DNA of 64,000 nt from Podarcis muralis. Its lineage: Eukaryota. The stretch covers positions 50,220,001 through 50,284,000 of the forward strand of contig NC_135659.1 in assembly GCF_964188315.1 (NCBI RefSeq), read 5' to 3'. Below are positions 1 to 64,000 of this stretch, piece after piece. The position numbers and the translations under genes are program-made. Position 1 is the first letter of the stretch. Each line of letters begins with the position of its first letter. Below the pieces are notes generated by a model, which saw nothing but the letters and a program-made list of their open reading frames with translations, made no database searches and was not told the DNA's origin.

Positions 1-152
1 ACAAACTTAGCATGAGTCAACAGTGTGATGCAACAGCTTTGAGTTAATGGAATGGAAGCAAATGCTATCAGCCCAGCCTACACACCTTCCTCTGTGTTGA
101 TTTATGAGAGATGGCACATAAATCAGTCATCTATGCTTTCTTTACCTTGCAG

Positions 153-264
153 GTATGAAGCTTGTAAAAATGACTTCACTTGTGTTAGCAACTGGCTGAC
201 AGACTGGGCAATTGATGAAAAAGGAGAAAACCACTGTAAGAACGCGTGCATCCCCTACCACGAG
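153..264 (+). CDS. RBP: Riboflavin-binding protein (folate receptor family), penultimate coding exon; gene 5' part lies outside the window
   Basis: Encodes YEACKNDFTCVSNWLTDWAIDEKGENHCKNACIPYHE, matching remembered chicken riboflavin-binding protein YEACKDDSICAHNWLTDWERDESGENHCKSKCVPYSE. Acceptor ttgcag at 147-152, donor gtagtg at 265. Confidence 0.92.
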
Positions 265-762
265 GTAGTGTATCATAATGATCCACAAACAGTGCACCTA
301 TGTGAAGGAGCCAGAAGGCTACATATAGCTCTGCATTTAACACCAGGGATCTAGTCTAGTAGATGTTCCTTCAACAAGAAAAAACTCACCTACTCAAACC
401 CCACCGGTATTCCAATGTCCTTTAGTAGAACTTGTGCACAGTAGTAGAGTAGTAAAGATTAACATTTGGCAAGATGGAAAGGGGCCGTGTATCTCAGCTG
501 GAGATGACTTGGGTGACATCCACACCATACACTTAAAGAACATGGCTTCCCCCAAAGAATCTTGGGAATTGTAGTTTAAGGGTGGTGAGAATCAAAATTA
601 TGTGAGGGGTAAACTACGGTCCCCACGATTCTTTATTTAAAGTGTGCTTTAAATGTATGGTGTGGATGCGACCATGCTTCACATGCAAAAATGTCCATAC
701 TTCAGTTCCTGGTTAAAAGGATCAGGCTAACTAGTGATAGGAAAAACCTCTGAGAGCCAGGA

Positions 763-1066
763 CATGGGTAGGCAAACTAAGGCCCGGGGGCCAAATCCAG
801 CCTAATCGCCTTCAAAATCGGAATCAGCGTGTTTTTACATGAGTAGAATGTGTCCTTTTATTTAAAATGCATCTCTGGGTTATTTGTGTGGCCTGCCTGG
901 TGTTTTTACATGAGTAGAATGTGTGTTTTTATTTAAAACGCATCTCTGGGTTATTTGTGGGGCATAGGAATTCGTTCATTATTTTTTTTCAAAATATAGT
1001 CCAGCCCCCGACAAGGTCTGAGGGATAGTGGACCGGCCCCCTGCTGAAAAAGTTTGTTGACCCCTG
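763..1066. mobile_element. hAT-type MITE, family A
   Basis: Imperfect TIRs catgggtaggcaaact / agtttgttgacccctg. Same family in the opposite orientation at 31268-31590 and 50133-50370. Internal 71-bp tandem duplication. TSD not clean. Confidence 0.8.
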
Positions 1067-1559
1067 GCCTAGAGAGCAATTGCCAGTCAGAGCAGGTTTA
1101 AAAAATGGGCAAGATGGAAACACTGTATAAGCCAGCTTCCTATGTTCTTGTGGAAGCAAAGAAAATTGAGATTTCTGTTTGAGTTGGCTCACAGCTGAAA
1201 ATAAAAGTGACTAAGATCCAAAAGGAATAAAGCTGGACAGCGCACTGAGGGAAAAGGATTTGTCTCTTTATTTCCATTGCTTTTAGCTCATACAGTAAAG
1301 CAATCAGCTGCTCCCCCCCCCCCCCCCATTTGTACAAATGGCAGAAAGGAGCAGTGGAGGGCGAGTGCTATGTGCCCTACATGGGCTGTTGTTAATCTTG
1401 GACCAAGCTTTTCCAAGCATGCCGTAGTAGAAAGATCTAGAGCAGGAGGAACATGTGGCCCAATTTTGCAAAGCTTGTGTGTCATCAAGAGCCATTTCAT
1501 TTTGTGTCTATTGCATTGGATGTCGTAAATTTAGACAGTTTTGTTTCTCTGACTCCTAG

Positions 1560-1805
1560 ATGTATGGCAATGGGACAGACATGTGCGAGAGCATGTGGGG
1601 AGATTCACTGAAGGTAAGTGACTCCCCCTGCCTGTGCCTGCAAATGGATGAGATGGATAGCAAGGTCGTCAAGCTCTTGGAGGAGAGGGCCACCGGTAAT
1701 AGTAGCAGTAGCAGCAGAAGTGATGAAGAGCAGTTCTGTCGCCTCAAGTTGGACAAAATAAAGAAGCTGAAGGAGCCGAAAGACGAAGGTGTGGAGACAT
1801 TCTAA
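1560..1805 (+). CDS. RBP: Riboflavin-binding protein, last coding exon
   Basis: MYGNGTDMCESMWGDSLKVSDSPCLCLQM matches chicken MYANGTDMCQSMWGESFKVSESSCLCLQM, followed by a Ser-rich acidic segment. Acceptor AG at 1558-1559, phase 0 agrees with the previous exon, stop TAA at 1803-1805. Confidence 0.92.
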   Translation: MYGNGTDMCESMWGDSLKVSDSPCLCLQMDEMDSKVVKLLEERATGNSSSSSRSDEEQFCRLKLDKIKKLKEPKDEGVETF

Positions 1806-1861
1806 GTGCCAGGGTTTCTTTAGGTTTTAAAGTGATGCATGTAGCACCTTTCCACTATTAA

Positions 1862-2235
1862 AACAATACTCAAGGTGGCCATCAGCCACACACAAAAAAA
1901 TACAATAAAGTGACTGAACAATTAAAATAGCTTAAAAAAATTAAAAGCCTGAAAAGTAAACAGTGTGGCAGATAATAAAAGCATCAACCACCATTAAAAA
2001 TGCCATGGCTAACCGAAAGCCTACCTCAAGAAAATGGCCTTCACTTGGTGGCAAAAGCTAAAAGGAGAGGGAGTCAAACAAACCTCCACAGGAGAGAGTT
2101 CCATCACAGGGGGCTGGCACAGAAAAGACTCTGTTGTACATCATCAGTCAATGTCAGGATCCACAAAGGGGCCTTTTCACCAGATCTCAGAGTGCGGGCA
2201 AAATGGCATGGGAGGGCCTGAGTCATTTAGGGCTT
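1862..2235 (-). mobile_element. Degraded LINE (L2-like) 3' fragment
   Basis: Reverse complement resembles the 3' part of the L2-like element at 21050-21395 (cttttctgtg...gccccc..., T-rich tail). No intact ORF. Confidence 0.45.
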
Positions 2236-3767
2236 CATTTGTGATAACACTTTGAATTGTCTAGATGTTGCTGGACTACAACTCCCATCATTACTGACTG
2301 CCTGGGGTGATAAAAGATGTAGTCCAACAACATTTGGAGGGCACCATGTTGACTGCTGTAGATAGTTGCTGAAGCCACTGCTGTAGCTAGTTGGGTGCTG
2401 ACTCTAGTGTGATTATTTCAGTTCGTCCTGCCCTCTCCATTTGGGAGAGTAGGCCACTTCATCAGTGTTCTTCAGCCTAGGGTCCACAGATGTTGTTGGA
2501 CTTCTAACTCCCATCATCTCTGACCCCAGCTGGCTGGGGATATGGAAGCTGAAGTCCAACAACATCGGGATACAAGGTTACATCATGCTGAAAGGCAACA
2601 TAAATCAGCTGCTGGCTTAATCCCTTCACTCATTTACATCCACAGTGCATAATAGAATTACAAAGCTAGTTAATGAATACACAAGTGAGCAAGGAAGCAG
2701 TGCACCTGCAAATCCTAATGAATTGCAGAATTGTATTATTAGGTTCTTTCAGAATCCACTTCCAGCTCTGTTTAGCTGTATCTGTACTGAGCGGGTTTCC
2801 ATGGCAACCAGACCTAACTGCACTCTTCACTAATCTGGTCTCAGCCTCTTAGCAGCCCTACAAAAGGAAGTGGGATAAAGCTCCAGGCTGGAGATATCGG
2901 CAGTTTTAACAATTCCTGCCTGTTACCTTTGGCATATGTCACTTGTTTTGAACTCTGGAGTTCTGCTTGCCTTCATTGATTAGATACTTAGCAACAACTG
3001 AAGTCAAACCCACACCATACATTTATCCCAAAGACCCCTGGGAACTGCAGTTTGTTGGGTGTTGATGATGATGACCCCCAAGAGCTAAATTCCCAGCACT
3101 ATTAACAACTTACAAAACATGACCTCTGACTAACATAGTTTAAAAAATGTTATATTGTCATTTTTCACAATAGAAGGACATAAGCAGTGAAAATAATTGT
3201 AAATAATAATAATAAGGATAAGGATACAGAAGGGAGGGAGGGAGAAAACCAGGAAAAAATGAGTGTGGAATTCAACATTACCATAATGGCTGCTCTTAGG
3301 TCTGCAAGGGGTGGAATGGATGAAGTAATGATGGCCCTCTAGTTCCTTAGATAAAAACAAGGAAGTAGAAGAGCAATTGAAGACTTAACTAAGCATGAAA
3401 TAAGTCAAAAACCTTAGGTAACAGTACCCTTCCAAAAGGCAATATGAGAAGCCCAGTGTTACATGCACCTCTATTAATATTTGTGAAAAAGGATATCGGG
3501 TCTCTCTAGCTTTGACCATGGACAATTTTTGAACCTGCTGGGTGTCTTCTAAAAACCTTCCTGCTCCAGAATTAATATTGGGATCTACCTGATCATCCCC
3601 AGGATTTTCAGTAATTGATATGAGAGTTAACAGAACTCAGGATACTATACAGGAGCCTGCTACTGTTAGGAGGGACCAGAGTGGGCAAAGAATGCCCTAG
3701 TAGTAGCCAGTGCTTGCTCCAGGTTTGAGAAGGCCCTGGCCAGTGTCCTCTGGTGGGCCCTCTTGCC

Positions 3768-4158
3768 ATAGATTTAAAGAATTGTAGAGTTGGAAGGGAC
3801 CCTATCTAGTCCACCCCCCTGCAATGCAGGAATCTTAACTAGATCATACATGACAGGTGGCCATCCAACCACTGCTTAAAAACCTCCAGTGAAGGAGAGC
3901 CCACAACCTCTGGTAGCAGTCTTTTCCCACAGGCAAACAGCTCTTACTGTCACAAAGTTCTTCCTGATGTTTAGTTGGAATCTCCTTTCTTGTAACTTGA
4001 ATCAATTGGTCCAGGTCCTAGTCTCTGAACCAGGAGAAAACAAGTCTTCTCCATCCTCCATGATACCCTTTAGATATTTGAAGATGGCTATCATATCTCC
4101 TCTCAGTCTCCTCTGGACCAGGCTAAACATGCTCAGTTCCCTCAACCATTTCTCATAA
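3768..4158 (-). mobile_element. CR1 LINE 3' fragment
   Basis: gagttggaagggacc...cccctgcaatgcaggaatc...aaaaacctccagtgaaggagag, shared with copies at 46770 and 49722; typical reverse-complemented CR1 3' end. Confidence 0.75.
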
Positions 4159-7100
4159 GGTCACCTTACACGTTACAGGCAATACTTAGAACTACAGGTC
4201 TGTGGAACCGGGTTTAGTAGCTTCAACTGATGGCCATAATGAAATAACTGGCTCTTAACTATTGGAGGAAATATTTTTGTTCTGAGGGAAACATTGACAA
4301 AACTTCTGTCAAATCTTGCTAGCTATTTTGTGACACTAAAGCTGGTCCCAGTGAAGGCATTGCTCAATTGTGGATTTTGATTGTTTCCCCAACGAATCAG
4401 TACAGTTTCCTCTCCTTTTTGTGTGTGCTGACTAAACAGTTACTACAGTTACAAGCAGCGTGAATCCTGAGAAGAGAAATATGTGTGTGTACATATATAT
4501 TTTTCTTTCACTCCTCTGCAGCTCTTGCAGTGGGGGACCACACCCTTTAACTCCTGAGCCCTGCTGTGTCCCTGGTTTACCCCAACTCTGGAACGGACAC
4601 ATTGAATCCTTGGCAAATTAAGCTTTTGAGTCTCCTCTCACTCAACACAGCTGTGATCAATTAATTACACAGACTCTAGAGTTAATTTCCTTGTTAAGCC
4701 ATTTTCCTTCTCAAGAAGGTGATTGTCCCCAAGGGGGAAATGAAATGTACTTTAACTAGCATAATGTAACACTGAGGTTTTACAAGCAGCGCTCGGGATG
4801 TTTACTCATAAAAACAAGCTGCCTCAGTGGATTGTATCCAGGCTTAAGAGTTTAAACAACACTGTTCTCAGCTATACATATCAAATGTAAAACTCCTATA
4901 ACATAGGAGGAAGATTTTGTAGGGGCTCTGGCGAGCACAGCTTTTATGTCACAGTCCTACTGGAGCTGGAAAAGCTGCACGTGGAGCCTCCTTTCCCTCT
5001 GTAGTTTTGTTGTACAATTATGCTCCCATGTGCAGTTTTAGCGTTGGGTTAGACATATCCCATTTCACTGTTCTTGTCCTGACAGTAATGCCCCACCCCA
5101 GATTCTCTATAACGGGGATAGGGAATCTGCAGCTTCCAGATGCTGCTAGACTCCAACTCTCATCGACACCAACCTGCATAGCCAAAGATCAGGAATGATG
5201 GGAGTTGTAGACCAACAACATCTGGAGGGCCACAGGTTCCCCACTCCTTCTGTAAAAGATATAATTTTAGTAGATGCAGCCTATGTAACATTGCTGCAGA
5301 AATCAGAAACACTCACTGTTCTTTCAGTCTTTAATAATTTTATCAGGGATGGCTATTAACCAAGTCATAGGCCACTTGGTTTCCAAATCAATTTATTTAT
5401 CTTCTGGCAATTCTGCCAAATAAAGGTATGGTAAAAAGCTTTTTGACCGAAACTAAAGTTGTTCTTAAAACATTCTAACAAAGAAAGTATCCACATTGTA
5501 ATGCTACATCTCTCCTTGTTTGGGGTGCCCCAGCCATGAGCTTGCAACTGCAAACCCCTCTTATTGCTTGATAACATGTGATGGAGTCAGTGTGTGTGGC
5601 AAAATACACTTGTGTGTGACAGTAGCTCCCAACAACAAAGAAGCTGGTCACCCCTGCACAGAAAACTTCAAAATGTAAAACATGGAGCTACGTTTTCTGT
5701 ATAGTCTGCAACTTTTGAGAACTTTAATTTCAGAGAGGCAATCTGGAAACCTCAGTACATCAGCAAATCTTTTTACTGGTGACTCAAATTCTAAACAAAT
5801 GCAGTCACCGGAAAATCATTGTATGCTTTAAGAGAAATGCGTTTCCCCAAAGTTGCCTATGTCCCTTTGAGAAAATTAGTGAGAGAAATATTGAACATTC
5901 CAATAAGTAAAATTTTCAGAAGAGGGAAAGCAAAGGATTTAAAGGCAGGAATTGTTAAGCAAAAATTGTTATAAATGAATAGTAAAAGTGTTTCTGGTAT
6001 CAGCATGTAAATCTGGGGCAAAAAACTGCATTAGGTGCAGCCTGTCATTCACCTGGTATGTTTTTGCACTGATCAATTTTATAAATCCTGTCGTATGAAC
6101 CTCATACTAGGTGGGAACTAAACAGAAGAGTCCCCACCCCTTCTATTCTGCTGTGACATTGTCCCCGGTATTCTGACCCATTATGCTACAAAGCTAAATA
6201 ATTGGAATAGGTTTTTTTTAGTAGATTAGTTACAAAACCTTAATAATGGAAGCAAATTTTATTACGGGCCACGTCCACAATTGTTAACCCTCCTCCTATA
6301 TTAATCACTGTATTTAAAACATGTTACAGTTGTGCCCCCTGCTGGAAGCATCCACCTCCTGTTGTATTACTTGGAGAAATGTTAAGGATTCCCTCCTACA
6401 GTACTGGGATGATTTGTGGTCTCCATTATCAAACCCCAGGAACTGTAAACGTGGTGTTAGGTTATCAAAACCTTGAGAGTCAAGTTTCAAACAGTTGCAA
6501 TCAGACTCTATTGCAATTGATCCATGTGCATTTCAAAGGAGCGTGATCTTGTGCATTTCAAAACTGGTTAAACCACTTACTTTAAACCAGGGGCGGGGGA
6601 ATCTGTGGCCTTCCAGATGATTTTGAACCTCACCTAGCCCCAGCCAGCATGGCCAATGGTAAGATATTATGGGAACTGTTGTCCAACAAAATCTGGAGAG
6701 CCACAAGTTCCTGATCTCTCTATTAAACAGCACTGTCTGATAATATGTCCAAGTGATATGAACATCTGTGGTGACGTGTGAAAAAATAAATCTTAATCTA
6801 ATAGTATTTCAGTATATAAGAGTGCATTTCTAAATATAATGTTTGTATTTGCTAGTTAGGACAGAGGCCAACTATAGAAACAGTGGTGCAACATTATTTC
6901 AAGTACGAAGTTGAAGCCATTATAAGTAAGGGAACTTTACCCTCTCTTAACACTTGTAAGGCTTTCAAGAGCTGCCATTTTCCTGCAAGCCCTGTCTTCT
7001 AAATAGGTTAAATTATACAGTATACAAATTTATCTCATTTTTCATTTTAAAAATGCAAATGTTTCTTCTCTTCAGCATCATGACTCCTGAAGTGACCAGA

Positions 7101-7949
7101 TTGCTTGGCAGTAGGTCTGGTGTATCATGACTGAAGTAGTATTACTGCCAGGTGTAACAGCAAACAATGCTCACTCACTCCAGTCAAGGTGCATAGTTAG
7201 CCACAGGAATCAGGTGAGGTGAAAGCATGACAAATCATCCACATACACCCCCCAAACCACTGAACTTTCGCACCATTGGTAACTGCAGATATATCATATG
7301 TTTTTACTTCCTGAATTTTCTGCAAGTGGAAATCCAGACTAAATGTAAAAAAAATAAATAGTAGTATGGGCTGGCATTATGATGGTGACATGTGGAACAT
7401 GAGAAAAATGTGTGAGCACGTGCACAAGCAGCACCAATTCCACAATGAAGAAAAATAAGGATTGCCACTTGCGGTGCAGTATATGCAGACAATATATTGG
7501 TGTGTGCATTGTTCTCAGGCAAGCGTACCACAGGAAAAATGCATACCAAATGCTAGGAGAATGGGAAGGCCAAAAATAAAGGGGGTGGGGGCAAAGCTAA
7601 CATCCCTTGAGAAACACGGGGATTCTTTGGTGTCCAAAAAGAGCTCTCATTTTAAGATAGAGAAAGGGGTTGACAAAATGAGGCAGAACTCTGCTCTGAA
7701 GCTGAGTGGGCGAGGCATGGGACTTAACAATGGTGTCATGGGGGGCACCTGGTTGCGCCCCTCAGAAATGTGTGCCGCGGGCAATCGCCCCCCCTCGCCC
7801 CGCCCACGCTACTGTTCTGCTATTATGGGATATCTTGGACTTGGGGAGGGCAGAGTAACCCTACCCCATGACTTTCAGCACCACGACCATAAAAAAACGC
7901 CTCGGGCTGCTGCTCCTGATTTGATGGCTGTCACTCAGCTTTCCCGGTC

Positions 7950-8520
7950 CCAGCCAGTAGGGAGGCCGCCCCGCCGCCCACATTCCTGCGGCTGAAGGGC
8001 GGGCAGCGGCAGCAGCGAGCCCGGCTTTGCGAGGCTCATCCTGCCTCGCTAACAAATGGATGTCTCTTTTTCGCGCGCGCAGCGTTCTCTCCCGCGCATC
8101 CTCTCTTCGACCCTCTCCTTCTATTACGGGCAAAGGCCTTCACAGTCTATAATGCGCAAGCGCCAAGAGTCGCCTTCCTTCTCCGGCCCGTCTCCGGCTC
8201 CCCGAGACATGCGCAGTGGTATCTCCCGTCCCGGAGAGCGTTGAATGGACGCTTCTTCCCAGCTTTCTCTGGTGCCGGAAAGGCCGGGGGGCGGGGCGGG
8301 CGGACGCAAAAGTTGTTGGGAAATCGGGGAAGGACCATGAATGGCTGAGTGGAAAAGAAGAAGAAGGTAGTGTCTAGAGTCCGTTGCGCGCAAATGAACA
8401 GGCGAGGCAATCCCGTGTTTTGATAGCTCACAGTCCCCGCCTCCCGCCCCGACTGTTAATTTTAAGTATTGGATGCAATAGAGTTATTAAGTTCTCGCGC
8501 TGCGTTAGCCTTCCCTTGTT
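7950..8520 (+). promoter_or_regulatory. IPP: CpG island, probable IPP promoter and non-coding exon 1
   Basis: GC/CpG-dense segment about 0.6-1.1 kb upstream of the IPP ATG exon. NRF1-like GCGCAAGCGC (8153-8162) and CATGCGCA (8208-8215), plus GC boxes. Exact TSS and exon 1 donor not resolved. Confidence 0.65.
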
Positions 8521-9120
8521 TTAGACCTGAGTGCCGATTAGCTTAATTCGAACTGTAGTTGAGCATAGGGACATAGAAACAGAAGCTTGTCTCTGAGCGT
8601 GTGCAAAGTGCTAATTCCATTAATATTGTGCTCCCTTACCGAGCGTCCGTTTCAGTAATGCCACCCAGACCGCTTCTTCTTTTCCTAATTCCGTATTCCT
8701 GTTCTGATTGTCGTGCTGAGGATGTGACAAGGTCCCAATCTATTTTCCTAGAGTGATGCAGGTAAAATGAATAGCGATTTCATTCTCAGGCCTTCTTAGT
8801 ACGGTTGTTTGTGTTGTGCCTGTCATGTTCCTTTTGGTGAAATTAGATTAGGGCTGCACCCCTAAACAGGCTTATTTGGAAATAAATCTGATTGAAATCA
8901 ACAGGATTTATTACCTGTGGGGACCAAAACTGAAATCCGGGCTGATCAGACCTGGAAGCGTCCTTAGTTTATTAAAGGGGGAAATGTTATTGTCACTCAA
9001 AATTAGGTTCATTACTAACCCTGTCATTAGATCTTTAATTTTCAAAGGGTTTCTTGTCCTTCCTAGATCATCATTGGGGGATGATGGGCATCACTCACTC
9101 CATTTCTCTGTGATCCTGCC

Positions 9121-9412
9121 ATGGCTTGTGTGCCTTGTTCCAACACCAGCGAATTCCCCTTCTTGGCAGACAGGCATGCTCGTCTTATACTGGCCCAGAT
9201 CAACAAGATGAGATGTGGGCAGCACTTCTGTGATGTGCAGCTCCAGGTTGGTGAAGAAGTATTTAAAGTCCACCGGCTTGTCTTGGCTGCAAGCAGTCCT
9301 TATTTTGCAGCTCTGTTTGCAGGAGGGATGAAAGAGTCTTCAAAGGATGTTGTACGGATCCTAGGTGTGGAGGCTGACATCTTTCAGATCCTGCTGGACT
9401 TTATTTACACAG
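9121..9412 (+). CDS. IPP: IPP (KLHL27) coding exon 1, BTB domain
   Basis: DRHARLILAQINKMRCGQHFCDVQLQVG...HRLVLAASSPYFAALF; Kozak gccATGG; acceptor AG at 9065-9066; donor GT at 9413. The 8 exons total 1755 nt = 584 aa + stop. Confidence 0.96.
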
Positions 9413-9665
9413 GTAGACTTCATTTCTAAAACATTTTTGAGACCATGTTATGCTTTTTGGCAATGCCTTAGTATCCTGGAGCTTGTGAATCAAATGTATG
9501 TGCCGTTTTATAACTTGTCACTGAGTACATCACAGGCATCCCCCAAATTATGTCACAAGGTCTTCATTGGTCTGAATTGTAACACTTCAGAGTTCATATG
9601 AGGAGCTCCCTTGACTGAATGTTCATCCATAAGAAAAGTTCACTCTGCATGAAAAAATAAAATGT

Positions 9666-10001
9666 AAGGTAAAGGTACCCCTGCCCGTACGGGCCAGTCT
9701 TGACAGACTCTAGGGTTGTGCGCCCATCTCACTCAAGAGGCCGGGGGCCAGCGCTGTCCGGAGACACTTCCGGGTCATGTGGCCAGCATGACATCGCTGC
9801 TCTGGCGAGCCGTTTACCTTCCCACTAGTAAGCGGTCCCTATTTATCTACTTGCACCCAGGGGTGCTTTCGAACTGCTAGGTTGGCAGGCGCTGGGACCG
9901 AACAACGGGAGCGCACCCCGCCGCTGGGATTCGAACTGCCGACCTTTCGATCGGCAAGCCCTAGGCACTGAGGCTTTTACCCACAGCGCCACCCGCATCC
10001 C
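9666..10001 (-). mobile_element. Sauria SINE, full length (second subfamily type)
   Basis: tRNA-derived head with B box (plus-strand gggattcgaac), (ACCTTT)n tail, near-perfect TSD aaatgt(a/g)aggta(a/g)agg; closely similar to 33587-33942. Confidence 0.88.
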
Positions 10002-10441
10002 AAATGTGAGGTAGAGGGCTTCTAATCTAGTTTTCTCTGTCATGCTAACTATGTGCTGGGGTTTGGGGAGGGGTAAGGAGGAACATTTAGTCTTGTCAAT
10101 GTCTATGTTCCCAGTTTGAAGTTATAATTGAGACCCATTTGCAATTCTTTATGAACAGAGCCAGTTAATTACCATAGCATTAGCTGTTTTATCATCCGTT
10201 TAGTGGGGTGGGGGAAAACATTCAATCTGTGCTATTTGGTTTACTAAAAAGGGTGCCTGTGCTGTAACGTTTCTTGATCAGTTAATTATTTTGATCGCTG
10301 ATGATACTCCCCCTAAGATATTAATAATGTGGCTATAATGTACTTATTCAAGGGACATTCACAAATTTTGTGGTCAAACTGTATGCTATTGTATTGGCAA
10401 GATTTCGTACCACCTGAAATAGTTCTCTGTTGTGTGTTTAG

Positions 10442-10873
10442 GCATAGTCAGCATTGGTGAAAGTAATGTCCAGGAGTTGATTGTGGCAGCAGACATGTTC
10501 CAACTCACAGAAGTTGTAGACCTTTGCTGTGAATTTCTGAAGGGGCAGATTGACCCTTCAAACTGCATTGGACTCTTCCAGTTCTCCGAGCAAATTGCCT
10601 GTCACGATCTGCTAGAATTCACAGAGAATTACATCCATGCCCATTTCCTGGACATCCAGGATGGAGAGGAATTCCTGGCTCTGACAAAGGACCAGCTCAT
10701 TAAGATATTGCGAAGTGAGGAACTGAGCATAGAAGATGAGTACCAGGTTTTCATAGCTGCAATGCAATGGATTCTGAAGGACCTGGGGAGAAGAAAGAAA
10801 CACGTGGTGGAAATACTGGATACAGTTCGATTTCCGTTGTTACCCCCACAGAGACTCTTGAAATACATAGAAG
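10442..10873 (+). CDS. IPP: IPP coding exon 2, BTB end and BACK domain
   Basis: IVSIGESNVQELIVAADMFQL...VRFPLLPPQRLLKYIE; AG at 10440-10441, GT at 10874; 432 nt, phase 1-1. Confidence 0.96.
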
Positions 10874-11142
10874 GTAACTCAGAGTAGGGTAGTGTGTGTC
10901 TGTACTACAACTCTGTATCTAAATCTGTATATCTTTTCACATCACTCAGTGACCCATTGTGGGCTCTTCGGACTAATTTTGTGAAGCCCTAACAACTAGA
11001 AACACTGGCATCCCAGAAGAGCTCCAAAACCTCTCATTAGCATTTAGGCCTGGAATCACTATTACATATAGCACCTGCCAGATTGGGGCCTGTGATAAAG
11101 CTGAAAATAGTTTTGGAAGTTTGCAGCTGTGGGTAATACTGG

Positions 11143-11468
11143 GTAAGGTAAAGGTAAAGGGACCACTGACCATTAGGTCCAGTTGCAGATGACTCTGGGG
11201 TTGCGGCGCTCATCTCGCTTTACTGGCCGAGGGAGCCGGCGTACAGCTTCCAGGTCATGTGGCCAGCATGACTAAGCCGCTTCTGGTGAACCAGAGCAGC
11301 ACACGGAAATGCCGGTTACCTTCCTGCCAGAGTGGTACCTATTTATCTACTTGCACTTTGACGTGCTTTCGAACTGCTAGGTTGGCAGGAGCAGGGACCG
11401 AGCAATGGGAGCTCGCCCTGTCACGGGGATTTGAAACGCCGACCTTCTGATCGGCAAGCCCTAGGCTC
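11143..11468 (-). mobile_element. Sauria SINE, slightly 5'-truncated
   Basis: aaggtaaagggacc.ctgaccattaggtccag...ctttcgaactgctaggttggcagg; same family as 32224-32583. Confidence 0.88.
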
Positions 11469-12371
11469 TAGTTTAAGATCCATTAAAAAGACCTTGCAAC
11501 ATGAGGCAGAACATGGTGGCATTTCACTTCTAACAGGCAGGGAAAATTGGATACATACACACACACATCCATAATTTTATTTGTATGCCGCCTTTTCACA
11601 GTTCAAACCATGTTCAAGGTAGCTAACAACATGGGGAAAAAATAACTACAACATAACAAAAGTAGTCATAAAACATTAGAAAGCACACAACCAAACGGAA
11701 CAATTTCCACATAAATCCCTCATTCCCACAAAATATGCTCCCATCTCCTGGAAAACCCCAAATACTCACAGTTTGGTCAGTGTGAAGGGTAAGGCTGAAA
11801 ACTTCTGCTGGATGGAGTGCGGATGAGTATGTGCCTAACTTGAGGTGTGCATACTTACTGGTGAAAAATTGGTTTATGTATCAAAGGAAAGGGTGAAGAC
11901 TGTAGTTCAACATAGAGCCTTTATACTTTTTAATCTGGCCTGGTCTGTATTCACAAAGGCTGTTAATGAGACCCATTAATGTAGACAACATTAGGAGTCT
12001 GGGGAACTTCTTTCTGCCCTATAGATTGAACAAAATCTGAGCCTGGATATTTCCCAGAAGGGCTACGAGGCATTTTGCTGTACATATATATTGGCTCTTA
12101 ATGGTTGGGGTTAAGGAAGCAGGAGGAAAGTGATGTATTTTAGTATATGAGTTTATTGATTGATTTTTAAAATGTGCTGTGAGCTCTTTGGCTGGAGCTC
12201 TATGCTGAGCTCTTTGGCTGGAGGCAAGCCGCAAATCCAATAAATCAGTAGTGGGAAACATTTTTCTGCCCAAGGGCCACATTCCCTTCTGGGGTCCACA
12301 TACCAGCGATAGGTGGGGCTGGAGGAAAAAGTTGGTAGAGCAAGGAATTTCAAATTTACCTTTGTATAGTA

Positions 12372-12604
12372 CAGTGGTACCTCGGGCTACAGACGCTTCA
12401 GGTTACAGACGCTTCAGTTTACAGGCTCCGCTAACCCAGAAATAGTACCTCAGGTTAAGAACTTTGCTTCAGGATGAGAACAGAAATTGTGTGGCGGCGG
12501 CAGCAGGAGCCCCATTAGCTAAAGTGGTACCTCAGGTTAAGAACAGTTTCAGGTTAAGAATGGACCTCCAGAACTAATTAAGTTCTTAACCTGAGGTACC
12601 ACTG
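12372..12604. mobile_element. Tc1/mariner (Tigger/pogo-like) MITE
   Basis: TIRs CAGTGGTACCTC / GAGGTACCACTG, flanked by TA on both sides. Confidence 0.85.
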
Positions 12605-12944
12605 TACACTAGTTTCTACACACACACCTAAACATCTCTCTGTCTTCCATCCAGGTAAGCATCAGAGTTCAAAGACACATTCTAGCCACTCAAAAGCACC
12701 TAAAGAGTGTGTGATTCAAAGGCGGTGAGGGATGTGGCCTGGGGATATGGTGGGTCTGAGGAAGAATAGATTGTCTGGGGAGAGTCCCAAAGGTAAGGCA
12801 GGCAGGACTGCATTTGGCTCCCGACCTGAGGTTTCCAAGCCCTGCAATAAATCAATAACAATGTAATTGCTAAAAACTACACATCCACCTGGTTTATCTG
12901 TAGATTGACTATCACTGATTGTCCCATGCTTTTGTCTTCTCAAG

Positions 12945-13100
12945 GGGTTCCTGATTTCAGCCTTCGAGTGGCCCTTCAAACCCTGTTAAAAGAATACTGC
13001 GAAGTGTGTAAATCTCCAAAAGAGAGCAAGGTTAGCAGTTTCCTGCAGGCGGCAAAGGCACGTCCCAGGAGGAAAGCCAGGAAGTACCTGTATGCAGTAG
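12945..13100 (+). CDS. IPP: IPP coding exon 3
   Basis: VPDFSLRVALQTLLKEYCEV...RPRRKARKYLYAV; AG at 12943-12944, GT at 13101; 156 nt. Confidence 0.95.
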
Positions 13101-13224
13101 GTAGGAATCCTGTCTCCTCATTAGCATTTCATGTCTCTTCAGAACCTGAACTGTTGGAGAAACGCTGCATGTGAAGAGCCTGTGGAGCTGCTAATGGTGC
13201 CTGCCATCTCTGTTTTTTGAATAG

Positions 13225-13392
13225 GTGGATATACTCGCTTGCAGGGAGGCCGTTGGAGTGACAGCAGAGCTCTCAGTTGTGTGGAGCGTTTTGACACTTT
13301 CAGTCAGTACTGGACTACTGTGTCTTCTTTGCACCAGGCTCGAAATGGGCTGGGAGTTGCAGTAGTTGGAGGAATGATCTATGCTATTGGAG
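13225..13392 (+). CDS. IPP: IPP coding exon 4, kelch repeats
   Basis: GYTRLQGGRWSDSRALSCVERFDTFSQYW...MIYAIG; AG at 13223-13224, GTAAG at 13393; 168 nt. Confidence 0.95.
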
Positions 13393-15284
13393 GTAAGGGC
13401 AAAGAATTGCATTTCTGGGGGTGGGGGAATAGGCTGTTATTTAGTACTTGCCACAGGTCTTTCTTATTATTCACTTAGTGGAAGGAACTCGCCCAGAGAC
13501 AATATGTAGCATTCTAAAGCCACAGTATACAAAAGGTACAATGATGTCCTGAGTTTGACAGGGAGAATATCTGGGCTTTGCCGTTTGGGATTCCCAGGGT
13601 TTGGGGACTCTGGTACAGTCCATTTCCCCAGACTTCTTCAGTCCTTGCACCATGCAGACATAAACCCATTCATTGTCTTGCTAACATATTGCAGACATTC
13701 ATAGGTATGTAGTCAAACACACAGATGCAGTTCCACTCACATATAGGGTTATCAAAGTAAAATGATCAATGACTTTTCTCAGTGTCCCATTGTACCTTCC
13801 ACCCCTGAAGATCTCTTTTTTCTGGAGGAGCCTGGGTGAGCCCCTGTACTTCTTTCAGGGTGGCAGGAGGAAGAGGAAGAAAAAACTTTGATCACATTTG
13901 CTTTCACCTTCCCTACATATTTTTGTATTATCATCTCTCACACTTGCATAGTACACACACAAACCATGGTTTAGTGCTATATGGATGAGCTTGAGTGATG
14001 CATCGAGCTTGAGTGCTTCTCCCATGGAGTTTAGATCCTGGCTTAAAACAAATTCTAATTATCTGGTTTTGTAAGTGTGGTTTGGAATTAGCATATTACA
14101 AATCTTAAGTTTGTTTTAAATCAGGATCCCTGATTCAGACATTACACTAAGACAGCATTCTGTAAAAGTTAAACTAAACATATCCTTACTGCATTGGGGG
14201 TGGAGGGTGCTGAGTGTGTGAGCTGGTTCTCGGCTCCTTCATTCTGATCCACATAGCACTAAACCATAGTTTTGCATTAAATGGTTTACTGTTTTGCATT
14301 AAATGGTCCCTGTTTTATTTATATATGCATATAAACAACTATGAAACCTACCAGAACTTTCTGTGTTGCCAAATAAACGTAGATGCTTCAAATGATCTTC
14401 TTTCCTGTTCTACAGCCACTGCTACTAAAAATACAATTGCTTGTGGTCATTCAATGGCAGCTGCTTTTTGTAGGCTTAAGGAAATGTAGGGAGCTGCCTT
14501 ACATACTAGGTCAGACTATTTGTCCACCTAGTCCAGTTCCACTCTCGTTCTCCAGACTTTCAGGTGGAGAGAGGTCTTTCACATCACCTGCTACCTCATC
14601 ATTTCAACAGGAGGTACCAGAGATTTGAACCAGGAATCTTCTGCATGCAAAGTGTTTTCATTTATAAACTGGAACACCAGGCACTCATAGGAGGCATTGC
14701 ATCCAAAAGTGGAGCTGTGCCTTATCTTAGTTATACTTGCTAAGGATGTGGTAAAGTTCCTGCCAAAAGTGAAAACTCTAAGTGCATCTGTAGTATACAG
14801 ACTACTGCTGTGTGAAATGAAAAGTTTTGTAAATACTGTTAACTGTTGAAGCATTCCATCCTGATACTCACTGTCCTATTAATTAACATCCTGCCATTGC
14901 TGTTCCTGCTTCATGCTTTTTTTCCTTTGGGTATTTAATCCCTCAAACCTTTCGGTAGTTAGAATTTTGCAGAAATGCAATTATTGCATATTACTTAAAG
15001 AAGATGGTATGATTTACATTTTCCTTTATGCTGGATAACTTGTATTTTGGAGATAAAGTCATACCAGTTTTGACTGGTGGTACCTGTGCATCAGAGAGCT
15101 CATTTAGAAATTGGGCATTGGGGGAAGGAGAAGACCTTTGGCTTCAGAAATGAAGCATTGCATCTTGCAACTATGCTAAGATGCTCAAATGGATGAACTA
15201 TTCTGCTATTAGTTGATCGATATATTGAAGAGATAGCATACAAAAGATGTCTTAACTTCACTATGTTCTTGCCTCTCTTCTAAG

Positions 15285-15422
15285 GTGAAAAAGACTCTAT
15301 GATATTTGATTGTACTGAACGTTATGATCCTATTACTAAACAGTGGGCAGCTGTAGCATCTATGAACCATCCTCGCTGTGGACTTGGAGTGTGTGCTTGT
15401 TATGGTACCATCTATGCTTTTG
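15285..15422 (+). CDS. IPP: IPP coding exon 5, kelch repeat (absent from the ORF track; GC donor)
   Basis: Hand translation EKDSMIFDCTERYDPITKQWAAVASMNHPRCGLGVCACYGTIYAF; AG at 15283-15284; donor GCAAGT at 15423; 138 nt keeps frame with the flanking exons. Confidence 0.92.
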
Positions 15423-15575
15423 GCAAGTCCTTTAACTCTACAAAATCCATTACCTCCTTAAGCTAGGGGCAGAGTTTCTTTAGTGTTGTATACTGTAGAA
15501 AATAGGAATAACACCCAACGTGTATGGTAGCAACTAACTAGTAGCTTCTCTGGTTAAGTATCCTTTTTTCAGTAA

Positions 15576-15808
15576 AAAGGTAAAGGGACCCCTGACCATT
15601 AGGTCCAGTCATGGCCGACTCTGGGGTTGGGGTGCTCATCTCGCTTTATTGGCCGAGGGAGCCGGCGTACAGCTTCCGGGTCATGTGGCCAGCATGACTA
15701 AACTGCTTCTGGCGAACCAGAGCAGCGCACGGAAACGCCGTTTACCTTCCCGCCGGAGCGGTACCTATTTATCTACTTGCACTTTGACATGCTTTCGAAC
15801 TGCTAGGT
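15576..15808 (-). mobile_element. Sauria SINE, 5'-truncated
   Basis: 3' two-thirds of the family, near-identical to 60515-60760 in the opposite orientation. Confidence 0.85.
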
Positions 15809-16577
15809 TTTTCAGTAGCCAAATGCAAATGTTTTCCTTCAGTAAATTCTTGAAGATTCCAAAGCCTGGAATATTTGTTGGTGACGTAGCTGAGAGCTGC
15901 CTTGCCTACAACTTGCTTGCTGTCCTGTTGGAGTCTCCAGACAGTTTGCAGAGAAATTAAGCTGCAATCCTGTCCTCTGGCTTGCAGCAGCAGGGCTTGA
16001 TGGGGTGGTGCAGCCAGTGCTACGTCTATAGCGCTGGAAAGTAGAAATGCAGAAAAAAAGCCCTGAGGGGACAAGGGAAAATGTGCAAGAATAAATCTTG
16101 GCTCAGTGAAGATGCCTGGATTGGGCAAATTGTTATCATGTGATAGCAGCAGGGTTGGTTCAGGATCCAATGGATCCCATGCTGGCTCAGCCCCTTCCGC
16201 ATTTGGGGGGGTTCAATGCTAGCTGTTGCTAACAGAGATAGCGAGATAACTCATGCAGCAGAAGTTGCCCCCAGTTACTGTCACCACACAGAGGCAGCTT
16301 ATGGTTCAAAAGAGTTTACTGCTGCAGAAAATCAGGCTTCAGTAATACAGCCCCGGACAGCCTGTAGGCTTTGTACATACAGATATGTACAAATAGAAAA
16401 CATTTATGTTGCTCTAGCAATGTGGCCTTCCAGATGTTGGGTTCCAACTTCATCAGCCCTAGCCACCTTTACATTAGACAGCCTTTTTGGCTCAGCTGCC
16501 ATTGTAGCTGCTTCAAGGAGATAGAAATATTAACAATGTTTTCTCTTCCTTGCCTTCAAACTTACTCTTGTTTTCAG

Positions 16578-16700
16578 GAGGCTGGGTTGGAGCAGAGATT
16601 GGCACCTCGATTGAACGTTTTGATCCTGAAGAGAATAGCTGGGAAGTGGTGGGCAGCATGGCTGTGCCGCGCTACAATTTTGGGTGCTGTGAAATGCAAG
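16578..16700 (+). CDS. IPP: IPP coding exon 6, kelch repeat
   Basis: GWVGAEIGTSIERFDPEENSWEVVGSMAVPRYNFGCCEMQ; AG at 16576-16577, GTGAG at 16701; 123 nt. Confidence 0.95.
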
Positions 16701-16717
16701 GTGAGTGGGCTTGGATA

Positions 16718-16948
16718 CAGTCATACCTCAGGTTAAATATGCTTCAGGTTGAGCTCTTTCAGGTTGAGCTCCGTGGTGACCCGGAAGTAACGGAACACGT
16801 TACTTCCAGGTTTCGCCGCTCGCGCATGTGCAGACGGTCAAAATGACGTCACGCGCATGCGTGGAAGTGGCGAATCGCGACCCGCGTTCGCTTCAGGATG
16901 CAAACAGGGATCCGAAACAGATCCCATTCGTATCCAGAAGTACCACTG
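16718..16948. mobile_element. Tc1/mariner (Tigger/pogo-like) MITE
   Basis: ta|CAGTCATACCTC...GAAGTACCACTG|ta; paralogue at 51551-51804. Confidence 0.82.
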
Positions 16949-17596
16949 TATTTGAATAATTGTTGCTTATTGTTAATACTGTCACAGACTACCCTTGGGC
17001 TGGTTTGGCACTCCAACTTGTGGTAAACCTTGCAGCTAGATTGCGGATGGGGACAGACTATCGGCAGCACGTAACTCAGGTGCTCAAAAGCTTGCACTAG
17101 CTAGCCCATAGGCTGTCAGTTCAGGTTCATGGTTCTTGTATTAATTTACAAGGCCCTTAAATTGGTTCCAGGATACTTCAAGGCTTGTGGAGTGTTCTAG
17201 GGGCCAGGTAGAGACATGGAAGGCTGCTTGTGGTATACACACTTACCTCAAGTCCCATTTGAATTTAACTTACTTCTGAGTAGGCATGCATAGAATTGAG
17301 GTGAGCATTTGGAAAAATTGATAACCTAACAAGTGGTATGCTATCTTGAAGGGCATCGAGCAGACTATGTGCAACAATTTTGTTGCATTGTGCAAAAGAG
17401 CTGATAGTTTAGAAAGCAACTTCAAACTGCAATCCACAACCCACTCATTCAAGAACAGTCCTAGTAAGGAAGACCACTGAAATTCTTGGGAATTACTGGG
17501 CTGCAGATTACAGTCCAGTGCATGTTTTCTAGAAATCATTGAATACCAACAGTGCTGGTGTGGCATAGGTATAATAGAAATTCCTTGCATTTCCAG

Positions 17597-17817
17597 GTTT
17601 AATTTATATTGTTGGGGGCATCAGTAATGAAGGAATAGAACTGTGTTCTGTCGATGCCTATGATCCAATATCTAAGCGCTGGTCTGCACTCCCTGAAATG
17701 GGCACCAGAAGGGCATATCTGGGTGTGGCTGCTCTGAATGACTGTATCTATGCTATTGGAGGATTGAATGAGTCTGAAGATGCTCTTCCAAGTGTTGAGA
17801 AATACTCTTTTGAAGAG
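17597..17817 (+). CDS. IPP: IPP coding exon 7, kelch repeats
   Basis: LIYIVGGISNEGIELCSVDAYDPISKRWSALPEMGTRRAYLGV...EKYSFEE; AG at 17595-17596, GT at 17818; 221 nt. Confidence 0.95.
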
Positions 17818-18612
17818 GTAGGTTTCAGTTCCCACAAATCAGATTCCAAGGTGTATTCGTTGTTTATGTTGGTTTGCAGTAGTTTGTCTCATTGATAGGT
17901 ACAAAGAAATGAAGTTGTTAGTAATGCGTTCACAAGTCCCCCAATGCAGCTGAAGTCGTGTGTGTAAGGTTATGTTCAGATGCACATAGTTAAAGCAATG
18001 AACCTGATGTTGGCCTATACTTAGACTTCTCAACTGAATGACGTTCAGGAATATCCAGTTTTCCCTGTTTTCATAAGAAGCCAACTAGGTAGCGTATTAA
18101 TTGACTGGTTCTTGTTGCAGCCATGAAGCCACTCACCTGTGCAAAGTGTCTAGAGCAATATTTTAAGTCTAAGAAAACCAGATTGCTTCTGGGGGGTGGG
18201 GTGGGGGTGTTTAAATAGGTAAACATACTAAGCAGGGAGAGAGGGGGAAGTAGAGCTCCTCCCACAGCAGAAACTTTCACCTGCTGCTGGAGGTTCTTAT
18301 GTCTATATATAGCCTAAGGGTCCTACTTCCCAGGTGATAAGTAGGCTAGTAACTATAAAATCTCATGCCACTATGCCAAGTAGTAACTAAACGGGGTTAC
18401 AGTCCTTCTGTTTTCCTGTTGTGACACCATGATACACTTGCTTTTGAATGTGCAAATATTCCTTTCCCGCCTCCCATCTCGTTTTTACTCAGAATTAATT
18501 TGAATATTTGCCACCCCCTGGCTCTGTACTTAGGCTCATTTGGAGGGAAGGATAGAAAAGAAATGCAACAGCAATAATAGTAAACAGTAGTAGTAAACCC
18601 ATGGGTATAGGG

Positions 18613-18748
18613 CAGGCACCCCCAAACTCGGCCTTCCAGCTGTTTTGGGACTACAACTCCCATCATCCCTGACCACTGGTCCTGTTAGCCAGGGATGATG
18701 GGAGTTGTAGTCCCAAAACAGCTGGAAGGCAGAGTTTGGGGGTGCCTG
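18613..18748. mobile_element. Palindromic hAT MITE, family C
   Basis: Almost entirely a hairpin (caggcacccccaaactc...gagtttgggggtgcctg); perfect 8-bp TSD GTATAGGG; paralogue at 45430-45565. Confidence 0.88.
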
Positions 18749-18936
18749 GTATAGGGCAGTATATCAATAAATCATGACGATGAATTGGAATTCCACTACT
18801 AAGAATACAGTGAATGGTCAGTTTAACACAGACCTTCCTAGTGTTTATTTATACCTGCTAACTGTAGATTTAAAGCACATCTCTGGAGAGGAACATACTA
18901 CATAGAAAACATTTTTTTATTTGTTTCATTCATTAG

Positions 18937-19161
18937 GAGAAATGGGTAGACGTTGCTTCAATGAAGGTCCCAAGAGCTGGAGTATGTGTTGTAGCTGTGA
19001 ATGGCCTCCTTTACGCCATTGGAGGAAGGACTGCCAGTTATGATTCATCTGCCCCAGTAACATCAGATTCTGTGGAAGTTTATAATCCGCATTTGGATAC
19101 TTGGACTGAAATTGCTAACATGATCACCAGCCGCTGTGAGGGAGGTGTGGCAGTGCTCTGA
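18937..19161 (+). CDS. IPP: IPP last coding exon
   Basis: EKWVDVASMKVPRAGVCVVAVNGLLYAIGG...SRCEGGVAVL*; AG at 18935-18936; TGA at 19159-19161. Confidence 0.95.
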   Translation, partial: EKWVDVASMKVPRAGVCVVAVNGLLYAIGGRTASYDSSAPVTSDSVEVYNPHLDTWTEIANMITSRCEGGVAVL

Positions 19162-19683
19162 AGAACAGAACACTTAAAAACAACTAAGATTGGAGAGTGG
19201 ATTTTCAAATGTTCTCAGAATGGTGACAGTTTGGGCTAGAGACTTCTGTTCACAGGCTCTACTGAAACCGTATGCTTCTCCATGTGGAACATAGACTTCA
19301 TGGGTGATTCTGGCAGTTTGTTGATGGTTGATTGCTGCCCTTGACACTTGGAAAACCCTCTGCTGTTCGTCACATGCCAAGACACAATCAGAATGCAGTT
19401 GGACTTGCTGTATTTGAAGTGGAGAAGGTTGAAATTGTCCTAACCACATTACTTCTTAACGGGGATCCTAAGCAATAGTTTTATTCTCATGAAAATCCAT
19501 TATATTATTTATTTATGAGCAGATGTTGGCTTTCCATAGCCTAAATTAGTTTCCTTGGAGAAATGCAACAAAATGATGGCGTTATTATTTACGTACTTGT
19601 TTGGGACTTTTGTTTTAGCTGCTCATTGCCTTTAGGAATAAGTCAAACTTGCTTACAAAATGAAAGTAGTTTACATCTCACTC

Positions 19684-19734
19684 TTATTTATTTATTTATT
19701 TATTTATTTATACATACATACATACATACATACA
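19684..19734. repeat. Compound microsatellite (TATT)n(TACA)n
   Basis: Directly visible. Confidence 0.9.
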
Positions 19735-20059
19735 TTCATATGCCACCTCTTTCCCTGATGGGACTCAAGACAGATAAGAATATTCCATTCCCTGGCTCAT
19801 GTTGGGTATTAAGAATCTGCCCTTGGCTTTGGGCTTTTGTTCCACATATGCATACTTAGCTATGTAGGACTGTTTAAGACAGGAGACAACTGGAATATTA
19901 AAAACCAAAACCAAATCTGTCTTCACATTTCATTACAGGCTGCCCCGTGTGACTTCCAAAGTATCCACATCATGCCCTGTGCTTCCATGGTAAAGCAAAG
20001 AGTTAAAAGTAATAAAAACAAGCACAATAAAGAAATTGGAGGGAAATGGCAGTAGCAAA

Positions 20060-21395
20060 ATGATCTAACATCAGATGGTAGCCTACCAGTTCATTTGTTA
20101 TATCATAAATGCCTTTTCCATCTTTGTAGCACCATACCCCATACACAGTTACATCGGTGGAGAAGCATCACTATTTATGGCTCAGTACTATTACCATGTC
20201 AGTGGAAAACAGTTCCCTGCCTTATGACACACAGCTCTACTTCTCCTTTGCATCTGCAAGGGAGGCACTGGATGTGCTGGACCGATGTCTTGCCCCAGTA
20301 ATGCACTGGATGACAGACAACAAACTGAAGCTCAATCCAAAGAAGACTGAGGCAACTTAGACCAAATGGCTGAGAGGATGGGGTTACACTCCCTCTGAAG
20401 GAGCAGGTACATAGCTTGCGGGTACTCCTGGATCCTTTGCTTGAGGCTCAAGAGGCCTTGATGGCACAGAGTGCCTTCCATCAGCTTTGGCTGGTGGCCC
20501 AGCTGCACCCCTATCTGCGCCCCTAACTTCTGTTGTCTATACTTTGGTAACCTCTATGTTAGATTACTGCAATGCCTGATACATAGGGCTGCCTCTGAAG
20601 ACAGTTTGGAAGCTTCAGCTGGTGCAGAATTTGGCGGCCAGGCAGCCACTGGGGTATATTACACAGATCCTAGCCCAACTGCTTTGGCTGTCAATTAGCT
20701 TCTGGTCCCAATTCAGAGTGCTGGTTTTGACCTATAAAGCCTTAAACAGCTCAGGACCACAAAATACATGAAGGACTGCTTCCCATATACAGTGGAACCT
20801 CTATTTGCAACCATAATCTGTTCCGGAGGTCCATCCAGAGGTTGAAACAGGTTGCTGGAAGAGGTGCCGTTGTGCACAGGCGATTGCCCACTTCTGCGCA
20901 TGTGCAAATGGTGATTGTCACTCCTGCGCATGCACAAACAGCAGCAAACCCACTGGTTACTTCCAGGTTTGCCACGGTCGCGACTTGGAACGACCATAAG
21001 AGGCAGTGGTAAGTAGAGGTTCGACTGTACTGTCCCAGACTCTGCATTCATCTGAGGCCTTTCTCCATGTGCCTCCACATGGGGTTCGGAGGGTGGCAAC
21101 ACACGAACAGGCCTTTTCTGCAGTAGCTTCCCATTTGTAGAATGCTCTCCTTACAGAGCTTCACCTGGCACCTTCATCTTTAGACACCAGACAAAACTTA
21201 ACTCTTCAACCAGGCTTTTGGTTGATTAATATTCTATAGCCTTTTAAATGTGTTTGTGAGAAGGAAGGATTGTTTTGTTGTCTTTGTTTTAAATATTTAC
21301 ATCCATTTTTACCTTGTATTTTATCCTGTAAACTGCCCTGAGATCTTCTGATGAAGGGCGGCATATAAATCTAATAAATAAACAAATAAATAAAA
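20060..21395 (+). mobile_element. L2-like LINE 3' fragment interrupted by a MITE
   Basis: Degraded RT translation ...HWMTDNKLKLNPKKTEA (ORF 20157-20360); A-rich tail aataaataaacaaataaataaaa near 21373-21395. Confidence 0.7.
20790..21027. mobile_element. Tc1/mariner MITE nested in the L2 fragment
   Basis: ta|CAGTGGAACCTC...GAGGTTCGACTG|ta. Confidence 0.82.
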
Positions 21396-21519
21396 TACAT
21401 GCAGGTCCCACTATTGCAGGGGTCTGCAACCTTTAAGACAAAAAGAGCCACTCGGACTCGTTTCCGAAGAAAAAAATACCTGGGAGCCGCAAAACCATTG
21501 CAACATTTAAAACAAATAT

Positions 21520-21892
21520 TGTTGGCTATTTGCAGTATGGTAGCGCTGCAGATAGCTTGCTGGGGAGATCATGCATTAAAAATGAAAAGGACTCAAAAAT
21601 AACTTAAACAAGGTTTTAATAAGAAAAACAAAAACTCCATTTACACTAAATACATTAACAACCAAACCAGACCCAACCACCAACCCAAACCCCAGGGTAA
21701 TGGGAGAGCTAGGTGCTGCTCCTTATATACTAAACCCAAATGCTGACACACCTTAATCAAATACAACTCAGCAGCACCTGCTATGTTTCACAGCTTTAAA
21801 GTTGGGTCTCGTTATCTTGCTCTGGCCCCTTAAAGACATACACATCGAGTGGAACAATGATGAACCTTTACATTTAAAGAAACCATTCAACA
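21520..21892 (-). repeat. Copia 3' LTR (373 bp)
   Basis: Direct repeat of 26092-26476; identical by eye except that it lacks a 12-bp duplication. Confidence 0.95.
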
Positions 21893-21900
21893 TTTCCCCT
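21893..21900 (-). other. Copia polypurine tract
   Basis: Minus strand AGGGGAAA immediately precedes the TG of the 3' LTR. Confidence 0.75.
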
Positions 21901-21908
21901 GCGGTTCA

Positions 21909-24900
21909 TCATTGTGGAACAAAAACAGAAAGCATACTTTGTACATGTTTTTCATGTGTAACCTTTGGAAGTGCTTTTGTAAAAATGTCCGCAATTTGAC
22001 TGTCACCAGGAACATATTCAAATACAACCATTTCATCAGCAATTAGTTGCTTTACAAATTCTAAACGTAACCTTAAGACTCTAGTGCGCTGCGTATTGGT
22101 CTCTGAGCACAGGATAGCAAGTCCACTCTGGGAATCAAGGTAAACTTTTACTGGTAGTGTTACTTGCATCTGTAGGTCTGCAAACACTTGCAGATACCAT
22201 TCTACATCACGAGTGGCCTGAACGCATGCACATAATTCACTTTCTGTTGTGGAGAGACAAATAATGGTTTGTGTTTGGGACTTCCATTCAAATGGACAAC
22301 CGTTATAACAAAACACCATACCAGACACACCCCTGCAATTATTTTGTTCCATTGCATGAGATGCATCGCAGAAAATTTCAAAACCTTTGTCAATACATGT
22401 TGTAAACTGCAACCTATAATGTTTGGTATGTTTAAGGTACATTACCACTCTCTTAAGAGCAGAGAAACATTGTGTAGTAGGCTTTTCCACAAATTTTGCC
22501 AGAAAGTGAAAAGCATAAGTTATATCTGGTCTTGAGATTCTTTGAATGAAATTTAGCTTGCCTATAGCAGAACGATACAAAGTTTTGTTAGGAAATGGCT
22601 TGTCTTCACCTGTAAAGGTGAAACCACACACCATAGGTGTTTCCTTCCCATTTGCATTTTCTAAACATAGCATTTCAACAAGATCATCAATTTTTGCAGT
22701 TTGATGAACCAGAAAAGATCCATTTTTGCCTTTCTCAATTTGCATGGATAAGTAATTTTTAGCTATGCCTAATTCCACTACATCAAATTTCTTCTGTAAC
22801 TGTGATACCACCTGTTCATATTCCTGTTTAGTTTTTGTAGAAATTAATACGTCATCTACATACACACATATTTTTGTTACAGAGTTTGCCCTTTCCTTTA
22901 TGAACACACAATTGTCTGCCTTTCCTTGTGAAAAACCAATATCCAGCAATTCTTTTGCTAAAGTTTGGTGCCAATTCCTTCCACTTTGGTGCAGACCATA
23001 AAGGGATTTGTTTAATTTGCATACCAAACCTTCAGCGGCGTCTATGCCTTCAGGAACACGCATAAAAATTTGTTCTTTTAAATCTGCAAACAAATATGCA
23101 GTTTTTATATCTAGGTGATAAACGGAATGCCCACGCTGTGATGCATCTTTTAACAAAAGCTTAACTGTTTCATATTTTACGCTTGGTGAATAACACAAAT
23201 CATAATCTTCGCCTGGAATTTGTTGAAAACCCCTAGCAACTAATCTTGCTTTGTACCTTACAACTTCATTTTTGTCATTCGTTTTAACTCTATAAACCCA
23301 TTTCGAATCAATAAGTCGCATATCTGGGGTTTGTGGTACAAGAGACCAAGTGTTATGCTCTTTTAAAGAAGCTATCTCGGAGTTCATAGCTTTATACCAA
23401 TTTGCAGCTTGTTGCTTAGGTAATTTCTGAACATCATTGTAGCTTTTTGGCTCAAAAACTGCCTTATTGGCATACACAGTATTAAAATGTTCATCTGCAA
23501 ATCGTTGTGGCTTCTGTCTCTTTCTATCTGAACGTCTCAGTCCAGAAGGAGAGTCAGACTTCTCAGACTTAATGGGACTAAGTAAACCACTAGTTTCAGG
23601 TTGTAAATCATTGTCAGATTGAAGAGGTGCCTGTAGGCTAAGCTCTCGGTCAGAAAAATCAAGAGAATCTAACCTCCCCTCGGGTGCCTGTGACTTTAAA
23701 TCATCAAACAATTTATCAGACTCAACAGGCTTTTTGTCTTTTCCCATTAATTCAGAAGCACTATTTCCTGCTGCTTCTTCTGCTGTTTCTTCCTCTTCTT
23801 CCTCAGTATTATCTATACCATCAGTATCTTGGAAGACAGCAACTCCATTCCAATTTACAGTTTGTATCATGCTTCTGGTAATATGAAATTTGCCAGTTGC
23901 TGGTATGTAAATTCTGTACGCCCCCTGCTGGTAGCCCATTAATTTTCCCTGGACACTACGTTCACCCAATTTTTGCTTAGTAGGATAATGCATAATTACA
24001 TCTGAACCCCAAATGCGGAGGTATTTCAGATTAGGGCGTTTTTTAAACAGTTTCTCATAGGGGGTGACATCTAAACCAGTATGATAACTGCGATTTCTAA
24101 CGTAACAAAATGCATTAAGTGCTTCAGCCCAAAAGTCTTTGGGCAGATTAGCATCATGCAGATACGTTTTAACCCCTGCCTGTAGGTCACGCTGCACAAC
24201 TTCAACAAGCCCATTTTGCCAGGGACTTCGGGGGCAAGATAACTCATGAGTAGTCCCCTGCGCTTCCAGGAATTTCTCAAAATCCTCAGAAACAAATTCC
24301 CCGCCCCGGTCAGAAAACAGGTTCTTAATTGGTTTGTTAAAGTGCGTTTTTACCCAGTTGCAAAAAACTTTATACTTTTCAAATGCTTGGGACTTCTCAG
24401 CTATTGCATAAGTCCAACAGTATCTACTATACTGGTCTATCAGAGTAAGCCAGTACTTAGAACCTCCTAATGATGGTGGGAGTGGCCCAACTAAATCACA
24501 ATGTACACGCTCAAATGGTTCAGTTACTTTCCTATCTGAGCACCTACCCTTGCGTGCAACCTTAATCTTATTCTTGCAACAGGATAGACATTGCATAAAG
24601 AATTTACATGGTTTTAAGTTGAGGCCATTAACGATATTCTTTGTCTTAATTACATCAGCAAAATTCAGGTGTCCCAGAATTCTGTGCGCCTCATGGACAC
24701 ACCCGGAATGAGGCCTTACATTCCTCAACCCCTGGCTTGACTGTGCTGCTCTGCAATTTATAGGCGATTGGGAGTAGGTGCGAAAATACAGTCTATATAA
24801 ACCATCAGAGTCCCGGGCATACAATAAACGTTTGTTCCCATCAAAAAACTCACACATTGATTTTAAGAAACGCACAGTTATGCCTTGACGAGCAAAGCAC

Positions 24901-25973
24901 CTTACTGACAATAAATTGTCCACTGACGGGCAGTAAATGCAGTTTGCTATTGTAATGTTTAAAGAGTCAAGTTTAACAGTACCTCTGCCAAGCGACTGCA
25001 AGACTTGTGAATTGGCTAAATGTACATTACCAATTTCCTCTTCGAAAGAAATAAACAAGCTTCGATCATTGCAGATGTGCTGAGATGCTCCAGAGTCTAT
25101 AATAAAAGACTTCCACTTGGCATCTTTAATTCTTTTACGATTTGTAGTCCAAGCATGAAAAGCTCGCGGCTCGTTTCTGTCTTTACTATACGATGTCTGC
25201 TGCTGGGCTGACAACCGTGACTGACGAACAGAAACAGACTTGGGAGTACTTTGCTTTCTTTTGGCTCTGCAGTCCTTTGCAAAATGTCCTTGCTTATTGC
25301 AGAACCAACAACGCTTTGCAGCTTTAAATGCAGTTGTATCACCACAGGTTTGCATATGGCGTTCCTCATTCTTTCTGGAAATAGGAGTGCTTATGGCACA
25401 AGCCTCCCTTCTATCCAACTCGCCCATTAATCTTGCCGTTACCCCTTCCACAGTTAATTGTGCTGGTGGAACAGCAGATATCTGGCTAGCTATACCATCA
25501 AAGTCCTCATTAAGGGAACAAAGGATGATAAAAACATACTGAATATCAGGTATCACCATGTCCCTTCGAATTAATTCGCCGCGTATTGCCTCCAGACGTC
25601 TCAAGTGTGCTGCCAAATCACCACCAGGCTGCAACTTCGTCTGGTACAACTGCTTGAAAAACGACAATGCAGATGCTGACTCTTTTCTAACATGCACTGC
25701 TGCAAGACTGTCCCACATTTCTTTGGCAGTTTTCTTATTTCTTATATAGACTACTTGCTGGTCGCTGACTGCCAAATTAATTATCGCCCTGGCTTTTGCA
25801 TCTCCTTTCGACCAAGCATTAGTTACAGGGTCAGGAGGGTCATCAGTTACATAGGTCCATACTTCTCTAGAGGTCAAAAGCGCCTCCACCCGAAAAGACC
25901 ATAAACTATAGTTCTCATCTGTTAGCTGTGGGAAGACCAGAGCCTTCTCAGCTTCAGGAACCCGGTCAACCAT
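21909..25973 (-). CDS. Copia Gag-Pol polyprotein, 1354 aa from first ATG
   Basis: Gag with CCHC knuckle CWFCNKQGHFAKDC; protease FIIDSGAS; integrase HEAHRILGH...CLSC, HCDLVGP, SDRGGEF, NGLVE; RT YVDD; RNase H FCDAS, ESE, DSQS, ADIFTK. No stop or frameshift. The ORF track starts at an upstream TTG (25997). Confidence 0.96.
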   Translation of the reverse strand: MVDRVPEAEKALVFPQLTDENYSLWSFRVEALLTSREVWTYVTDDPPDPVTNAWSKGDAKARAIINLAVSDQQVVYIRNKKTAKEMWDSLAAVHVRKESASALSFFKQLYQTKLQPGGDLAAHLRRLEAIRGELIRRDMVIPDIQYVFIILCSLNEDFDGIASQISAVPPAQLTVEGVTARLMGELDRREACAISTPISRKNEERHMQTCGDTTAFKAAKRCWFCNKQGHFAKDCRAKRKQSTPKSVSVRQSRLSAQQQTSYSKDRNEPRAFHAWTTNRKRIKDAKWKSFIIDSGASQHICNDRSLFISFEEEIGNVHLANSQVLQSLGRGTVKLDSLNITIANCIYCPSVDNLLSVRCFARQGITVRFLKSMCEFFDGNKRLLYARDSDGLYRLYFRTYSQSPINCRAAQSSQGLRNVRPHSGCVHEAHRILGHLNFADVIKTKNIVNGLNLKPCKFFMQCLSCCKNKIKVARKGRCSDRKVTEPFERVHCDLVGPLPPSLGGSKYWLTLIDQYSRYCWTYAIAEKSQAFEKYKVFCNWVKTHFNKPIKNLFSDRGGEFVSEDFEKFLEAQGTTHELSCPRSPWQNGLVEVVQRDLQAGVKTYLHDANLPKDFWAEALNAFCYVRNRSYHTGLDVTPYEKLFKKRPNLKYLRIWGSDVIMHYPTKQKLGERSVQGKLMGYQQGAYRIYIPATGKFHITRSMIQTVNWNGVAVFQDTDGIDNTEEEEEETAEEAAGNSASELMGKDKKPVESDKLFDDLKSQAPEGRLDSLDFSDRELSLQAPLQSDNDLQPETSGLLSPIKSEKSDSPSGLRRSDRKRQKPQRFADEHFNTVYANKAVFEPKSYNDVQKLPKQQAANWYKAMNSEIASLKEHNTWSLVPQTPDMRLIDSKWVYRVKTNDKNEVVRYKARLVARGFQQIPGEDYDLCYSPSVKYETVKLLLKDASQRGHSVYHLDIKTAYLFADLKEQIFMRVPEGIDAAEGLVCKLNKSLYGLHQSGRNWHQTLAKELLDIGFSQGKADNCVFIKERANSVTKICVYVDDVLISTKTKQEYEQVVSQLQKKFDVVELGIAKNYLSMQIEKGKNGSFLVHQTAKIDDLVEMLCLENANGKETPMVCGFTFTGEDKPFPNKTLYRSAIGKLNFIQRISRPDITYAFHFLAKFVEKPTTQCFSALKRVVMYLKHTKHYRLQFTTCIDKGFEIFCDASHAMEQNNCRGVSGMVFCYNGCPFEWKSQTQTIICLSTTESELCACVQATRDVEWYLQVFADLQMQVTLPVKVYLDSQSGLAILCSETNTQRTRVLRLRLEFVKQLIADEMVVFEYVPGDSQIADIFTKALPKVTHEKHVQSMLSVFVPQ

Positions 25974-26072
25974 TCTGGAACTCTTCCAGACCCACAAAAA
26001 ATTACACTAACAGGAGAAGGAGTTTTCAAACCTTTCTCAGAGTCCAAAAATATGCAGTCATCCACTCAGCAG

Positions 26073-26086
26073 CTGGGCCCATAACC
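26073..26086 (-). other. Copia primer-binding site (GGTTATGGGCCCAG)
   Basis: Begins after a 5-nt spacer following the 5' LTR; matches the Drosophila copia-type PBS, which is complementary to an internal part of initiator tRNA-Met. Confidence 0.85.
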
Positions 26087-26091
26087 AAAGA

Positions 26092-26476
26092 TGTTGGCTA
26101 TTTGCAGTATGGTAGCGCTGCAGATAGCTTGCTGGGGAGATCATGCATTAAAAATGAAAAGGACTCAAAAATAACTTAAACAAGGTTTTAATAAGAAAAA
26201 CAAAAACTCCATTTACACTAAATACATTAACAACCAAACCAGACCCAACCACCAACCCAAACCCCAGGGTAATGGGAGAGCTAGGTGCTGCTCCTTATAT
26301 ACTAAACCCAAATGCTGACACACCTTAATCAAATACAACTCAGCAGCACCTGCTATGTTTCACAGCTTTAAAGTTGGGTCTCGTTATCTTGCTCTGGCCC
26401 TTGCTCTGGCCCCTTAAAGACATACACATCGAGTGGAACAATGATGAACCTTTACATTTAAAGAAACCATTCAACA
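26092..26476 (-). repeat. Copia 5' LTR (385 bp)
   Basis: Minus-strand TATATAA at 26295-26301 and ATTAAA at 26187-26192; 12-bp tandem duplication CTTGCTCTGGCC near 26388-26411. Confidence 0.95.
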
Positions 26477-28024
26477 AATATATCTCCGGAGCCGCGATCT
26501 GACAGCAGGCGGGAAAGTGACGTCGGGGCAGTGCGTGACTAACGCATGCACCGCCCCCATGCGACGTCACAGCCAGTACAGCACCCGCCACAGTGGGGAG
26601 TGTCGGGGCGCACAATGCGCCTCCTCCCCTTGCTAGTATCCGCCCCGGAGCCACGGCAAAGGTGTAAAAGAGCCACACGCAGCTCCGGAGCCACAGGTTG
26701 CAGACCCCTGCGCTATTGGAACACTAATTATCCAAAATCTCAGTTATCAGAACCCAAAGAACTATACCAAAACCTTGTTATATAAACAGCTAATTCAGAT
26801 ATCCAAAAAGCCATTGTTTGTCACTTCCCTACCTATTTCATTGGACAAATTGGAGCAGGAGAAATCAGACATATCATTTTTTCTTTTTCTTTTTTTCTTT
26901 TGCTGGCTGGCTACAGCAGTTTGGGGCAAAAACCAGGGAGGGAGTTTGGACAAATCACAGATTAGAAACGTTCCCGTAGGAAATAATAAATAAGCTTGTT
27001 ATGCAAATGCTCGCCTAACAATTTCCTGGGAATGCACTGTGTTGGAAAGCATGACTTGTGTGTACTTTTATCACAGTCTAACCATCCTTAACTAGAAGTC
27101 CCATTTATGTAGTACTAAATATGGGGAGCTTCCAGACTGGCTGTTTACTGAACATCCATCCCAAAACATTTGCACAGAGGTTGAACACTTACTACCAGCT
27201 AGTGGTTGCTATTGCAGGCTTCCACGTTAGCAGCCCACTGATCAGGATTTAGCAGAAAGCAAGTTCCATTAAAACAAGAGATTTACTGCCATTTATCAAC
27301 TGTAGTATTAATTAAATAGCATAATTGTCTATGGCTAGTAATAATTCACCCACAGCAGTTTTAAAAAATTGTGAAAGGGGAAAATATTTTACTCACTAAG
27401 AATTAGCCTATATAGAGAAACAGCAGCATACAACTTCTAGCTTAAAAAGCAGTGGGTGGGTGGCAGCTGAACAGCCTGTGGAAAAAGCAATGCAGTTAGT
27501 ACACCTTCTAGCTGAGCTCCTAGAAGTATTTAAAACCACAAAAATTTGATGGCTATTGAAGTTTCTCAGTGAAACTGGACATTTGAGGTGTTCTTTCAAT
27601 ATTCAGTGTGTATCAGAACATTCCACATTATCAAGAAGTCTCCACAAGTCTTATCTCTGGTATAACATTCAAAGAAGTAATTTTCTTGTACAGGGAGAGA
27701 GATGTGCTCCACAGCAGTGGCTCAGCCACCTAACCATGGAAGAAGATGCCCTAACTCATCTTTGCGCATTAGAGCAGAAACATTACACACCTCTACTAAA
27801 TTGTAACTAGCAAATTCATATTAGGTCTTCAGTATCCACCCTTCCATGGAGCTTGTTCTTCTTTCAGTCCATAAATTCAGCCATAAGTTCATAAGCAAAG
27901 ACAACCAACTTTTGCTCAGCCCCTCACAATAGTCTTCAGAGGGGAAAACATGTAAAACAGAATATGAAAATGGTTAAGGAGAGAGGTCCCCTCTCACTGG
28001 ACAGGCCAATGCATTTTTGGTTGT

Positions 28025-28735
28025 TTATTTCAATACTTTCGTTTCACTTGCATCACGACTTAGTCGTTTCTCTGGATACATGTTTGCAAGACATAGTGTG
28101 GTAATCAGAGAAACTGTGGCTACTATAGTCAGGACTGCCCTCATGGCTTTAAACCATCTGGGATAGGTGGGAAGAAGACTAAGATCATAATGCAAGGCTA
28201 TCCCTAACCCTATTATAAGCATGAGTCCAGCTTGAGTGAGGTCATCTTTGAAAAGCAAAGTAAACCAGGCAAGTAGTGAAGGAACAACACTGTTGGCCAG
28301 ATTAATCCAATCAGGACTGGCAGGACTGCCTTCTGGCAAAGCAAATCCCCATCTGATCCCTCCTAGGAAAGATAGTATAGATGCACCATATGCAATCTGA
28401 GCAAACACCAACTCTGGGTAGGAGACCTTCTGGATAGCCATTAACAATGGCACTGAAACAAAGGGAATTAATCCTGCAATGCCCAAATACAGAGCAGGCT
28501 TTGGAGAGTCCTTGAGGGAGGGCATGTCATATCGCAACAAATCCAGCTGTCGCGGCTCAGGTTCCGGAGGTTGTTTCTTCTTCCAGCTGCAGCAGGAAGA
28601 ATGGAAACCCTGTGCCTTGGTTATGCTGGCAGATGCCTGCCTAAGCAGCTGTGATTTTGGCAGCACAGCCAAAGGGGCGGGAGAGCCAACTGCCTTACTC
28701 CTTCCAGGTTGCAGAAGTCTTTGAAGATACATCAT
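28025..28735 (-). CDS. TMEM69: TMEM69 last coding exon
   Basis: DSPKPALYLGIAGLIPFV...YGASILSFLGGIRWGFALPEGSP...PTYPRWFKAMR matches TMEM69. Acceptor ttgcAG at 28737-28736, phase 0; stop TAA at 28027-28025. Confidence 0.93.
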   Translation of the reverse strand: MMYLQRLLQPGRSKAVGSPAPLAVLPKSQLLRQASASITKAQGFHSSCCSWKKKQPPEPEPRQLDLLRYDMPSLKDSPKPALYLGIAGLIPFVSVPLLMAIQKVSYPELVFAQIAYGASILSFLGGIRWGFALPEGSPASPDWINLANSVVPSLLAWFTLLFKDDLTQAGLMLIIGLGIALHYDLSLLPTYPRWFKAMRAVLTIVATVSLITTLCLANMYPEKRLSRDASETKVLK

Positions 28736-29363
28736 CTGCAATTACAAATGCAAAAACACTTCACATCACTCAGCCTTCTGGTAGCTTAAAGAACCAACTG
28801 CAATACTTCATACTTTTCAGAAGGATGCTTCATGCATCTAATAAAGTGGACCATAGTCCATAAATGCTTATATCATTAAAATGTATTAGTCTTTAAGGTG
28901 CCATTTTCATTGTTTTTGCTTCAGTTCTTAATTGGGGCCTCTGCCACAGCTACGTGTTAGCAATGAACAGTGATTTATATTTCCATTTTTTATGAATTTG
29001 TCCAAAGGAGTAGGGTTCCCCACCACCACATGCATATTGGGAGGGATTCAACTAAGTTTTACTCAGAACAGATCCATTTAAAGTAATTGACTTAATCATG
29101 TTCATTAGTTTCAGTGGGTCTACTCTAAGTAAAACTTAGCTGAACACTACCCATTATCTCTAGTTAAATCCCACCAACATATGAGAACTCGCCTAGGCAA
29201 GACTTGTATATTCTTTAAATTTTACACTTCTAAAAAGCTGCAAAGTAACATTTCCACAGACATATATTAAGGTAGCCTTCTTTCACTTCAGTGAGCAATG
29301 AGTGTTTCAATATATAGACAGGTCTTAAAAGCAAATGAAGATGCAACTGTTTGAGACATTTAC

Positions 29364-29408
29364 CTTGGAAGGAACTTGGAAACAACATCGCTGTAGAAGG
29401 TGAAACAT
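29364..29408 (-). CDS. TMEM69: TMEM69 first coding exon (MFHLLQRCCFQVPSK)
   Basis: Acceptor ctttcAG at 29421-29420, ATG at 29408, donor AAG|GTAAAT at 29363. Parallels the remembered short human exon MLRFIQKFSQASSK. Not in the ORF track. Confidence 0.8.
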
Positions 29409-29481
29409 TTTCAGAGATTCTGAAAGATAGGGATGGTTAGCAAAATATGCTCTTGCATTACTTCACCTGGAGTATAATAAA

Positions 29482-29556
29482 AAGGTAAAGGTACCCCTGC
29501 CCGTACGGGCCAGTCGTGACCGACTCTGGGGTTGCGTGCTCATCTCGCTTAAGAGG
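29482..29556 (-). mobile_element. Sauria SINE 3' fragment, abutting a LINE-tail-like repeat (about 29557-29760)
   Basis: aaggtaaaggtacccctgcccgtacgggccagtc...ctctggggttgcg. Confidence 0.75.
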
Positions 29557-30599
29557 CCGGGAGCCATAATACATAATAATAAATTTTATTTATACCCTGC
29601 CCTCCCGGGCTCAGGGTGGCTAACACCAATAAAATCACAGTAAAAACATAATAGGGGGAAGGGGGGGGAGGAAAAGGGGGGAAAACCAATTTAAAATACA
29701 GTTTAAAATGCAATTTAAAATGTAGCCTCATTTTAAAGTAGCTGATACATGGATAAGGGTGCAATCCACCACATTGTTGTGGCATGCTATGCTGATTCAA
29801 TTTTTATCCAGCACTAGAACTGGTGGATTAAATTCAGAATATCCCAGAGACATTTGGGAGGTCAAGTCCCAGACAGTCCAGCAGTCAAAGCTGCTGTTTG
29901 AGGTGTGAACATATGAAATCATTTCCAGCCATACCAAGCGAGTAATGGGAACCACATGGTACTGTGGGCTTGCAAGCCCTGAGGCAGTTGCCCTATCTTT
30001 GCTCCCCAGTTATGTTTGGGATTTGCTGGACCTTGGTTGTGTATGTTGGTGGGTGATGTCAGCAACAGTGGATAGCGCCACAGACCTATTAAAACAAGAT
30101 TAAAGTGGCACAGAAGCTAACACAAGCTTGTATCCAGTGTAGTGCTGAGTGACCATCCCATCAGTGTGAATGGAAATCTCTCCCCCTTTCCTTCCCCTGC
30201 ATCTGCCTCAACCTTGCCCAAATCTGCCCTGAAGGGTTTGGGAAACCCCAGAACAAATGAAGGGGCATGCAGGGGGAATCCCATTGTACAAGGAGGAATC
30301 TTGCGCTGATGTGCTGCTTGCTTAGTGCTGCACTGGATATAAGTCAGACAAGCAATGACATTCAAAACAAAACAGATAATATACGATATAGTTGCACGTG
30401 CCCATTTCCCTCCCACCCAAGTTGCTCCAAGGTAAAGGCAATGCCGGAGGCAATACAAAGTTATTGCAACCTCCCATTAGTTAATACAACCCTGTAAAGA
30501 GAAGGCTCAGATTTTAAACACGTGTAACAAAGCCAAGTTTCTTAAAAGCCATTGTAGAATTTTAAGCCTGTGAACAAATCACTCTCCCTCCTTTCTCGA

Positions 30600-31200
30600 A
30601 GCATCCGGCCCCGCCAATACTTTGCTTTTCCGCGAGTTTCTCCCACGTCCCGCGCCTGTCGCAAACCCATAGAGCCTCACCCTTTAGTAGCAGGGGGAAA
30701 TCGAGGGCGTTGCAAGGGGTCTCCCGGTGGGCACTTTGGGCTGTAGTATCAACCTAGTTGCTCATTAACTTTCACCTCTAAGCGGCAGACACAGTAAACG
30801 CGACTCGCAGCCTTTGTAGATTCTTACAGAAAGCTTTCCCACAATCCAAAGCCTTTGGATTTGTTTCGTTTCGTTACAAAAACGTGCTTGGTAAAATTGT
30901 CCCGGGTGCGGAAACTGACTCTGCCTTCCCAGCGCAATTCGCGTTTTCCTAGCTTTGCTCCAAAATCAGCCACTCTTCACATCAACCTAAACTCAATCCA
31001 CACTCCGCCTGGGGAAGGGGCGTTTCCTGTCCCCTGCTTTAATTCCGCCGGGTGCGCGTGCGTCGCGCTTAGTCTCTCGGCTTGGAACAGAGGCGAAACT
31101 GCCGCCCTTGCGTACTAAAAGAAACAACGCACGAGCGGATCCTCCTCCTCGCGTTTAATGGCGTTGCAAGGCCAAAATGAAAGGCCCTATTGCCGCCATC
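30600..31200 (-). promoter_or_regulatory. TMEM69: Small CpG-rich region, candidate TMEM69 promoter and exon 1
   Basis: CpG-enriched, about 1.2 kb upstream of the ATG exon; candidate minus-strand donor GTGAG at 30680-30676. Confidence 0.5.
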
Positions 31201-31267
31201 TACAGGCAACAACATTATTGCACTTTCCTACACTTTCCCATAAATCCTCGTACAGTACTAGCTAGAT

Positions 31268-31590
31268 CAGGGGTCAGCAAACTTTTTCAGCAGGGGGCCG
31301 GTCCACTGTCCCTCAGACCTTGTGGAGGGCCGGACTATATTTTGGGGGAAAATATATGACTGAATTCCTATGCCCCACAAATAACCCAGAGATGCATTTT
31401 AAATAAAAGCACACATTCTACTCATGTAAAAACACCAGGCAGACCCCAAAAATTACCCAGAGATGCATTTTAAATAAAAGGACACATTCTACTCATGTAA
31501 AAACACGCTGATTCCCGGATCGTCCGCAGGCCGGATTTAGAAGACGATTGGGCCGAATTCGGCCCTCCGGCCTTAGTTTGCCTACCCATG
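31268..31590. mobile_element. hAT MITE family A
   Basis: CAGGGGTCAGCAAACT...AGTTTGCCTACCCATG; perfect 8-bp TSD AGCTAGAT. Confidence 0.9.
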
Positions 31591-32223
31591 AGCTAGATCC
31601 CAACTCAACTTCTCCATAAGAAAAATAATCCACATCCAACTACATCTCTACAGTCCTCAAAATAGCCATCCTTTCACCAGAGTTCCCACAGTATAACCAT
31701 AACTACTCCCTCTAGCTTTCAAAGAAACATAAATAATCCCTACAAGGGCAAGTTCCATTTACACAAACTATACCAGACACCTGCACATTCCTGGCCATGA
31801 GCCAGTAAACTGAACATTCCAACTCCTTATCTCAAGGCCAAACTTGTTATGTCTTGGAGCACCTCAAAACCTGACAAGATGAAGATCCAGTCTTCCCTTC
31901 TTAATTTAACTGGCACCTCCATCTGCTCAAGGCATGTCTTCCCTGAGAATTGCAATGTACTTGGGCAGAACTCTGCAAACATTTTGGGAATGGAAAGTGG
32001 CAGATTGCTCCTATGTAGAAGTCTTTGGTGGCACTCCCTGACTCTGCTTAGGACTGGGCTCCAAATATTTGAGGTTAACATAAGGTTACAATATGTCCCC
32101 GTTTCTCAGGGACAGTCCCCGGATTTGAAGTTGAAAAGTGTCCCCAGATTCATTCAAAAAAATCTGTTAACCTTAGGTTAACGCAGAGAACAAATAGAAT
32201 TTAAGGACACATATAAAAGGTAG

Positions 32224-32583
32224 GGGACGCGGGTGGCGCTGTAGGTTAAACCACAGAGCCTAGGACTTGCCAATCAGAAGGTTGGCGGTTTGAATCCCCT
32301 CGACGGGGTGAGCTCCCATTGCTCGGTCCCTGCTCCTGCCAACCTAGCAGTTCGAAAGCACGTCAAAGTGCAAGTCGATAAATAGGGACCGCTCCGGTGG
32401 GAAGGTAAATGGCATTTCCGTGCGCTGCTCTGGTTCACCAGAAGCGGCTTAGTCATGCTGGCCACATGACCCGGAAGCTGTCTGCGGACAAATGCCGGCT
32501 CCCTTGGCCTATAGAGCGAGATGAGCGTGCAACCCCAGAGTCGGTCACGACTGGACCTAATGGTCAGGGGTCCCTTTACCTTT
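32224..32583 (+). mobile_element. Sauria SINE, full length
   Basis: GGGACGCGGGTGGCGCTG head, B-box-like ggtttgaatccc, ...GGGTCCCTTTACCTTTA tail; TSD tataaaag(g/a)tagg. Confidence 0.92.
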
Positions 32584-33586
32584 ATAAAAGATAGGTCTGA
32601 AAAATATTCCCAGGGAATCCTCCACTCAGTAGGTGGCAATCGCACAGTCTTTTCACAGCTGTAAGAACTGCAGCCTGTTACTCAAAGATAAATACTAATC
32701 TGATCTGCTTACACAGACATGAGTCTATGCATGCTCCAGTTACACCGAGGAGCTAAAAATTCTAAATATTCTTTAACTACTGTCTCCTATAAGTCAGAGC
32801 AGGTGGTCATTAAGCCAATGGGAAGGAAGGCATTCCAGAAGTTAACCCCAAGTGATGCTCAGGCATAGCTGGTGTTATTAAACTATAAATGGTGACCACA
32901 GTACCCTTGTGAGTTGAGGCTGATGATGGTAGGCTGTATGCCTGAGTCCCTTCCAATTTCTGGAAATGTTTGAGATAAGGGGACTAGAAATAGGCAGAAG
33001 GCTGAGTGCTTTAAAAAAAAATGTTTAGGGGTGCTCTCATTTGGACTCAATAAAATTACCATTCTATAGTTCAAATCGGGGAAAAATAAATACAGTAAAT
33101 GGACAAAAGTACAAAGTTTCACAAAATGTTTAGGGGTATATGTACCCCTTCGTTTCCTCCCCCAGAAAAAATGCACTGCCCACAGTACACAGCACACATG
33201 TGCACAGCATACACACTTATCCCCCACCCCCTGCAAATAGGCTATTAAAAAGACAGTCAGTGGTAATGAGGTGGCCTGACAGGGAGGTCCCAGAGCCTGC
33301 GAATAGGCTTGTGGTTCCCCAACCTTGGTCAAGGAGGTCAAATATTTACAGAACATACTCAAAGCCACAATAATAGAAGATCAGCTAAAATTTGTACCAC
33401 AGATTAGTTTCCCACTGACATCTGGTTAGCCAGTGTGGGAAAATATTGCTGGATTAGATTGGCCTTGAGTCTCAACCTGAACAGCTCTTCTTACGTACCT
33501 ACTTGATATTTTTACACACAAGTTGTTATGTATCAATTCATATACACTGTATATACCATAAATAAGATACAGTAGATATCAAAATG

Positions 33587-33942
33587 GACACGGGTGGCGC
33601 TGTGGGTAAAAGCCTCAGCGCCTAGGGCTTGCCGATCGAAAGGTCAGCGGTTCGAATCCCCGCGACAGGGTGCACTCCCGTTGCTCGGTCCCAGCGCCTG
33701 CCAACCTAGCAGTTCGAAAGCACCCCCGGGTGCAAGTAGATAAATAGGGACCGCTTTCTAGCGGGAAGGTAAACGCCGTTTCCGTGTGCGGCTCTGGCTT
33801 GCCAGAGCAGCGATGTCACGCTGGCCACGTGACCCGGAAGTGTCTCCGGACAGTGCTGGCCCCTGGCCTCTTGAGTGAGATGGGCGCACAACCCCAGAGT
33901 CTGTCAAGACTGGCCCGTATGGGCAGGGGTACCTTTACCTTT
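33587..33942 (+). mobile_element. Sauria SINE, full length (second subfamily type)
   Basis: Intact A/B boxes (gtggcgctgtgg, ggttcgaatccc); perfect 14-bp TSD TAGATATCAAAATG at 33573-33586 and 33943-33956. Confidence 0.93.
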
Positions 33943-35069
33943 TAGATATCAAAATGTTATTAATTAAGTTATATATCATTTCTGCTATGCTAATTCTCTG
34001 GTTTGCTCTTCATGCTGAGTCTTGTTGCTGCTGTCTCATCCTGCCTTGCAATGAATAAGGAAGTGTGAAAGAGAGGAAGGGAGATTCAGCATTTGAAGGG
34101 AACAGTTACATTATACAGCTATTTCTGTCCATGCCATGAAAGATACTTTTGAGTGCTGAAAGTACAGTAGAAAGTGCTGAACATTTTTTGGGGGGCAGGG
34201 GCAACATTATATTAACTTCTACACATAAATTCATGTTTCACAGCATATCTCACATTACACTTTTTCTAGCTTCATTTGATCTTTATGGTTTGTGACTGTA
34301 TGTATAATATTTGTATTAATCAGGCAGCCATAATATATTAGTTCTTTCCCCCATTAATTTCTCCTTTACTTTCAGTAACCTAATTTTCCCACCCCATGTT
34401 TCATAGCTTTATGGATTGTACACCACTGAAATTAATTAGCTCTGCACAACACACCAGGAATCAGAATAACAGGGAGAAATGTACAGGAGTAACCAAAGAA
34501 CTAGCATCTTTTGCCTGTCTCTATGGCAAAAGAAAGCCAGCCGCATGTAGTCAGCATTGTGTCAACATAAAGGAGTATAAAGCACCGGATCTGGCAGCTG
34601 CTGCTGTTTTTGCAATTTCGGTTTTCTGCATTTGCAAACAAAGATTAGGCAAAGTTTATCTGTCTTTTTTTCTTTCCTCGTTCAAAATTATTTGCTGTAA
34701 TGCTATTTATTCTAATCCTAGATCTGTTTTGGAGGGCACGACTGGTTTGTCTCTTTTCCTTCTTGATAGTTAGCTATTGTCATGTAAGGTTTACGTGACA
34801 ATACCTAATTATTTACTCTATAGAGTTGACCCACTTTAATCAGTGAGAGCATGGTGGAATCAGAAGACTGCAGCCTTTCTGGAGTCTGTCACTGCAAATT
34901 AGTTTGCTTGGCCCAGTTACCTAGATTTTGCTGTAGAAGAATGCATAAATTGCTTTGGCTACATTTCTTTAGGCCTGGTTTATGCACACGAACGTAAAAG
35001 TCTGGTTAGATAAAGTTGCTAATGAATTCCTGAGAATAATTATTAAAATTTAAGTAGCCTGTGGTGGGG

Positions 35070-36330
35070 CTGTTTGCACCACTGGGCTCGCGGTCGCTGA
35101 TAAAGAGAAAACTACAGACATACAAATGTTTCGAAAAGCTTTTTCTTTTCATTCCTATCAGCAATATTAGGCAGGCCTGCGCGCTTCTCGGTGGCGAAAA
35201 GCCTGCTTGTTCCACCGGCTTAAATTCTTTGGGAGAATAAATGAGTGCCTGGCGCTTTAAGAACGAAGAGACTTCAGAGCCATGGCTGGGCATAAGGGCG
35301 AACGAGGAAGAAGTGAAGTCCATAATATATTCGGGTAGCAGGACGTTAGCGTGCGGGGAAAGCGCACAGCATCACGGAAGTAGCTGTGAAAGGCTGGTTT
35401 GCCTGCAGCCTCCGATAACACAACCAGGAGGATACACGCTCACGCATGCGCAGAGCAGAAATGGAAGGCGCGCGAGAGCCCTGAGCAGCCTCTTTGGTGG
35501 GCGGCACGCGAAAGACTACTTCGCCTGGCTCGGACGAGCCAGAGCACGAGCGGCGGAAAGCGAGTGCGCGTGCGCCCCGGTCTTTTGGCACGGGCTGGGC
35601 CCAGGTGGGTGTGTTTCCCCCTCTCCCCCCCCTCTTCGCACGCGTGAGTAGCCCCGCCCCCTCCGGCCCCCGGCCGGGCTGGGCCGGGCAGCCATTTTGG
35701 GCAGAGCTTTGTTATGGTTCGGTGTGGGGAACTCAAGCGACACAGAGAGTGAGACGGGAGGGGGCGAGTGGGGCCTGGTCCCATAAGCACGGCCTTGTGT
35801 GGAGAGAAGGGAAGAGGAGCTGGACTTGAGGCGGCGCTGAGCGGCAGCCAGCGGCCTTTGGGGAGAGAGTAAGGTAGGGAGCGGGCAGGGGGAAGCCCAG
35901 AGCAGGCGAGGGGGCGGGAGCATAAACAAGTGGAGGTTCTGTTGCAGGAAAGAGCCGAGGGGGCGGCGGAGGCCCTGCGGGGTCGCTTGGCGGCCGGGAG
36001 AGTTGCTCGGGGCAGTTGTTGGTTTGCGGAAGCGCTCGGGACAAGGGGCATCGCGGAGAGGTGCTTGGCAAGGGTTGGGGGGGCAGGGAGGCGGCGATAG
36101 CTAAGAAGAGGGCAATGGGGGACCCGCTTGGACGTGTCTGCGCGGGCAATTGGGGGGGCAGGGGTGGAGACTGGAGGTGTGCGAGGAAGGATCAGCTGGA
36201 GTAAAGAGTGAATAGCGGAAGGAGGAGGCTACGGTAGGCCTCTGGAGTGCAAAGTTGAGCAGGAGGTGCGGAGTGGCCAGGGCAGGCAGTCGGTGGCATG
36301 TGCTTTTCAGGGCAGGTGGGAGAGGGTTTT
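35070..36330 (+). promoter_or_regulatory. GPBP1L1: CpG island, probable GPBP1L1 promoter and first exon
   Basis: Largest GC/CpG-dense block in the window; NRF1 motif CGCATGCGCA at 35443-35452; multiple GC boxes. Confidence 0.7.
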
Positions 36331-39300
36331 TTGTTTTGTTATTTGTTGGCATGGGGGTGAAATGGATTTGGGGTTCCAGCGTGCGTATAGGAAGGGAGGG
36401 AGAAGCTGATCAAAGCAGTTGTGAGACTAGGCTAAGGTAGGGGGCGGGTCTGAAGTGGGGTAGGCGGGGGGGGGCTAACTCCACAGGATTTTATAAAGTG
36501 CGAGGAGTTATTCTTTAGTGGAAATGGGGCAAATGCTGGCTTGTTGGACAACTTGTAGACAGCTTGTTGGACAACTCGAGACAGCCAAGTGTGGTGGGTC
36601 AAAACTAGAAATATTTAAGTAAGAATGTTTGACTTGACGTAGTTTCCCTATGGAACTGTTTTCGTTTTCTTTTTCACACACACCCGCCCCAAACAACAAC
36701 AGCGACTCTGTGTTCAGGAACAAATATACAAGTGTCAGGAATGGATAATTATATCTTGCCTTCCATGCAGACTGCCTTGTAAAATCTAGCATTGTTGTTC
36801 TTGCTGAGCAGGCTGAGAAGGAGGGAGTTGACTTGTGGGTGTGTTTGTAGGGAGGTACAAATAGAGTAATTTGAATATTAAGGCAGAAGGAAGGCATACA
36901 GTATTATACTTGTGTAATACTTCTTTGCTGCATATGACTCAAGGTAAGGAGTAGAGTGTCAGATTCTGGCAGTTACTGGTAGATTTTTTTAATGCTTGAA
37001 TGGAATGTGCACTTCTTGTGTCTTTCCTGATGGCTATATTACTCTAGATACTGCTTGAAATTATTTGGGTGTGTGGGGGTGTAAAAACATTTTCCTTTAA
37101 AATTTGGGTGGCTGAGTTAAAATATAAATGTTAAATAGAATCTAGTGCAAATGTGGAAGTTGTTGTGTGTCTTAAAAGGATAGTTGCTTTGCCTGTTCTG
37201 CACCAACATTTCTTGGGAAATAGGACAATTTGTCTATATGCCTTCTATGTAGAAGATAGTCTGAAGGAAACTGAACAATTCTTAACTTTTAAAGAGAATG
37301 TACTAAAGTAGTACTTCAGCCCGATAACCTTAACAGTAAGAATTTACATCTAGAGATCTATCAATACTTTAGTAATTAGTTTGACTTTTAGATGCAATAG
37401 AAAAAGAGTTCCAGTGACCAGTGTTTTCTTAGGGGTGGGGGAAGAGACCAGACTTATAGGATCTACTTTTGTTTTTTTCTGGAATCCCCAAGATCCATCA
37501 ACCAGAGTTGGGTGCAAAAGGCATACTTAAAATTAAAGAATTCTGAGCCCAAGAATTTTTTAGTACCAGACCTGAACTGAGCTGACAGTTCTTCCACACA
37601 CATATCCACTGCTTGTTGCTCTATGCCACCTTATTTTCTTCATTTCAGCAATCTGATTTGTGCATCTTGCTATTATTAAGCAATTGATAGTCAGAAATTG
37701 TTGCCAACCTCCTGAAAATCACATAGATCTTCCATTAAATCCCCAATCTCTGCACCCCTGTCTTGGGTGATCATTGTCAGGGTAAGGATGAGAACTAAGT
37801 ATATTATGAAAGGATAATAGAATTTTGCGATCATTTTGATAGGTACTTCATTTATATAAACTTGTACACACTTTTGCATGAGTCACATGTTGTTCTTTTT
37901 TAGAGTCCACGTACTGAATGCTACATTAACACTTCTGCTAATAGTAGTAGACAGATACGACTGTGGGGGTGGGTGGGGATTTTTTAATTAGATTTTGAGT
38001 TGTGTTGTCAAATTTCTGCTGCTGTTATATACCCTACTGTAATGAGAAATGGAAATAAGATTAGAAATTTTCTTAAATCCTGCAAAATATTAACATTGTT
38101 ATGCTAAATGCTCTTCAAAATATGTCCACCCAGTTAATAGTCTGCATTCCTATTCACACTAACTTCAAGCTGCATTAAGTGTAGTGGAACTTCTGAGCTA
38201 ACGTGGTTTATTGCACAGTTTTGTTTTAGATACCTGAGTTAAACTCAAGTGCTTTGTACATAGTGAAGCTTATACAGAAACTCGTTTATCACTTAGGCAT
38301 TCTGGTGCTTGCTAGTTTTTCTGCCTCTGTAAATTAAGAGAAGAGTGTAAGCCTCACCATTCTGGAAGATTTCCTTGCACCAGAAACTTTGCCCTAGTAA
38401 ATTGTCAATATTTCTGTACACAAGAGTAGCAGTGCAAAAACATTTAGTATTAGAAGAAACAACAGAACTGGAATATAATTCCCAAAGAGGATAGGTTTCC
38501 ATTTAAGTTTCTAGAATTTTGTTGTTTGCTGTGTTGCATTCAAAGCAAGTACTGAAAGAGAAGCTAGTATTGCCTCACCAGTTGATTTGCATAGTATTTG
38601 GTAGCCTTTACTGACTTATAGACAACTGTTAAGGGGGAAGGAATGACTATTGTGAAAGAAATGTTAGTTCGCTCTTTTGCTGCAACCTCTGTATTTTAGA
38701 AAGAACACTGTACTTTGAAAGATAAGAGGTTTTGCTACTTCCCACCTCTCCACTTCCCCTTTCCCTACTCCTTTAGTTGTAAAAATAGTTGAGTAATATA
38801 TGGTAAAGTCAAGCTAGATTGAGACCAATGTAATGCATTTCTAGGGCACACATTTCTTCAAAAAGGTGATGAGACTGATGCCTAATTTTTATTCTTTTCC
38901 TGGCTCCTAACACGTCTCCTACAGTAGGCTGCAGCATGTTACTAATTTGTCATTAATAAAGTTAGGCTCAGGCACTTGTAGCATAACCATATATCAGAGG
39001 TCGCCAACGTTTTTGGACCATTTTGAATGTTGAGAGAATGCTGATGATGCCAGTTACAATATGGCAGCCATGGAGGAATGGCATGGCACAAAGTTAGAGA
39101 AAGTGAAGATACATTTTCTGCCCCTGAGCAACCTCATGTTTACCATGGGAAATCAGCTGTGGAGGTACTAATGTCAAAGGCACAACAGCCTTGTTTTCCC
39201 CAATGGCAGTCCTAAACCAAAGCATAAACTGCCACCCTGTATCTAGAACATAAATAGAACAAGCTCTATTTAAAAAAGGAGAAAGATTTCTGAAATAGAC

Positions 39301-40934
39301 ATGTGTACTGTGCATATGGGGCCTATCACATTTTTTGTAAAATGGTATAAATATGACCTTGTAACATAGTTTCAAGTACCGTATTAAGTCAGAAGAAGAA
39401 ATGCAAAAAAATTAAATTGTGATGGTCTTAAAATCTAAGCTTTCTTTTTGAAAGACTGTAATATGTTTGATTCATGGTGGAAAGAAAATTTTGTTCTAGA
39501 TAATAAAGAGAAACTTTGTGAAGGGTGAATTCCACTATGTATTTAATCAAACACGGGATTCACTCATAGCATAAAAAAGATTTTAAAAGTATGTAATAGA
39601 TGCTACGGACAATTAATGCAGATCTTTCATTGGCTTAATTTCTGGAGTGTACACAGATATTTTACAGCTGTGTGTGTGGAAATATGGAAAGTAGTAATTC
39701 AGGTTCAGGTGTAACTGAATTACAAAAAAAATAGTTAGGTGTGTAAAATGGCTGACTTGTCTTCAGTTTGTCTGACATGACTTTTTAAAGAATATATTGA
39801 AACAGACAGCTTTCATTTTAGAAATATAATACATTATTTGTTTTAAAAGGGGGAGACTCAAGACCACTTATTTAACAATGTATGGTGTTTATACCCAAAT
39901 AATTTCATCTCCAAAATAGCTATGTATTTGAACATGGGTTCAGCAACTTGCCCATACCAAAATTGGAGCTTACTTGCAGCCTATTATGGGTTGAATCCAG
40001 CAGGCATTGGATAAATGGAATGACTTCTGCTCCTGCAGTGGTACGTCTCCTCCCCATGACCCCCAAATCTGAGGTAGTGGGTTGGGGAGGTGGGGGTGCA
40101 TGGAGGGGGGAGGAGAAGTACATGAATGAAAGCCATTCCACTTGTGCAATGATGTTTTCGGATACAACCCAGAACATTTTAAAGCTTGGGAAGTTTTAAA
40201 TAGTGTGGCAGTGGAACTGGTCACCTTAGACTTTGTTTATGGATAAATATATGTGTTGTGATGGTCATCACCATTTGATGTTGATAGACATCTGTATTAA
40301 TCTGAGATACAAACAAGAGTCAGCATCCACACATAGCCATTTCACTCCTTCCTTCACCAGAGTGAAGCAGCCAGGAAGCTGCATCCAGACCAGGAGCCAT
40401 AGTTATGGCTTTCAAACAAACCACATTATGAAACCATGGTATTAAGGTGGTCACTGCATTAACTAGTTCCAAGTGTGAATGCATCAAGAAGCTGTCGGCT
40501 GCAGCTTCCTGGCTTGCTCATTTGTGCAAAGGAAGAGGTGAAATGGTTGCATGTGAGTGCCTGAAACTTGTGTAAGTCTTGATTTACTAAGCCAAGATTA
40601 TCCTCTGAACATCACCCATGTATAAAGTATGCACAAATTAATATGGGTTCAGCAACCAATATGTTGACTTGGATGAAGCAACTCAGTGATCAAATTTCAG
40701 TTGAGCCATGGCTTATATGTGTGGCGTTATGGATGGCAAAAATAATAATAGTCTAGTAATGGCCCACTTCACAATGATATCAGTAGTGATGCCTATCTTG
40801 TTTCAGTGTACAAAGGGTAAATTCTTCGTATGTTAACCTGTAGTTCTGATTTTCAACGGCTTCACAAAAGCTTTAGTAGATTAATGTGGGACATATTAAG
40901 CTACTAGTGAAATACTTGTTGTTTTGATGGACAT

Positions 40935-40936
<2 letters not shown>

Positions 40937-40974
<38 letters not shown>
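40937..40974. repeat. (TG)19 microsatellite
   Basis: Directly visible. Confidence 0.95.
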
Positions 40975-40978
<4 letters not shown>

Positions 40979-42679
40979 AACCCACATGTGTGGAGATACC
41001 GTATACACTACACACTTTCCAGGGGCACCTGCGGTTTGTATATAGAAATACACCCTCTTGCGTGAATGGAAATATATGATTTTTGTGGCCACAATGTAGC
41101 CTACTGTATGAAGGTAACAGTGTTCAAAACTCCCATTGTTTTAGGCGCATTGTGCGACAGGAAATTTTATTAGTGTGAGCAGTTTCTGAGCTCTGGGTGC
41201 AGTACTACGCCTAAGATTTCAGTTTAAAATTGCAGTGGAAGGAAGGGAGGACCTTTTCTGACTCCCCACTTCCAGCTACTCTCTGAAGACTGAAGAGACC
41301 CTCTTAAGAATATTAGGGGGGTGGGCAAGGGAAGGACTAGACCATGTGAAAAATGAACATAATATTTTAGCTGCAGTTCACTCATTTTCAGCTTTGTATT
41401 CTTGTTACTTAAAAAGCATTCCGTTGTTGCACCCATAACCTAGGTTTAAGGTGCCATTTAGCTCCTAGCTTTCAAATCTGTTTCAAACACTGGAAGGCAA
41501 GCCTTGTATTTGATATTCTGTCCACTCTTGTACCTGGCCCCTTCTGCAGCCCTTTGGCTGAGACCTTTCTCACTCCCATTTAAAAGGTTAATACCAATAC
41601 CAATAACACAAGCAAGATATGATTGCATAGCATTCTTGTTGGCAGTCTAGCTGCAATAGTCTAAACTGCAGTTTCCAAAATGTCTTCAAAAACAACCCCT
41701 TGAAAAGCTCATTGCATTATTCCAGTCTAGAAATTAACCAGCCATGGCAAGGCTGTCTCTTGTCAAGAAAAGGTTGCAGTCAGCATATCAGGCATAGCTG
41801 ATAAAATGCACTACATGCCACTGAAGCAATCACACGTTGAAATGGCAAAGTTGAATCCATAAGCACCCACAGGAAGCACACCTGATCCTTCAGGGAGAGT
41901 GAAATCCTTTTCAGAACTGGTTGAACAGCACCTTCCTGGGCAGATGAACCGCCCACAAACAGCACTTCCATCTAGTTACAATTTATTGGTTCTCTGCCAA
42001 GTACCAAGACAGCAGTGCTTCATCAGGAATTGACAGAGCTGGGTGTCAAAAGCCCCATAACCCTTTATAGGACACAGGAGTTCCTCAGCAGATAAGTTGG
42101 TGCAGAATGAGTTCCCATAAAATAAAAATCTGAAAACCACTGGTGTAAATCATAAGCACTGCAGCAGTTGTCTGAACCGCCTAAGAACATCCCGCCAAAT
42201 CACCTTCTTCTAATCAACCATATTCAAGGTTTCAGTGGAAGGAAATGAAGGTGGAAGAACCATCTCCAGTACATGGCTTCAAATTTCAGATTTAACATGA
42301 CAGTTACTTGATTTGAAGCTTTCTCAGAAGTAATACATGCAGATCCCATTATCTGAACATAATGCGTTCCTAGAAAATCACTCAATAGGCGAACAATCGC
42401 ATAATGATCTGATGAATCCTATATTCCCCTCCTAACGTTTAGTTTGGCCTTCAGTCACTGCCTCTGCTCTGCAGGTTATATTAATCACATAGTTTTTGAA
42501 ATTTTTATTGATCAGGGTTGATCAGTTTGAATTTTGTCATCCTAAGGATGGAAGTAAGGGCTGTTGTTCGCTTTTGTAAAAGGTGAAAAGATGTGGTGTG
42601 AAATGTTTGTACTCTGTTCTACATGAGTTGGGCCAGACTGCTGTTGCTCCTTTTTTCTGTGCTTGAAAATAGACTAGGA

Positions 42680-43013
42680 CAGGGGTCTGCAACCTGTGGC
42701 TCCGGAGCCGCATGTGGCTCTTTTACATCTTTGCCGCGGCTCCGGGACGGATACTAGCGAGGGGAGGAGGCGCATTGTGCGCCCCGACACTCCTCACTGT
42801 GGCGGGCGCTGTACTGGCTGCGACGTCGCATGGGGGCGGTGCGTGCGTTAGTCACGCACTGTCCCGACGTCACCGTCCCACCCGCTGTCAGATCGCGGCT
42901 CCGGAGATATATTTGTTTTAAATGTCGCAATGGTTTTGCGGCTCCCAGTTGTTGTTTTTTCTTCGGAAACGGGTCCAAGTGGCTCTTTTTGTCTTAAAGG
43001 TTGCAGACCCCTG
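42680..43013. mobile_element. hAT MITE family B, uninterrupted copy (334 bp)
   Basis: TIRs CAGGGGTCTGCAACC / GGTTGCAGACCCCTG; perfect TSD GACTAGGA. Confidence 0.92.
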
Positions 43014-45429
43014 GACTAGGATTTAGACTGAAGCAGTGTTAGTTGATTATACTGGTTCATCATAAATACATTCTGCCATACTAAACTGAAAGATCAAATT
43101 CAAAATTGTTAATATATGAAGATGTTTTCTTTGATCCTTCAAGTTCTGAGGGTCCAGGTGCTAGTGCTGCTTGTGACCTATGGGCCAGTAAGTCTTAGTA
43201 TGTGGCTGAACAGCCATCCAAGTGTTTTTGCCCACTAGTGTCTTCCAATACAGAATTCCATTGCTCAAAATGCATTTATATGGGAAAATGCAATGTAGCA
43301 CTAACTAGCAAAGAACTACAACACATGGCGTTGGAAGTTATGCAATCAAGAGATGTAAGGAACAAATTAGGTTTCGGAAGAAGTAGGATGAACTGTGTTT
43401 TTAATTGAGAACATAGTAACTAATCATGATTGGGTAGAATTAATGGAATCTGGACTGTTTTTTTGCAGATTTCTGTTTAAGGTTAGATAGTAAATCCCAT
43501 GTAAATCACTCAGTAATTTGTGTATACCTATACCTAACAAACATTGAGCTGTAACTGTATGCATCAGTGATTAGAAAGCTGAATGCATAAAACATGCAGT
43601 TTTCTAGAGTAAACTAGGCTCTTCTGCACACTCAGCTGTTTGCCATATTGGTTTATTAGTTGCACTTAAGTCACAGTTTCCTGTGAAGTTGTGGTTTGAG
43701 AAACCTTTGAAGCATTGAAGTAAGGCACTCTAGGAGGTAATGAGATGGATGAATTGTCATATTGCTAACTTTCAGACTGATGAGTGATAGCTTATCTGTC
43801 AGATTCTTGAGAGGCTCCCTGGGACAGTAGGTTCCTTTGATTTAAACATTTACATATAAGGTTTTGACCACTATAATATGGATGTGGCACACAAACTTGC
43901 AATATTATATATGTATACGTTTTTGAAGGGGGCATGATTTCATAGTGTTTCTCTAGATATAAATTGCAAAGCTGTCAGACATGCAAATAGCCATTTTAAA
44001 ACTCTTTAGAAAGGAACAGTACTAAAAACATTACAAGTAAGGGCTATTCTATGGAGATTACACTTAACTTTTTTTGTTCTCAGTTCTATTGGTTATTCAG
44101 TGTCTATGGTAACATCTGTTAGGTCTTTAATAAATGCACAGGTATTTGCAGATTTACATGTAACTGCATTGTGTTAACTTAACCCTTCTCTGCTTTGCTT
44201 CTTAGGTAAACCTCTAGTAAGCTGAGCAATAGCTTGGAACTTTTATCCCAAAATAGAACCCAGTTACAACTTTGCTGAAACGAAAATAATTTTAGTATTT
44301 GAGTTAAGTGAATAACTTTTCCTCCCAAGAGTTGTAATGTTAAATTCCTGAATTATACTGTGTATTAACTTTCACTTTTAGTTTAGACAAGTATATTACG
44401 TCATTCATTCTCAATTGTTACTTGCTAGAAGCGTAAATACTAGTTATCCATGGATGAGCACCCAGCTGACACCATGCATCTGTTTCTGCTGGAGAGCTGT
44501 AGTGATAGATGCCACAGCCCTGCAATGTGCTTTTCTATTAATAATACTGACATTTTTGAACAACTAAAATACAAGTACACACCCAGAAACACAATAATTG
44601 AACAATAGGACAAAAACAACCTAACTTTAGGAATGGAAACAAGAAAAAAGTATGGTATAATCGAATCTAAAGATACATGGTATACATTCTACTTGTCTTT
44701 GTTCTCCTTCAAAGGATCATCACTTCTGAAGGAAAAGTTGAAGTTGGGATAAAACCTTATCTTGCGGCACTTAAGCTACACTCAGTATAGGAAAAAGAGG
44801 TGGGGGAGATGCTTATGTGTAACAGATCAGGAGAAGATGACTAATCAGAATCTAGAAAAGGGTTCTGTAAAAGTTTGCTGCGTCTTGTAGCTCACCCACT
44901 CCTTGCATACCAAATCCAACATTCCAATCCAGGCTTTCAGCTGGGTCCTAGTCTTGACACCAAATGCTTTGCTCTACGCAGCACATTTAAACCATAAGAG
45001 GAGCCCTGTCGGATCAGACCAGGGATCTATCTAATCCAGCTTTGTGTTCTCAAAGTGGCCAACAGGACATGAGTGCTATGATGCACTCCCACTTGTGATC
45101 CACCCAACTGGTTTTTAGAGGCATTCTGCCTCTGATGCTGAGGTAATATAGCAACTGTGACTAGTTATTCTAAATGCAGAGTAATGGGTATCTCTGCATG
45201 CATGATTGAATGAATGATTGTGAGGGTGGTGCAGGTGGATGAGAGTGGGTAAGCCTCATTGCACCAGCAGAAACCCTTGTGTTGGCTCCTGCTAGCTAGC
45301 AGAACTACTTAGCCCAACAGGTCTACTGTGAGTAAAATATAACCGAGTTCCATCCACAGACTTTTGAGTATGCTAAAATCAAGTTACATTTTCAGTGCAT
45401 TTTTAAATTAAAATTTAAACTGTATAAGG

Positions 45430-45565
45430 CAGGCATCCCCAAACTTGGCCCTTCAGCTGTTTTGGGAATACAATTCCCATCATCCTTGACCACTGGTTCT
45501 GTTAGCTAGGGATGATGGGAGTTATAGTCCCAAAAAAGCTGCAGGGCCAAGTCTGGGGATGCCTG
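45430..45565. mobile_element. Palindromic hAT MITE, family C
   Basis: caggcatccccaaact...ggggatgcctg; perfect TSD GTATAAGG. Confidence 0.88.
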
Positions 45566-46769
45566 GTATAAGGGAAGTGCTGCTGGCCTTATGTTCTTGC
45601 CTTGGTAAATGGCATACTTAATGGTATACTTAATGATTTACTGTGAGCATAGCTTTCTGGGCTGTTACCATTTCCCTTCTAGGGCACAGTGGAAGCAAAC
45701 TATGATCCCTGGCTTAGTATTGCATCTGAATTGGGAATTATTATTTATTTCACTTCCAAACAGACCATGGTTTCTGAATTATGCTTTGTTTCTACTTGCG
45801 CTAGCAGAGAGAACACAACAGCCCAGCAAAACATGTTCACAATAAAACATTAAGTATGCAGTGTGATGTGTGAACTACAGTGTATTGTCATGTCAAAAAT
45901 ATAAGTATTGTAATAAAAATCTGAAAAGCTTTGCATTTGTTTGGATATAACATTTAAATCACATTTAGTGTTTTGATTCCCTCTAACCCCATCATCTATT
46001 TAAGTTCAAATACTCTTGGGAGCAGATTGGTGTGTAGATGAACCTTTAGTCTCATTCAGCAGGGTTCATCTTCTTTATTATTATTATTTTTTGAGATACT
46101 TCATTAGGTAAAGCTAACCTATCTTTTTAGTTTTGTTTACTTTAATAAGTCAGAAATGTTAAATTGGAATCTATTCAACTTAGGGCATCAGGATATGTTC
46201 CAGGAAATCAGCATTTCTGGTTTGAGTTGAATCTTGAGAAGGCTTATGTGTGTGTGTTAATGTCTCTTGCCAAATAATGTTGAATTCCCATCTAGGAGAT
46301 ATGGAGTTCAATTTCCAGGTTGTGAATGGATCATTAACCTCCCTTCCTGCCCCAAAAAGGAAAAGAAACATTATCACTTCACTGGGGACTTGCATGAGCA
46401 GGTGTTGCTAGAGGACCACAGTTCCTGGCCATGCTGGCTGCACTGATGGGAGTTGGAGTTCAGTAAAATCTGGAGAACCAGAGATTTCCCATTCCCAGCA
46501 TAGTAATTATGGGGCCAGTATATTAAATCGGTGATTCTTTTAAAAATAATGTACCAATCTTGACATAGAACTTTTTGAATCAGGGTAGAGCAGCTTTCCC
46601 TGACTTGGAGCCCCCTCCACCCCCAACTACAGCTCCAGCTAGCATAGCTAATGATTAGGGATGATGGCAATTGTAGACCAAAATGTCGTGAGAGCATCAG
46701 GCTGGAAAAGGCTGGACTAGAGAATATAAACTTCTTTGCCATGAATATAGCTCCACATTGAGCTTTATG

Positions 46770-47528
<759 letters not shown>

Positions 47529-49721
47529 GTCAAATATAACTTTACAGGAAGTATGTATCAAAGAGAAATTCAGGACTTAAAGAAATGAATGCTCTGCAGA
47601 ATACCTTAAATGCTGCTGTTCTGGGGTTTCTTTTTGACCAGTAGGAAACCTCCCATAATTTACCTTTCATGATTCTAGGCCTATAATTTCTGCCATGGTG
47701 ATAAATCAATGGAACATGGAATTTTTAAATTCTAAAATGCATAGCATCCTTAGTGATGTGCTAGTGTTCTGTGGTGTGTGTGTCCAATTTCAAATAAGTC
47801 ATAGCTTAGTAGTTGTTAGGGTTGATTAATTATAGACACTGTATTAGTGAGGGTTGTTTGGTAGGTAATAAAATCTAAACCTTTCATAAGAGTTTTTCTT
47901 AGCTACATTTACATATTCAGTATTGCATAGTATTGACTGTGCTCAGTCCTCTTTTGGTTGACTTTGGGGGTTTTGCCGCCTTGTAAAGTGTTTTTTTATA
48001 TATCTGCAAGCCTCAAGGTTCCCTCTGAGCAGGCAGACAACTTTCCTTTTGTTTCTTTCTGGCCCTTTTGGGGGGCTTTTGTCGGTATTCGGTGAATTTG
48101 CAATTAGAGAGTGTTATTTGTATCCTCTATTGGTAGTGCATGTTGGCAGACCTGTGTTTGAACATGGCGGCACCTGCAAAGTAGGTATGTGTGGAGTGTT
48201 GGAGTTCAAATCCTTATACATGAAGCTCACAAGGTAGCTTTGATGGTGGTAAGAATAATAATAATGATGATGATGATAATTTGTACCCCGCCTATCTGAC
48301 TGGGTTGCCCCAGCCACTGTGGGTGGTAAAGTCTCTCAGCCTAACCTACTTCATGAAGCTATTTTATGAAGACAAAATACATGGATGGATGGGGTACAAA
48401 TAGGATAACTTTCAAGTTAAAAATGCTGAAATAGGGTGTTGATTGAAAATAATCACAGCTAACTTAAAAACTGGCTTGCTTCATGATTTCAGTAGAAACT
48501 GAAGAAGACATGGAAAACTTATATATTATTGAGCTTTTAGATCCTTTTTGCTTCATTTACTGATAGGTAATACTGTCTTTCTTTCAGAGAATACTTCGTG
48601 AATTCTACACTTTTCAGAAGATCGTCACCCAAATTCATTATAATACACCAACTTTCTCTTTTTTAAAGCAACAACTCAACTAAATTAGTTCAGGGAGAGA
48701 TTATTTTCTGGCTTAGCCCCTTACTTTTAGCTTTAATTGAATGCATTCATAGCAACAATAGGACAGAAATCATTGTGAATCTTACCTCTTCATCAAGTTG
48801 CTTTTAGTTCCTCAGCAAGGAAATTAAAGTTACATTATGTGAAAATCCTTTCAAGATACAGTTTTAAGAACGCTAACAACTTTTTAAGCAACTACAAAAG
48901 TGGTGAGGATGAGTCTTGCATTTTAGAACTTCTACAAATATACGTTTTAACACACATTTTCAGAATTTGCAGGATCCTTCATGGTCCTGCCACCCACCTC
49001 CCCGCCCCCATTCCAAATCAAGTTGTTGCAGAAGATGAACAGAGTGGATTTGTGGAGTTCACCATTAATCATGGTGTCTTTCTGAATGCTGTGCATATCT
49101 GATAAGTACTGTTGTAATGTAAAAGCTGAGTTGCATAGCATTGTAACAACAACAGCAAAATTAATGAGGTGAATGTAGTTGTGGCTTTTCAAAAATGCAC
49201 ACTCCCTTTTAGGTATTTTTTTTCTCATATAAGTGCAGAGAGCAATTAAGATGAGCAGCTAGAGGGGTGAGGGGTGCAGTCGGCACGAAGTGCGGCTTCT
49301 CGTGCTTCCTTTGGGACTCACCCTTGCCGCAAAGCTGGCATAGGTGCACCCTGGAGAAGGAAGAAATCTGGAGAACCAAGAGAAGTGCTAAAAGTGCGAG
49401 TGGTGGACTGCAGAGGCCGGACTAGGTAAGTCATTGTGGGACTTCTTTTGTTTACTGCTATATGAAAATACACAACCTTTGCGCCTTCATTTCCATCTCT
49501 GTTTGTGATATTTCACAACAGGTATGTTCAAATGATCATATCTTGATTTAATAAGAAGAAATAAGAAGTCTTGTGCACCCACATGCAGCTGCTCCTTTCC
49601 TGTCTTTGCATGAGGTGGCAAAGAACAGGGAAGTCTTTAGTTAAAAATAATATCCTGTTTAGTAGCTTTGGAACTGGTATTTGAAGCCATGGCTTGAGGT
49701 TGCTTTCAGATGGTGTCTAGA

Positions 49722-50006
49722 AGCATAGAATCATAAGTTGGAAGGGGCCCAAGAGTCATAAAGTTCAACCCCCTGCAATGCAGGAATCTTAACTAAAGCA
49801 TGACAGAAGACCATCCAACCTCTACTTAAAAACCTCCAATGAAGAAGAATGCACCACCTTACAGCCCTACTGTCAGAAAGTTCTTCCTGATGTTAGTCAG
49901 TATCACCTTTCTTGTAACTTGAATTCTTTGGTTTGGGTCCTAGCCTCTGGGACAGGAGAAAACAAGCTTGCTCCATCTTCCACGTGGCAGTCCTTTAGAT
50001 AACTGA
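49722..50006 (-). mobile_element. CR1 LINE 3' fragment
   Basis: catagaatcataagttggaagggg...cccctgcaatgcaggaatc; homologous to the other two CR1 pieces. Confidence 0.78.
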
Positions 50007-50132
50007 AGAAGTTTGAAGAGTTTCCCAGTTCAGACAAAATGGGAAATGGGATGTTGACTGTGGATTTCTTGTTATGTGCTCATGGAAAAGCCATGATACC
50101 GTTCAAACATGCTTATTGTGAAAGATTTATAG

Positions 50133-50370
50133 CAGGGGTCAGCAAACTTTTTCAGCAGGGGGCCAGTCCACTGTCCCTCAAACTTTGTGGGGAGCCAGAC
50201 TATATTTTTTGGGGGGGGATGAATTCCTATGCCCCACGAATAACCCATTTTAAATAAAAGCACACATTCTACTCATGTAAAAATATGCTGATTCCTGGAC
50301 CGTCCGCGGGCCGGATTTAGAAGGCGATTGGGCCGGATCCAGCCCCCGGGCCTTAGTTTGCCTACCTGTG
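50133..50370. mobile_element. hAT MITE family A, shorter variant
   Basis: Same TIRs as 31268-31590; perfect TSD ATTTATAG. Confidence 0.9.
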
Positions 50371-50774
50371 ATTTATAGTGTCCAGAGGGAGACCTGAGTG
50401 AAATACTAATAAGCTGGAGGGGAAATTAATACTTCATCAACTTTTTCTAGTTCCCAGCAGAAACTATAGAGGTTGATGGAGCTCAGTTTCTAGTTTTATT
50501 GGTTTGAATTGAGCATGGAGGGTGGAAATCAACAGGAGCCATTGAACTACAGTAGTTCAGAATGGATCTATGTCAAGTTGTATATCCTTCAATTAGCTCT
50601 TGGAAAGATACTGCGTTGCTGTCCAAGCTGTTGGGGGCTGGCCTAGTCCTGTCTTTGCTGTGTTGTCTTTGCTCTGGGAAGGGCTGACAGTGGATGTGTG
50701 TTGTTCATCTTGTCTTAGATCCTGGCCATGAGGTTTGATGCCTCGCTTTATTGAAGGAGAGACACTGGACCTAA

Positions 50775-50834
50775 ATGGCGCAGCATGACTTTGTTCCTGC
50801 CTGGCTTAACTTCTCTACACCACAGTCTGCTAAG
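50775..50834 (+). CDS. GPBP1L1: GPBP1L1 coding exon 1 (MAQHDFVPAWLNFSTPQSAK)
   Basis: Diagnostic vasculin-family N-terminus; acceptor AG at 50717-50718; donor GTAAAT at 50835. Not in the ORF track. The 10 exons total 1413 nt = 470 aa + stop. Confidence 0.95.
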
Positions 50835-51550
50835 GTAAATGACTGAATCTTGGATCAAACTCTTCAATAACATTTAGACAAGTTATGGCCAGGTTGCCTA
50901 TTTGATTATGAAATGCATACATGGCTTTGTAAAACAGTTCAGTTATATTGGCCATATTGAGCCCGCATTAAAAGTGCATCAACAATAAAATGGTAGGACA
51001 TCGCTACCAGAATTGATAGCCCATTTGTCAAACTAATGCTTGCATTAACAAAACTAACATACAAATTGCATTTTTGGACAATTTGTCACTAATGATGTGT
51101 CGTCATGACATGGAAAAAGCTGCAAAACTTAAATGTAACCAGTGCCCTCTTCAAACTGTTTTTTGCTTCATTGGGAAGGGTTGGTTTAAACTCTTGCGCT
51201 TTGTATGGCTGCAATGTAGCCTATTCTAGTTACATTAATTGATCCATGCACTTTTGCCTCTGGCCCCACCCACCACTGGCATGCATCCCCTGGAAGGTTC
51301 CCAGGGAATGTAGACCTCAGGTTGAAAAAGGTTCTCTACCCCTGGTTTGGAACAGCCAGTCTCTCAAGGTCATGCACAGAGAAAATACAAACATTTACCA
51401 TTACAGTAACACACAAAATTGTTAATTAATATGTGGGCAAAGTATGGGACAAAGTGGATGTTCTGGGAACAACAAATGCTACAATATGACTGAAGCTAAG
51501 CTGGTGTTGTCCTGGAAGCCAGAATACTGGGAGCCTCTTGTAAGAGTATA

Positions 51551-51804
51551 CAGTCATACCTCAGGTTGAAGACGCTTCGAGTTGAGCGTGTTCGAGTTGC
51601 GGTCCTCGGCAACCCGGAAGTAACGGAGCGCATTACTTCCGGGTTTCGCCGCTTGAGCACGCGCAGACGCTCAAAATGACATCACGTGCATGCGCAGAAG
51701 TGGCGAAAAGCGTCATGCGCAGACGCGCTGTCGCTAGTTACGTTCACTTCTAGATACGAACGAGGCTCCGGAACGGATCCCGTTCGTATCTAGAGGTACC
51801 ACTG
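51551..51804. mobile_element. Tc1/mariner MITE
   Basis: ta|CAGTCATACCTC...GAGGTACCACTG|ta; paralogue of 16718-16948. Confidence 0.85.
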
Positions 51805-52392
51805 TATATATAATTTGGATAGGGTTGTATTTACCATTAAGATTCAAATGTGCAGCATGGGGGTGTGGCATTGCTCATGTGTGCCCAGTAGCAGCTATAG
51901 CCAGAAGTGCTTTTTGCTAGTTTTGATAGGTGCACCAGCAGTTCCCGTTCCTGGTTAGGACAGACCTGGTAGCAATAATTAACGACAATATCCAGATTGG
52001 ATTATCATAATGCATAGAACTATTATAATGCACTCAATGTGCACTTTCAGTGGCTTCTTATAAATGAAGAATCTAAATGCCATTTTCCAATATGGGTCCT
52101 AAACTGTTTGACAGTTGATCAGTCTGTTACCCTGAAATAATAGCAAGACAACTTGCTGTCACAGTGTATTTAAAAGGAATCAAGGAAGGAACAGATTCTA
52201 CACAATTGCAAACGTGTGGCTGAAGCTGGTACATATATACTAAATATAGCTTTGTTGGTTGGTTCTGGTGGTCACTGGAATATCACTTTTGAACAAAGTA
52301 GGAAACAATCTGTTGATAAACTCCTGAAAACTCATGCGGAGCTCATAATTCCAGAGCCTTTGCATGTTTTGATTATTTTTTCCCCTTAATAG

Positions 52393-52522
52393 GCCCCTGG
52401 AACCACTCTTGAGAAGCACGGAGAGCATCTTCCTCGGGGAGAGGGCCGCTTTGGAGTAAGCCGGAGACGCCACAACTCTTCTGATGGCTTTTTTAATAAT
52501 GGTCCCCTCAGAACTGCAGGAG
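52393..52522 (+). CDS. GPBP1L1: GPBP1L1 coding exon 2
   Basis: APGTTLEKHGEHLPRGEGRFGVSRRRHNSSDGFFNNGPLRTAG; AG at 52391-52392, GT at 52523; 130 nt. Confidence 0.94.
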
Positions 52523-52930
52523 GTATATAAAAAGGCTCATACTAGAACTTGTACACACTGGTCTTCGGTTTTATTACTCAGTTAGATGCTGCAAACATTT
52601 AAATGCTTGAAAAACCTGATTGTCTGAGATAAAAGTGTGGAGGTTTTCAACTTACCCAGGGCTTTGTAACAATTGTTTCCTATGAGAGAGTAAACTGTGA
52701 GCACCCCACCTTATAAAAAGTAGGTGGTATTCTGATTTTTCATGATGTGCTAGGAGTCTGTTGGCATACTTAAGCAAACGTCAAGAAGACAGCTGTGATA
52801 GAAGACTATAATGTCATTGCTTGTAACGGAGAATGGTTAGGGTATATTGTTCACTTGGGCTTCACAATAAAGGCTGTAATCCCAAGATCTGGTTGGAGTA
52901 GTAAAGGTGATATTCTGAACTGACATAGAG

Positions 52931-53378
52931 CAGGGATGGGGGACTTTTCCCCCAGGTGGGCCAAATCTGTTTCTGCCCTACACTTTGCAGGCCAAATTTG
53001 GGCAGGGTCTCCCACCTGTCAATCACCCAATATCACAATGAGGTGATGTGCCTCTATAAAAGAGCACTCCCAGTATGCCTTCAAAGAGGTTTGCTCTAGG
53101 ATTGCTATGGTGTTTGCACTGACTGCCCTGCTAAAGTGAAGAATTTTCCCTCCTTTTGAGCATTTGTTTCCATAAAAATCAACTGATGGATGGTTAGAGT
53201 GTGCCCTGCTTCAGCAAGGGAACAATGATGAACTTGCTTCTAATTGTTCCGTTGAAGCCACTTCAATAGCTGCATATGGCATTGGGGGGAGGGAAATAGA
53301 TAGGTGTGATTTGCCAGAAGTAGCTGGGCTGCATTGTAGGTCCAAATTGGCTCCCGCACCAGAGGTTCCCAACCCCTG
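52931..53378. mobile_element. Older hAT-type non-autonomous element
   Basis: Imperfect TIRs cagggatgggg / cccaacccctg; flanks ACATAGAG / ACAAAGTG match at 6 of 8. Confidence 0.45.
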
Positions 53379-53485
53379 ACAAAGTGCATTGTTGCTGCAC
53401 GCTGGCTTCATTAGAGATCTGTACTATGGCAGATATTTTAGGTACTGACTATTTTTATTCATACAAAAATCTTCCTCTCATGCAG

Positions 53486-53766
53486 ACTGCTGGCATCAGC
53501 CTTCCCTGCACCGTCATGATTCTGTGGACTCTGGTGCTTCTAAAGGAGTTCATGTTGGGCTAGCTGGCAATCAGCCTGGCTGGTATGGTTCTTCACGAGG
53601 CCATGATGGCATGAATCAAAGAGGAGGAGGAGGAACTGGATCCCATCGCCACTGGAATGGCAATTTCCACTCCCGAAAGGGTTCAGCCTTTCAGGAAAAG
53701 CCACCTGCTGAGACGAGGGAGGAAAAGGAAGAAAAGGAGAAACTGCAATTTGAGGAGGAAGACTTT
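53486..53766 (+). CDS. GPBP1L1: GPBP1L1 coding exon 3
   Basis: CWHQPSLHRHDSVDSG...EKLQFEEEDF; AG at 53484-53485, GTAAGT at 53767; 281 nt. Confidence 0.94.
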
Positions 53767-54357
53767 GTAAGTGTACAGTACTGTGTTTTCAACAAGGTTT
53801 CCTGCTGATTTTTCACAAGCACTGATTCCTTCTATGTTTTCATGCGTCTCTGTGTTTCCCCAAACTGCATAATGTGTGAATGCTCTGCCCCCAGAGAGGT
53901 ATCCAGAACATGTTCATAGGAAAACTCCTTTCTTTGGATATAGATGGGAAGTTCCTACCACGTGCCAGTTGGGCAACCAGTATCATTTTAGTTTCTTCCT
54001 CCTTCCAACTCACAGCTTTCCCTAAGGCTAGATGCTGATCAGACATACTGATCATGCCATGTTTAGACTATATAAAAAAATTAAATCTTTTCATGCAGTA
54101 CATCTGCTTCACTTAAACCTATTTGTATCTTCAACCTAGTTCTTTAATAAACTTGCTATTTGCTCACACTGGTTTGCAGAGTAATTAAGTACAACAGCAA
54201 AGGAACATTGTCAAGATGTTGGTATATAAATTGTGAGAGAATAATGTTGAATTTAAATACAATTATTAAGTTTTTTAGTCCTCCTAAGTAACTTGAAAAT
54301 GGAGCTAATAAAATTTTGTATCATAGTAAGACATATGTTTTTCTTTTTGTTTTCTAG

Positions 54358-54430
54358 CCATCATTGAATCCAGAAGCTGGAAAACACAACAGCCAGAGTA
54401 AACCAGTTGGGACTCCATCTGGTGTTTGGG
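54358..54430 (+). CDS. GPBP1L1: GPBP1L1 coding exon 4
   Basis: PSLNPEAGKHNSQSKPVGTPSGVW; AG at 54356-54357, GT at 54431; 73 nt. Confidence 0.92.
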
Positions 54431-55541
54431 GTAGGTATTGAGGCATCATCGAACAGCCATCTTCTTAGTAAAAGATATAAATTGTCTTTCCATTTTCAAT
54501 CCCAAGAATTCTGAAGCAGATTGAGCTGAATCTTAGTATTTTCAAAGATGCCTTGGATATTTAGTGGTAGAGTTGTAGAGTCCTTGGGTCTCACCAAGAA
54601 ATGTCTATGTTCTCTTCTCTTCTCCCCCCACCCCCATCATATTTGACATTCAGCATCCTAGACATTTAAATTCTGCCCATTCAGTATTTAGAGCACTTCT
54701 CCAGTTCTTTCCAGCAATGTGGAAAGTGCTGTGTTTCCATCCCTCATCCAAACCACCAGACACATGGCACAAGCAAGAGAGTGATGCTTGAGCCCTGAGC
54801 CTTAAGAAGCCACATAGTAAAGGAAGGACTTGATTCAATGAGTTATGGATCCTTTTAAATGCCCAAAGCAGCCCATGTCATCTACTAACCATTAATCACA
54901 CATCTACTGTACCAATGTTCAGCCATGTAACATCCAAAGTAGTCTTTAAGATTGTTAGGCCCTATGCATACCACTGGTTACAGACATATAGCCAGAATGG
55001 AACATACTAATTGAAAGTCAAGACATTTTGTGAGAGGCCCAAGCTAAGCATAGCTACTTGCATCTTAGTGCTCATCTAAACTATATTGGGCATAAAGATG
55101 AGCTTGTAACAATATGCACAACTGATAATTCCTACTGGGTCAGGTTTGTTCCCTCCAAAGACTCTCATGGAAGAATAGTGAATATAACGTGTTTCATCAG
55201 ATTGCAATTATATAAAGCACTGTCCTTTAGAATTGGGCTTTATTTGAACTGAATATCCATCTTGGTTGAAAACCTAAAATAAATCTATTTGTTAACTACA
55301 TTTCCAGGCTAGTCCTTCTCAGATCCTGTCCTATATAATGAGCTGTCACCAAATATTTCCTGTTTGAGCAGGTGCTAAAATAACTGGGCTGAGAAAAGAG
55401 TGAACTTTTGTAACTCTTGAGGACTATGTTTCTGCCTTCCTGTAACAAGTAGCATCTATAAAACCATCCATTCCCATTTGAACTAGGGATGAACTGCATT
55501 TTTAATGAAAATTTGGTGTGTTTCTCTTCCCCTTTTACTAG

Positions 55542-55735
55542 AAAACCCTCCTAGTGCCAAGCAACCTACCAAGATGCTGGTCATCAAAAAGGTTTCAAAA
55601 GAAGATCCTGCTGCTGCCTTCTCAGCTGCATTTACGTCACCAGGGCCTCAGCTTTCAAATGGCAACAAGGCAACTACCATTGTCCCAAGTGTCTACAAAA
55701 ATCTGGTTCCCAAACCTGCAACACCCCCTTCCAAG
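55542..55735 (+). CDS. GPBP1L1: GPBP1L1 coding exon 5
   Basis: NPPSAKQPTKMLVIKK...SVYKNLVPKPATPPSK; AG at 55540-55541, GT at 55736; 194 nt. Confidence 0.94.
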
Positions 55736-56607
55736 GTATGCATAGGTTCACTCAGATAAAAGGTAAAGGTACGACTGCAGGGGAAGTTTTAACATTCTTT
55801 TGACTAATCTAAAGGAAATATTAAATTGTGCTGTACTAAACCTATACAATACAATTAGAATGTAAATGGAAATAAGGGGTTCATGTTGAAGGTTAAAAAA
55901 CTGGTTATCTTGAGTTGGTGTTCTATATGCACTTCCCTCCTTTTCTCTTTTCTTCCCGCTCCCCAATGTGAGGGTGTGCCCTCTCTCCTTTGCTGAGAAG
56001 GGCTGCATTATGACAACCAGTAGACACAGGAACATTTGGTATTAAGCTCTCAACAATCTCTATTTACTTGTGACTTAGGGACACGTGCCAGGTTCCCTCG
56101 TTACTCCAGTTCTGCATGGTTTCTCCCCAGCTGTTCCTGGCTTCTACTTTTGCATTCCCTGTCTTCAACTCTTAGTGCTTCGTCTCCAGTTTAAATGTTT
56201 TACACAGGGTGTTACCTTATAATCACCATGCACAACATGTGTCTTGTAAGATAAATGCAGCCCCCTCTATTTACACACATTCAGGGGAATTCTAATTGCC
56301 CACTGTTGCACCTTCTCACCTCTTTGTAGGAATAAGCAAGGCCTGCCAAAGCCCGTCACAAGTAGAAATGGGGATGGGAAACTTTCTACATTACTCCGAC
56401 CGCTTTCCTTTCCTTTCCTTTTCCTGGATCCATGATGGGGCTGGGGCCAGTTTTTTCAGCCTGCCGACAAAAATATAAATAGTAATCAAGGTGACTGTCT
56501 AGTTTTAAGCAAGATAAAAAATTAAGTTACTAGATTAATTATTGATGTTGCTTTTATGCAGTTTCTTGCTCCCTAATGTTACTGTATTTGTTCTCTTCTC
56601 ATTGTAG

Positions 56608-56748
56608 CCAAGCCAATGGAAAGCTAACAGAAGTGAACATAAACCAGGCTCGCTCTCCTCCAGCCGTGATTCTGCTTTTACAAGTCCAGTGTCTGTAACC
56701 AAACCTGCTGTACTGACCAGTGGCTCTGTTCTCACCTCTTCCAAAGAG
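56608..56748 (+). CDS. GPBP1L1: GPBP1L1 coding exon 6
   Basis: PSQWKANRSEHKPGSLSSSRDSAFTSPVSVTKP...SSKE; AG at 56606-56607, GTAAG at 56749; 141 nt. Confidence 0.92.
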
Positions 56749-56924
56749 GTAAGCTTAAAAGGTTGAATTAAAAAACTGGATTTGAAAGTATTTGAACATC
56801 AGTGAACATACACTTATGATCACCCAGCTTAAATGACACAAATAGAAATGAGGTAGGGAGGACAGGATCCCTCTGGTAAAAAGTAAACTCTGGAAGATTT
56901 GCAGCACTTTTATTCTCTCTACAG

Positions 56925-57083
56925 AGTCCTTCCAGCATCACCCCTCCCATTGAAATAAACTCCTCTCGCTTGACAAAGCTGATGCGCCGCACCACAGATA
57001 AGAAGAGTGAGTTCTTGAAGGCCTTGAAGGATGACCGGAATGGGGAGTTGCCAGAGCGCCATGAGAGCAACAAATTGGAGGAT
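56925..57083 (+). CDS. GPBP1L1: GPBP1L1 coding exon 7
   Basis: SPSSITPPIEINSSRLTKLMRRTTDKKSEFLKALKDDRNG...KLED; AG at 56923-56924, GTAAG at 57084; 159 nt. Confidence 0.93.
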
Positions 57084-58154
57084 GTAAGGGTGCAGCTCCA
57101 GTTTTTCTTTCTAGAGTATTAAAACGATAGGGATTTTTGAATGTGAAATGAAATGCTGTGTTAAAGGTATGGCAGAGCTGGTATTTTCCAACTATTCTAA
57201 GTGCTTGACTTGTCTGGTAATCACCTACTTTTTATGGGAATTTGAATTTTGGTTCTGTTCTTTGACTTGTGCAGATAGGTGGTAAATGATAGTTCAAGGA
57301 GTGAGTTTTCGCATAAACAAAATATGTGTCCTCTTCATGCACAGTATGTCCATTTAGTGAATAACCTCTGCAGAAATTCATTTTTAATCTATATATACTA
57401 GTTTTTTCAACAAATAAAGCTGTATTTAATTTTTAGAAATGTAAAGTGCATAACACAAAACTGTAAAGACATTTGCATTCCCCCACTCCCCAAATAATTG
57501 TGCTGGACTAGCACATTAAGGTAACTGAAAGCTTTTAAAGTCTTTTTACTTTTGGGAAATAAAGGGTGATAGAGTACTGGCTACTGACCTTGGAAGCAAA
57601 AGACCTTATTGATTACAATAAGGTTATAACTAAGCATTTTGTCAGATGTCTGTGGGACCAGATCCAATGTGTGCAGAATACGTGGTTAAGTTATTTGTTG
57701 GGAACCCATTCACAATCCTGATTGTAGGATTCATTAAGGCTCGAAAATTGCACACATTGCACCCTGTTGCACATGTGTTTTTACTTTGGATTGTGTTCTT
57801 CTTAGTAGGACTTGCTTAACATTCTAGAAACTACAGCTTCTAGATAGAGCAATCTTGAAAAAAAGAATACTTTTACAATGTAATTTGTCAGTATTAATTA
57901 TGGTAAGGAAGGCTGAGTATATATTGATTATTTTTCCAAAAGTAAACTCCTTACAGAGCAATTTGTGCATGTTTTGAAGTCTTGCTGGGCTTATTCCATA
58001 GCAAGTGTGGTTTTGATTGGATAGATAGCAGTACAAGAGTGGTTGTTTGATGCTATGATCTAAAGGCCTAGGTAGGCCTTGCATGATATACAAGGCCTAC
58101 CTAGCTCAGCAGCCTTCACCAGGCAATTTGACTTATTTTTTTCTCCCTTGCCAG

Positions 58155-58276
58155 ATGGAGGATGGCAGCACACCAGAACCAAAGGAAAACTGGGAAGAGA
58201 ATTGTCACCAGAATGGTCTTTCTCTGCCTTTAGAAGAAGGGGAGAACCTTTCTCACTCATTAGAAGCAGAACACAG
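58155..58276 (+). CDS. GPBP1L1: GPBP1L1 coding exon 8
   Basis: MEDGSTPEPKENWEENCHQNGLSLP...LSHSLEAEH; AG at 58153-58154, GTGAG at 58277; 122 nt. Confidence 0.93.
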
Positions 58277-59131
58277 GTGAGAGGGAAGACAGGCTGCTAA
58301 GGAAAATCTTTTTCTACCAGCATTGTAGATAAATTAGTGGAATAAGAGTCAGAAGTAAAAGTAGAACCTGAAACTTCTTAAAGTTCTATCACCAACCACA
58401 AGTTATTGTCAGTTTTTGCTTCTATTGTTTGATCATGCTGTTCTTGCAGCGTATTGTGCCATTTTGCTGTCCTGCAGTGGGTGCTCATATAGTGGGAGGG
58501 TCTTTGCACAGAGGCATATTATTTCAAAGGTGATGGCAAGGGCAACTCCCTAACAGCTATCTATCACACATAAGACCAGACTATTTTTCTGTCAATTCAC
58601 CCCTCAGATTTTGACATGTTGACAAGAACCTAATACATGCATGTCAGCATGCATACACAAAAAAACTATTCCTCAAGAATAGTTGCTTTCTTACTAATGA
58701 ATAAAGAATACAAGAGGTGTATTCTACTCAGTTATAACCTGAGAGGGAGAAGGGGGCAACCCCATCCACTTGGCTTCTAGCTCCAGCCATCACTGGTCCA
58801 GTTCTTTCTCACATTAACCCTCAGGGAGTGGGCCTGTCACAAAAAAGCTCCCCATTCCTGCCTTATTCCTTTTTCATTCCCCAGTCCCTCATAACCACAT
58901 CATTTACTTTCATTACCTAGGTCCTTCTTCATAAAGTCACCCCATGTTCCTTTGCAGCTGAAGAATGCTTGTTAAATAGAAGTTAACTAGGCTATTCATG
59001 TAAAAATCAGTGGTGGGTATCTATAGAAAACGTGTCAATTTTGTATGCATTGTGATGTGGGGGTGGGTCTTTCTTCCATTGTTAATCCAACCTCTCTTTC
59101 TCAACCCACCCCATCTCCTTTAAATTGCTAG

Positions 59132-59234
59132 GCTATTGAAAGCAATGGGGTGGCAAGAGTACCCTGAAAATGATGAGAATTGCCTTCCCCTCACAGAGGA
59201 TGAGCTCAAAGAGTTCCAAATAAAGTCAGAGCAG
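59132..59234 (+). CDS. GPBP1L1: GPBP1L1 coding exon 9
   Basis: LLKAMGWQEYPENDENCLPLTEDELKEFQIKSEQ; AG at 59130-59131, GT at 59235; 103 nt. Confidence 0.94.
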
Positions 59235-59451
59235 GTATGTTTAGCTTTTGTGCTTATTATTATCAGTCTTTTAGCATTGGTTGTTTCCCAGTTTTATGAC
59301 TGCAAAAGCATCTACTCAGTTATTTTTTTGCATGTTGACAAGCCTATATAGACTTTGTTTTATCTGTACATAGTATTAGAATGTACTCTGCTTTGAGATC
59401 TGACTGGAAAAGGGAAACAAATATGAATTCATTTTCCTTTCTTTCCTGCAG

Positions 59452-59601
59452 CTAAGAAGAAACGGCTTTAGGAAGAATGGATTTCTTCAAGGCCGTGGCA
59501 ACAGTCAACTATTCTCCCACTGGAGAAGCACTTTTAAGACAGAGTTTGAGGAGTCGGATACAGAAACAAGTAGCAGTGAAACTTCAGACGATGATGCCTG
59601 A
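59452..59601 (+). CDS. GPBP1L1: GPBP1L1 last coding exon
   Basis: LRRNGFRKNGFLQG...DTETSSSETSDDDA*; AG at 59450-59451; TGA at 59599-59601. Confidence 0.92.
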   Translation, partial: LRRNGFRKNGFLQGRGNSQLFSHWRSTFKTEFEESDTETSSSETSDDDA

Positions 59602-60330
59602 AAATAGGCACAAAAAACCCACAGTACAAAACAACCCAGCAAACTCAGTTTGTAGTTCAGCACATAAATGTTTGGGGTTCAAATGAAGCAGAGTTTATTC
59701 TGTCTCAAGTCTGTTCAGTTTCTTTTTATTGTTGAAAACTTCATGCACAAGGGAAAGAATTATATCCCAAAGAAGAAAGCTATTGGCTTATTTTTGGTTT
59801 TGCCCTTCTATGCTTCATAGAGAACAGTCCATGCAGATGGGTGACTCATGGCCTTCTGGTGCAAGGTATAGTTTCAGTCTCATCAGCAGCAGGATGTAAG
59901 GGACTGAATTGGGCAGCCACATGCTTCTCATACTGCCGTCCACATAGCAAAATGCTGTGCGGCAATAATGTGCTAAAACAATCATTGTCAATGACAAAAT
60001 GGCTATGGAAGTTCTAATTGTGTTAAATTAATGCTAATAACATGGAACTTTTTTATTTTGTTTTTTGGCGGCTCGGGGAGCTTCATCACTTAACCAGGCG
60101 TGTTTGGTTTTTTTTCTTTTTTGGGGGTACAGCTGTAAAATATTTGGATATAGGAATTGTTTGTGTTCTTGCAACCTTGATATTCAGGGTGGATTGTAAA
60201 ATATAAATTTTTGTGGGACTTCAAAGATTAAGATTATTTTGATAACATTATTTACAGATTTAAAAAAGTGACTATCACATTGAGTCTGTATGAGGGGGAA
60301 AACTACTGCAACAAAAGATAACTAACTTGG

Positions 60331-60336
60331 AATAAA
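60331..60336 (+). terminator. GPBP1L1: Probable GPBP1L1 polyadenylation signal AATAAA
   Basis: At the end of a repeat-free, U-rich 3' UTR about 730 nt after the stop, followed by T-rich sequence. Confidence 0.55.
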
Positions 60337-60514
60337 TATTTTGCATCAGTTTGCCAATTCTGTGTCTCATTTCTCATGAAATAATATAGAAGTAAGGCAA
60401 CTTGGCTATCCTTATTTTGTGTTATTGTGGCCTTCATATAACAGAACCTGCTTTAAAGAAAACTATTGAGTAACTTGAATAAATCCTGATTTGGTTTTTA
60501 AGCAAGGGGTCCAT

Positions 60515-60760
60515 GCTCCTGCCAACCTAGCAGTTCGAAAGTACGTCAAAGTGCAAGTAGGTAAACAGGTACCGCTCTGGCGGGAAGGTAAACGGTGTTT
60601 CCGTGCGCTGCTCTGGTTCGCCAAAAGCGGCTTAGTCATGCTGGCCACATGACCCGGAAGCTGTACGCAGGCTCCCTCGGCCAATAAAGCAAGATGAGCG
60701 CCGCAACCCCAGAGTCGACCACGACTGGACCTAATGGTCAGGGGTCCCTTTACCTTTACC
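60515..60760 (+). mobile_element. Sauria SINE, 5'-truncated
   Basis: gctcctgccaacctagcagttcg...ggggtccctttacctttacc. Confidence 0.87.
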
Positions 60761-61492
60761 AGTTGAATAGTTGTGCTTCTCTTTCTCTCTGTGCAGAGCA
60801 ATTTTACATTACAATGCAGATTATCAGAACTGAACATAAATTAACATCTGAGTGTAAAGTGAGGGAGAGAGGCTAAGTTGAAATGCTAATGTTTATACAC
60901 TGAAGAAAATATAGAGACTTCAAATACTTTAATTTGATACTCATTGTCAGTCTCAACCTAGACTAACTCACATAGTTGTTCTGAGGATAAAACAGGGGGC
61001 GGGGAACCAAGCATACACACACATAATTTATTTAATTTGTATACCGCCCTATACCTGCAGGTCTTGGGGTGGTTACAATATAAAATCACAAAATACAAAG
61101 CAACCCAATAACCCCCCCCCCCCCAATATGCTATATTGAGTTCCTTGGGGGAAAGTGGGAAATAAATATAATAATCCACAGGCTCTAGAAACAGCTTCAA
61201 TTCATAAAATTCAAAGACACAATTATTGCACCCAAAGAACTTAGTTCCTTATGCTCAGCAGTTCCTTGGGCTTGAAGCTTCCTGAAAAACATTCTCATAG
61301 CTACATGGCAGATCACTTCTAAAAGCAATGCATTATACAGCATGGGAACCTGCTATTCAACAACAAAACCTCACTAGGAATGTGCAATCTTAAGAGGGCC
61401 TTTGCATCAGACTCAACATGAACAACCAAAATATTTAATTTGCAGAAATAGCAGGAATATATCATGAATCAACATACTACGGGCAACTTATA

Positions 61493-61824
61493 CAGTGGTG
61501 CCTCGCAAGACGAAAAGAATCCGTTCCGCAATTCTCTTCGTCTAGCGGTTTTTTCGTCCTGCGAAGCAACCCTATTAGCGGCTAAGCAGATTAGCGCTAT
61601 TAGCGATTTAGCGGCTAAGCTGTTAAAAGGCTATTAACTGCTTAGCGGCTTTGAAAAAGGGGGGGGAGCGGGGGGGGGGGAAATGGCGAGACTCGCAAGA
61701 CGTTTTCGTCTTGCAAAGCAAGCCCATAGGGAAATTTGTCTTGCAAAGCGCCTCCGAAACGGAAAACCCTTTCGTCTAGCGGGTTTTTCGTCTTGCGAGG
61801 CATTCGTCTTGCGGGGCACCACTG
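61493..61824. mobile_element. Tc1/mariner MITE with long TIRs
   Basis: ta|CAGTGGTGCCTCGCAAGACGAA...TTCGTCTTGCGGGGCACCACTG|ta; internal TAGCG repeats. Confidence 0.85.
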
Positions 61825-63239
61825 TATATACACAGCTAGCATAGGAGACTGTATCCTCTGCTCACCAATATGCAGAAATCATCTGCTGCAGGTACTCTCA
61901 ATCACATGTTCAGGTAACAGCAGAGGAATGCTGACTCACCAAAGGATAACATTTATTGTGACTCTGGACTACTGTAATAAAAAATAAACTTAGCTGAACT
62001 TGTAGGATGGCTATATAGGTTCACATGTACTTAAACATTTATCAACTCCTTTCAAATTAATTTCAACTAGGTTGCAAGCATTGCATAGTAAAATCTGGAA
62101 CCTTCCTAGAGCTGTATTGATATGACATGACTAGACTCTCAGCTGGGGATATGACTATGCTTGGTAAGACAGGTGATATCTGTGAAGAATCTGGCTCATG
62201 TCAGTTTTGATGCACAGTGGAGGATTATAATGGGGTATCGGGTTTTTTCCTAACCAAATCCTGGTCTCCTATTTGGGATTTTGTAGATTTTCTGCATCAG
62301 CAAAGAGTTGAACTTCAAGGTCCGATCCAACTCTGATTCTATGCTGAAATACTGGCTTTCCTGCATTGACACCTTAAAGTCTAAAGCAGATTTATTGTGG
62401 TACATGCTTTCATAAACTAGAGCCCATTTGTTAGATGTATAAAGCATTGTCTTCAATGTGTGTGTGAATGTATATATGGAGTGCAGTGGGTTTTTGACAT
62501 ACCTATGCAAAGCCCAAATTTATAGAAGATACCCTTATCATAAGAGTTGTAACTGATGTTTCCTTCGTATCTAATTTAGCACCTGTCGTGGGGGATAATG
62601 TGACTGGAGTAAGATTTGTTAAGAAATCCTAGTTTTTAATTCAAGTATTATTCTTTTTGAGAACAGCACTAGCCTATTCCAAATGTTCTGGTTTCCATCT
62701 TTCTCAGACAGTTACAACCCTTCACTGTATGCCATTGTCGCCAATGTCATATGTGAAGGACAGGCGTAGTTGGTACCACCTAAATTTTGTGTTAATCTGC
62801 CTTTCCGTTTCGTTGCGTGCGTATTTTTTAAAACTACCGGATACAATTATTTTACAAGAGCTGTGTACCTTTTTAACGGTCATGCAGGAGAGGGAACATT
62901 AGCAGGCTTAGCTTACCTGTCATGGCTGCAGAACTGCGGGAAACGTGCGAGAAGCTCCCTTTTCTACAGCTACTGCAAGTAGAGAAACCTTCCTACGCGA
63001 TTGCATGGGCCGAGTAACAGACCTGCGCAGAGTAGCCAAGCACTGAAGCACTAATGCGGCGTGGAGCGGTCATCCATGGCTGGGTACAAATAGCTCGCTC
63101 CCTTCCGCGCACACCTGCCATCGGACACACTTCTGTTCTTGTCTTTGCCGCGGTCGCATTCCTTCGCCGACCGCGCAGGCGCGTCTCACTTCGATGACGT
63201 TCAGACGCACAGAGGACGCGCTGAGATCACGCAGAAGCC

Positions 63240-63296
63240 ATCGCGAGATTTGACGGGCAACAAACCGCCCCGTGGTGCTTTGCGGCCTTCTCTTTG
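63240..63296 (+). promoter_or_regulatory. RPS8: RPS8 core promoter: TCT initiator / 5'TOP and TCGCGAGA motif
   Basis: TCTCTTT at 63289-63295 fits the TCT motif (YC+1TYTYY) of ribosomal protein genes; TCGCGAGA at 63241-63248; inside a CpG island (about 62990-63900). Confidence 0.75.
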
Positions 63297-63318
63297 CAGT
63301 CGGCGCCTCCGGAGAAGG

Positions 63319-63322
63319 ATGG
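63319..63322 (+). CDS. RPS8: RPS8 coding exon 1 (ATGG)
   Basis: ATGG|GTGAGT after the TOP leader, as remembered for vertebrate RPS8; phase 1 joins exon 2. Confidence 0.9.
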
Positions 63323-63637
63323 GTGAGTAGCTTGGGAAGCTGGAGGGTGAGGTCCTTCCATCCGTTCCCATCCGGCCAGGTGGTCGATCCAGCGGGGATG
63401 CAGCTCAAGTAATGGGGGACGGGGGCGTTTGCACGATTCAATGCAGGGTCTATTTGAGCCGGTGGCTCCTTTTTGCCGCTTTCATGGTTGGGCCCCGCCT
63501 CGGCCGCAGGTTGTGCCTGGGCCTGCGTGCCTTTGCCATTTTGACGCGTTGGCTGCCTACCCGGGAGGAAGGGTCTGCGGGAAGCGGCCTCCCACTGGCG
63601 TTGAGCCAAGGGCCCCCTTCGCGTTCCTTTGCCCCGT

Positions 63638-63710
63638 GTTGCTGTGATGAAGCATCTTCCACCGAGAATGCCGTGCGGAGACATTTTTTACCTTGGAGAG
63701 CTGAGTAACT
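63638..63710 (+). ncRNA. SNORD55: Box C/D snoRNA SNORD55 (U55/U39) in RPS8 intron 1
   Basis: C box GTGATGA at 63644-63650; D box CTGA at 63701-63704; guide ACCTTGGAGAG directly 5' of the D box, complementary to 28S rRNA UCUCCAAGGU; short terminal stem gttgc/gtaac; SNORD55 is known to be hosted by RPS8. Confidence 0.88.
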
Positions 63711-63741
63711 CTGGGCATAAGGAACTCTTGCAGTCGGCTGA

Positions 63742-63957
<216 letters not shown>

Positions 63958-64000
63958 TAGCTGTCTCTTTGTCTTTTTGATGCTCAGCTTATGACTGCAA

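What the first reader, a model, noticed from the sequence alone, without database searches (positions are those of the whole stretch)
21520..26476. Intact, very recently inserted Ty1/Copia retrotransposon in a lizard genome
Seen: every cis and coding part needed for transposition is present, namely TG..CA LTRs, PBS, PPT, an AATAT TSD and an uninterrupted 1354-aa Gag-PR-IN-RT-RH ORF with catalytic residues (DSGAS; D-D-E; YVDD; RNase H D-E-D-D). The LTRs show no substitutions on a by-eye comparison. Known: Copia elements are scarce in amniotes and not known as active families in mammals or birds. Inference: this is a potentially active, possibly insertion-polymorphic family that may be undescribed.
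Basis: partly seen in the sequence, partly recalled or inferred. Interest (0 to 1): 0.78.

Follow-up and report, generated by a model that had tools for sequence, protein, structure and literature searches.

The report
Young intact Copia retrotransposon in lizard
This is a complete, recently inserted Copia-type jumping gene in a lizard genome, one of roughly 50-100 near-identical copies; it is real, but such elements are already known to be abundant and recently mobile in lizards and snakes.

Summary
A 4,957-bp Ty1/Copia element lies on the minus strand at 21520-26476. It has TG..CA LTRs, a 5-bp AATAT target duplication, a primer-binding site (PBS), a polypurine tract (PPT) and one open 1354-aa Gag-PR-IN-RT-RNaseH frame with every catalytic motif.

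One correction: the LTRs have no substitutions but are not identical. The 5' LTR carries an extra 12-bp tandem unit (385 vs 373 bp).

The element sits inside a hAT-type MITE. An uninterrupted paralogue of that MITE at 42680-43013 shows the exact pre-insertion sequence.

Contigs of three DNA runs cover the coding region with 0-4 differences per piece. Their word depth is about 50-100 times that of the single-copy flank. Differences to other family variants are mostly synonymous (19 of 27). So this is a young, multi-copy family that has spread as a coding element.

One stranded RNA run shows one-strand transcripts, probably sense, but from a slightly different variant, not this copy. Insertion polymorphism could not be settled.

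The "scarce and maybe undescribed" framing is weak. Copia is absent from birds and mammals but was found in 23 of 24 squamate genomes surveyed (Mtanga clade), and it is insertion-polymorphic in Anolis. This scan has also noted sister copies elsewhere in this genome.

Verdict: new member of a known kind, of modest interest.

The parts
21417..21519 (.). Left part of the host hAT-type MITE that was hit by the insertion (terminal inverted repeat CAGGGGTCTGCAACC at 21417-21431)
   Evidence: the paralogue has an exact 8-bp TSD, TCCTAGTC
21515..21519 (.). Target-site duplication AATAT, left copy
21520..21892 (-). 3' LTR, 373 bp, TG..CA. Putative TATA box at 21723-21729 and ATTAAA polyA signal at 21615-21620 (read on the minus strand; inferred)
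21893..21902 (-). Polypurine tract GCAGGGGAAA, abutting the 3' LTR
   Evidence: read directly
21909..25973 (-). Single open frame of 1354 aa plus a TGA stop. Domains: Gag 25404-25886, zinc knuckle 25266-25313, protease 24882-25106, integrase core 24222-24524, RT 22629-23354, RNase H 22002-22385
26072..26086 (-). Primer-binding site GGTTATGGGCCCAGC, 5 nt downstream of the 5' LTR. It is complementary to the anticodon stem-loop region of initiator tRNA-Met (tRNA sequence from my memory)
   Evidence: half-tRNA priming in copia and Ty5: PMC5371799
26092..26476 (-). 5' LTR, 385 bp. Identical to the 3' LTR except for a second CTTGCTCTGGCC unit (26388-26411). Putative TATA box at 26295-26301 and ATTAAA at 26187-26192
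26477..26481 (.). Target-site duplication AATAT, right copy
26482..26710 (.). Right part of the interrupted hAT-type MITE (inverted repeat at 26696-26710)
   Evidence: (I2)
42680..43013 (-). Uninterrupted paralogue of the MITE, about 93% alike. It shows the pre-insertion target with a single AATAT (a paralogous empty site, not the allele)

Best explanation
This is a full-length, autonomous Ty1/Copia LTR retrotransposon of a lizard, most likely a lacertid (wall lizard). It integrated recently into a hAT-type MITE.

Inferred mechanism, from the anatomy and from what is established for Copia elements:
- Transcription starts in the 5' LTR downstream of the TATA box and ends after ATTAAA in the 3' LTR.
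- The single frame yields a Gag-PR-IN-RT-RNaseH polyprotein that the aspartic protease cuts.
- Minus-strand DNA synthesis is primed by a 5' fragment of initiator tRNA-Met annealed to the 15-nt PBS, a 'half-tRNA' primer as in Drosophila copia and Ty5.
- Plus-strand synthesis is primed at the polypurine tract.
- The DDE integrase makes the 5-bp staggered cut that left the AATAT duplication.

The copy belongs to a family with roughly 50-100 near-identical full-length equivalents and several-fold more LTRs. That family has therefore amplified recently and may still be mobile.

Shown here: the structure, the precise insertion, the intact frame and motifs, the multi-copy near-identity, and the mainly synonymous differences between variants. 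Inferred: the transcript ends, the primer, present-day mobility, and the Mtanga-clade assignment.
For: - Structure, TSD and empty-site paralogue.
- Open frame, domains in the Copia order and all catalytic motifs.
- Family depth: internal contigs of 3 DNA runs from 3 studies match with 0-4 differences per piece (for example 1,396 nt with 1 difference). Their word depth is 640-1085, against 7.1, 11.2 and 19.5 for the single-copy flank at 26654-26869. LTR bins run 3-7 times deeper than the interior, which points to solo LTRs or deleted derivatives.
- 20 runs from 6 studies, all with one organism label, hold 69-85% of the sampled words, so this is not contamination.
- 19 of 27 listed differences in the frame are synonymous, against 21% expected (p = 6.5e-8).
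- RNA run X23: first mates lie on the + strand 3-17 deep against 0-3 on the minus strand, across the whole interior.
- The only close proteins in 1.84 billion representatives and in the word search are two Podarcis lilfordi gene models holding Copia pieces, at 88-93% and 85% identity.
- Literature: PMC11889832, PMC7561263, PMC7116210, PMC4350176, PMC5371799.
Against: - No read-level proof of this particular host-element junction was visible in the output.
- The RNA reads carry fixed differences from this copy at every listed variable site. The transcripts seen therefore come from another variant, and the library's strand convention was not verified.
- This copy differs from the dominant family contigs at about 8 positions in about 4 kb (4 synonymous, 4 not). 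A few neutral changes or reverse-transcription errors are therefore present, though none is in a catalytic motif.
- Zero LTR substitutions bounds the age only to under about 1.7-5 My.
- The tRNA sequence used to read the PBS is from memory.
Confidence: 0.85

Rival explanations
1. An older insertion whose two LTRs were kept identical by gene conversion between them, so that LTR identity overstates its youth.
For: LTR-LTR conversion is known in principle. The LTRs do differ by one 12-bp indel.
Against: The whole 4-kb interior is open and lies within about 0.15-0.3% of the dominant family contigs. An old copy would have decayed there too.
Confidence: 0.05
2. An assembly artefact: the assembler placed a collapsed family sequence at this MITE, so the junctions are not real.
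For: The family and the MITE are both highly repeated. No run held more than 85% of the sampled words. I could not see junction-spanning pieces.
Against: A perfect 5-bp TSD flanks the element. The flanks join seamlessly when compared with the paralogous MITE. An artefact would not create a target duplication.
Confidence: 0.04
3. A structurally intact copy of a family that is now fully silenced or extinct as a mobile element. The last burst was within about 1-2 My and nothing is moving today.
For: At the listed variable sites, the RNA reads in X23 all carry the letters of a different variant, not those of the abundant young subfamily. This copy carries about 4 non-synonymous private differences.
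Against: Only one RNA run, of unknown tissue, was examined. Many near-identical copies with an open frame are what a live family looks like. Copia insertions are polymorphic in another lizard (PMC7561263).
Confidence: 0.3

Closest known systems
Mtanga-clade Ty1/Copia elements of Squamata and tuatara (Klai et al. 2025, PMC11889832; tuatara genome, PMC7116210)
   Same: Host group, superfamily, about 5-kb size, high copy number and signs of recent amplification. According to that survey, only the Mtanga clade occurs in Lepidosauria.
   Different: I had no Mtanga reference sequence, so clade membership rests on the literature and not on a tree. Whether this lacertid family is among the clusters of that survey is unknown, because its supplements are not held.
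Drosophila copia and yeast Ty5 (half-tRNA-primed Copia elements; genus Hemivirus in the ICTV scheme)
   Same: Single gag-pol frame, PR-IN-RT-RH order, 5-bp TSD, and a PBS complementary to the anticodon stem-loop region of initiator tRNA-Met rather than to its 3' end (PMC5371799).
   Different: Protein identity to any non-lacertid Copia found here is at most about 37%. Priming by a tRNA fragment is inferred from sequence only. No spliced gag RNA was seen.
Copia families of Anolis carolinensis
   Same: Lizard Copia with population-level insertion polymorphism: 1,962 polymorphic insertions (PMC7561263).
   Different: A different host family (iguanian against lacertid).
Podarcis lilfordi gene models CAI5776558.1 ('effector 161-like') and 'BCL-6 corepressor 1 isoform X1'
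   Same: They contain pieces of the same Copia lineage: 88-93% identity over residues 702-902 and 1105-1354, and 85% over residues 256-317.
   Different: They are fragments swallowed by gene prediction. The first lacks the RT core (residues 903-1104). Neither is annotated as a transposon.

Membership tests
Ty1/Copia LTR retrotransposons (Pseudoviridae) | Integrase lies upstream of reverse transcriptase (order PR-IN-RT-RH), with an RVT_2-type RT | tested here: met
   Pfam order is Pol_BBD 298-372, rve 492-592, RVT_2 882-1123 (E = 1.7e-62), RNase_H 1205-1332
Ty1/Copia LTR retrotransposons (Pseudoviridae) | Copia-type Gag with a zinc knuckle | tested here: met
   Retrotran_gag_2 E = 8.2e-27; CX2CX4HX4C at residues 222-235
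Ty1/Copia LTR retrotransposons (Pseudoviridae) | Direct LTRs ending TG..CA, flanked by a 5-bp target duplication | tested here: met
   empty-site paralogue
Ty1/Copia LTR retrotransposons (Pseudoviridae) | PBS next to the 5' LTR and PPT next to the 3' LTR | tested here: met
   The match of the PBS to tRNA-iMet rests on a tRNA sequence recalled from memory
Half-tRNA-primed Copia (Hemivirus type: copia, Ty5) | PBS complementary to an internal (anticodon stem-loop) part of initiator tRNA-Met | tested here: inconclusive
   The 15-nt match was read by eye against a remembered tRNA sequence. The Rfam scan of the region found no tRNA hit and the window has no tRNA gene. Use of a cleaved primer cannot be tested with these tools
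Mtanga clade of metazoan Copia | The RT/RNase H domain groups with Anopheles Mtanga in a tree with reference clades | not tested
   No reference sequence was available. [quoted passage not shown]
Currently active retrotransposon family | Many near-identical copies at different sites | tested here: met
   Word depth is 50-100 times single copy with 0-4 differences per contig piece, and LTR ends run on into several unlike flanks (tables 7 and 8). This is a rough estimate from contig depths
Currently active retrotransposon family | Sense transcripts of this subfamily | tested here: inconclusive
   One-strand RNA coverage in X23, but all reads carry another variant's letters at the listed variable sites, and the strand convention is assumed
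Currently active retrotransposon family | Insertion polymorphism or new insertions | tested here: inconclusive
   The joint 21510>26473 is seen in X4, X12 and X23, but it is explainable by paralogous MITE copies. RNA depth on the unique flank is 0

The most novel reading that the evidence does not exclude
The family is mobile today in a lacertid lizard. It would be an amniote Copia with a half-tRNA primer, dozens of intact near-identical masters and (per earlier scan notes) RT-less dependants. That would make it a natural system for studying Copia transposition and its silencing in an amniote germline, with this insertion still segregating in the population.
Probability: 0.45. Interest if true: 0.4.

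Novelty: new member of a known kind. Interest (0 to 1): 0.25.

Why it matters
The finding adds a clean, fully annotated example of a young autonomous Copia element in a lacertid, with its exact target site. It supports the published picture that squamates, unlike birds and mammals, keep a thriving Copia lineage. Practically, such insertions are useful as population markers. They also mislead gene annotation: two Podarcis gene models contain pieces of this lineage. The finding does not open a new question.

Tried and rejected
- Rfam scan of the PBS/U5 region for a tRNA-like match: only chance hits.
- ARAGORN on the window: no tRNA gene to compare with.
- Word-index protein searches on the whole protein and on RT-RH: nothing above 37% identity except one Podarcis fragment.
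- ESM Atlas: only generic Copia clusters.
- An allelic empty site. I first read the 'skips 4962' joints (X4, X12 and 33 RNA reads) that way. I rejected it as evidence because the MITE bins are thousands deep and RNA depth on the unique right flank is zero, so those reads most likely come from paralogous MITEs.
- A host exon at 21110-21150. I took the RNA loose ends there for an exon that could fix the library's strand convention. The neighbouring sequences are not in the window, so I dropped this.
- Paper searches for Podarcis or Lacertidae plus Copia found no description of this family, and the supplements of PMC11889832 are not held.

Full report
**What is there**

Two direct repeats bracket the region. 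Aligned, they run 21520-21892 (373 bp) and 26092-26476 (385 bp). They show no substitution and one indel: the unit CTTGCTCTGGCC is present once at 21816-21827 and twice at 26388-26411. Both repeats begin TG and end CA, and AATAT lies directly outside each (21515-21519 and 26477-26481).

The only long frame is on the minus strand. From the ATG at 25973 to the TGA at 21909-21911 it encodes 1354 residues without a stop. The element is therefore on the minus strand: 26092-26476 is the 5' LTR and 21520-21892 is the 3' LTR.

**Coding capacity**

Pfam finds, in this order: Copia-type Gag, a zinc knuckle, the Pol beta-barrel (protease), the integrase core, the retroviral SH3-like domain, RVT_2 (E = 1.7e-62) and a weak RNase H. 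Integrase before RT is the diagnostic Ty1/Copia order.

- DSGAS at 293-297.
- Integrase D493, D555 and E591, with 35 residues between the last two.
- YVDD at 1038-1041.
- RNase H D1203, E1245, D1280 and D1329.

**Cis elements**

On the element strand, the 5' LTR is followed by TCTTT and then GGTTATGGGCCCAGC (26086-26072). As I remember the vertebrate initiator tRNA-Met, this is the complement of its anticodon stem-loop region and not of its 3' end. That would be the 'half-tRNA' priming known from Drosophila copia and Ty5 (PMC5371799).

The tRNA sequence comes from memory. Rfam and ARAGORN gave nothing to check it against. I therefore rate this as likely, not shown.

The tract GCAGGGGAAA abuts the 3' LTR. 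A TATATAA box and an ATTAAA signal in the LTR suggest U3, R and U5 of about 190, 100 and 70 nt. This is an inference.

**The insertion is precise**

The flanks form a 332-bp MITE with CAGGGGTCTGCAACC terminal inverted repeats (21417-21431 and 26696-26710). A second copy lies at 42680-43013 with an exact 8-bp duplication, which is typical of hAT elements.

Joining the two flanks with a single AATAT aligns to that paralogue with no gap at the junction. This confirms the element's ends and the 5-bp duplication, and it argues against an assembly artefact.

**The family**

Twenty runs from six studies, all with one coded organism label, hold 69-85% of the sampled words. I laid three DNA runs and one RNA run.
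- The internal contigs fit this copy with 0-4 differences per piece. Examples are 1,396 nt with one difference and 1,062 nt with two.
- Their word depth is 640-1085. The single-copy flank contig at 26654-26869 has depth 7.1, 11.2 and 19.5 in the three runs.
- This suggests roughly 50-100 full-length equivalents. The figure is rough, because the tool warns that contig depth is not a copy number.
- LTR bins are 3-7 times deeper than the interior, and LTR ends run on into several unlike flanks. Solo LTRs or deleted derivatives therefore exist.
- This copy differs from the dominant contigs at about eight positions in about 4 kb (four synonymous, four not). None lies in a catalytic motif.

**Selection**

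Of the 27 single-letter differences listed inside the frame, 19 are synonymous, against 21% expected by chance (p = 6.5e-8). Of the 19 that separate the RNA-borne variant from this copy, 15 are synonymous. The lineages therefore diverged while being selected for coding capacity, as expected for elements that spread by their own proteins.

**Expression**

In the RNA run X23, first mates lie on the + strand (depth 3-17) far more often than on the minus strand (0-3) across the whole interior. Under the usual convention, this means RNA of the minus strand, which is sense to the element. I could not verify that convention in this window.

At every listed variable site, all RNA reads carry the other letter. 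The transcripts seen therefore come from a related variant. They do not come from this copy or from the abundant subfamily.

**Age**

With no substitution in 373 aligned bases, the 95% upper bound on age is about 1.7 to 5 My, for assumed rates of 2.4e-9 down to 0.8e-9 per site per year.

The extra 12-bp unit is in the 5' LTR only. It could be a slip during plus-strand strong-stop synthesis, which would affect only that LTR, or a later replication slip. I cannot tell which.

**Polymorphism**

A joint that skips exactly the element (21510 to 26473) appears in X4, X12 and 33 RNA reads. However, the MITE is present in thousands of copies, the shorter side of each joint is only 22-40 letters, and RNA depth on the unique flank is zero. 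Paralogous MITEs explain these joints, so the question stays open.

**Host and relatives**

In an exhaustive search of 1.84 billion representatives, the only close protein is a 449-aa Podarcis lilfordi model named 'effector 161-like'. It is 88-93% identical but lacks the RT core. Everything else is at most 36% identical. The word search added a second Podarcis model with a 62-residue piece at 85% identity.

The DNA runs assemble to about 1.3 Gb of contigs. Together with earlier scan notes that call the genome a wall lizard, a lacertid host is likely.

The gap to other proteins probably reflects the masking of transposons in vertebrate annotations. I do not read it as evidence of true isolation.

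**What is known**

- Copia is absent from birds and mammals (PMC4350176).
- A 2025 survey found Copia in 23 of 24 squamate genomes. Squamates held 66% of all metazoan copies detected, and only the Mtanga clade occurs in Lepidosauria (PMC11889832).
- The tuatara has an abundant Mtanga-like element (PMC7116210).
- Anolis has 1,962 polymorphic Copia insertions (PMC7561263).
- I found no paper that describes this lacertid family, and I could not query Repbase or Dfam.
- This scan has noted other copies of the family elsewhere in the same genome.

**Verdict**

This is a real, intact, young Copia insertion from a recently amplified family. It is a good example of a known phenomenon and not a new kind of element.

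Noticed in passing
window 26092-26140 (minus strand, U5 end of the 5' LTR): By eye, the last ~35 nt of U5 look like a degenerate complement of the first ~30 nt of initiator tRNA-Met (sequence from my memory). The element RNA would then carry a second stretch able to pair with the primer fragment, upstream of the PBS. Earlier scan notes describe this in sister copies.
   Followed up: partly
window 21896 joined to 26087 (run X3, table 5): One contig at single-copy depth (8.6) joins the PPT side to the PBS side, skipping 4,190 bp. This is a family member reduced to LTR, about 9 nt, then LTR, with no interior.
   Followed up: no
window 21417-21519 + 26482-26710, and 42680-43013: A 332-334-bp hAT-type MITE (inverted repeat CAGGGGTCTGCAACC, 8-bp TSD) with word depth of 50,000-150,000 in DNA runs, so thousands of copies. 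It is also abundant in RNA reads.
   Followed up: partly
window 21110-21150: About 30 RNA reads of X23 match only these 41 bases and continue on both sides into sequence that is absent from the window. This is probably a repeat fragment shared with a transcript made elsewhere, not a local exon.
   Followed up: partly
proteins P0190 (CAI5776558.1) and P0042, Podarcis lilfordi: Two annotated lizard 'genes' ('effector 161-like' and 'BCL-6 corepressor 1 isoform X1') contain Copia-derived segments. These are likely annotation artefacts or exonised fragments.
   Followed up: partly
window 9666-11469, 15576-15809, 32248-33941, 60508-60760: Several other interspersed repeat families, 84-95% alike, in both orientations. 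Not identified.
   Followed up: no
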